From the NCBI GenBank assembly GCA_964035545.1, contig OZ037767.1, forward strand, positions 27,296,628 through 27,360,627: DNA of 64,000 nucleotides. Reading direction: 5' to 3'. Source of the stretch: Bugula neritina. Taxonomy: Eukaryota > Animalia > Bryozoa. Both the position numbers and the translations under genes were made by a program. Below are positions 1-64,000 of this stretch, piece after piece. The first letter of the stretch is position 1. Each line of letters begins with the position of its first letter. The notes under the pieces were generated by a model. The model made no database searches, was not told the DNA's origin, and saw nothing but the letters and a program-made list of their open reading frames with translations.

Positions 1-1593
1 CTCCTTAAGCTCATTGCTAAGGCCTCATTCGACTCAAAACTGCTAAAGGATGGAGCGTTTATGTTGTACTTATTGGGTACAGTCTTGAGACAATTGGTTG
101 GCTATGTTCCACCCATGTTCATTGTTAGTCGAGCTATTGACTTTGGAATAGCACAGGAGAGCACAGGCTTCCTAATGTCAGCGTATGGTGTAACTAACAT
201 CGTAGGCAGACTACTGATCAGTTTTCTGGCTGACGTATCATTTGTTAAGCCTAGAAGATGCTACTTGTATGGACTGGTTTCCATCTGTGCTGGAGCAGTG
301 ACAGTGGTTAACTTTGGAAGTCAACTTTCTCATCAAATGACTTTCTGTGCTTTTTATGGTCTCTTTTACGGTAGGCGTTAAATTAGCAATCCTCATCTAA
401 ATGAACTAGTTTCTATATATCAGTTACTCGTTTAGGATTCATTTAGGTACAGCAGTGAAGAAACTGAGATAGCCTAGGTTCTGTAATTTTCTTAATAAAA
501 TATTTTGGTTTGAGGCGCAGGTTGAAATTCTCGTACCAGAACTAAATTTCTCTTGCTAAATTTCTGTTTTAGAATGTACAGGGTTTTCTTCATTACTGTA
601 TCTACTTCCAAAGAGTCATGTGCAATTTTTTGTAAAATTTTATTGGTTTGTATTTTATTGAACAAAGGAAAAATATTGTTTTACTTGCAGGTTGTGCAAT
701 AAGTATGAAGTGCACTGTGTTGGCCGATGTTATTGGTAATCAAAAACTGTGCACTGGATTCGGAATGATTATGTTTGCCGCAGGCTTTACTGTATTTCTT
801 GGACCATCCTTAGCAGGTGGTTTGTCTTTACTGATGTTAATTAATATGGCCTTGCCCAATAAATGTTTATTGCATAGCAGCTATTGTACACACTATTTTC
901 AAAAATTTACCATATCTTGTAATGATTACTTATTTCTTGCGTCATAACATTGCTTGTAGGCATTGAAGTTCACTAGTGGGATAATTTGAAACTAAGTCAA
1001 AATATTGGAATTGAACTAAGAAAACAAATTCTATTAAGCACATTTCTGCAGCATCACACTAATTGCTAAAGTTTGCATCCCACTATGGCAGTTCCAGTCA
1101 AGCAAATCTTATAGTCTGAAAAGTAAACTACCCACCCAACTATCTAGTCAAACTAAAGCATTGCCAACCCCACCCCCCCCCCCCCCCCCACTAACTAGTA
1201 TTAGATAATCTGGGCAACTACAGGCAATGTAGTGCTTTGCTCAAAAACTGTTAGTTGGCTGCGAGATAATTATATATTACAGAAAGTACAATTTTTTTAT
1301 TTTTCATAATTCTGATTCCTACCTACATAAATAGAAATTATACTTTCTTATGTGGGCTTATAGTCAATAGCAACAATTTTATTTTTAACAAAGCAATTTC
1401 ATGTATTGTAATTATATTGTTAGGCTGGATATATGATGCAACAAGAAGTTATGACATCGTCTTTGGAATCTGTGGGGGAATATTCATCATGAGTGGAGTA
1501 GTTGTCCTCCCTATCTTATATGTTTTGAAATACCGAAAGAGAGTTAAAGAGATGAAAACGAGTATGACGATGACCAGTTTACTAAAAAACTGA
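1..1593 (+). CDS. SLC16/monocarboxylate transporter-like MFS protein, 3' part (exons <1-370, 691-816, 1424-1593)
   Basis: Three exons join in frame through GT-AG introns. They encode hydrophobic TM helices with MCT-type motifs (GVTNIVGRL, YGLFYG, GPSLAGWIYDATRSYD). Stop TGA at 1591-1593; the 5' end lies outside the window. Confidence 0.88.
450..598. mobile_element. ~150-bp MITE (Tc1/mariner-type non-autonomous element), copy 1
   Basis: Terminal inverted repeats CAGCAGTGAAGAAA / TTTCTTCATTACTG match at 12 of 14 positions. TA flanks both sides (448-449, 599-600). A homologous copy lies in the opposite orientation at 52657-52805. Confidence 0.75.
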
Positions 1594-3723
1594 GTTTTGC
1601 ACAATGTTGATTTTCACTGGATTGTTTATATACTATACAGCAGAGCTTCTAATAGACTTGTGTTTGTAAATATATTTGATAGATTGCATTGATATAGGTT
1701 ATATTGTTTGCAGCTAAATGACACAATTATTTATATGCATATGTACAATTTATCATTTGGGTAATTGATCTTTTTAAAAAGTGGGTTAAGCTATTGCCGA
1801 ACAATTATTTCAACTAAAAATTTTTAAATAATAGGATTGCATAAAAAGCTGGTAAAAACAGCTAATTGTGAAACAGTGAGGAAGTAAAGTATTCTCATAT
1901 GTACTAATGAAATCAGCATGCTGAGAGTAACGACCTTTGTCAACCTTGTAAACTGCACATTATTTGCTGAAACTTTGAGGCAGTTCTATTTATAAAAAAC
2001 TTGATACGTTATATAGGGGAATACAACCTAAAGTTCATCTAAAGTCGTACAATTCAACAAATTAACACCAGATTCAGAGGAAAATGTTTAACTGTAAACA
2101 ACATAATTGATCTTTTAATGAGACAAGCAACCAGGGACTACGTCTGTGAAAATCAGATCACATAATCAATTAAAATTAAATACACGTAATAAAGAAGCAC
2201 GTCACTGATTAGCTATAGTCTACAGCAGCTAACACCTGCTGGAGGTAAAATGAAAAGTAAATCATAATAAGAACTTGTTGCCCAAGGGCTAGCCTGACTG
2301 ACAAATTAAGTATGTGTAAGGAAGTGGGATTACACAATTGAAATTCTTTGAGATGGACACTCAGGGGAAACATTTCCATGATTTTCTCTCATTAAACTTG
2401 CATAACTAATGGGTTTTATTTTATCAGAGATATAACAATTGTCTGGCATGAGGCTTTGGCTGATTAAAAAATCTAAGCAAAAAAATAAGATGACTAAGCA
2501 AGGCATTCATTTTCAGCAAAGATTTTCTGGCATATCATGAGTTGTGCTCTCATACTTGAGTTTAGAAAGTGATGTTACCAAAACACTTGGTTGATCGATG
2601 TTAGAAATTCCATGTTTCTATTGTACAGCTTAAAATTTCAGCAGTGAATGGTTCTGTACTGGCTAAAAGGTACTTGATTTGCATTATTTGCAGCTCTATA
2701 ACTCTGACTAAGAATATATTAGCACATGATGGGCCCTGTTGAACTAATACAGTCCGCAATAGATCCTGCTAATGTTTTTTTTAAAATAGAGCACAGATAT
2801 ATGAGCTACGGTACGTTGACCCAATAAATTATTTCACATTCATAACAAAGCTGAATGGTAGTGGCTGCATAACGAAATATATTTCCCTAACCTCTTATTC
2901 ATTTATTAATAATTATGCACTAAACAGCCAGAGGTGACAACTCCTAGGAAGCTGATTAATGGGAATAATCTACGCATATTCAAGATACTAAAATAGAGGA
3001 GGGAAAAGACAATGTTGGACCATAATAAAAGAAATTAAGGAGAGGACAAACACTAGAAATGATTTACGAAGAAGTTTTAAATTTTATTAAAAATCCAAAT
3101 GGTTATTACTGTAACATCATATTTAAATACAGCATTCAAATAACAAATACATATTAGATAATGCATTCCAGTTATATGGAAATAAAATAAAAGACAAACA
3201 TGAAACAAGTTTGCTAAATGATTAAGAATATAATAATAAATAATGATATATTGAGGACAAAACTAAATGAGTAATAAGCATATCAAGTTGAAAAGATTTA
3301 AGTAAAATCTGTATAATTGATAAAAAATGTTAGACAGTTAAATAGAGCATAGCAATAGTCCTCAAATTGGTTTTTCTGTATAGAACATGAAGGATAAGTA
3401 AAGGTGACAGCAGGTAAAGTAGTGCTGCTCAACATGTGCACCAGGCAGTTACATCACAAGTCAGCCAGACTGCAAACAGTCAGCAAGTATATAATCAGTT
3501 CAATGCAGAAGGTCAAACCAGTCACTTTACGCAGCATACTATTCCAATTATCACTAAGCAAAATTGTTAACAGAATATTTCACAAGCATCCCATGCTTAG
3601 AAAAAACATTTGGTTTAGCAAATACAGTGACATTTAGATTGACTGCATCCCACAATTGGTTTCAAATAAACACGCACTATAGAATATTATACTATTACGG
3701 CTACTATGTATGACCCCAGTGGT

Positions 3724-6700
3724 TTAGGTGAGAAAGAAATAAAATGTTATGCTGTTGATCACTACTAACCTCACATCATCATTGTCATCTAGAAAGATCG
3801 ACTTCAAACGGTTGCATCTAGATATGTCAATATAAGGAACATTCTGATGTAACAGGAGCCACGCCTTTTGTACGTCTGCCAGCAAGAGCTTACATGGCTC
3901 ATGAAGAAACACCAGTCTCATGGCCATGTGATCATCACATAGTAGAAATCGCTCTCTCAGTAGCAGCATCAGGACAAGAGTAAAATCTTGTAGCACTGTG
4001 CTAGACCAGTCCTGGTAATGGTTACACGATACACGAGTTAAACATAATGATGCTCTAAAGTATTTGGTTAACTTCAGTAGCGTTTAAACTCCGCCACATT
4101 GGCTACATGCTTTTTCAATGCAGACGCATAAGTTTCCCAGCAACAGACCGCACAACAACTGCTAGATAACTTATTATCATTGTTGATATCTATTAAAAAC
4201 TAAAAAAGCAAGATGGCATAATAACACATCATTTTCTTCACTACAAACTCTCAACTACAAAATTTAATGCTCACCAAAATCTGAAATAACAATTTTATAA
4301 GAATAACTAAACAAGATTGCTGCCAACTATACGATAAGGATACTATACTATATCAACATTCTAAGAGTATGATATAAGAGCGAACCTGAAGAAAAAGCTG
4401 GTCCCATATGAAGAGAATAGAGGGCGTGTCAAGGACCCCCACAAACCCCTCCCCCGTCCATTTCCGTATATAATTACGAGGGTCAGACAGCAGTTGCTGT
4501 GAGTCAAGGTTAGACGACTCCATAGGATTACTCAGAAGCTCACGAGCTGCTTGTCTTTCCTAAATTAAATCGAAAAATCCACATAAATTTTATTACTTAA
4601 AGTGAGGAGAACATTGAAGAAATAATGTTAGCGCAAAAAGAATAGTTTTCATATAATCACTGCGCTTCCATTGCTAAGAATGAATCCGTGCGGATGAATT
4701 TGTGGTAGTGGTCTGCATTAACCTATGGTTGCGGTTTCATTTGATGTAACTGTTTCCAAATATTGAATAAAAAAATCCATTAGCATAATGTGAAGCAATG
4801 GAAAGAATCTAGAAGAAAAATCTAGATGTTGAGTAAAGAGTAGACAACTAAAAACAGTTGAAAGATTGCATACAGATACATACACATATACAAATCTGAT
4901 ATACAGCACTTGCCTTTTGGAGTATTTCAACAACAAAATCTTTAGCATTGACCTCTGAGTTAACTTGACTGATGGCACAGAGATGGTCGTAGAGCTCATG
5001 GTCACCTACTCTCAGGTAGTCCATGACTATGTCAGCAGTTGCATACACCTGCTTCCACTGCATGAACAGGCTGTAACATACAAACAACTTGCTATATGCT
5101 GTGAACTGTGTGCTGTTATATACTTGTGTAGCTCATCTTCGTATTGTGTCTACCTCATCCAGAGAAAACAGAAAGCAAAAACATGCTTATTCATTTATTT
5201 ATTTTGTAGAATTTTTTTTAAATATTTCAATCACCAATTGGTTGAAACTTTTAGATAAATGAGAGCTAAGAAGCAAATTGATTCATTAAGATAAAATAAG
5301 ATATATACGGTACGTCTAGCACACACTAACACTAAAACATAGCAGCTAATCTATCATTAATATGAAGAATCTTCTGTAACTTACCTGGAGTTGAGAATGT
5401 CTAGGAGCATAGCTAGCTCATATACATACTCAGGGCCAACGCTTTCAGCTTGCTCAGTAAATGCCAACTAAAACATAGCAGTTACGAAGTTAGCTTATTT
5501 AACTGATTAACTCACAGGGAATACTATAAACTCATAAACTAACATTACATACTCTCAACTCACTAACTCACAGGGAATATTCTCAACTAACTAAGAATGA
5601 ATATTCTTAACTCAGCCGAAGCACATATTTTTAACCCGCTGGAATTGCAGAGCAGCTGAAGTGATTTCTATACCTGTAGAGGAAAGAGCCACAAAATGAG
5701 ATAAGGTTGGTAGGTCTTGTCGTAGACATAGAGCACATTTAGTGCCTTGATAGCATCCTTCATTATATCCTTGTTTCTGTAACACAATTTGTATCTGGAC
5801 TAAGGCGGAGCATACATGAAACAAAGCAAGGTTTAGAGACATAATAACAAGTAGCTGCTGCTCCTTAACACAGTACGAGGCTAGTTGATGTTGGAGTATA
5901 AAGAAAAGGTGGACATACTTGCAGGAAGCCAATGCAGGCACTGTTTCGTACATTTCTACGACTGAATTCTCTATCAATCTGTGGAGAGGAGACCGAGTAG
6001 CTCTGGGTATCTTCAACTCTCCCACATTGCGAGCAACAGTTTTCCCAAACCTGCGGTGAGGAGCATAAAATATTATGTTGGTCAGTAGCTGACTAGTAGA
6101 TAGCCAGCTTGGTTTTTATAAAATGACGGCCTGTCATCAACTTGATAAGAACAGAGATTGTAAAACATACAAATTGTTTGTCTACTCATCCAATTTTGAA
6201 ACATGTAATTGATCCATACATATTTGAGATGTCAAGGCATAATTTTACAATGACAAAACACACTAGCTCTTTGGTCAGAACCAATAAACATCATAGAACT
6301 ATGAATGGTTTCAACCAATCATACAAAAATTTCCAATATTTAGCAGTTGTAAATAAAACACAGTGAAACAACATTTAGAGCCAACAAAATGATAAATTTA
6401 AAACTAATTATATACGAATCAGTTCTTTGAATACAATAAATAGCCATTTCATTTATTAACATTGTGATGACAATTGAAACTAGCTAGAGCACCTCTCTCT
6501 GACAACTTTCTCCACATTGACACCATAGGCTAGCTTTTCTCTCTCAGCTTTGTACAGAGACTCAGTCCACATGTAAGAGCGGAGTTTAGTCGGCAGCAAT
6601 CTGCCATTCAACCGTTTAGCCACTGTGGAGAACCTCCTTGGACTACGCTCTAACAACTTTACAATTGCCTCGGCTACAAAGTCATATTAGGATGTTAGAC

Positions 6701-9700
6701 GAAGCATTACCCACCATATTGTATTCAGGGTTCTCCCTAGAGACGTGTGTGTTGGGCAGAATGCAGGGTGGAGTCCTTCACATATTATATGTTGAATATA
6801 ATGACATGCACACAGCATTTATAATATATAATAATGGGTATAATTAAAATCTGAATAAAAAAATACTGTTCAATTTCAGCTTGCTATGGAATATAATCCA
6901 AGTTACTTTTAAACTGAAGAGATTTGAAGCAAAAAATAAAATCTATAATACTTTCTGCTAGACATACACAAGGAATTGCACAACGCAGTCAGAAGCACTA
7001 AACTTTTAGCTCTGAATTTGAGTCGATCCCCTAAAACTTAGACAAATCAGAGTCATTATTGCTTAGATTTGAAAACTCAGGCAGGTTCAGTTTCTGGAGA
7101 TGAGCAACTCTCTACCTGCCCATCTAGGGAATGTACTGACTGTAATATCTGATCAGCTAGTCAAAGAGAAACTGAGCTGTAGCTACTAACCAATCAATTC
7201 AATAGATTTAGAGGTCATTGAAGGGTGCAGAGGCTTCTTGTCTAAATTATATATAGTGGCTCTGACTCTTTCTGTCTTTATACTGCTTATGGAACTGGAT
7301 CTACATGTAAAAGAATAGTAATTACATAACAATTTACTTCATTATAGAAGAGCAGGCCATGTACAGGAGTCATATAATGTTATAAAGATGACATTATTAC
7401 AGATATCAATTAGATAGTACGTGGAACAGAACCTGGAGCTGCTAGCAGTAGAACCTGCAGGCGACACTGCACCATGATCTCTAGAGTGATGAGGCTGACT
7501 GTCTCTATCCTTTAGAGTTTGATGTGCGTGTTTGTCGCCTATACCAGGTAACTTCTCATATGAGTATTGAGATAACAGAGAATCTGAGTTTACAGTATCT
7601 TCCTTAACAGCAGCTATAGCAGCTTGTTCCTGCAGAATAAAAGAGGATTAATGAATACAGGAGGATATATACAGGGGGATATATAAAGAAGGATATATAC
7701 AGGAGGAGAATGTATACAAGGGGATATATACAGGATTATATATATACAGGAGGATATATACAGAAGGATATATACATCATCATCATAAGCAGTCCGCCGA
7801 GGCGACGATGACTGTTCTAGGTTTAGGTCTGTGAATCATAGCTTTCCAGATAGGTCGACGGTTAGCTGCAGCCTGCCAAGTATCCTGTCTAATGCCTCTC
7901 CAGTTGAAGTTTCTTTTCACTACATCTTTAAATCTGAGACGAGGACAGCCCTGATTCCTTTTCCCTGAACTCAGTTGTGAGTAGAACAGCTGCCTAGGTA
8001 GTCTCTCTCCATCCATTCTGTGAAGGTGACCGGTCCATCTCAGATTTTGCTCAATGAGCATATCTGCCATTGGAGCTAAACCACTTCTTCTGTATATTTT
8101 GCGATTTGAAACTTTATCTTTCCAAGTTAGCTTCATAATTTCTCTCAAATGCCTCATCATATATGAATTTAGCTTCTTGACCTGTGTTCTATAAACTGTC
8201 CATGTTTCGGCCCCATACAGCAAGGTAGATAAAACTATATACAGGAGGATTATATATACAGGAGGATATATACAGGAGGATATATACAAGATTATATATA
8301 TACAGGAGAATTATGTATACAGGAGGATATATACAGGAGGATAGATACAGGAAAAATATGTATATAGGAGAAATATGAATAAGTTAGAAAATTTTGGGGA
8401 TTTGTGAAATCAATTTTTTATTTTTGAAAAAATAGAATGATAAATTAGAATAATTACTGGTACAAGTTTAAAATAAATACAACTTATAATATGGTCAGAC
8501 AACCTTTGCTGCACCACTTACCTGCTTATAATGTTCTCTGTGTAAACCAACACGAAACGTGTTGGAAGTCTTTTTTATAAACTGCTTCATACTTTCTGAT
8601 AATTTAGTATTTTCAGCATCTGGCAGGCAGCCAATCTAAAAATATATTATGTTATCTACACCTATACAGATTATCTAAATAATTATAAATAGTTTCATCA
8701 AGCAGCGTAAAGCAACATTAATTTATTATATAAATATAAAAAGTCACAGTATGTATTCGATAAGTAATCTATTAACAAACATGACTGTTACAGCTAAACT
8801 GCAACTCACAAGTTTTTATAGTTAAGTTTAAACTGTAAATTAATTTATTCCCAAACTAACCTGCCTGGCAGCTTTCAGCAACTGATTTTTGAGCCAACTA
8901 GAAGCTTCTAATGCTAACTTTTTCTGGTCATCATCAGAGATGTGCTCCAATGTGACGTGGGACAATGACCTGAGCACATCTGGGTAGTACTTCGCCATGA
9001 AACTGTCCCCTACAATAGTCAGACTGACATCAACACTATGCAAACTGTGACACTTGAAGTGTATGTCACCTCATGGCAATGGCTATCAACATAAACCCCA
9101 CAAAATAAACATTCTCGTGATGAAAACACTTAGTTTTAAGAGCATTTTTAGTTTAAGGTTTTAAAATGGATGCACTTTTGCAATTGCCATCTGTATATTC
9201 TAGCCATATTAATTTACATGTTTATTAAAGCTAAGCCTGCGTATAAGGAAGTGCTGAGCCATGACTATGTATAGGAGAAAGTATGTAACAGTTGTCAGTA
9301 TTCTGAAGCTATAACAATGCAATAGTTGGCTGAACATTCCATTAAATGATGAAACGACACTTCCTATCAACCAGTTCACAGCATATCACTAGACAATCCT
9401 CCTTCTTATGAACTCTTACTGAAGACAGGTTGGAATTTTTGTGGGTCAAATTACCCACGCAATATAAAAAAGGATCATTGGTTAAACAAAGAGAGCCAAA
9501 AATATTTAAACGAAAGCAGAGAGCCAGCACTAAGAAAAAGTTTTGTAGGATTACATACTTCTCATTAGTCTGAAATCTTTCAGTGTACATAGTTTAGTTA
9601 GGAGTGCTGAAGTATTTTACAAGAATTTGTATGTCAATTTATAAGTAAATTAATGTTTCATTTAAAGGTGGTTAGCTGGGTGGGGTAATTACCAGTAAAC

Positions 9701-10885
9701 TTTTAGCAGAAACCCGCACTACTTATAATATAAATAACTGAATTTTACCAGAAAATTTTCTTTTTACAGTTGATGGTTTATGTTCCATTACAAATTATAG
9801 CAAATATCATGAAAACATGAACCGAAATAATACCTGTAGTTGAATAGTTTGCTCTATATTTTATAAGTATAGAAGCACTACATTACATACAGCTTACTCA
9901 GATGAGTGTAATGATACAAGAAGTGCTGAAATTGGAGCAGGTGATAACATAAATCATATTTATTACACTATTACATAATAGTTTATACAAGATATACAGT
10001 ATCACATATCAGTTTAAACAAATAACATTACAATCACTAATCCCTCTATGAATTATCTCAGTCAGATCTAAGCAAAGCCATCTGCGATATGTGTCATTAT
10101 CTGTCAGATTGCTTTATGAACAATGGACTGGTAGGCAAACTGACAACCAGTATTTTTAAGGCTTCATATATACCAGTACTTATTATGTACAGAGATGACA
10201 CAAGAAAGTGTTTATGCTTTTTGCTTTGTCAATACTAATCACACACATTTATACTGTTGAGTTATTACAGAAAAAAATACTACTTAAAAATGAAAACCAT
10301 ATGAAGCCTAAAATTAAAGATTTTTAAACATCAGAATTGTAACAGTAAAAGTACTGGTGAAGTTTCAAATTAATCACACCATAGTGGTGATAACTCATGT
10401 GTAGAACAGATGGTGGAACAACTAGAAGACTTTTAGAAAATCAGTTTTAAACACATTTTATTGAAACCAGATCTAATAACTGACTGCTGTCTGACACCAA
10501 AATTTGACATGAAAAATTCAGAAAATTGGGATAAGCACTAAAAAAATTAAAAACTTTGCCTGACGAGACAAAAAGCTTACCCAACATTTTAGCTAGAATA
10601 GAGGCTCTTTGCATTTGCGACATTTGCTTACGGACAAGAATGGCCAATGCGTCACATAACTCTTCGTTGATGACATGCCACGGCATACCTACAACGAGAA
10701 ATTGTACAGAGTAGAGTTGAGAATACTGACTTAACATAGGAAAGTGAATATGACTTTGTAACAAGGAAATAGGGCTAACCTGGTAACAGCGTTTCTTGGT
10801 AACATGAATCTAACCAGACTGAAGCAAATGGATATAATGGATTCTCATTAGTGACTGAAAGTGGAGCTTTTGGTGAAGGAGGCAT
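3724..10885 (-). CDS. Uncharacterised protein with a divergent TBC/Rab-GAP-like domain. Exons approx. 10780-10885, 10581-10688, 8861-9009, 8522-8635, 7433-7630, 7191-7300, 6493-6671, 5919-6051, 5676-5777, 5385-5467, 4914-5070, 4386-4560, 3724-4012; 3' end uncertain
   Basis: Exons splice with compatible phases into one ORF starting MPPSPKAPLSVTNENPLYPF. TBC-like motifs occur in the expected order: GRLLPTKLRSYMW (GxPxxLRxxxW), ALNVLYVYDKTYQP, DHELYDHL, RKWTGEGFVGVLDTPSILFIWDQLF. The last exon could instead splice at DDNDDVR|gttagt to an exon not identified. Confidence 0.7.
7655..8370. repeat. Degenerate ~13-15-bp minisatellite (ATATACAGGAGG-type), split in two (7655-7774, 8237-8370) by the LINE
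   Basis: Repeated TATATACAGGAGGA units are visible on both sides of the LINE fragment. Confidence 0.85.
7775..8236 (-). mobile_element. 5'-truncated RTE-clade LINE (3' end of the RT ORF) in a TBC-like gene intron
   Basis: The ORF has the typical RTE C-terminus: TLLYGAETWT...LRWTGHLHRM..ERLPRQLFY...GKRNQGCPRLRFKD...WQAAANRRPIWK. It ends in a (TGA)n tail at 7775-7785. Confidence 0.85.
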
Positions 10886-10924
10886 TGTCAACGGAATAAT
10901 GAGTAAATAGTGAGTTAGATAAGG

Positions 10925-12347
10925 TTATAAGTGATTTCGGGCTTGAAGTGGTCGGTTTCCGTCAGCTGCAGTAACAGGTGGAGGTACTGCTTCCAACTCT
11001 GCTTTACCTGAGCCGTAACAGTATTTTAGCTTCGAGTCAATATAGGAATTCTAAAAAATAACATTTATAATCCTATAAATTGACTTAAAAATATAGCAGT
11101 TTGTTTAGAATAAAATAGTGTATAGCATAATATAAAAATGTAATTAGAATAAGCAAAACTTCCAATTTGTTAGTTTAGCTAATACGTCTGAGGTTTAGAA
11201 TACAGCTTATCGGCAGATAGAAAATTTAACAACTTTTAGAATATATATACCTCATGCTTGACACTTTCTGATGAAGTTCGACATTTTGTAAGACACAGAT
11301 CAAAGTGGTCAGTTATAAGCGAGTACACACGGTTAATATTATTAGGTTTTTGATCCAGCACTTTCCTCAATAAGTATACCTATCAAAATGACATACATAA
11401 AACAATGTTGCTTCTAAATTAACAAAATAGTTTTATGGGACAAAAACACAACACATTCTAGTGCAATCCTTTGTATCATAACACTCAACTGGCAAGTTAT
11501 AATTAATACAGTTAACAGTACCGGAGCTTTCACAGGCCTCTGACAGTGTCAATCATGTATTATTGATGTATTATCTTCAGGCTTAGCTGCCACCGAAGCC
11601 AGTCAAACAAATCAATTTGATTACAATTCATGGTATAAGTAAATCTCAAATATTGTAAACTTAGTAGTGGAATACATTAATCAATTATGAAAAAAGTCTT
11701 ACTGCCAAGATAGCCACATGGCAAAGCTGATTAAAATCTAGGTATTGTATTGAGAATTGAATTATATTTATTCATTATTGGCAAACCTTTTGTGGATGCA
11801 AGCAGCAAGAAACACACTGTTCGTAGAGCGAGCAGCAGCCTGACGAGCTACAAGTATCGCATTTGTAACGTACTGTCGAAGGGGAGTTAATTTTGCAACA
11901 ACCATTTACTTGCAGATCAAACCTGTCGCAAAAGTAGCCATTTTCATCTGCAATGAATGCCCTTCCTTGAACTGAGTTACGGCAATTGTAAGCCAAATTT
12001 AAATTGTCCCGTTGCTTTATAGAATTTACTGTCTGTTTACCAACACCATTAGCTTTGTGAAATGAGTGCTTCTTTCTATTTTTTACTGGTTTATGAGTAT
12101 ACCCAGCTTTAACTTCAACTTGATTTAAATTAAAATTAAGAGATTTCTTAACCTCATCTTGATCAAGAACTAAAGGCTTCACAGTTTTTAATATTTCGTC
12201 AATTTTCACTGGTGATACTATATCATCGTCGTCGTCTGAAACACGAGTCTTGTACTTCTTATAAGTAGCCACAATAAAATAAGTTAAAGAGAATAAGAAT
12301 ATTGCGAGGAGAACACGTCGTTTTCTCAAAAACAGTGTGGCACTCAT
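10925..12347 (-). CDS. SPRING1: SREBP-regulating gene protein SPRING (C12orf49/UPF0454), ~271 aa; exons 11787-12347, 11251-11379, 10925-11050
   Basis: N-terminal basic residues and a signal-anchor ([22 protein letters not shown]) precede the family Cys-rich domain CRNSVQG...ADENGYFC...NGCC...C..C...[18 protein letters not shown]|...[20 protein letters not shown]|NSY...KYCYG. Both introns are phase-0 GT-AG; TAA at 10925-10927. Confidence 0.93.
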
Positions 12348-12754
12348 CACCACAACAACATTTTTAGTTGATCTAGTGACTACCGGAAATAAATATACTT
12401 TTTCATGCTGTCGTCGAAGAAGGTAGAGGGTACGCTGGGTGTTGTTACCTGCCCGAACATTTGTCTACATTTTCAAATGCCACATTTTCTTTCTAGCACG
12501 CAATTTTTATGTAGGCAGAGAAATGATTTACACTATAACGTCGGAAGATTATTGATGATTGTACGTAAATTCAACGAATCTAACTTTAAAAAAAATAAGC
12601 GAGCCCCTTAGTTCGTTTTCTAGCAACTTTCGAAAATCGCCTTTGTACAGAGGTTTGAATTGACTTTTAGTTTTCGCAACCTAAGTGTGTGATAAACTAA
12701 ACACGAACAGTAATACCACTACTAGTTTGCAAACTTAACATTTATATATGTAAG
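12348..12754. promoter_or_regulatory. Probable bidirectional promoter region between SPRING1 and LSM8
   Basis: The two start codons are divergent and ~407 bp apart. The interval is CpG-richer than the surrounding introns and has an ETS-like CCGGAA at ~12383. The individual motifs are not validated. Confidence 0.55.
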
Positions 12755-13042
12755 ATGGCGTCAGAATTAGAAGGCTATATAAATCACACTGTCACTGTTT
12801 TTACCTGTGAAGGACGGATTATTGTTGGAACCATGAAGGGGTTCGATCAAACTATAAATCTGATACTGGAAGACAGTCACGAGAGAGTATATTCCACTAC
12901 AGGAGTGGAGCAAGTGACATTAGGATTATACATTGTTAGAGGTGATAATGTAGCTCTGGTTGGTGAAGTAGATGAAGAAGTTGATAAGAAAATTGATTTT
13001 ACCGAGATCCATGTTGAGCCTATGGGAGCAGTTGTGCACTAA
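12755..13042 (+). CDS. LSM8: U6 snRNA-associated Sm-like protein LSm8 (95 aa, intronless CDS)
   Basis: MASELEGYINHTVTVFTCEGRIIVGTMKGFDQTINLILEDSHERVYS...GVEQVTLGLYIVRGDNVALVGEVDEEVD matches the LSm8 signature. AATAAA at ~13271. Confidence 0.96.
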   Translation: MASELEGYINHTVTVFTCEGRIIVGTMKGFDQTINLILEDSHERVYSTTGVEQVTLGLYIVRGDNVALVGEVDEEVDKKIDFTEIHVEPMGAVVH

Positions 13043-13997
13043 CTCCAAGTAGTCATTGTTAATATTGTAAACCCGGATCTCTCACGTCACTGTATAGGTA
13101 TTTAATTGTCTCTATCTCTAAGTTTTGGGTTTCATCAAAATTTTACAAAGAACTTATATAAGAAAGGGTTCAACAGGTTTTATCAAGACTCCTGAAAGTG
13201 TTTCAACATGAAACAAAAATATTGGTAGTCATCTTATCTTAGTCTGTAAGTCAAGTGTAGTGTAAAAGCAAATAAATAGAATATCAATAGGTTTATATAA
13301 TTATTTGTTATTTTGACTGTTGCATTATTTTATCTCACTGTATTCAAGATTTCATAGGCAACGAAAATTGATTTATTTTTAGGAAAAGCTGGCTCTGATA
13401 AAGAAAAAGGTAGACCGAAAAAGTAGTAATTATCTGATTGAGTTCAATGTAAAATTTGTTTTTTAAGCTCGGTAATGAATTTAGTACATACATTATATTT
13501 TATGTATATATTGATTATAGTTATGGATCATAACAATAAAATAGTATTACAAAATGTGGCATTGCTTGCAGGTTTATAATCTTAACTAGTTCACTTTGAT
13601 GAGTTGGTTTCAAAAATTAATAGCAAAATATTTACAAGAATATAGCATAATATATTTTATCACTATACAACAAACTTACAATTCACAAGTCGAAAAATTA
13701 TTATGATAGTGCAATTTAAATCAAGTTTATTGATTTAATGGTATTAATGGTAGAAAACTTCTAACGTAATTGTCAAAAGAAATATGCATATGCTATTACT
13801 GGAAAACAGTTGTTTTCCATTACTGCTACCTTATATAAAATTAAAAATAGAAAATACCAACTACTATAAAACAATACAAATTGGCAAAAAAAAAACCGAA
13901 ATTACTTCTATTTGACCAATTTTCAAGTAAATACATGTAATAATAAATTATGAGAGACTTAACAAGCCAAGGAACAAAATACAGAATGAGGAAATGT

Positions 13998-16950
13998 TTA
14001 TTCGTGACCTTTAACTAAAAGATTTAAAGCTCTCTGTAAGTAATCTATAGCAGACTCGCGGTCTTCATAAGTGAGAGAACTAGTAGCAAACTTTGAATAT
14101 TTTGTAGCTTTTTCCCAATCAACTTGAAAATTTCCAGCAGTTGCTAAAACAATGATTTAATATATTTACTAAAGCTACAAAGTGTGATGTAAAGAATATA
14201 CAATTGCAGAAGAAGGAACCATATACTTACCAGGTGATGGCTGTTGGTGAATAGGTGGCTGTTGGGGCACAGTAGCAGGTGGTTGTTGGGGTCCAGTAGC
14301 AGGTGGTTGTTGAGACACATTAGGTGGTTGTTGAGACACATTAGGTGGTTGTTGAGACACAGTAGGTGGTTGGTGAGAACCTTCATCCACTTGATTGCGT
14401 GATGCCATGTAAGATGAGATTGCCAGATTTCCTATGTCTAAAATATAGCTTTTAGTCAATACCAGAAGCTGCTTTGAAATTGAAATAAATTGTCAGAAAT
14501 TTTATTCAATACAGACCCAGATCTTGTCCTTCTTCATCTACAGGGCCGGGCACAGGAGTTATCCCTGACTTCATACATTTGTTTATATATGCTGATTTAT
14601 ACCTAGCATACTTTTTATACTTCTCAATCTAAAATAAAATTGCTGTATGAAGAAAAACTCTGGAAAATGCAATTGTGTATTTATGAATTTCATTTCAAAT
14701 TTAAAAAATTACAAAAAAACTTCAGTTTTTAAATACTTACATCTTCATTTAGTGGTCCAAAAACTGTTAGAACTTCAAAAAGTAACATTGAGTTATAAAA
14801 TGACTTCACAACATTTCTAAAATATAGGGTTGCATAGTAATTAATAAAACTAATTAAACATTAACTGCTGTTGAATGTACCTTTTAGCTTACTGTATATG
14901 TACAATTTGCAATTCTAAAACCCTAAATCTGCGTAAATAAAATGGTTTTTTAAAACTAATAAAATTACTTTTCCTGGGTAGTTTAGTAACTATAATGCCA
15001 TTACTAACCAACACTCTGCCTAAGTGCTGATTAGTATTGAGTTTATTAAGGTTTGAAATCAGGTGATTAAAGCTTAGACTTAAGTTTAGGAAAATATTTT
15101 TCAAGCTTTTATACAGTTATTACAGACATACTTGCAAATTTGCAACAAGTTCCAAAGAAACATCAGACAGACATTTATAAATAATAATAACTTATCAATC
15201 ACCTTAAGAAAACAAAAATTTGTAGCCATATTTTACGCCAGAAAAATAATTAACTTTTTTTATTTATTAAAATACAAGTAATGATAACTCAACATACTTG
15301 TTATATCTACCAGCTCTATCTTCAGTGTCAGCATGAGCAAACAATTTCAGAGCATAATGCTCTACAGAAGCCTGAGCTACAGTATCTGATTTGATAGCTT
15401 CCTCTGATGCTAGAGCTGCCTTCATCTATCAAAATAATAACAGTTTCATAGCGAAGAAAATTTTTACCTACGTAAAAATGGTGTCAAGTTTAAAAGATTC
15501 CGAACATACAAACAATAAAATATGTAGTTATGTAATTAAAACTTTTGTCATCACTTATTACTAAATGCACAAAAATTGCCTGTTCTAGCTGATCCATCAA
15601 GTATAGCAGAAATGCTTTAGCTTCTGGAGATGTTCTGTCAATTTCCATACCCTTTTGAAGAGCATACATTCGACCTGAATGAACATAAAAATGTTTTACT
15701 TTTATGGTGATTGTCACATTGTGTTTATATGCTTTTATAGTATTATTTTATAACCACAGATCAATTATTTGAGAATTATCAACATTAATAGTCATAGCAT
15801 TGGTTACATAAAAATAAATATGAATGACCTAATTCAATTGCAAACATTGTTAATAAAATATTGATATAATATATTCAAAGTATAAAACAAGACTAAGAGC
15901 AAGAGTAATGATTCACTTATAATTATTAATATTCATAATATGATTATATTAAAGTGTTCACTTAATGTGATAATTATAATACACACCTAAATGAATATCA
16001 TAATAACTTGCTTGAAAATCAAAATGAGCCACTAAATAAATAAACGAGTAATAACTCACAAGCAATAGAAAATCATAACGATTGTACTACTTACAATCAA
16101 TACAAGTAACAATAAATATAATACTGTAATCAATTTTATCCTTATGGTTATGATCTGATTATTATAATTATTGTAAAATATAAACTTGAATTGTGACATT
16201 TACTAAAATAATAAAGTTAAAGTAACTATTATTATATAAATATTTAGTTGATTTAAATTTAATAAATGAATGTTCATGTTGTAGTAATATTAGCGTTACC
16301 ATAAATATCACACTCGGTATGAACTATTACACTTAAATCTAATATAATACTATTACTATTAATCATCTTAATCTGAAAATAAATTATTGAATTTGAATAT
16401 CAGCATGACTTGTTAGTGTTACACTTACTCTTAGTCTTAGTTTTACTAATAGTGATACTCATACTGATAGTGACTTACTCTTGCAACTGAGTCTGAGTAA
16501 CTACTAACTTACTCCAGTACTTAGTAGTTTAAGTTAGTGTTATACTTAGACTCTTATCAGTTTTATCATTATGTCTTATAGTTATACTTAGTTTTATACT
16601 TATAGATTTTAAGCTTATAAGTTTATAGTTATACTACTACCAGTTTGTTCGCTTTTATTATCAATATCAAATTAAACATGAATTATTATCAATAATAATA
16701 TTGTTATTATAATTATGAATATGATTGTCATTAATGATTATCATTATGATTATGATTATCAACTATAAGTATAAGACAAGTACATAAATATTATGAATCT
16801 ATTTCAAACTTAGCAACTATTTTACAACTTGGATTGTTACTTACAGTAATAAGACACGATTGGAAATTTATTATCATGTTCTTGGGCAGTTTTTAGGTAG
16901 TGTTGAAGAGGTTTAAAATTTGGAGGAAGTGGGGGAATGGAAGCTGCCAT
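13998..16950 (-). CDS. VTA1: Vacuolar protein sorting-associated protein VTA1 (ESCRT/VPS4 cofactor). Exons approx. 16845-16950, 15580-15674, 15299-15425, 14741-14816, 14517-14628, 14231-14430, 13998-14143
   Basis: N-terminal MIT region: MAASIPPLPPNFKPLQHYLKTAQEHD...YYCRMYALQKGMEID...LMDQLEQ...EHYALKLFAHADTEDRAGR. A Pro/Gln-rich linker follows. C-terminal VSL domain: KATKYSKFATSSLTYEDRESAIDYLQRALNLL. Confidence 0.94.
14258..14380 (-). repeat. Coding 21/24-bp tandem repeat (QQPPxVS / QQPPATxP) in the VTA1 linker
   Basis: Repeated GGTGGTTGTTGAGACACATTA units on the + strand translate to QQPPNVS on the - strand. Confidence 0.85.
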
Positions 16951-17559
16951 CTTGATTACTAACAGTCATATGCCTTATAATCATTATTATTATCCTCACA
17001 TGCAAGTTAACCAATGATGTAAGCTCAAAGTAATACAACGGATACCATCGAAGTTTCGTTTTTGGAGAGTACACAACTTCAGTAACGTCATCACTACAAA
17101 TTCTAGTTTCTTGTAGACGCATTTTGTATATTCCAATGTAATATTAATATAAGCAAAATTAATGAATAGCAATATGTATCACAGGAAAATTATACCACCA
17201 GCAAATTTAACTAGCTTTGCTAATACTAATTGTAATTGGCCTCTAAGAAAACAAAATTCTGTACCAAATTTCCCACTAGATGAACATGCCAGGTAAACAA
17301 ATTTTATACACTTTCATATGTATGTAAGAACTCAGCTTATATGGAAGTATTCAGTACACATCATAAATCCTCTAACTCTGTGTGAATAACCTTAATGTAT
17401 AGAATTTTTGTATATAACTGTACTATATACTGTACTATAGCAGTGTTATGTTATATAATACTGTATTATACCATATTATACAGTATTGCTCTATAAAGTT
17501 TATATAGTACAGCCAATAGATTATAGCCTATTATACAGTAAATCAAATATATTATGCTC

Positions 17560-17845
17560 TAACATATCCAACATTACACAGCATTATACTGCATAATATA
17601 CTGCATTATACTGCATTATACTGCATATACTGCAACTATATAATACCATATACAAGATATGATTTTGAATTACAGAATGAGAATGTATGAAAGTGAAAAG
17701 AGGTTTCTTGATATGCTATCACAGAGGGACAGAATTGTTGTAAAATCTGCTGTTAGCCACACTAAAAGCACTGCAGGTTAGAATGCTCCAAGTATATACA
17801 CATGCACATGCACATGCACATGCACATGCACATGCACATGCATAT
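17560..17845. repeat. Short tandem repeats: (ATACTGCATT)n at ~17580-17640 and (CACATG)n at ~17798-17842
   Basis: Directly visible in the sequence. Confidence 0.85.
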
Positions 17846-18419
17846 ATATTATATAAAGCATGTCTAATGCTATAACACTGCATATACCTGAAAATATGTA
17901 ACAGTTTTTGACCTGAACACCGACAAAAAAGTTTTAACAAATAAATAAAACTAAATGAAGTTGTGAGCTTTTCAAATTTTCCAGTTCTACAACAGATTAA
18001 ATTAAGAAAAATTAAGATTTGCTCATACTATATTGCTACATTTTAACAAATTTTAGACAAGACAAACTTGGGCAGTAAAAGAATGTTACCAAATCGATGG
18101 GACCGTTACCCATTTCATGGTTATTATAATGACAAGTCCAGCGTTACTGGTCCAAACTACAGCTCAAAACAACCAACATGTAGGAAGGTAAAAAGCAATT
18201 CTATATTCAAATATGTCACTTTGTGTGGTGAACTGGCAAGCACTATGCTATAGTAGCTGTATCCTTCAATTCTATGAATGAGACTGCCTTTTTTAAATTA
18301 TGTTTTATTGTTTAAAGGAATAGATATAAGAATATGAGATAAACTCTGATTACAGGTTTTAAGACTCAAGTTTTTTGTGTTCATTTGCTGGACCTTACTA
18401 GAATAGAATAACATATCAG

Positions 18420-18535
18420 TATGCTGTATATACAGTACACTGTAGATACAGCATATACAGTATACTGTATACAGTATATACAGTATATACTGTATATACA
18501 GTATATACTGTATATACAGTATATACTGTACATAC
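18420..18535. repeat. Self-complementary TATACAGTATATACTGTATA satellite
   Basis: Alternating ACAGTATA/TACTGTAT units, directly visible. Confidence 0.8.
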
Positions 18536-19573
18536 CACGTCTGGGTTGTTGGAGATTTGTTAACTTATACTCGTAGTTTCATTACAGGGAAGTAGTACTA
18601 GCCAGCTTCCAACTATCAAGAATGTAACCATCCCAAAACAAGAAAAACACCTGAAAAAGTCAGTGATTTTGTCAAGGAAAGCTATACCACTTCAAAGACT
18701 GCATGCTGTTATGATTGTTTAGCTCATCTGCAAGAGCTAAAATAATGGGTTTAATTTGCAGCGTTTGTTTTGCAATTTTATTGAAACTTCAACTTTTCAC
18801 TGCAAACCATTTTATAAAAATATACTGAGCATGTAATAAATGCTTTGACTTCCATACTAAAATATTTGTCAATATCCATTTATTTTCATGCATATTGGTG
18901 CCATGTACACACACCTCCACGTATTAAAATATGACCTGTTTATCATATTATATTGTTCAAACTCTACAGTTACCTCTTTAAGGGTTTTATAAGTAGTCTG
19001 TATCATAATGCTAGTTTTTGCTTCTCTAGAAAGGGCTTAACATTTGAGAATTGTCTATTATATTTTCACCTTATAGACTTTAGAATATTTAGTTTTTGCT
19101 TGTGCCAAACATAATCATATTTAATGCTGATTTAATAAATCTGGTTTTATTGACACTAAAATTTAGTAAGCATTGTGTTTCAGAATCTTAATGGATTAGA
19201 AGACATATAAAAGACAATACAAAAATATAAAGCTATGATTTAACACATAAAAAACTGGCAATAATTGCATAAATTCAATATTTTTAAAGAAAAGTATTTT
19301 TGTCATTTGAAACTTAGAAAAAATATATATTATAAACTTATATATTATAATATATTATTATAAACTTTGGTGCAGAAAATAACCCAAAACTTTAAGTAAA
19401 TTAGTTAAAACTCACACGTGTGTATAAAATGTATCAGAAGCACAACAAATATAAATCAAAAAAACTTTGAAGAGCAAGCCAAATATAAATAACGTGATAC
19501 AACACTACAACACAGAGTTATCTCCACGTATGAGTTTAGTAGCCTGAGTACCATAAGTTGAGTAGTGGGCTAC

Positions 19574-22500
19574 TTAGTATCCCCAACTTCTGGGCTGTGC
19601 TGGCTCCACTTGTGTCTTCTTAGGTGTAGCAGACTGCTTCGGGGCTGTAATTATTATGTAGCATACAAATAATAATATGCTACATCAGTAATGTTTCTTA
19701 GTCTGGTTATAAGTAGTTATCAGTGCAGTTGCTTAATATGAACAGGTTATATGAGCAAGTAATATGAGCAGGTAATATGAACAGGTTATATGAGCTAGAT
19801 ACGGGACTAACGGAAGAGTTTAAAGTTTCAAAAAGTTTAAAATAAAATCTAAACCAAAAAATATGTAAGTTTTCCCAAAAAGTGTTAAAGCGAACTTTTC
19901 TAGTCGATAAATTTGCCAAATCTATTAGCTTAGCGATTGAAAAAGCATTAAAAATGCAATACTATGACAAAAGAATCATACCACTTTCATCGATTCTTTC
20001 CAAATCAGCTTTCCTTGGCTCAAGCTGTGGCAGCTTGGTTGAAGTGGGAGGTGCTCCAATGTAAGTCATGTTTTCTTCCAAGAAGAATGGTGTGATGGAT
20101 CGAGATGAGTCGTTCACTTTGGAGTTGCCCGCTATAATTCATTAATTATATTATCACTGCTATATAATATTAATTTGCTACTAGTGGTCTTTCTTTAGCA
20201 TGAAAATCTGCCATACAGACATACGTCTTCAACATTAATACTAAATACATTAAAATTGTATAATATTTACTGTTGCTTCAAATAGTATGTATGATCTGAA
20301 TATCTAGTGGAATATCATTTGGAGACTAAATTTCACAGAAAATATAAACGAGTAGTTATTTTGTAAGCTTATTTAGTAAAACAAATAACTATTAAGCTTT
20401 TTTCTCACCTATCTCCACTTTGTCCTGTTCGGGTAGCGGGACAAATTATTATTATGCCCTACTATGTAAAAAGTATCCGAAGCTCTACAGCACCTTTAGC
20501 AATAGTCACCTGCTCAATGTAATAGTTATACTAATAATAATAACATATGATTTGTATAGTCTTACCTTTCATTTTAGCCACAATGACAGCAATGATTATG
20601 AGGATGACGACGACGGCAGCGCAGCATGCGATTACTATGATGACCCATAGAGGCAGAGCATTCGGATCTTCAGCAACCTACAACAAATCACTTGCAGAAA
20701 TGATGCCTTCAAGCAGCTTATCACAGAGTATAATGTACAATGGGTTCAGACCTAATCACCACTATTGGAAATTATGCATAGTATTTTATTTGAAATAATT
20801 TTTCTTCTATTAAATAGTTTAAAGAAAATATTCTAAGCTCAGATTTTAATGTTGAACTAGAAGCTTTATAATTTTAGTTAAAATATTTTATGTTGAAACT
20901 GCTAAAACTAAAATAAAAATTTGCTAATACGAATATCTGAACAATCAGTATCTGTAATTTCTATGCAGTTCATATCCCAACCTTTTACTATCTCAACGCC
21001 TGAATTGAAAAAGTTTAAAAATATTAAAAAAAAATTATTGAACAGAGTTACTCACAGGACATGGGAGAGAAAGGTGAAAAGTTACTTACAGCTGGCACTG
21101 TAGTTTCCTCGGTGCTCTCTCCTTCTACACTAATTTCATTGGCCAAATACTTGCTGTCATCAAACATTATGGCAGCAGTTTCCTGCTCCACTGACTCTCG
21201 TAGACTAAGAATCACATCGCTCACGGTGTCGACGGCACCACCCACCGTAAATTTACATTCTAAACCTGTAAAACAATACAGTCTAAGATGAGTTGCTTCT
21301 AAAAATTTCTACGATTTTGAAAATCAAATTTTCTTTCCAACACATTAAGTACATTTAGCCAAAGTGTAAAACAAGCTGGTCTTTTAAGAAATGTCTAATA
21401 AAATTTCCTTTTCCTCATCAAATACTCCCTCTATACCATGTTATATGTGAGCATATCTTCTACCGCTACCTTATAGCCATGTGGCAAACAGGAATAGTTC
21501 CTGGCTCAAGAGTAGCTGTTAAACACAATTTGAGAGTTGAGCAAAATCTGATATACAATAAACTAGTAGAAAAAGACACTGACTAATGAGTAACATACCT
21601 TCTGTGCAGCTCACAGCAGCAAAGCTAACATTGTCATAGGTATGAAGCAGGTGGTTAAACAGGGTTATCTCAAAATAGGGAAGGTTTGTACTGTTAACAG
21701 AGCTACTGTCAGCGAATGCCAGAGTAACTTCCTTAGTGATGAAAACGTTCACCTCTGTGTACCCAGCCTATAACACAATTAGCCATCTTGTTACTAATTA
21801 AATCTCTCTAAAATAACCTGAACTGATTATTGAAGGCTCAAATTCAAATTGAACAAAATATCCCAATGTATAAACCAACATGCACTTGTAGGCTACTGTA
21901 GGCTACTACTCTGTTCAGCTATAAACTTACTGGATAGACAACAACGGGAGAGGAAATAGTAGTGAATCCATAGGAAGCATCTGGAGCTGATTTCACCAGA
22001 ATGTCAAGGACATATCCATTCTTACGAGACAGAGCAAGATTGGTAATGAGTGACGTGCCGTCATTAGAATCAACCACATCCCAGTTGGTAGAGCTTACCA
22101 CCAGTTCACCATCAGTGTAGTTGACCACAGAGTTCAGACTTACGAACACACTGAAACTCATACCCTGTAACACATGTCAGCTGAGAATGTAAATGCTTGA
22201 CGCTATTCACATTGAAGACAGCCGTACATATATTTTAGCAGCTGTCTAATTTCGCTACAAGTTGCAAAGTACTTTATTTTAAACTGAATTTGAACAAAAT
22301 TGTCATTTTTTATGACCAACAATATTTTCACTGCCTAATATAGACAAGCTCTAAATTCAAGAATACTAATCTGACTTTTACTTAAATTCTTTAAAAATAC
22401 ATGTCTCATCACCAAGTGAATGAATTTCAATGACAACAATAAAAATGTCACTTTCTTTTGTTTAGGCCCAACATTCTTATACACTAAACGTAAGATAGTC

Positions 22501-25500
22501 ACGACTGAAAAAACCTCATGAGAATAACAAACATGTACACCTGGTCACATAGAATACCTGTAGTAGCGCTTAGCAACACACGATTACCTGCACAAAGCAG
22601 CCATGCAGCATAGCTATGCCTACCTGCCAATCATTGTACGAGAAAGGTGTATTTGTTCCTTTCTCCATCAACTCGACCTTGACATCAAAAGATTCGCTCT
22701 CGGTCAATGTACTCGGGATTGTAATGACGGCATCCATCTCTCTTCTCTCCACATCGAATGAGTCAGTGAATCCCTTAATATGCGTCATGTTCAAAGGTGA
22801 GCTGGCGTAGAACTTGAGCTTATATCCTAGAACATATGCAATGTCAAGGTTAAACACGGGCTTATAATTGTCTTTATTGTTAAACAAATGCATTAAAAAG
22901 CTGGTCAAAGTGTTGACCAACAGGAGAATTGCGGAGGAACATACCACTTCCTGGTGCAGATACGATCAGGTCACTAAAGTTGGCCCAGCCGTTGACAATA
23001 GGTGCAGACGTGCTGCCACCATAGAGGATGCTAGACTCAAGACCTGGCGGGGTTTCCAGTTCTACTGTAGCGACCCAATTATTGTTACCAAATTGAGAGA
23101 CCAACTCGCCGTCTGAGTTTACAAGCTGTACTTGTATCTCATCCATTTTCTTCCCTTCCAACACAGAGGTAGGCTGAGTATACAGACTAAAGGCCGCAGG
23201 TAACTTAATCTCTATACCTTCCTCTTCTACGTCTGCTGCTACGTCTGCCCATGCAGGGTCATCTGGGTCAGGCAGTGGCACAGAAACGTATACCTACAGC
23301 AAAGTTAACACAAACATCTACTTATACATATAGAGGTTAGATATTTGAAACTTTCACTAATAATATTACCTTCTCAAAACGTGACCTTAACAAAGAATTT
23401 TTACCCACAAGGTTAACTTCAATAGAAGCTCCAAGTACACAGATAGTAGAATGCAAAATAAAATCTGCAACAACTTAAAAGCTGTTTTAGCCCAAGTTAT
23501 GGGCAAAGGAAGTAAAGTATATGCAGATGACTCACAGCGCTGTACGGCAGCCCAAGTTCAGCAGACAGCTCTCCGGTCTGAGCGGCATCAATGATCTCAT
23601 CTCTTAGCACATTGAGCTCTTCAACGCTGAGTCCATCAGTCACCGTATCGTTGATTGAGAGGGTAGGAGTTCCACCTGACACAAACCATTATTAAACAAA
23701 CTTGTTCCAAAACTTAGCTAAGCTCCTGACTTTCATATCTATTTATTTAGATTTATATATTAAATGATAGAACTAGGCTCACCTATTTCAATTTGAACAA
23801 CGATGTGTCCAGGATCAATAGCTCGCTTCTTTCTATTAGTTACGGAGTCTTCTGGTATTACATTTACTACTCTTATCTGTAGAATATTGTAAGTATTGTA
23901 TACATTTACTACTCTTATCTGTAGAAATATTGTAAGTAATGTATACATTTACTACTCTTATCTGTAGAATATTGTAAGTATTATATACATTTACTACTCT
24001 TATCTGTAGAATATTGTAAGTATTGTATACATTTACTACTCTTATCTGTAGAAATATTGTAAGTAATGTATACATTTACTACTCTTATCTGTAGAATATT
24101 GTAAGTATTATATACATTTACTACTCTTATCTGTAGAATATTGTAAGTATTGTATACATTTACTACTCTTATCTGTAAAATATTGTAAGTATTGTATACA
24201 TTTACTACTCTTATCTGTAGAATATTGTAAGTATTGTATACATTTACTACTCTTATCTGTAGAATATTGTAAGTAATGTATACATTTACTACTCTTATCT
24301 GTAGAATATTGTAAGTATTGTATACATTTACTACTCTTATCTGTAGAATATTGTAGGTAATGTATACATTTACTATTCTTATCTGTAGAATATTGTAAGT
24401 ATTGTATACATTTACTGCTCTTATCTGTAGAATATTGTAAGTAATGCATAATTCAAGAGTCACAAAAACTTTGTCTGAATTTGTGAGAAAAATTGCATAT
24501 TAGACATCATTTATCTTACTTATTATTCAATAAATCTATATCAAAAGGTTAGCAAATTCATAAAATCAGCTAAAGCTAATTATGTTTCAGAATTAATCAT
24601 ACTGGGCCAATCTTTCATGAATACTATAGCAGCTGACTTTACCTTCTCTGGAGGAATGTCAAAGAAGATGGCCAGATTGCTTGTCAGTTGTTCACCAAAG
24701 AACTGGTCTTCTGTCATCACGAGGTCAAAGGTTAACATTATCATATTAGACATGTGTATGTCAACAGATGCCTCTCCACTGACAGTGACATACATCAACT
24801 GTTTCCACCGATTCTATTCAATGTATAGACTGCATGATAGATCTACACGTGCACTGAGTTTGAGAAAAATATATTATATTAATACTACATTGTAGAATTA
24901 GTATATTAGTGTTATATTGTATTATCATTTTTATACAATATTTATTTTTAAAAAAAATCAATCAATATACTCTATTATGTTATTATTATATTGCATTAAT
25001 ATTATATTACTACTACATTATATTATCCTTATATACAATATTCATTACAAACTGCCAACCTGAAAGTTGGCCCCATTAGCCGACTCCACAGTAGGGCAGA
25101 ATTCACAGCCGGATCTGTCGACTGGAGTTTTATATTCAAGGTCATCTCCATTCATCTCAGCATTTTCCGGCACAACGTACTCCCCGTCAACATACACATC
25201 AATTCTACAACACAGTAAAAGATTAGGACAAAGGTCGTTCATATTCACTAGCATAACTTACACTACAGCTTACTGAGACAGACACAGTGTGCCTTACAAA
25301 CTAAATAAAACTTTATACCTAGGTGTATGTACATCTCACACTTCCTATATTCAAACCATTTTATAGCAAGCACAGCCTGTTGAATGTATTCTGAAAGAAA
25401 TAAAGTGTTGGCAATTTCTAACCTGTTGGAGATCTCATAAAATATTTCCAAAGATATTTTATCTTCAGGTCCGGCATCGATTAGTGTGAGTCGAAGTTTC

Positions 25501-28500
25501 TGCGGACTGGTAGAGGTGAAGTAGAGAGCGTAATGTTGATCTAAAGACAAATCAACATTTGAAGTTACATTTGAAGTTACACGCAGCTAAAAACTAAGTG
25601 TCTCTAGAATATTATATTAAAAAGTACTGGAATGTACTGGGAAGTAATAGAATGTATGTACTGGAAAGTACTGGAATGTACTGGAAAGTACTAGAATGTA
25701 CTGGAAAGTATTAGAATGTACTGGAAAGTACTAAAATGTACTGGAAAGTACTAGAATGTACTGGAAAGTATTAGAATGTACTGGAAAGTACTAAAATGTA
25801 CTGGAAAGTACTAGAATGTACTGGAAAGTACTAGAATGTACTGGAAAGTACTAGAATGTACTGAAAAGTACTAGAATGTATGTACTGGAAAGTACTAGAA
25901 TGTACTGGAAAATACTAGAATGTATGTACTGGAAAGTACTAGAATGTACTGGAAAATACTGGAAAATACTAGAATGTACTGGAAAGTACTAGAATGTACT
26001 GGAAAGTACTAGAACATACTAGAACATACTAGAAAGTACTAGAGAGCCTAATCAGGAAACACCAGACAATTATTATGGCTGCCAGTATCAAACAATTACT
26101 ATGGCAGAGAAAAAGCATAGCCCTACCTGTTGCTACAAGAGCCATAAATGTGGACACTCTCTTTCTACATGTATAGCCTGAGCACCACCCGTGGTCTTGA
26201 GGGCCATTGATAAGGTCAATATATCCATCACCTAAAGCATTACATAAAGATACTTTCACTTTACAGATACATTATATAAGATAGCAGAGGGAAAACTTCA
26301 CAGTCAGCTTCTACACAAAATGACCAAGCATTAAAGCTCATCGATGAAAAATAAAAATTGTTGTAGAAAGTTTCAGAGATTATACTTAAAACTTTAGAAT
26401 TCTCCCTAACTCAGAAAAATTTAACTTGAGCTTAGAGAAAAGACAAATGAATAATTATTACATTAAAAAACCAACACGCTTTTTAGAACAAGAAATGCAA
26501 GTTTTGTGATGCTATTGAAGTATAGCTTGCACCATATTCTTACCCAAGATGGCGACAGGAGAAAGGCGTCGTGTCTCCGTGTCACTATCCATACTCTCAA
26601 TTATAAGCACCTCATAGTTAGCACCTTGGTCACATTTGTAGGCTGTCCATGAGTCCATCCATTGACAGTCTTTGTTACCAATGACACCTGAAGATAAATA
26701 TTAGTAGTTAACTAATGGACTAATGATGGCTTTGGATTTTTTGCCATCTAATAGTTAAACATTTTGTTTTATGAAAACAAATAAGTCAAAGCTTTCATGC
26801 TTCATCTCTCAAATAAAAATGCATTATCACTTGCTCTTTCACCCACGGAAATACTTTATACTCTTTCACAATTTCAATCAATATATATGTTTATAAAAAT
26901 GCTGTTGAATTATTTAGTTTTTAATTCAGGAGAATTTGGAAATTATAAAACTACAAAATTATCATAGTATAAGATATTTAAATATGTAGTAACAGGCAGA
27001 GAGCTACAATAACAGCGGCTAAAAAATTAGGAGTTGCTAACCCTTATTAGGGGCAATATCATCCACTGCAATTCTAGCGCCATCGAGTGTAGTAAGCAAT
27101 GTTTTTGGAATCCTGTAATCACCCAGGCCTCGTCTCGGGTCTCCATTCCACTCCCACTATAAAATAAAATGCCTCTCAATCACACAATCAGGTAACTGTT
27201 GTTGAACACATAAAATTAAAACCTTAAAGCAATCTGCCAGGGATAAATTTGCTTGTAAAGCAACTAGATGAATGCTAGACTCACAAAAAAGTAGGTAGCC
27301 TTAGAGCTTAGAGCATAGAGCATAGACTTACTTCTGATTGAGGGAGAGCAGCACCACCTGACCCAATTTCCAAGAAAGTACCATCCAAGTCCTTAACCAT
27401 ACATTTCTTCTTAGCGTCACAATCCATGTCAACGCAATCAGCTGAATTTATTTTTCTGTAAAAATAGTCTCGAAAGTAAAAACAAACTGCAAGAATCTAG
27501 AAGGTCATATCAATATGTATAGAAATATTTTTTAAAGTTAAAGTTTAAATCTTAGATATTTGGGTAAGCAAAGAAAAATTGGTTCATGTGAAATTTAAAA
27601 GATTCTGTCATCAATTAGCTTGACATGCCAAAACCAGGAAAAATAGCTGTTACATAAGTACAACAAATCTATTATTTATGACTAATACTAATATAAATAG
27701 GTTGTATTTTCTCAACAATCTGAAAGTAACCTTATTGCACAAAATTTATATAATATAACAAAAGTTATGTAATATAACAGAAGTTATGTAATATAGCATA
27801 TTCTCACCCAACATTTGGTCTATGGAAAAAAAGTTTGCTGTCTTCTTCAACATTTATTAACTTGATAGCAGACGTTTCCACAGGATGCTGTGCATCTTCA
27901 TTTTTGGGAGATGTACTGATGATGTAATCTCTCTGGCCGTTACACTTCACACCAAAGTTAGCAAAAGTCACATCTGTTGAAGTATAGAAGTTACAGAAAC
28001 TTGTATCTTAAAACAGTGAGAGTTTTCAATCGACTTTACAATAAAATCCTGAGAAAAAAATGCTCAATTAATAATTTTGCAACTGAATGATTAGGATGCT
28101 CGGACTTTCTAAAATCTAAAAATTCTAGAATTTTTCGTGATGAGTCAAAGGTAAATAACAAATGATAAAAGGAGGTTACAACTAAAACACTATTTTATAG
28201 AAAAATTTTGGGACAAGAGCAATTAGCAATTCTTTGATTTTTAGAAAGATAGATGGGATCAAGCATATCAATAATTTAGCTAGTGGCTATTTGCCCATAC
28301 CAAGTCTTACAATGCAAGCTGCATTAGCATCAATGCAACTGATGTAGAGGTTGTGCAGTTACTTATAATTGTGTAATACCTTATATAAAAAGATAAAGTA
28401 TATGTATATTTACCGCTGATAGTAGTCAAACCACGATTGGAGTTGTAAGACATCAGACCCTTCCATGGCTTTTTGGGCGCAATGTTTGACCCTGACATAA

Positions 28501-31500
28501 ACTGACCAAATACGACACCGATGGATCCGCCACTGGGACTGTTCCAAGACCTAGCTAGAGTTGTGGTATCTACGTTGCAGCTGTCAGGGTCAGCAGAGTA
28601 GTCAAGAGTACAGTCTCGGTTGTCCGAGCTGCCCACCTATAGCGCGTTAGAATACAAGGCAATCGTGACTAACAGTTTCTTCGAGTTTTTTTATGTCAGC
28701 ATTAAAGTTACACAGGAACAATAACTGCGACAGCTGCCAATAACATGTAAGTTATTAAGATTTGCTTAAATTGTATTGAGAACTGTGGGGATAAAATCCA
28801 CAATTTTGTTTTGTCCAGGCTAAAGCTTTGGTTAATTTTTTTCAACTAGAAAAACTTTGTACAGAAAATGCATTTCTTTGAAAAGCTACAATTTATAAAA
28901 TTTTAGAACTTTGTTTCCAATGTGATTTGATATATTAGATAGCATAACGAGGACATTTTAAATTAAATACAACTTTCAAAGTTCATGCAACTAGCAAAAA
29001 ATAAATTTAATGAAATACAAAAAAAACAAGTAAAACAGTTTTATATACATTTAAACTTTTAATTGATTAAAATAAATGCATGTGTATTAAATTACACAAC
29101 TTACGATCAGAGACTCAGATACGCTGACGTACTTGCTTCCCATGACATGAGAGAGTGCAGCAGGACCAATCACAAGCAAGAAGACACCTATATTGTTGTC
29201 TGCTAGCACCACATTATCAACTTCAATGATGGATGATGTCTGTGCGTAAATACCATAGTCGTGGGTGTTGTATATAGTAAACCCGGTGATACGAGTACAC
29301 GGAGCTGGTGTTACATACTCCGGTAGTATTTTAACACCTGGAAAAACATAAATGGTTCAACATATACAGCAACTAAAACTATAAATTGCATGAACATTGT
29401 AAGCTCATTCAATTTCTATACACTTGAGTATATTATTTATTTACAGGTTAAACTTATTTACTTAGAAAAACTCAATTTCAGCTATTAAACATTATGAGCA
29501 GGTAAAATAATTGCCTATGTTTGTTATTACTAACAAAATTGATTTGAATAGTTCAAAAACGTAGATAAAATTATCACACTATTTAGCCTGTGCTGTCATA
29601 AAATTGTTAAATCTTTAAACTACATATATCATGTAGTCAAAGCACTTTCTTTATTCATTGAATAATAAATAATTTGTGATTTGAACGATAGTTTGTTCAA
29701 GCAATTGTAATACAAAAGTGGCAGACTGACCAGTAAGAGTGCCGTGAGCCACATTTCCTGACCACTGAGCATCAGTCTCGGCACAGGAGACACCAACTAT
29801 AGAATAACCACTCCTCTCTGAGCCAGCCACTATGTTGTCTCGCATCACTACTCCAGATATGCACTCTATTACCTGGTATTATGTAATATCATCCCTTATT
29901 AACACAAGTATCATCTTAAAGTAATTTGATGTTTTCCACCAAATCACTGTTGCAAACAAAGGAAAAATAAACACACTTGAAAAACATGGTGTGAGCATCA
30001 AAAATACATCATCTGAACACTGCTTTCAACAAACATTGGATTGAAAAAAATGATCAAATAGTAAATATAAATAAATAGCAAAGTCAAGTTGATTACCTCA
30101 ATTGACCCGTGGTGATCAAAGTTCATCTCTTCTACCCTGTCTTGGTAACACGCTCTAGCCTGAGTGAATGAAACTAAGTTCCTCTCGATTGTTACATTAG
30201 TCGACTTGACTCGTATACCTGCCTCTACCGTGCCGTGTATTACGTTATCTGATACAGGGAGACCAAAGGCATCGATCACACCAATAGCAGTGTTGAATGA
30301 ATCCTTAAATGAGTTCTACAATACATTTACATGAAACACATTTAGATATAGCAGAAACAGATGAAAAGCATTGCTGAATACTTGTTACTGAGGTAAACCA
30401 ATTTCAAAACAAAGACAAACTATGTATATAAAATGACATACAGCAATTAAAGAACAAATGAAGTCCAAACATAGCTTAGCGAAACAAATAGGACATAGTA
30501 TGAAGATGAAGAAAAGCAACAATCTTCAAAAGCCACTCACCTTTCGAACATAAGATGGCTTTGAGTCACTAACGGATCCAGTACCCAGGTAGGCAACAGC
30601 AAATCTTGGATCATACAATTCAATATAACCCTCTTGGCCCATGTGATAGAATTCAGCATTCTCTATGCGAGCAGATCCTACAAATTATATGCACAACATT
30701 GAGTATTCTAGAGATAAATTCAACAACTCGCCAGTTATATGCTGTAAACAGACAGTAAACGAGGGTTAGTAGCCTTACTAGAGCTCATTGATCCTCTAGT
30801 TATAAAAAGGTAAGTAATGAGGTGTAAGTATGTAATTGTAAGTAACCTGTCCATTGCTGGGCACCATCAAAGTAGTCTCCAATCAGAATTCGTCCTCCGA
30901 ACGACTGTTTTTGCAGGTCGTCATGAGCATGCCCAATGACCTTGACATTGCGTGTCAAAAGACCGACTTCTGCTCTTATGTCATAAGAGTAGCTCTCGTG
31001 AGTGTGACTGACAGCTACAAAACACAGTTACACGTGACCAGAGAGACGGCAGCGTGTTGAGTATAAGACGGCAGCAATTTGAGTATGTGTGTTGAATTGT
31101 GGGTAGAGGATATTAGGAGTGATAAGTTTGGTAAGATAGAGGAGTAAATTTAACATTGCGAGTAATTGGGCATCATAAACTTCACAAGCCTCACTGTAAT
31201 AGGCCAAGTACGGTCTACTTAAATTGCATTTAATCATCAAATACATACAAAAATAATGTAGACATTACTGAGGTATATGCATGTTTGGCTGTTTGACATT
31301 TATTACTCATATGTGATTAAGACCAGCAAAGTCCATCTGTACTCCAATAATGAGTCTGATATTGAAAATAAAGCAATACTATAACTGCATATATATAATA
31401 CTACTTACCAGCATGGTTAAAAGATAGAGAGTCATTGAGTGTGAGAGTTTTCTTATCTTGTCCAACAGCAGTGATCATCCGTACTTCACTCTCCCAAGCA

Positions 31501-34500
31501 CTCTTTCCTGTGGTAGTTATGACAATTTCTTCTCCAACTAGCCAATCAACCTGCAGTTCACAAATGTACTTATCGCACAAGCCAGAGTAATGAAAACTAT
31601 TCTAAGTTGAATTAGTAAGGGAGCAGCTGTGGCCTAGGGGTTAGAGCATTCGCTTCATAAACACGAGGTCATGGGTTCGAGCTCGGACAAAAGCCATTGG
31701 TGATATTAGGAAGAGCATCCAATCATAATTGCTCCTGTCCCCCATCTGAATAAGTCCTTAGCCCAAATTAACAAAAAAAACCCTTCCAACAGGGGTTTCT
31801 CACAGAGAAGGTGACCATAAACTTGCGTGGGGTTTTTTTAAGTTGAATTATTAGGAATGGCCACAGTAAGAAGGGTCAACTATGGTAAGATCACAATCAT
31901 GAATACAAATTACCATACATAAGAAGAATCAGTCAAAATGTGTATACAAATAACACTTTTTAGTTCCAAAATGTCTAAAGTTATAAATTATGACTTTATG
32001 CGTAGAAGAGCTGAAGCTCCTACCTCATCCGCCACAACAATCTCATTAGAGCCAGCGTCTGCACGGCTCGCTAATTTCGTCCAGTAAACATTTTTAGGAA
32101 GGCCGTGGATGTCCAAACTACCAAACACACCAATGGCCTTAGCTCCAACAGTGGGGCCTCCAAATGGCAGATGCTGTTCTTCAGTTGACCAATCACCACG
32201 CAGAATGATTTCGACATTACCTCTCATGGGGTTATCTTCCCAGCCAACAAACAAGCGTCCACCAAGCAGCAGAATATGTGTGGCTGATAATTTATAATCA
32301 ATGTAAGCACCTGCAAGTACAGTTATAATGATAAACTAGTAAAGGTACAGTTGCAATGGTAAAATACTAAAATTACAGCTTTTACCTTTTAAAATAGTAA
32401 ATTTATTAAAAAAAACTCCAGTTAAACATTATCACTTTTACTATAAACATCATTACTAAATATATCTTTTGCTTATGCAGTTTTTTAAATTTTTTTGCTG
32501 GTGCAGTTCCTATGTATGCTTGTTCTCTAATTTATCTTTGGTTACAAATCTTTGCCTTACTAATACTATATCACAACTGTTCATGGCGCTGTTTGTATGT
32601 CGGCTAGATACAGAAAGTTGATAGACCAAGTGGCAAACAACTACACTATCAGCAACACACTACTACTATACTAGCTTCCTGCAACCAACCTTCCACTTGA
32701 GCAGGCTCAAACTCCAGAACTCCATAGATATAGATCTTGTTCAACTCGGCAGGCTGAGTGTTCAAAACCATCCAATCCTCTATTAAAGTATACAAACCCA
32801 AAAGAATGAATGAGCATTAAAAAAAGAGTTGAAAGGTAGCTGCAATGCTATTACAAAAAATATAATATATTCACTCAATTAATGTTATTCACTATTAAAT
32901 TGCTATTTTGTTTTTTTAACCAAAAAAGTATAAACAGTTGTTTTGCTAGTTTTTGCATAATTTGTTATATAAACATAAATACATAAGTTTATAAAAAATA
33001 AAACTTAGACAAAACAGTAGAACCAGCTTCTGACATTAGGGCTCCTCGTGCATATTTCAATGCTAAGCAGTTTCTACATCAATTTTTTATTTAAACCTTT
33101 ACAAATATAAAAGTAAATATTCAAATGAATAACATCCATTCAAAACTTTACCTACCATTGAATATTTTGACATCAGTCCCATCAACAGGTAAACCAAAGG
33201 TTCCATCTCCATTGTTTCCTCCCCAACCTACTTCTGCCTTCTCCCACGAACTGACCTAATGATCAATCAGTTACAATATTAAATAATGCCAGACTTTGTT
33301 GATAGAGTGAAGTGTGCATACAATCACTACATTATATTTTTACTTTATGACTACCAATGCAGAACTACAACCATTTAGATGAAAAGAAGGTGAGATATAT
33401 AATTTTACTTCATTAGGCTATAATCTATAAATTTACTCATATCAACTTCTTAACAATGTTCCTAACATTTCATTTATTATTTGATACAAAATAGCAGTGG
33501 CAAATTTAACGTGAAGTTATATTATAATTATGGAACAACCCAAGCTGATAAGACTTTACTGAATTTATCAAATTTCATTGCTACTTCCATTTATAATCCA
33601 CAACAGAGCTGAATAAATACAAAATGCATGCCATGAAATGCATATAATTAGGCAGTATTTTTTTGACATATCACCAAAAAGTGATTATACTAAAGCAAAG
33701 ATTATAGAGTAACTCACATCTTTCCAGAATATCGCGTCGTCTGGACGCTTAGTGGGTGGTGGGACTGTGTTTGGATCTGGCGGAGGGATACAGTCATTGA
33801 AGTAGCAAGTGTAAACCCTAAAATTGATTGACCTTGACTTTCCATAATCATCTGATCTCTTCTCAACTTTGTCTCGACCAGACACTGTAGTAGTAGAAGA
33901 ACAACCTTAGACATTCTGTTGCAGACATTGGCATATCATTATACATAAAATGTTTACACTTAAATAGAGTATTGCTAACAATCTTTAAATCATGATTAAT
34001 TAACAAAATAAAAACTACATATATCCATACCATAACAGTAGATATATATTCATACCCATGTAGGAGAAGAGAAGTGAGTCATCCAGGTACCAGTCACCAT
34101 GGTAATTGGCTGAAGTTAGCTCTGCCTCTGAACTATTTGACTCATCATTCCCAGCAACTCTGAACCTGTCAGGTCGTTGATACAGTTGCTGCTGCATTAT
34201 TACGTAATCATCTTCCTGTCATAGGATAGAATATAATATAATGACATAAAGTATAATATAATATAGTATACTATGTTATAGAATATAGGGTATAATAATA
34301 TATAATGTCATAGGGTAGAATATAACTTAATTTTATAGGATAATTAACTATCTCATATAATGCAGCATTGTAATATTAAAAAATTTAGTAATATAGTAAT
34401 ATATAAAATAATATCACAGAATATAATACATATTTTAGAATATACTTTAATACTGCATTATATAAATATGATATAATATATGTATGTATATATAAATGCT

Positions 34501-37250
34501 TAAGTATATTACAATATATAACAATCTCGTAGGTAATGGAAAGAAGGTATACAACTCTGTTGTGGGTACAATAAGTAAACCTTATAGATATATGCTACTA
34601 AAACTATCTTATTGCTTACACAACACACTATGTTTAGATTTCAATTATTCACTATTTGTTCATACAGTAAAACTAAAAGCATAAATTTACGAACATTTCA
34701 TGTTGACAGTAATCTTAGCTTACCTGGAAGTCGTAGAATGTGCCAGTGTTAGAAGTGTTGGTAAACTGCCCTCCGTTCTCATAGGTCAGTTCATATGTTT
34801 CTCCGCCCAATAACATGCACATCCAGCCTTCTGCATGTGTGAGCCTCTTTCTCATCCAGGGCAGCACACTAGTGCCTTGGTCATTACTCAGCAGGCCATT
34901 CTTGAAGTCGAGTGAGCCCGGTTGTATCTAACACATTGTAAATTATAATATAAAGCTCTATACTACATGTTAATCATAGTAAAATAGTTTGGTTACAATG
35001 CTACATATAAATATATGACTACATATTGAAATAGTATAACAATATTTCAGTATAGCAAAATTATCATAGTTTAATAGTATTCAGTAATATAACAACTTAA
35101 TGTACAGTAATATAATGGCAAACTAATGTTACAGCATGACATTTATTCTACTTTGATCAAATTACTATTAGTAAATGGCTCAGCAGGCTTCGAAAATAAA
35201 ACAAGCAGAATAACACTGGTCATGCAAATCTGCATCTTCTCATGAGCTTAACCTGAGTAGCTGAGTTTTTTGGTATTTAAACATGGCGGTTCTACTGACA
35301 TGCAGTACTTACATTATTCCAAGCATATCTGTGGAAGGAGTGAGGGGTGTCACATATACTACCGTCCAGACCGTAGCTCCAGTCACTATGCTTTGGACAT
35401 ATTGCGGGGTCCAGAGTGGGGTTGGTGGGCACCACCTTAGCTCCTGGTACGCCTGTCAGCGTGCCATCCAAATCCTCATAGGCTGCCTCGTGCTCCCATC
35501 TAAACATGGCCTTGTTGGTGCTGTCAGTCCATGTTATATCTGTATGTAAGACACCACAATCACCATAACCATACGTGTCATTGCTACAGCTTGTCTGCTA
35601 TGTTATATGACACCATGATCTTTCTTAAAATATTGTGAAGATTAAAAGATGAAGTATAAATAAAAGTGAGTGATAAAAACTACATGTCTATAATAATTAA
35701 TAAGTAATATATTAGCTTAGAAATAAAAACTGAAGTAATAACTCAACAATAAAGCATAAAATCTCACTTTTGAACTGATAAGTGTAGCCACCACACAGTA
35801 CAATGCACTTCCCATCAATCGTCGTAACTCCTAAAGCAGAGCAGTCGTCAGTGTTGAAGCCAACAAATTCTACATTGCTATAAAACAAAACATAATATAA
35901 AACATTCATTACAAATCTTGAATTTACAAACATGTGGCCAGAACACAATAACAGCCTAGTCAATTATTGTATTCAGAATGCACTAAAATATGATTCGATA
36001 ATTCGATTCAATACTAAGTATTTTACATTAATAATTTTATACGAAATATAGTTTATATACACATATCATATTAAAATAAAGAATAAGACTAAAAACATTT
36101 ATTCTTTTCCAATACATTGACGATAAATGTAACACTTTATTATCAAACTTACTCAACGAGAAATCCTGAGCTAAAGGGAAGGATAATTCCTCTAGCGGTA
36201 CAGCCCGATGATGCTGTACCGGCACCAGAAGAAATAACGGAGTTCTTCAACACTGGTCCAGCATCAGAGTACCTCGTGTGCTGCTTATTGATCTTACCCT
36301 CAAATCCTTAAAAATCAATCAATATGAATACAAGGTATGGAGTCCATAACAGTCCACCCAATACACATACACTCATATGTATTGCAACAGAATAAAATCA
36401 TGAATAAAAATTAAAATTAGTTCTGTTCGGGTGGTGATCTTGTTATAAATTTACAAGATTTAATTTTATTTTTATCTCAAAATTAAATTAAAAAACTAAA
36501 ATAATTGAGTTTTTAATACGTCAAACTGTTGTTGAAGTGAAACTGTCTAAACAAGGTAAAAGCTGCAGAAGCTTAACCCGTTACGCTTATATAACATCAG
36601 ACAAAACTTTACCCGCTTTTTCATTGTTGGCAAGTAGAAAATGATCAAACTGTAAGTCTCCTCCATTTACAAACTCCGCCCCTTTCTCGCAGTGCCATGC
36701 CGTCAACGAGTGGAACACTGCCGGAATGTTTTTCTGCCTCTGAGAGCAAACACCATCACCTACAGAGTACAAACACCATCACCTACAGCATGCAAACACC
36801 ATCACCTACAGCATGTACAGTAGTTCAGTTATCAATATAATAAAAACATTTACTTACCATCCATTGGATAATAATCTGCAAAAGTCCAGAGAGCAAACCA
36901 GCCAAGGGAATGGCCAGTGTTGTTGGTAAACTCTGTCAGCGGGGCATTTTTTGGACATAGGGATGAGTCAGCCGAAGGTCCGGTAGGGTGACTATGCATT
37001 CGGTACCTGTGTTGTATGTGCAACATTGTATTTGGTGTACACCCTGCTTTATGTATAAAATACTTTACAGCATAGAGCATGTTGTATATACTTTTATGCT
37101 TCATATACCAAATCTTCAAAACACAAATTGGAAGTCAATCCGAACTGGTATAAATAATTAAACAAATTTTAAGGTCTTAAAAACAGTAAACTGGCACTTC
37201 AAACTTAACTTTAAACAGAATTATGACTTTCATCATATCAAAATACATAT

Positions 37251-37295
<45 letters not shown>

Positions 37296-40200
37296 AGAAA
37301 TGTTACGTATATTTGATCAAACTCACCAAAATGCAAAATGGCTGCCTCCAGCCGCGTGGTTGTGTCTAACAATATTTGTAGGGTGGGTGAGCCAAAAAGC
37401 AGCTGGAGTGATGTCATCATTTAGAAGACTAGTGCTCGGAATCACAAAGATAGCGAGATTGTACTGCAGAGTATTTCCTGCAATCAGATGGTAGCTTATT
37501 TTAGAATGTTTTTCCACCATCTTGAAAATGTGAAATATAAATTACAACTTACAGGCAATCTGCACCTAAAACTTTTGTATATAAATAAACAGCTAGAGAG
37601 GTACTAGATGATGTAAAGCTGAATCTGTGCAAGATGCTTACAACACATGTGTCAATGTCACCAAAGCACCTTATGTCAGTTGTCAGATGAAATGAGCTCA
37701 CCTGTTTCTACGCTGTCCTCCAGGAACACAGCTCCACCCATGACATGGTAGATCACGTTATGCTCAATCATGACATCGTGCGTGTTGTGAATGTTGATAG
37801 CTCTGTTGAATGTCCTGTGAACACTACATCCCCTAACGTACGAGCTATTCTGGTGTCCGTTGAGATGGAAGTGGATAGGATACCTTCCCAGTCTAAATGC
37901 CTGCCCTGTGAATAAATCCACCAAATGTTGCCACTTATACGCTGGAAAAGGTTAAATGTCACTTGAAATTAATTTATCTAATTTATTTCATCATAGTTAT
38001 GATGTTAGAAATTTACAAATTTGTGTTATATTTTAATTTAAACATTTAATTAAAAGGTTAAAACATTTGATTTTTTTTATATTAGATCATTGTTAAAATA
38101 AACTGTGTAAACAAGGAGATGCAATCAGAACTCTAATAGTTACGTTGATATGACGCAACAAACTTTTACTAACACTTTACCGCCATTATAAGTAATAATT
38201 TTCTCTTTTCTATATTTAGATATTACTGAAATGTTACTAATATTTCCCTGAAGTGTTATTGAAATAGTACTATATAAAGCACAAGAATAACATTTGGACA
38301 CTGGCTGTACAGTTTTATTGTGGTTCTAAAAGTAGTGGTTTTATTGAAGGAATTCAAAAACTCTAGCCAATGAGATTTCTGCATAAATTATTAGCTGACG
38401 GAACCTGCGTGTGTAACTTCTATGTGGGATAAGCGGCCGACGGCCCAGTTCTTATCTGGTTCAGGTGCGTGCATCATTATCGTTCCTCCAAACTCATCAC
38501 TTCCCATTTCCTCTCCGAATTTTCCCTGGAAGCAAGTCTGAGTGGCAAACTGCCCTGTAAAAGCAAGAAGAGAATAAATTATAATCTCACAATATCTCGC
38601 TACAGCTTGCAAAGGTAGCTTACCAAGCAGCCAACTAGCTATTCTTTCTCACAGTGATGGGTATTACCAGCTATCAGTTTAAATTATTGACCATTAACTG
38701 TTGTTTTATTAATGCTATTATAATTGATTTGAAGCGCATTTACCTGATTACCGGTGGTAACAGTGTTTATGATATTAGTCTTAATTGACTATTATTAACA
38801 AAATGGCTGTCCAAGTTCTTAACCTAGCCACACTCTTTCAATATCTTAGCTTTCAAATTACTCGTCGTTTTTCATCAACCTCCAGGTTTTATTACCTAGT
38901 TTCTGCTGCTAACTGCTAACGATTATATAACTCTCACAACACAACTAAATGTTAGTTTCTGTTTAGTTTGACAGGTCCCTGAACTTCACATCTCAAAAGT
39001 TACTCTAAAATAAAGAATAGCAAACAACAATTACCTGTGTCGAATCCGGCAGGACACGCCTCTATTACGTCCTTCCACTGGTGGTGGTCAGAACCTCTGA
39101 ACACAACGTTGTGAGTGAGTAAACCCACTTCTGCTCTCATTTCTAGAGTGTGACCTCCACCAAGGTCAGCTGTAACTCCCAAGTGCTCATATTCTAAAGC
39201 TTCAGTCAGGGTGAGTGTAAAGCCATCAACAGATATCTAACAGAAGAGATCAGTGATATAACATCTTCTTATTAAAGTCTACAGCAACTGATGCTAGGCT
39301 ACATCTAAAGCTCCATGAGATCAACAGTAGAATAACTGACCACTAAACAATGAATTTAAAGCTCCATGAATTACACAGTTGACTATACATGTATATCATG
39401 AAAAAAATGCTTGTATAAATTATTGAATTGATATTGAGGGCTGACACATACTTTTCGAGAGTCCGACTAAAAGTCTGTTATAAATTCTTATTGCCGAACA
39501 GCCTGTTTACGACTATATGAAAAGTTAAGGTCCCTACATTTATAAACATATAACATGTATATGATAAAAAGCTATTATAGACTCAGTTAACTTAGCCTCT
39601 ATTCCTGCTTTCACAACTCTGATTTATTTACTCACAGCAGCAATCTCACGCTCCTCATTTTCTATTTGTGAGTGCCTATGTCCAGTGGAGGCAATGGCTA
39701 TTCTATCACCAACTTCCCAGTGCACGGGTCTTTCTAGAACAATCTCTGTAGCTCCAGCGTTGGCTGTCTGTGCAAGCACAGTCCAAGGCTCCTTTGGCTT
39801 ACCTGATAGATACACAACACTAACCTTATTTACTTCTTAGTGTACAAAAGACTTGATTAGTCTGCTAAATACCACACAAGTATATCACCAGTCATATCTA
39901 CCCGTCCCAAAAGTCGCAATAGTATTGTAAAACGCTGGTGGAATATTTAAAAACACTTTGATGCTAGATAGTACGTAGTACTCAGGAAATACAGGTGAGG
40001 CGCCCACTGATTAAACACTAAAGTATGACAACTCCAAGTATTTAAGAGAATCGTGTTTTATATAATATTACAAAGTAAGGCATGTCTGTATGACCCAAAC
40101 TTCTCCTCATAAAAACATAATGGTGTTTTGAATCTTAAAATTGTTATTTTTTTATCAATTCATCAAAAATGAAACTGCCAAGTTTCCGAAATATATCGTT

Positions 40201-42679
40201 TTCTTTTCATTTTTTTCAAATTGGACATGTTAATAAATAATATTCCTAAACCAACTAGTTACAATTATGATTATTACCTAGCATTTAGAAGAAAAGAGAA
40301 AAATGTCAACATGCAGTGTGTGTTACTACTCTAATAAACTGAAATGAAATTAAAACTGAAAGCACTCAATGCTCACCATGAAGATCCAATGTTCCGTTTC
40401 TTACACCTAGAGTCTTAGCTCCATAGATGGGCATTTCAAGTGACCTTAGATGCCCATGCATAGTAATAATTCCTTTGTGTTGGAAGGGTTCATCTTCCGT
40501 CCCCACCTGAATACCAGTACCATATCTTGGTAATAATGCTTTATTACAGTAAATGAGATTTGTCAGTTGGATGTATAGAAATAGACAAAAAATTCAATGA
40601 GACCAACAAACACTTTATACAGATTATTGCACTTGGTAAAATAATCAAGCTCACCATAACAAATATTATTTGTCAAAATTTGCTTTAGTAAACCCACCTG
40701 CAGGGTTCCACCGTCAACAATTAAAATATTCTCAGCCTGCAGCTCAACGTCTTTTTCATCAAACACCAGCTTTCCTATTAACAACAATACTGACACTTAC
40801 AAAACAACACTCTGCTGGGTATGTTATCAACTGATTTGATAATAACACGTATAGTATAAACTTGTGTAGTAAACCTACTCACTATTATTAACTTGCAAAC
40901 CTTTCCTTATGTTGAAAAACTCAAAACTGCATTTTTTAGTAATTTCCGTTACAAATAAAAAAAAACAATAGATCTAAAAAACACACCTCTGATAAGTAGA
41001 ACTTTCAGCACTGGAGTATCCATGTCTAACAGAAGAGTTTGACCTTGAGGAATCTCTACAAGGTCACCTTCTTCTGGGAGAGGTCCTCCGCCCCACGTGT
41101 ACACTGACGACCATACATCCACATAGAAGAAAGTGGCTTCAACATTCTACATATTAAAATAAAAAATCGTAAATTACCAACAACCAATAAAAATGGGGCG
41201 TATCGTTATAGATTCAATAAATTGAGTCTTTCAGCTAATCATGAAAGACAAGTTAAAAACAATACCTCTGGCACTACAGCAAATCCATCTGACCCAAGTT
41301 TGACCTTGACGTCAGCTTCTATGCTACCTTGGTGGGCATCAGTTCGGCATTCGATAGTTGAGCCATCATTGCTTGATATCACACACGCCACTCCATCAAT
41401 GGTCACATTAACTCTACAATAAAATATATTAGCTTTAGTCACTCATACTCAGTCACAGTTACTAGTCATAGTCAGTCACAGTTATTAGTCACAGTCAGTC
41501 ACACTCAGTCATAGTCACTCACACTCAGGCACAGTTACTAGTCACACTCAGTCACAATTATTAGTCACAGTCAGTCACAGTTACTAGTCACATTCAGTCA
41601 CAGTTACTAGTCACATTCAGTCACAGTTACTAGTCACATTCACTCACACTCAGTCAGCCATATCAACATAGATAGCTTCACAATTCCAAGTCTTTTAGAC
41701 TGTAAAACTGCTTTTTAACATGAGCTTTTCATCACCTTTTTATCATATTCCAGCTACTTGAAACAAAATTCAAAAAATTACAATCATATTATTCAAGTAG
41801 CATCCTTGTTAAAACTCACACAGAGGTATAAAGTTTGTACAGGAAGTATATAACCGACTACTATAACTTACCCAGCAGGATTATCAAGGTTGGTTCCAGT
41901 AATAGTGAGGGTGGTGCCACCAGCAGTCCCACCTCTGCTAGGTGAAACACTGGCTATGCTGCCACCAAGTGATGAGTCATACGTGTAGGCAGCAGACAAA
42001 GTTACAGTCTCAGTCGACAGCGTCACCACAACGTCACAGACTGTGCTACTTAAATCATTAGGCACATCTAAAATTACCAGTTCATATGAATTCGTGTTTA
42101 ACTGCTTATTTTAGCAACAAAACATATATAGCAAACTTCATGTAAATATGGATGTTTCTACAATATTATCAACGCAATCTATGTCAACATCTGCTTTTAT
42201 AACATCTGCTGTAATGGTGTTACTTTATTTTTAAATTTGAAAAGAGACAATTTTATCAATAAACACTTGCAAAAAGTTAATCTATTAGCATAACATTTAA
42301 ATTACATCATATTATAAGCAATTTAATCATATGGATTAAATTAGATAATTATCTTGAAAAAGTAGAATAATTTTAAGCAAATCAAATTTTTAAATCAATC
42401 AAAAAAATCTAAAAAAATCAAACCTGCAGAGGGAGAGAGACACTTGATAACTGAAGAGGTTGATGAATCCATGTCAGTAACACAGACCTCTCCACAAACT
42501 GTAACTTCAACTGTTTCATCAAAACCAGCTCCATTGATACTAAGGAGTTGTCCTCCCCCATATGATCCTACAATATTTATTTCAAGTGATGGACATGAAT
42601 AAAGAAGAACCTTCTAATATAGGTGTTCCCATGTCTTAGCACCACATGCATATGCAATGGATATATGCTTCATCAAAGT

Positions 42680-42720
<41 letters not shown>

Positions 42721-45700
42721 TATATACATGGATAATACATAATATAACATGTATATAATGCATATACAGTATAATACACACATAACACATATATAATACA
42801 TACATAACACACACATACTATATATACATGTATAATATGTATAATACGTATATAATACCTACATAATGCATATATGATGCGTACATAATACATATATAAT
42901 ACATACAGTATATAATATATAATACATATATAAAAAGTATATAATACATATATAGCAATTACCTGATGAAGGTGATACACTGGAGGCATCAAGTGTGAAG
43001 GTGAAAGAGTCAGCAGCTGCATTACCTAGTCCATCAACATGAAGCAGCACCTCAACCTGACCGGCAGCGTGCTCACCCAAGGTGCAGACAACTTCTTCAC
43101 TGGCAGCAGATTGCAAGACACAATCCACACCACCAACAGATACGTTCACAGAATCAGCTACAGTGAACAGTGTCGTGCCGGTGATAGTCAGCGTGTCTCC
43201 AGAGTAACCACTAGATGGCGCTATACCCGTGATGGTAGGCGTAGCACTCGCAGCATAGCTATAGCTTACTGCCTCGAATGTGAGATCATCTGAGGACACT
43301 ATCACCTCGACCATTTCCTCAACATGAGCTGATGTCTCGCAGGTTATTTTATTAGTTGTACTTGCTTTTACCTGCAAATACATCGATATACAGACTAGAG
43401 TTGCATTTAACAGCCATAGACTGAGTACATGCGTACACAAGTACTATGTGTAGAAAGAGTTGCAATAACAGTGTGTATGTAAGAACTTCCGCAAAATGTC
43501 TGATTATATCAAACCAAGAAAGCAAAAGTTCACAAAGAATAGTATATAAAAAATTGGCATGAGCTTATAGACAATGCATTCGAATATTTCTCAACTAGCT
43601 AAACTATGTGAGTTTATGCTAAGGGAAGTTACCATTTTAAAATAATATAATTTTGTAGAATAAATTGTAGAGAAGATAAAATGCCTCAATTCAATAATAT
43701 TTAATATAATAAATTGTAGAGAGACAGAATATCGCTTAAGTACCTCACAATCAGAACCCCCGATGTCTACTGAAGTTGAATCACCAAAACCATATCCTGT
43801 TATCGTAAGGATCTGACCTCCATTAATAGAGCCAGAAGTAGGAGATATGGAGGTAATGCTGGCATTACTTGTGACAGTGATGGGCAGCCTGGCAGCGGCA
43901 TCACCTGGAATGTGTACAAAACAAGTGGTAAGTGGCACAGAACAAGGGGAACCAACTCCCAAAAGCGCTACATTTATCACAAACATGAGCGCATTTACTT
44001 TAGTCAACATAAACATTCCCCCCACCCGAATAGCTGAGTAATTGATTGAATAAATTCTTATTGACAAAGAACATGTTTGCTTTAAAAGGAATTTTTGCTA
44101 TTTAACGTTGGTATTTGGTAGGAAAATGTTCCTACTAACCTAGTGACGCAATGTTAACGCTGACGGTGTGTTCCGCTGCAGTCAAAGCACCAACAGTACA
44201 GCTAATCTGAGTATCAGAGACGGCTGTGACAGCACAAGCCGCTGACCCAATCAGCACACTGACTGCTGACGTGTCTGTTCCAAATCTAAAGCCAGTTAGG
44301 TCAAGGTCAACAGAGTCACCTGAAACCTGCAAGATATATAAAGAAAAATAACGAATTGGCAGCAGTGAAGAAAAACATAACTCATCAGCTTATTATAAAA
44401 TAAACAATTAAAAGATCATCTCACTATAACTTAAAGTAAAAACAAAACACTTAATTGAAAACAAAATACCAACTTATCCATACTCATTAAAAGTACATGA
44501 CTGCTTTAGTACAATAACGTAATCTGAAATCACAAATAAAATCAAATAATTTGATTTTTTATGATAAGATTTGCTAAAATAAACAATTTTTCAAACTATA
44601 GTTAAGATAGAAGTAGACACAAATATGAGTACTGAAATGTATATAAATTAGCAAGTACTGCACTCACTGCATTAGGGGTGATAGAGCTCAAGGTGGGAGT
44701 GCTTGCGCTACTGTAGCTGTACACGCAGACGTCATCACATGTTAGAGTGAGGAGCTCGTCGTCAGGGGAGATGAGCTGTACAAGAATGTCACCAGACCAA
44801 TCAGCACCTGCTGCTCCTGTCACACATACCACTTGAGTATAGTTGACATTCTGTATATCGCATCCGGCAGCGTTGATGGCCACTTGTGTACGTCCATCAC
44901 CTAGGAAACCGGCCCCTGGAGCAAACATTACATCACATGCTGTACTAAAATGATGGTAACATTCAACAAATATGCAAGAATAGTAAATAATAAATATATG
45001 TAACAGTTAAACTATAGATAAATGTGAATTAAGTACAAATAAAAATAATTAATTATATCTCGCTATTGGAGGATCCCATCAACTTCCAGTATCATGTATC
45101 TACAACTGTCTTTAATTACAATAACTTTACTTTGCATATAATGTTCTGTTCTAACTACTTTAGCTTGTTGTGTATTTAATACTTTTCCCTAGCTATCTTT
45201 TGTTATTGCTGTAATGGCATGCATGGCTATTTTCTGGAAGATTGTATATAAGCAAGGCAATATTTTACTCATGCTCAGTGTTCATTCTTACATTGATTCA
45301 TCTAGAGAAAATATGGTTCAAGAAACACAATAATAGTATAAATATACACCATCTAATATTTATAGTAACAAGGGTAGAAGACAACTCCAATACATAGTAA
45401 AAAACATCTCAAAGAGTAAGCCTGAGTCCTACTAATCACATACCTGTAATAGTTAGAACTTGGCCGCCTTCTAGTGACCCAGTAGAGTGAGACAACTCCT
45501 GAATGCTGGGTAATAACTTGAAGCCTCTGTTAACTTCACCAGTTAAAGCGATCTGAGCGTCTCCGAGATTGTCAACTCTGACAGAGATTGGTAGTATGGT
45601 GCCAGGAGCCACTTCAGATTGCAGAGAGAGCTTGCATTCTATCATTGTGCTGGTGCTGGACTCCACTACGCATGGAGTGTCTTAACAACAGGAAAAGAGC

Positions 45701-48700
45701 AATGATGACATGAGTTTATGCAATACTAACATATGATATATATACAAACTCAGCCCTATAATTCCTTAACTTAATCTATTATACATAGTCTATCCAACAG
45801 CTGAAAAAAACATGATTAATACATTTAAAGAACATCAGCATATAAAATTCTAGCAGACTTGGAAGGATTAAATTGCAACAAGAAGAAATAATGTACAGCA
45901 AAAATAGATTATCTTTTAATAATACATACATATATATGCATATAGTATTGAAATATTATCTAGCCTAACCTCCAAACAATACAATGTTGTTGCAGGATGA
46001 GGTGCTAAATCCTTCTCCTTTTATTGTAATGGTTGTTAGGCTAGTTCCCTGGCTAGGAGTAATTTCTGTGACCTTCACAGGCACATCAATGCAGGAGCCA
46101 ATATTGTCACCAGATAGACTAAGAGTAGTATCACAGGCTGATATTTCAGGGACGCAGGCGGAACCTGTCATAAAAACAGTTTAATATTCTATATTCTGAT
46201 GAAAATTATTATATGTCTTGAGGTTTAATGTCGATGTCCGATTACAATTTCATTATTTTAATATGAACCTACGCTTACTTAACACATCTCTCTTTTTTCT
46301 ACCAACAGCTTGTATGTTGTCTTGCGCAACATGATCTCCAAGTTTGAGAACAACACTTCCCGCAGCTGGTGATCTTGGGTTCACTACTACTCTGCCCCTT
46401 AATGAGTAACCTGTAAACACGAGGAGACTGCGCTATGAAAACCTAAATGTAATTAATAACAGGAATGCTGCTTCAGCCAGAAAATAACTCTAGTAAAGTT
46501 AACCAGGCATTGGTTACTCTGTTTCAAACAGCCCAGAAGTAATTACTGTAGTTAATGCACCTCTAGCTACTTACATTAGTCAACTTGGAGAACAATGTTC
46601 TACAACTATCTATGAATTGTGTGTTTATACGTAGCCAGGTGTCACCTCATTGTATTATATACCAACTCAATATGGTGGCTCAACACACACCAGCTTTACA
46701 ACTTTCTATGAATTAGAGCAATAGCTACTCCATTAACTGCACAATTTTCAACGTACCACTTCGGTTTATAGATTATTTTATTTGTGGTCATTTTGTTTTG
46801 TTATATTTGGTCAAAAGTGAAAGGAAAAGAACATATGTAACACAGAAAGATAAATACTAATGCCAAGGGTCCCCCCCCCCCCCCCCCGGGGCAAGAGCAC
46901 TGCAGCTAGTGAAGACACACAATCATTTTAATAGACTATTGCTGCATGCACTCATTATGACGAGAAAATTAGTAAAAATTGTAACCATAGAATGAACATG
47001 TTGTTACCTTGTTGTTCGAGAGATATAGTTGACCAGTAGACGAACTCGCCCTCTTGTGTGAACTTGTACCGATATGAGCCAGATGGGGACGGTTTGTTGA
47101 GGAACCCAAACCCATTCTCTAAAGCAGACTGGGCACTCATGCTTTCTATTTGCTGTACAGTAAAGAAGGAGCTTTCAACACCAGGGGGAGATGACCATTC
47201 CCACAATACCTCATCCCCAACCTGAAATATACAGTTTTATACAAATGTGAATGACACTATTTATATATGTGTAAATAATCAACACGAGCAAGTTTCATCA
47301 CACACAAACTTATAAAAATGCGAAATTTCTACAAAAATTAGTTCTCAACAACAATGTTATTATGCTGAGAAATATTTAAATGACAACATTCAGTGGTAGC
47401 AAGTATAAACATCATAATTTACAAATAACCAATTAATATTTGTTACAGCAGTTCAAATTCTATGGTGTGCTTATAGAATTCTATTTCCATACAAGCGAAG
47501 CATTAAACAAGTCGTGGTTCATTACTTGTAATAAATATTAGATAATATTCCCAGTCAAATTATTATTATTCCCTTTTGAAACAGCTACACCTCAATACAT
47601 GCAGTAGGACACTTCTTGTATAGAATAAATTAAAGTTTTACAAATCTTGTTACCTGAATAAAATATTTAACCATTAATCCACAAATACACAAATAAAGTC
47701 ACACGTATATCTGCTGACCTCTATTTCCAGGAGTGTGTGATCCCAAGCATAGTATGGACCATAGTCCTCGTGAGATCCCAGATTAGTAACGGTGTATTCA
47801 CGGGGCGTAATCTCAGTTACACATGTAAATTGGGTGTCTGTGAGAGTTTCAGCCTGTAGAACACAGTCTATACCACCAACTGTCACAGAAAGGTCTTCGG
47901 CTGTTGTACCGAATCCTGCACCTACAAGAATATGTATAAACTGAAGTTAACTATAGAATTAGTCCAGTGATCTTACAAGCTTTTCTATTCAGGGCATTCT
48001 CCAAAGACCATGTAGATTCCCTACTAGTAAAAACTAACTACCAATTTATAGTCTTTGTTTTAGAGTTTTAGATGAAACTAAACTCAATACAGCAGAGCCC
48101 TACCTGTAACCACGTGTCTTGTGCCGCCAAATCTGGACACAATTCTAGGTGATATATCGTCAACAGTGAGAACATAGCTGACTGGCCCAACAGAATTGGC
48201 ACTAAAAGAAAATTGAAAAAAAATGTAAGAATTAAAAAATCTTACTAATACAGCATGTGTTTATCATAATAGTGATCAGCATATCATTCCTAATACAATG
48301 TCAAACATAAACAAAGAACACATATTATGAGAAGTTGTGATTTTTCTTTTCAACTCATATTGTAAACTATACCTTTTAAACTAAAAATGAAAAGATAAAT
48401 TAATATGAGATACTTTGTTCATGTTATATGGCGTCAAAGCATTAACTGACTCATTTAATAAAATAATATATACTGATGGGAAAATTATTGTAAAAAGAGA
48501 GAGCTTTTACTATTTATGCATTAATTTCTCTCGAGAAAAAATCTTCACAAGTAACTGCAACACTCATTCAACGCTTACTGCTACTTCTACTACTGCTGCC
48601 GCTGCTTCTACTACTCTTACCTAAAATCTGCATATCCGTCAGCAGTTGTTATCATGAGGTGGTAGTCTCCTACATCCAATGATGGCAAAGTAAGGACAAT

Positions 48701-51700
48701 ACTAGTATCAGTCCAGGAAGTGACATCATCATTTAGAGATATTCCTCCTTTGAACTCAATGTCATTAGCAGAGCTTCCAAACCCACTACCAGTAATAGTC
48801 AATTCCGTACCACCTGAAAAAGTATTTGAATGTGTCATGACTGACATCAACAGGTGTGTCATGACTGACATTAGCAGGTGTGTCACGACTGACATAAACC
48901 AAAAAAGTCGCTTAGCATTTTGCAACTTAATAAGAATAATCAGTGATATTTTAATCTAGTTGCTTCCCAACAACAAATTCTTTAATATTAAATTTAACTA
49001 AATTCATCATTTTTTAAAAACTTTTTTTGTTTTTATATTCAGAAGCCAAACAGTTTCTCAATAAATATTCAGCCGCTATACTTCAACTTAATATATTTGT
49101 TGTAGATTGCAATACAATATTTACATATTTGGGTATTCCAACTACCATTTTTGTTTTTAATAAAAACTTTGAGAATCGCGTTAAGTTTTCACCTGCAACT
49201 GAGGCAATACTTGTACTAAGAGCAGAAACTTGGCTACTGCTGGTTTGGGAAGAGAAAGTGAAGGCATCGGCAAGAGTCAGGTTGGCCCCATCTGGCAGCA
49301 TCAGCAATACATCAGTAAGCCCTGCGGCAAGCTGCCAATAGAACAGAGTGTTTTATGAGAGGCGTTGAAAAACAAACATATAACTTACAGAATGCTATTC
49401 CATGACTCAGTAAGTGGCCAAACAATAATTCAAGAAATACAAAAACAAATAGTTAAAACTGCTTATTGTACTTATGCCAACTGTAACAATGCTCCGAATA
49501 TGTTAAAGGTTTTGTTTTTGTTCAAACTCAATACAAGACTAAGTGAGCAGCAAAGAACCTAACTAAGTGAATTTTGGCAAATATCTCGTCACATTTTCAA
49601 TAGAATATTATAGATTATTATAGAATATTATAGACTATTATAGACGATTATAAAATATTATAGATTATTATAGAATATTATAGATTATTATAGAATATCA
49701 TAGATTATTATAGATTATTATAGACTATTATAGACTATTATAGATTATTATAGACTATTATAGCTAGTAAGACTTAGAGTGAGTCATAGCTAGTTTTACA
49801 GAAAGTAGACTTTAGAGCAGACACCAACCGATGGAGACATTTTGCAGACCAAGGAGGTGTCAGCAGTTGATGACACATAACTACATCCTACATCCTCCCC
49901 CATCAGAGAAATCTTCAGCTTAGATGACAAGCCAGACCCAGAGATTGTGACCAAATAACCACCTAAAAAAAGAATATTCAAATCATTCAAATTTCTAATT
50001 CAAAACGTACCCAGTAAATTCAGTATTCCCAGCAAAGTTTATATGTTTAACAGCATCAAATGACAACGAATCCAAACCTTATTTTTTCAATCAAAAATTA
50101 TCAAAATTACTAACCTGAAAGATGGCCGGAAGTAGGGCTGATGCCGGTTATAGAGGCAGCATACTCATACGTGTACATAGAAGTGGCGTAACCCTTGCCC
50201 TCTACATGCACCTGGATATCGTGCACACCAACATCACTAAGGGCAAGGTCACATGTCAACTCATTTCCACTCACTATCACATTCGAACAGTTTCTCTCAC
50301 CAACGGTAACTTCAATATTGCTATCAAACCCAGTGCCAGTGATTGTCAGAGTAACCTGACCGGCTCCTACAAGATATTGATGGAAAATGAATATAGAAAA
50401 GAAATCAATCAATATAAAAATCCTTACATTAATAGATTATTACTCCAAGAATAAAAATAACAAGTTTGCTAGCCAATACCATTTAATTTAGAAAATATTT
50501 ATAACATTTTTATACACCATGATTAAAAACTAAAGTTTTAGATTTGAAATCTAATGTAAATGGAAAAAATATTTCCTATAGAAGGTAGATTTTCAGGATA
50601 TTTTGGCGTCTGAATGGTAGAGCTTATGTGAAAGCACTAAATATATTTGTCATTTACAACAAATAAAAAAGTTGTAGATTAAAATAGACCAGCTTTCAGG
50701 TTATTTATAAACAATCAAAACACAGAAACTTGATGAATGGTGTTTTCAGAGCTTAGAAAAAGTTTAATTTACAAAGTTAGAAGAATTGAAAAGATATTTT
50801 CATATGTTTAAAAAAGTCAAGCTTTTTTAAATAATATTTGTTTAAAAACGTTAGACTAGAATGCAGAAAATTGATTCACAGTATTAGAGAGTGAGCATGG
50901 CATGAGCATGGTATTTACGACACTTTTAATTATAAAACTGCTAAAGCGGATATTGCATTGCAGCTTACATACATGACGTACAAGTTACCTGATTTAGGTG
51001 AGACTGATGTAATGTTAGGCGTGGATGCTTCAGTCCACTCAAATGAACAGGTTCCATCGCAGTGACTGGGTATGCCGTTGACAGCTACAGTAACTTGGGG
51101 CACATCGTGAGCATGAGACATCATATCACCTAAGACAGGCTTGTAGATGGCGTAACCATCATTCAGTGTGTTGACACTTATCTCGGCATCAACTCCCTGG
51201 GAAAAAAATATAAGATTAGAAACTATGCAAATATAGAAAAAAAATTTATTCTAATTGAAGAGGTACTTGAGCTGTAATAATTTAAAAGTAATAATTTAAT
51301 AAAAATCTGTGACTTATTTGAACACCGTTACCGATCGTCACACTACCTGTTGAAAAAAGATGTCAGTTAAATACTAGCATTTATTTTAAGCAGAAACATG
51401 AAGCTTACTGTAAAACTGCCTGAGACTATAAGTTGGAGATCAGATAAAAAGACTGGCACTAACCTTCAAGTTAGTCGTGTCAAGTTGGAGAGTTGGCCTG
51501 TCTCCACCCACTTGCAGCCATTCAATGTTCCACAGATACGAATGACAAAGTCCGTATCTGTAGACTAGGACTCCGCCCATTCCAGGAAGTGTCTGCAGCT
51601 TAGACTTCAGATCAACTGCTTCCTCATTGGCTAGCACACCTGCACAAATATCTTATGCATACTTCCTTTCTCTTATTTATTTCCGATTACAAAGCTTCGC

Positions 51701-53565
51701 TTTACATACATTGCTTATAGGAAAATTCTAGACTTATGCTGAGACAAATTTCTATGCTTTAATATATGAATAAAACCAACCTCCTAAAGTCTTTCCGTTG
51801 TACGCGATGCTAAATGTACCAGAAACAGGGGGTGATGCCGTAGCACCTCTAGTTACGGCAGCTGCTCCATTACTAACAGTGAACTGAGAGAAGGGGTAAC
51901 TACAGTTGACTGGGTACATCTTGATGGTGTGTGCTTTGTCGTTCCCTTCCACTGCATCCACCTCTACTGAGTTCATCAGGTAATTGCGAGGGGGCATTAG
52001 CCGGATATCCTCGGCATCTTAAAACAGGATAAGACATTTCTAGAAGATATACTATGATGTAAGACCTCTACTGGTGTTCCAAAAATCAAGGGTATAATAA
52101 ATAATTAAATTAGTAATAAAATTGGCAAAAAAAAATACGATTGTCAGTGTAATAACAAAGCGCAATTAAAAATTATTTTGACACTTCCTAATTAATTTCA
52201 CTGAAAACATTTGTGGCCCAGGAGTTTGAGCGCTGTAAAGGCAATTAGTGGTGTGAAGAAGCACATTCAGTCATAATTGATCCTGAAAAAGTCCTTAGCC
52301 TGCTTAAAAGACCTTCCCATCAGAGGTTTTCACAGGGACTGTAAAGAGTTTTCTCTAAATTAATTTCATTCACCAGCTACACCATAAAGAGATAGTGTAA
52401 TCTACCTGGTTCCTGAATGTCTTTATTTCCTAGTTGAATATTGTCAAATTGAGCAATCCTGCTGTAATCTAGACTTATCTGTACCAGACCCAGGGTGTAG
52501 AACTTTCCATTGTACACACTGTGCACCATGTCAAAAATATCAAGACACTTGTGGTGCCACCTACAATGTAGTGCAGTAACTGTCTATACCACAACACGTG
52601 TTTACTATCCACCACAGCTACGTTGTTACTTCACTGCATAAGCTTGAGGTAGGTGAAGTAATAGAGAAATTGAGAAAGCCTGTGTTCTAGATTAGAAATG
52701 TAACGTAAGAAGTTTTGTTCTCGCAAGAATTTCAACCCGAACCACAAACCTAAATTTCAATATTAAAATTAAAGGACTTAGGCTATCTCAATTTCTCCAC
52801 TATTGCTCCTAAATGGTAGCTTTGAAGTCTGAACGTTACTGGGATTAATTTTCACTATGAAATGAGGTGCGGCACTTTAAATGGTGACAATAGTGGCTGA
52901 TAGCATTCTGTCATACACGAAAAAATATTACGATGTCCGCCAAACAACTCAGGTAGACAAAGAAACATGGCTTTTCATTAAGCAAAATAGAGATGTGAAC
53001 ACATATATATGAAATAAGACTCACTTTCCGTCAGATGGCTCCAAGTCAATAGAGAAACCTCTCCGGACTGACACTATTTCTGTCTCCTTCAGGTAGTTGA
53101 AATTAATGACAGTGTAATTTTTCACAAATCCGGTATAACCAAAGCAAAGCTAAACAAATAAAAAACACAATAACATCGATAAGCATCATTAAAATGTACA
53201 TCATAAAAACCTCTATTTATAAAAGCAACTACTTATAGTTTAAGTTTAAGCAAAAGATGTAATAAAATCATTTGTAAGTTGCATATATCAAATGCAGAGT
53301 AAAACTTACATATCTGTTAGCAGATTCTGTAAAACCAACAGGTGCAGAGGCACTGTTGTAGATATAGCGTGGATTCTGGAGAGACTTCCTCCCGCACATG
53401 GGGTACCGGTTGATGATGACATTACCACCGTACACGTGTGAGTAGCCAGTTGAGAGAGACTCAAAAGTCTCAGCAGACTTAGTCAGACCAGTATGACAGC
53501 GGACACTGAACAAGTCTTCAACTGCACTCAGCATCTACACGGTTGATTGACAGTGTTATTAATAT

Positions 53566-53658
<93 letters not shown>

Positions 53659-56600
53659 AATCTGTGGACAGCAGCTGTTTCATATTTAATATTTTATATT
53701 TAATATATAATATATAATGTTGATTGATTGACAGTGTTATTAATATATAACGTAAAATGTAGTATATAGTCAAATTTATTTATGCTATTATATTGCATTA
53801 TATTTTGTCACATTATATTATAGCAAAATATGTTATAATATATTAAATTATAGTAAAAATAAAGTAAACTGGAAGTATATTATATCATATTCTATTATAT
53901 TACATTATATGTAGAGTAAAAGTTGTATTGTATTATATTACAGCAAAAATTGAAGTAAAGATTACCAAACATATTTAAAGTTATGAACTAAAATTTGCAG
54001 TTCATAGTGAAGATATTAAGAGAAGGGTAGCAAAATTTACAATATAGATAGTTGTAAAAATATTATGTTTACATTTGGTAACATGTTACAAAGGCAGTCA
54101 TTGTATATAGTTGTAGTTCAATATCATATTTTATAGCCAGTGTAAATGTAAAGTTTGCTCAGTACAATGCTAAAATAGTACCAATAAATTATTAGAGAAA
54201 ATTAAACTCAAAATTACTTACAAAACAACTCAATTTTGAAAACGTGTGCCATTCAATTCACCATCACAATTATATACAGCTTGTTACTAAATGAAATATG
54301 CACTAGCAAACCACCTCATTGCTACAAACATTGAGCTATAGATGTTTAAGCTCATTGGCTACAAATGGGTAATCTATCAACACAGTGCACTATATCAGCA
54401 GCTTTTGAAACCTACACTGGCAGAGCTGGAGATGGAGATTGGCGGTGTTGAAAGGCCGTCCATTGTGAGAACAGCTTTATTGAGGCTGGCTGACCCCTGG
54501 GTAACCACGCGGGCAGAAAAGGAGAGAGTTCCAGCAAACTCGGTTTTACCCGCAAGCAGAGGAAAGGCTCCCCTTTCTGTAAGAATTCATTCAACCGCTC
54601 AAAGGACTTTATAACACACAATATGCAGTGTTAATTTCACACTTGAAAAACTCACTAATTTCTATGCTGTTTAAAACAACAACAAATATTGACGTAAGAT
54701 ATAACATAAACAAAGTATTACATGGCAAACAAAGACCAGTCAATAAAGAATGTTATCACATGAAGTTAATATATACAATAAACCATCTCAGGCAAACCTC
54801 ATATTACCTAATATCAACATAAGCTTTGAAACTGCACACCAGTTACAAACCATTCAGAGATATCAACCATTCTTTGAAAAAAATAAAAATGCCATTGCAA
54901 GAGAAGAAGCTTGCTGACAAGTTATAGGAACACATTATAAAGTCTCACTAAACTATGTTCTCAACAGCATACCTGAGTTGAATGTCACGGTGTATCTGTT
55001 GCCATTAGTGATAGGAGTTGTCACCACGGTAACTGTGTCTGGGGCTACGGTAGGTAAGCTATTGAGAGCAGCTTGTACTGCTGCAGCAGATGCTCCTGCG
55101 TCTATATATGCTGTTCAGATACCAATACGAGTTAGCATAATCATACAGTAATATAGCACACAATACCATAGTGTTAGTTTGCATCACATATTTACTTGCA
55201 AAGAGGTAGAAAATTGCTTAACTGGTTTGAATAAATTTGTTTAATACTTCACAATACATTCACACTCCATATATTAGACCCCAAGTTCAAAGGCCATTAT
55301 ATAAAAAAGAATATTTTTAGATGAAATCCCCAGCAAAGTTATAACATAGCCAGTGTTCTGAATTCTAAATGAGGATAGATTACACAATAAGCTTAAATTA
55401 TTTATTCCATGATTGCAGCTTTTTCAAATATATATGGGCACAATCAAAATAACCCTTTTATATCAATAATATTTTATACCAGACAAGAGTTAATTTTCAA
55501 TCAGATGAGCTACCTGAGTAAGCGCCACCCACACCAAGTCGAAATCTTATGTCAGCTTCTCCAGGAAAAGCCTCTACAACATCAATAGTTTGCACCTCCT
55601 TAACAGAGGATTTGGTAACCCAAGTGCTGAAATCAACGGTCTGCGTTTCTGGTATGACAGTGGATGTCGTCTGCAACTGCTGTCTTTCATTTACTGCAAA
55701 CCCAGTCTGGGATGAGGTTTTGCTACAAATTGAACCAATTAACTATTAGAGCAAAGAATGAGTGAATAAATTAACTGGAAAAAAAAAACTAGTGAAGTCA
55801 GTTAAGAATGCTCCCTATTAGATACTTCTTCAAGTAGCTTCTATATAGAATTGTAGGTGTAATTATGTTAATTACTAGAAAATATTCTATCAATTTAGAT
55901 AATCACAGTGATGTTACCAAAATTCTTATAAATACAGTGAATTAAAAAGTATAAAAAGTACAGTCAAGACAACAGTATAAACCAATAATATGGTAGACTC
56001 TATCAAAGATACCTCGTGGTATACATTCTGAAGCCTAGTGTAAGACTATTGGACGCATCTGATTTACTTGTGTGGTGGATTTCCATATAGTATTCCATGC
56101 CAGACTTGAGAGAATATCGCACGTTGTGGTGGTGAGAACCAGAAGTTGAGAAAGAGGCAGAAAATAGTTCAACCTAAAACCCCAAATCATTGAATAAAGA
56201 AACTTCACAACTACAAACTCACACCCATCATGAAATTTGTTTTTCCAATGTTCATATGCATATTTAGTGAGCTCTCTCCTTACTCTGTAAATATTTTTAG
56301 AACACTAGGCAGGAAAATACTTCAATATCATACCATATCTCCATTTTAAAAACAAAAAGATGAACATTAAGATTCACAATAAAATGTATTTAACAAATAT
56401 ATTAAATGTTAGTATTTCAACTGGAAGACTAGATAAAATAATAGCTATGTTAAAGTCCAAATATTCAACGTCTCTATTTCCAAACCACAGTATCACATCT
56501 AACTTATGAAGGCCTACCAGATTGCCACTGGTGCTATCATTACTCAGTAGAAGTCGGGCTAGGCAGTTAGTCCCCTCAAACTCAAAACTGTACTCTCCGG

Positions 56601-59600
56601 TGACATTTGGTCTAAATAAACCATAACTCTTGGTAGTAGCAGAAAAGTTGTAAGAGAAGCTGGTTATATCGAGGTGTGACATGCTGCCATCGGTATCGTT
56701 CAATGAGGTTATGGAATCTAGGTCAACAATCTGCTCCTCCCACAGAAGGTGGTCAAAACCTCGTCCACCTGCAGTGCAAGATGTCTGGTAAACCAACAAG
56801 TTACACCATGACATCATGTAGGAGAGCATAATAAGTATTCATAAATGAATCTATAAGGCTTGTATATTACACATAGTTATAATAAATGCAGTCTTAAAAC
56901 ATAAATTTCAATATTTCTAGCAAAAAGGGACAATAAAGCCTCGAATAATATCGGAGTAAAATGTGGAGTGACATAGTGTACAATGATGTAGTGTAGAGCA
57001 GAGTAGAGTAGAGTAGAGTAGAGTAGAGTAGAGTAGAGTAGAGTAGAGTAGAGTAGAGTAGTGTAGTGTAGTGTAGTGTAGTGTAGTGTAGTGTAGTGTA
57101 GTGTAGTGTAGAGTAGTGTAGTGTAGTGTAGTGTAGTGTAGTGTAGTGTAGTGTAGAGTAGTGTAGTGTAGTGTAGTGTAGTGTAGTGTAGTGTAGTGTA
57201 GTGTAGTGTAGTGTAGAGTAATGCAGTATTTATTGTAGCGTAGTGTAGAGTAATGCAGGATTTAATGTAGCATATGAAATGTGGTACAGTGCAACATAGG
57301 TGGAGTGTAGTGTAACATAGTTGTGGCGGATTTTAATGCAGTGTATTACAGGCAAGTTCTAGTTTTAGGTTTGCTAGTGGTCTCTCATTACATTGTTTAA
57401 AGCAAACAATGATTTAAAATGAATAGTAACTTTATATAATTTTGCTTAATAAAAAATAGCATGCAAGTAGTGGGGTTGAAACCCTCATTGAAGCGACTTG
57501 CTAAACAAGTTGGTGCTACAAGGGCCCAAACCCCACTATTAGTATCCTACTGTCTTGATAAAAATATTCGAGCTAAAAATACAGACGTCACTCCTGAACT
57601 ACCTTTGTAGTTGTCTTGTTCTTCAACAGCATCAGATGTAACGCACACCACCTCGGTGTCGGTGACAGTCAGAACTTTACACGCTGATCCTAAAAGTAAC
57701 CAACACATTCTCTATATCCAATACAGACTAAATTAGCAGAGGAATAGGCTTATGCTAGCCAAGTGCACGCCAATCCTCAATATTCTACGGATGTTTATTC
57801 ACATCTAAAGAGCATCTAAACTGATCTGATAAATACTAGTGACTCTGTTTACATATGCTTACTTTAACATGATATTTTTAAAAATATATTTAATAATCAG
57901 GTTTATTTATTATCAATATTTATTCTTAATATTTTATTTATAATATCTGTTATTATTTTCATGTATATAACATAAATTTTAAAGGAAACCAAAATGTCAG
58001 CTGAATACACGTACCAGCTATCTGGACATCCAATGGTTTGTCAGTTTGATCAAAGTCTTCTCCAGTTATTGTTAGTACTGAGCCACCTTCTAACGACCCC
58101 ATAGCTGGACTCACACTGTCTACCCCTAAACACAACAAGTAAATTACAACCTAAACTGGAGGAGCATAAAGCCACTTGAACAATTCTCCAACACTACCTT
58201 CCATGAATTTGACCATTTTTAAACCACTTGTAACAACTGTTCAAAATGATCTTCAATGCCTTTTTTCATCAGTAAAATAGAGTAATATATGAATATAACT
58301 CAGTGATTATACACAATTTTTTATCACATTTTATCTTAATCCAGTTTAAGTCTACTTCTTTTTATTAAGCAGAAAATGCTCTATGTTATATAATTGCCAT
58401 TATTCTTGTTTAATATTAAGCCTATTAAAATGCTTAAATGAAAATTTAACACCAATTAGCTATTTTTAAAGAAAGCTACAGATATTTCAGCAACTATAAG
58501 CATGCAGTATAAACTTTACAAGATACAGTTAACTACTAGAGACATATACTGCAGTAGACCTACTTGCGTAGGTTTGTACCATTCCTATGGAACCATCTGC
58601 AAATATTCTCAGCACGGTAGGGTCGGGATAACTCCTTCCATATGGAGCTTCAACAATGAAGGAGGCGTTACTGTTGCTGACATATCGGCCGTTCATGTGA
58701 CACTTCATGTAACCATACTGGGAGCTTCCTTCGTCTTCCAGTTCAATACCGTAAGGAATGGAAAGGTCAAAGTTCTCCATGACTTCACACTTTTGTCCGT
58801 TAGCAAACACCCTAATTCATCAACAGTTACAAAATGAAATGATTTTGTCATAAAACTAAATTTACACTCAAGAGAAAACAATCACATTTTAAAAACAAAA
58901 TATATATGTGAAACAGAATCATTTTGTATAACATTAATTTTATCACAAGAATGAAAATTAGAAACAAGAAAAGCTGCAGATAATCAAATGTTTTTTCATT
59001 TGTAACAGATAAGCAGTATATTAATACTCATGCTGATGTTACTCTACACACACTGCGCTACTGATTTGTATTTAGTGACTTCTGGTCTACCAACTAACTG
59101 CCAAGTTTCAGCTGCCTGACCTGAGCATCAGTTTGAGGTTTCCATTAGTACTCGCCTCTTCATGACTCCCTAGTCTGGATGTGATGAGTTTACCTTGCAT
59201 AGTAATGGTAGCATTGGGAGGGGAGGTGATTGGGGTCACCGTACTGAGATGAGGTGTGTAACTACTCTTGGGCTATCAAATAGAGGCAGTAATAAATAAC
59301 AATAGACAAAAGTAGAAATTATTATAATGGGACATAATTGAAGATGAATAAATTATAATCAAAGCAATTTTCAACAATTTTAGTCCATGAACTTTGTGAG
59401 ACTATACAACTACTAAACTTCTACTGTGGGATATATTGACTTAGTCTTAAAGAGCACCTAGCACTTCTTTGCATTCTTAGAAAGCTTAAAAGTCATTCAC
59501 TTTCACTAACATAAAGACTTGTGCATCAGTAAAACATATTCTATGATGTATGAAGACAAAAATAACTCATGAAAGTTATGTAAGATGACAAAATGTCTCT

Positions 59601-62600
59601 TTAAATGTTTTTAGAGCAGGTTTCAGGCTTTTCAATAAAATGTAAAAAATCTCAAATGACAAAAAACTATTAAATGCACAACTAAAAGTTTAAACAAACG
59701 TATGTTTCGCCATAAACAGTGCTTGAGCTATAGTGTTTCCAATTGTTGCAATTTTGTTTACATTTTAATATAAAGTTACAAAAATAATAAATGGAAGATT
59801 GTGAGGTCCTGAAACAAGTGTTTATAATTAATTAGTTTTTATGTATTACATCATAGAACTGAACGTGAAGCAGACAAAGTTGGATGTGCTAGTAAATCAT
59901 AATAAAAATGCATATCTAAACAGCAATTACTTTATGCTTGTTTCTGATAACAATCTAGAATTCTTTGGCAGAAATTTTACCAGTGAGCATATGCATGACT
60001 AAACCTTTGGTATAGAAGAATAGCCATTGTGAACTGCTGTGACAACGTAAAATACTGTGTAAACATCCAGTTATATAACTTGAATAAAATAAAAGAGATT
60101 GCATTAAATTGCCCCTGGTTATTCAAGCTCATGTTTTATTGAGCGCTGCCTATTGAAACTCAAAGTATCACTTTGACAAATCAGCTCTATTTGCTTTTTA
60201 GCACCTCACTGGTACAGAATGTACCCAGAATATAAGATCATTAAGTACATTCACGTCAGTGGAATAACAGCTCTGTAAAATTTTCTTAGAGAAACTTTTA
60301 AAAGTTTTCCTGGATGTAAGCAACTTCCAGGGCTATTACTGTAAACTGGTATATAAAAGAGTTCATCTACTTACTAAAGAGAATGCTTAATATAAAAACT
60401 ATCGTGCTAAAAGTAAATTACATAATTAGATTTCATATTATAATTATTATCTTATAAGAATAGGCAAGTCTCACATCACCATAAAGTAAATATAAATACA
60501 AGAAGCATTGTAAACACCAGTTGTTCATTTTATGAAAACTGTAAATATATACTAAATACTAAAGTTTTATTACCAAGTAAGTCTTCAGCCATACAGATAA
60601 AACCCATTTCTATATCTCAACAATTACAGATTTTCAGCACAATTATACACACTTGAAATTTAGAGTCATTACTAATCAAAGTCATAAAACAAATTAATTT
60701 TGTACTTCAACATAGCTTTAAAAATTACTTAAATTCACAAACTCACAAAACTAGTTAGCCTTAGCACCCACCCTAAATCTGCACTTGGCTTTGTTACTGG
60801 AACAGTGATCAGCTTCCGGTATTTTAACTCCATCCACGTACACCTGCACGTAATAGTCATCCTCCACCATTGGTCTGTAGAGAAACACCAAACTCTTGGT
60901 AAACAAATCAACCCCAGAAAACAGGTGGTGAAAATGAAAACCAGTTCTGATGATTGCAGTTTGCAAGGTTTGTTCATAAAAATGATTGATAACAAACAAA
61001 TACACAAATATAATGCAGGAGGAGGACAGTGTAACTAGTGAACTAGTAAACTAGTATAAAAGCTGGCTTTGATTTCAATTATTCAAAAATCCTCTATGTT
61101 ATATAATTGAGCTTTGTATAAGCATTACAATATAAACACCAACTTGTTGCTTAGTATAACAACCTTTAATCATATTCTCCACTCAAGGTCAATTAAAACT
61201 GTTTTTCAAAAAAATAATGAACACTTAATTGCTTTATCTAACGATAGTAATTTTTTGATAATTAATTAATAATATTATAACAATTTTATATGGAAAACCG
61301 AATATACTAATGGGAAAAAAACTTTGTATAGCAGACTTACACAGTGAAACATTGTATTTGTCTTTCATTGCACCCATCTTTGTGGATATCACACACATAG
61401 GAAGTGGTAGAAGATACCATGAGTACATAGTTACCAAGGTGCTGCTGGCCTGCTCCATAGTTGAACTGGTTCTTGGCGAACCCTGAGGGAATGCAACAGA
61501 ATAATTATATTCTTTCTCAACAAGAGCAATAAGTAGCGAAATCTAAACAAGTGTTAGAAAAAGCAGATGAAAAAATCTCAATCAAGTTACTTATCAACAA
61601 CCACCATTTTTGGTTTGTTAACTAGTCTGTGAAATAAAATTTGCGAATAAAGTTGAATTTTCAAAACTAGAGGTTGAAAAAAATCAGTGATATGTTAACC
61701 AAAATTTTTTTTTTACAGTCACCAAATTAACTACTCGATTATTACATGCATAAGCATAGCTTTTGCATATAACAAGTTTATGTATGCGGCAAAATGCAAC
61801 ATCCTAAATAGCCAATTATATTTTCAATAAAAAAGATAATTATTGATAGAATTTTGGTATAAGTTACACTAATACTAAATATTATGAGAATACATACAAA
61901 ACCCCCGAAACCTGTTTTCAAAACCAATACCAAAGATGTTTACGCCCTGCAGAGTACATGAACTTAAACCACAATGTATTAAAACTGCTAATCTAAACAA
62001 TTAAACAGAATTCAGTGACAGGTAAACTAGTATTAAATATTTTCAATAGCAGATGTTTTACATAATAATCTTTATGTACAAGCTCTATGCCAACCTGTAC
62101 AAGAATATATACAGTACATGTTTATACACTTATATTATTTACAGGTTGTGTAAGAAAGACCATTACTGTACTGTATATTTTACTGCAGATTTTATAGTTG
62201 ACCAATAAAAAATTATAATCCATGCTGGGAGAGCACAAGGTTTTACATAATACATGTAAGATATGGCTAGAAGTTATCCTAATAGAGCCAATTGAAACTA
62301 GGAATATTTTAGGGCTAGGAAACTAAAAGGGAAATTTCTAACGCAATTGTCTTGATAATAAAATTATTTCCCAACTTCAAGCAGAAAGACTGTCACAGAG
62401 CAGAAGCCTGAGAGTACCTTGTCCATTGATGGTGAGAGTCATGCCACCATAAGTTCCTCCATCAGCAGGGGTTATGGAGGTGACAAGTGGCTCTGGCTCA
62501 ATTTCACAGTTACATTGCCCTGCAAGAAAACAACCATACTATCAATTTATATTTCTAAAGATGAACTTTTGCCAAGGCAGCAGTTGCAGCGGCATCATTG

Positions 62601-63596
62601 CACAAAGACTAAAACAGCATATTTAGATCTAAAGAAAGTGCAAAGGTGTTAATTGAGTGCACATATGAGAGAAGTAATTATAAGTTATTTTGGTAGCAAC
62701 CATGGAGTATTTGTATATAAGTCTTTATGTAATGATTCTATTTTTTATATGCTCACCACATGACCAGCAATAAAAACTATTGATTTTTAAATGATCTTAT
62801 CTGAGCTGTTTCTAAACATAAAACCTCATTGCTTTTATTCAGTACCTTATGATGAAAAATAAAAGAGTATTCCTAGTTATAATATTGAAGCATACATTAT
62901 TTATTTGCAATTAAACATTTTGAATGTCCTTGAAATTCAAACTTTATTACAACAGACTGTAAAAGATTTTTAAATAAAGGTTTTTATATCCCAGCATATC
63001 TAAATAACTAATAGCAAACAGAAAAAAATTAAAATATTGCTTAGAAATAATCAAAACTCAAGGGGTTTAACTTTTGCTTTTCTATTGACTGTCAAGTACA
63101 GTTCAATAATAAAGTAAAGGATCAACTCTCATTGGCAAGGTTTTAAGACTAGCCATTAATCTTGCCAATATGTCCACAGAGTATGTACAAATGACAATGA
63201 TACTATATGTAACATCAAATTTTTACAGTTTCAACAGGCACCTTTTCACCACAATAATCTACATGCTGACCTAAATACTATGAAGCAGTACTGAAACAGT
63301 ACCGTAGTGTTTAACTTATAAATATGTTTAGTAGTTGAATGTAAAAGCAGGACAATAAAACTTAAAGTGACAATTTGATGCTACTGGATTACAAGTAAGC
63401 TTTAACACAAAGTTTCACAGTGAAATATATTGTAGACATCTGTGTAAGAGCTAACCTGCATTACAGAAAATAATTTGCAAGTAGTTGAAAGATAAACTAG
63501 CTGTATAAATAAGTTTTACTAACCAGCAAAAGAAAATAGTAGAACGGCTAAAATGATTTTGCCAAACTTCCAAGCTTTTTGGCCAGCCAATGCCAT
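19574..63596 (-). CDS. PKHD1L1: Fibrocystin-L-like (PKHD1L1/PKHD1 family) giant single-pass membrane protein; several dozen exons, apparently complete
   Basis: Domain order from 5' to 3': signal-peptide exon 63524-63596 (MALAGQKAWKFGKIILAVLLFSFAG|QCNC); N-terminal NQFNYG and QTYA motifs; many IPT/TIG repeats (ITSISPxSGSxxGGxxLTITGxGF); two G8 domains; beta-helix region (MRAEVGLLTHNV, GQAFRLGRYPIHFH, GPQDHGWCSGYTCRKRVSTF); RKKR site; TM exon ~20564-20677; tail ending RSWGY* at 19574-19576. Confidence 0.93.
23860..24450 (-). repeat. 42/43-bp minisatellite, 14 copies, each containing the 3' splice site of exon 23783-23876
   Basis: Minus-strand unit is approximately TACAATATT(T)CTACAG|ATAAGAGTAGTAAATGTATACAATACT. 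Copies recur every 42 nt; two units are 43 nt. Confidence 0.92.
25622..26040. repeat. Intronic ~20-bp minisatellite (AAAGTACTAGAATGTACTGG)n
   Basis: Directly visible; built from 10-bp subunits around GTAC. Confidence 0.92.
31615..31838 (+). mobile_element. tRNA-derived SINE with target-site duplication
   Basis: A-box TGGCCTAGGGG, anticodon-like loop TTCATAA, B-box GGTTCGAGC, a non-tRNA body and a T-run at the end. Flanked by the direct repeat TAAGTTGAATTA (31603-31614 and 31839-31850). Confidence 0.8.
32024..33256 (-). other. Second G8 domain of fibrocystin-L
   Basis: WGGNNGDGTFGLPVDGTDVKI...IYIYGVLEFE...ATHILLLGGRLFVGWEDNPMRGNVEIILRG...GAKAIGVFGSLDIHG. Confidence 0.85.
36747..36811 (-). 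repeat. Three 23-bp copies of a splice acceptor plus exon start (CTGTAG|GTGATGGTGTTTG)
   Basis: CAAACACCATCACCTACAG at 36747, 36770 and 36793 on the + strand. Confidence 0.9.
40377..41147 (-). other. First G8 domain of fibrocystin-L
   Basis: YVDVWSSVYTWGGGPLPEEGDLVEIPQGQTLLLD...GKLVFDEKDVELQAENILIVDGGTLQVGTEDEPFQHKGIITMHG...YGAKTLGVRNGTLDLHG. Confidence 0.85.
41436..41660. repeat. Intronic minisatellite (AGTCACAGTTACT/AGTCACACTC)n
   Basis: Directly visible. Confidence 0.88.
42683..42955. repeat. (TA)n and degenerate TA/CA low-complexity tract
   Basis: Directly visible; produces spurious YIYI-type ORFs. Confidence 0.85.
48830..48897. repeat. Three copies of a 23-bp unit (TGTGTCATGACTGACATCAACAG) just upstream of an acceptor
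   Basis: Directly visible. Confidence 0.85.
49598..49763. repeat. 10-bp tandem repeat (TAGANTATTA)n
   Basis: Directly visible. Confidence 0.92.
52212..52340 (+). mobile_element. Diverged, deleted second copy of the tRNA-derived SINE
   Basis: Collinear similarity to 31621-31810: TGTGGCC.AGG, GGTG...AAG..CAT...TCATAATTG.TCCTG, AAGTCCTTAGCC, CCTTCC, GGTTT.TCACAG. Confidence 0.65.
52657..52805. mobile_element. MITE copy 2 (inverted relative to 450-598)
   Basis: Inverted repeat GAGAAATTGAGAAAGCCT (52664-52681) / AGGCTATCTCAATTTCTC (52780-52797). The reverse complement aligns collinearly with 450-598, including GGTTGAAATTCT. Confidence 0.75.
53568..53656. repeat. (TA)n microsatellite, ~44 units
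   Basis: Directly visible. Confidence 0.95.
56985..57250. repeat. Compound pentanucleotide microsatellite (GTAGA)n(GTAGT)n
   Basis: Directly visible. Confidence 0.95.
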
Positions 63597-64000
63597 GCTA
63601 TTTCTCTTCTTCGAAATGGCTTGCAATCATAAAACAACCTGTTTTAAAATAAAAAAAGTGTTGTGCGTCAACCAAGTTAGCTGGTTGAGCAACCTATGAA
63701 GCAAATCGAGTTAGTGAATAGGTAACGGCATATTTTACAAACATGTCTTTTCAAAAGGTGAAATCAATTGGGAATAATGTTCAAAAGCAGTCAATAAAAT
63801 CCTTTTGATATAGTCAATACTGTATACAAAGTTTAATATACTATTTTATTTGTGTAAGGTTTCACACTAAAAATGTTTATTTTCCTAGCACTATGGGTTA
63901 ATGAAAATAACCTAAAAAAACAAAAGGCTTTAGTTTCAAATATCCAGCAGCTTTGAAGGATATAATTTTTATTATGCAGGCCAATGAGCTAGAAGCTTAT

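Follow-up and report, generated by a model that had tools for sequence, protein, structure and literature searches.

Well-studied animal mRNAs with two open reading frames (ORFs) are mostly confined to a single lineage or carry a tiny upstream ORF. Dicistronic transcripts of Drosophila (FlyBase; PMC4528330) combine two full ORFs that are unrelated to each other in a single spliced mRNA; 159 such pairs are described, with stop-to-start distances of -34 to 319 nt at exclusively polycistronic loci (PMC4528330). In humans, ASDURF-ASNSD1, PYURF-PIGY, MIURF-MIEF1 and STREMI-SLC35A4 (PMC13303939) also yield two conserved proteins per mRNA. The polycistronic mRNAs of green algae (PMC7896298) hold conserved colinear ORF pairs on single mRNAs, with unconstrained frame and separate proteins, and the spliced-leader operons of nematodes, tunicates and chaetognaths (PMC12460157) join close same-strand genes (under 250 bp apart) in one transcription unit. 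Here, we analysed a locus of the bryozoan Bugula neritina within a window of 64,000 nucleotides, the whole stretch of DNA under study, in which SPRING1 is followed on the same strand by a second reading frame, ORF2. The stop-to-start distance of 39 nt lies within the Drosophila range for exclusively polycistronic loci, and the two ORFs probably share one spliced RNA.

SPRING1 lies on the minus strand in three coding exons (12347-11787, 11379-11251 and 11050-10925) encoding 271 aa, and was recognised by a Pfam PF10218 match above cut-off together with an N-terminal hydrophobic span. Coding exon 1 (11787-12347) holds the N-terminal transmembrane segment and the start of the Cys-rich domain (PF10218, E 1e-22) and is joined across intron 1 in RNA; exon 2 (11251-11379; PF10218, E 6e-9) has RNA joints on both sides. 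The following exon (10780-11050) is shared by both genes and comprises the last 41 codons of SPRING1, the TAA stop codon (10925-10927), an intercistronic spacer of 39 nt (10886-10924) and the first 35 codons of ORF2, from the ATG at 10885 to the donor after 10780. The spacer amounts to 13 sense codons devoid of AUG, AG and poly(A) signals; it is unstructured and evolves like non-coding DNA. Both TAA and spacer are kept in two other Bugula haplotypes (L001, L002), and the NCBI protein KAF6029308.1 (C12orf49, B. neritina) has 271 aa and a C-terminus identical to that of our model; the peptide of coding exon 1 groups with this protein. Judged from these comparisons, the SPRING1 stop is real. The initial annotation had placed the stop, the 13 codons, the ATG and the donor at these same positions. 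The last four residues of SPRING1 (10928-10939, minus strand) read R-x-H-L/S in four bryozoan lineages, the remaining tail being variable. SPRING1 and ORF2 each occur at this one place only in the 216-Mb assembly.

Upstream, the 5' leader of the shared transcript (12348-12488, minus strand) contains five AUGs, and an RNA contig of run X3 begins at 12488 without a loose end. Sites resembling a donor and an acceptor at 12380-12448 (minus strand) could bound a UTR intron of 69 nt or provide an outron acceptor; the X3 contig retains this segment unspliced. An intronless LSM-family gene (12755-13042, plus strand), which we take to be LSM8-like, stands head to head with SPRING1, the two ATGs lying about 410 nt apart. 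This arrangement recurs in L001-L009 and L020 and suggests a conserved bryozoan bidirectional promoter. Beyond it follows a VTA1 gene at about 13300-15700 (minus strand; Pfam Vta1 in L001 and L002), and at the other end of the locus what is presumably an MFS/monocarboxylate-transporter-like gene (61-1593, plus strand) lies tail to tail with ORF2.

ORF2 (3724-10885, minus strand) is modelled with a coding length of 1,902 nt in 13 exons: exons 1-7 at 10885-10780, 10688-10581, 9009-8861, 8635-8522, 7629-7433, 7300-7191 and 6673-6493, and exons 8-13 at 6050-5919, 5776-5674, 5467-5385, 5070-4914, 4559-4386 and 4011-3724. The predicted protein of 633 aa is backed by RNA for the first four junctions, by orthologues, by the fold of one orthologue and by motifs; the model agrees with the gene of about 13 exons, TBC-like and entered in phase, that had first been proposed. 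A motif W-x-x-S-x-x-Q-E-T-L-L-P follows 24 residues after the ATG at 10885, and nearly all full-length orthologues have a Met about 7-32 residues before it. As this spacing matches, the ATG at 10885 is the true start, and a downstream start at MPWH (about 10686), raised earlier as a possible refutation of the arrangement, is contradicted by the Met position in orthologues. Intron 11 (4560-4913, minus strand) is the sole ORF2 intron modelled with a GC-AG boundary, and intron 4 contains a fragment (7783-8289, minus strand) flanked by a low-complexity TATATCCTCCTG-type repeat, which we take to resemble the 3' end of a non-LTR retrotransposon ORF. Linkage to SPRING1 may also explain why the ORF2 models of Ptychodera and Saccoglossus lack their first exons.

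To follow the junction in RNA, four runs were compared over 8450-12740, namely the RNA runs X1, X3 and X4 (X4 being oligo-dT) from three studies and the DNA run X15. At contig level, spliced RNA is continuous over both ORFs in all three studies: contigs pass through the shared exon as a single unbroken piece, from the last SPRING1 exon through stop and spacer into ORF2 exon 1, with the predicted introns removed on the ORF2 side in X1, X3 and X4, and on the SPRING1 side also in X1 and X3. The DNA run has zero of these joints. The X3 contig, 2,956 nt in length, starts at 12488, covers SPRING1 exons 1-3, the spacer and ORF2 exons 1-4, and its loose end corresponds to exon 5. The model predicts 2,898 nt of spliced sequence between 12488 and the ORF2 stop; judging by its length, this contig therefore probably contains the two ORFs in full, followed by a short tail. 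All of this evidence consists of short-read contigs from a haplotype 90-99% like the window, which are blind to single molecules, starts, ends, levels and short leaders and may join overlapping transcripts; the TAA within them is deduced from the two related haplotypes and the NCBI protein.

The gene pair recurs well outside Bugula. ORF2 comes immediately after SPRING1 in three other species, probably bryozoans, with spacers of 57 nt (L016), 126 nt (L006) and 284 nt (L008). This order is repeated in a gastropod whose TBC region is 88% like that of Aplysia (L014, 305 nt) and, with 819 nt between the genes, in the hemichordate Ptychodera flava (L011). On an intronless ambulacrarian contig of 3,298 nt (L010), the two ORFs are both complete and separated by 786 nt; the ORF2 of this contig clusters with hemichordates (support 98/95). 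Spacers outside Bugula range from 57 to 819 nt. By sequence comparison, the pairing is common to spiralians and ambulacrarians, and because it is present in both it may date back to the origin of bilaterian animals. Conservation of adjacency, frame and spacer length had been proposed as a check on the arrangement: adjacency holds across phyla, whereas frame and length (39-819 nt) vary. In Bugula, both ORFs are complete, non-overlapping and under purifying selection (27 synonymous versus 9 non-synonymous changes over 1,023 nt).

About 5 kb of sequence upstream of ORF2 in the bivalve Tegillarca showed no SPRING1, nor did 10 kb in the gecko Heteronotia binoei (L015), and a scan of JGI metagenomes gave eight ORF2 loci, 0 of them extending to SPRING1. 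The gecko ORF2 (L015 1-10000) and a RING gene, presumably RNFT1, are arranged head to head. Cattle SPRING1 adjoins RNFT2 (PMC8650139). Taken together, these neighbourhoods tentatively suggest that vertebrate genome duplication split the pair, with reciprocal loss at the RNFT1 and RNFT2 loci. Gene structures differ among the lineages: in the gastropod contig, derived from a marine metagenome (L014 1-5680), SPRING1 has introns and the 1,400-codon ORF2 is without any, with one frameshift in an A homopolymer near 4410-4420 that is probably an assembly error. The second SPRING1 intron is missing in L006 and L008, which have longer, AG-containing spacers, and is kept in the Bugula window and L016, which have short AG-free ones, as well as in L020, in which the spacer is not reached.

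What does ORF2 encode? For protein searches, Bugula exons were used individually and orthologues stood in for the joined Bugula proteins. Pfam gave a weak C-terminal RabGAP-TBC match alone, with scores mostly under cut-off across the family, and a PDB sequence search with an ORF2 profile returned no match; the TBC relationship came from a fold search alone. The AlphaFold model of the L010 orthologue (pLDDT 75), used in place of the Bugula protein, matches TBC domains only, best Gyp1p (Z 21.5; residues 213-565, rmsd 4.3 A over 288 residues). Compared with the TBC/Rab-GAP domain (PF00566; Gyp1p, TBC1D22A), the fold is alike at 10-15% identity, but ORF2 proteins have an additional N-terminal helical domain and the catalytic fingers are absent: IxxDxxR (Arg finger) and YxQG (Gln finger) occur in 0 of 21 aligned members, and the Bugula model has IENSVVE and YQPY at these positions, matched by eye. 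ORF2 thus belongs to the TBC-fold proteins but, as no member carries either motif, is probably not a conventional GAP; its first description as 'Rab-GAP-like' suits the fold alone. Non-catalytic TBC proteins are known, for example TBC1D7 and TBC1D23.

Orthologues are present in molluscs, annelids, nemerteans, a brachiopod, a rotifer, amphioxus and hemichordates, and among vertebrates in sharks, coelacanth, lungfish, amphibians, lizards and turtles. Almost all of them carry the label 'uncharacterized' or 'hypothetical'. Two orthologue lists contained none from mammals, birds, arthropods or teleosts, which is not proof of absence. Most orthologues measure 1,200-1,660 aa, with 600-900 extra C-terminal residues in molluscs, annelids and amphioxus, whereas the Bugula and L010 proteins end after the TBC domain; one query with the C-terminal half of a mollusc ORF2 found nothing in the Bugula genome. 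No papers on ORF2 appeared in the literature searched. SPRING itself has a luminal Cys-rich domain and a link to S1P (bioRxiv 10.1101/2023.03.28.534447).

We propose, with a probability of roughly one half, that one spliced mRNA carries both ORFs and gives rise to two separate proteins, ORF2 being reached by reinitiation or internal entry. A single promoter upstream of 12488, divergent to that of LSM8, would drive a spliced mRNA of about 2.95 kb comprising the whole SPRING1 ORF, the 39-nt non-coding spacer and the whole of ORF2, and at contig level this is the main SPRING1 mRNA. As conservation supports, SPRING1 would end at its TAA and ORF2 would begin at its own conserved ATG, and in bryozoans a spacer once several hundred nt long would have contracted to 39-284 nt. 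The dicistronic mRNA was among the models first put forward, and it has gained support from junction contigs spliced on both sides and from the conservation of the pair across phyla. On the spliced RNA, 15 AUGs precede that of ORF2, which makes leaky scanning unlikely. The ORF2 AUG, with A at -3, is the first AUG after the SPRING1 stop, and ribosomes would reach it by post-termination reinitiation or internal entry; neither RNA structure nor a TURBS-type UGGGA was found at the junction (z -0.32). Twelve exon junctions lie downstream of the SPRING1 stop, yet the two-ORF form persists; translation of ORF2 on the same mRNA would account for its escape from NMD. Some observations weigh against this proposal. 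Reinitiation after an ORF of 271 codons is normally inefficient, and ambulacrarian spacers of about 800 nt with 6-14 upstream AUGs fit scanning reinitiation poorly. Three bryozoan lineages have spacers free of AUG, a feature that is individually not significant (P 0.13-0.77) and would also fit a 5' UTR. The lack of SPRING1 in the stretches covered upstream of ORF2 in Tegillarca and the gecko counts against the proposal as well.

A possible, if more doubtful, alternative is that the SPRING1 mRNA carries ORF2 as a silent 3' region and that the protein is made from a shorter mRNA holding ORF2 alone, produced by spliced-leader or alternative cis-splicing onto the acceptor at 11050 or from a promoter inside SPRING1. 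Such an mRNA would have a leader of 165 nt without AUGs, leaving the ATG at 10885 as first AUG, and indeed SPRING1 exon 3 plus spacer lacks AUG in every frame (P 0.15). The acceptor at 11050 is strong and is the nearest strong one to the spacer. Most dicistronic loci of Drosophila yield monocistronic isoforms too, and the isoform for the 3' ORF usually starts at a promoter further downstream (PMC4528330). The long, AUG-rich ambulacrarian spacers fit this alternative better than reinitiation. Against it, the contigs of all three RNA runs show no loose end (leader or tail) between 11050 and 10780, though assemblers clip short tips, and no spliced leader or alternative joint at 11050 or in the spacer. 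AG is wholly absent from the 39-nt Bugula spacer and the 57-nt L016 spacer; lacking AG, the site does not qualify as a leader-resolved operon junction of the classical type. The second SPRING1 intron is missing in L006 and L008, and acceptor-like sites before ORF2 in other species are overall no better than shuffles (P 0.03-0.98); a splice acceptor conserved upstream of ORF2 across species was rejected as not above chance.

Two ordinary overlapping genes merged by the assembler would also give unbroken contigs, if SPRING1 were polyadenylated non-canonically in or just after the shared exon and ORF2 had its promoter inside SPRING1. De Bruijn contigs do merge same-strand overlapping RNAs without a branch, and Bugula is gene-dense. 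Nevertheless, we consider this explanation improbable. AATAAA and ATTAAA are lacking from the spacer and ORF2 exon 1, the sole variant hexamer being a weak AAGAAA at 10797; the first AATAAA 3' of the SPRING1 stop starts at 10462 (minus strand) within ORF2 intron 2, as the initial annotation had noted in finding no poly(A) signal between the two coding sequences. AATAAA is missing from six other spacers checked as well. In X3 and X4 there is no intronic contig fit for a separate SPRING1 3' UTR, bearing in mind that contigs cannot show ends, and the same merging would need to recur in an ambulacrarian with a spacer of 786 nt.

Readthrough of the UAA-C, or a fusion, had likewise been offered at the outset; from sequence comparison both appear unlikely. 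In its most elaborate form, which we regard as highly improbable, readthrough would create a SPRING1-ORF2 fusion, at least in cheilostome-like bryozoans, whose hydrophobic spacer peptide would act as a second membrane span and return the TBC domain to the cytosol. The spacer is stop-free and in frame in three of four bryozoan lineages despite differing lengths (39, 57 and 126 nt), with a chance of being open of 0.31 for L016 and 0.02 for L006 (42 codons); spacer peptides are hydrophobic, and the R-x-H-L/S end of SPRING1 is kept in four bryozoans. For Bugula alone, however, an in-frame, open spacer is at chance level (1/3 x 0.44-0.62), and the frame is shared by four of six other lineages (P 0.10). 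Outside cheilostome-like bryozoans, neither the frame nor its openness is conserved: in four other lineages the spacer is closed or out of frame, the latter being true of L008 and the gastropod, and an in-frame stop 2-11 codons before the ORF2 ATG makes a fusion impossible in all three non-bryozoans. Nor is there coding-type constraint after the SPRING1 stop. Between Bugula haplotypes, the spacer has 4 non-synonymous and 1 synonymous substitutions against 9 and 27 in the flanking coding sequence (ratio p 0.028), or 10.3% versus 0.9% non-synonymous change per nt (Fisher p 0.0009), and 8-10% of its sites differ, as in introns and unlike exons. The stop context is variable (UAA-C, UAA-U, UAG-A), the supposed second transmembrane span was rejected because its hydrophobicity does not exceed that of shuffled AT-rich spacers, and about 75 ORF2 proteins contain 0 with SPRING1 sequence. 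A spliced fusion that removes the SPRING1 stop was discarded, no such joint being present in the RNA contigs.

Extending the proposal of a two-ORF mRNA back in time, we can speculate, with rather less conviction, that co-translation of SPRING1 with a catalytically dead TBC protein goes back to the bilaterian ancestor, by reinitiation or internal entry after a membrane-protein ORF of 200-270 codons, and that the pair was later divided between duplicated vertebrate loci (SPRING1-RNFT2 and ORF2-RNFT1). If this were true, ORF2 would be an unrecognised partner of the S1P/SREBP pathway. Linkage to SPRING1 is the sole functional hint for a pseudo-TBC family that reaches sharks, lungfish, amphibians and reptiles, and, purely as a hypothesis, ORF2 could act alongside SPRING1 in Golgi traffic or SREBP processing. 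A full-size, intron-containing pair found from bryozoans and gastropods to hemichordates provides a natural test case for how a second long ORF is reached and, with 12 exon junctions behind the first stop, for how NMD is avoided; the 39-nt Bugula spacer offers a minimal version for a reporter.

Literature searches for the SPRING1-ORF2 pair, for C12orf49/SPRING1 as a bicistronic gene or for trans-splicing in Bugula found nothing relevant, and SPRING1/C12orf49 is absent by name from the main text of PMC13303939. The human bicistronic transcripts treated there have a small upstream ORF in the 5' UTR, whereas the upstream ORF here encodes a membrane protein of 200-271 aa and has introns. Green-algal mRNAs rely on leaky scanning past a weak upstream AUG, which is unlikely for SPRING1-ORF2 given its 15 upstream AUGs. 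In contrast to spliced-leader operons, the Bugula spacer has neither a 3' splice acceptor nor a poly(A) signal, no leader was seen at the junction in the RNA contigs, and mature RNA spans both ORFs. The Drosophila transcripts are described within insects, while SPRING1-ORF2 spans spiralians and ambulacrarians and has a 13-exon downstream ORF. Dicistronic mRNAs as such are already known; new here is the deep conservation of the pair, which also stands out by its age, its large upstream ORF and its uncharacterised pseudo-TBC partner.
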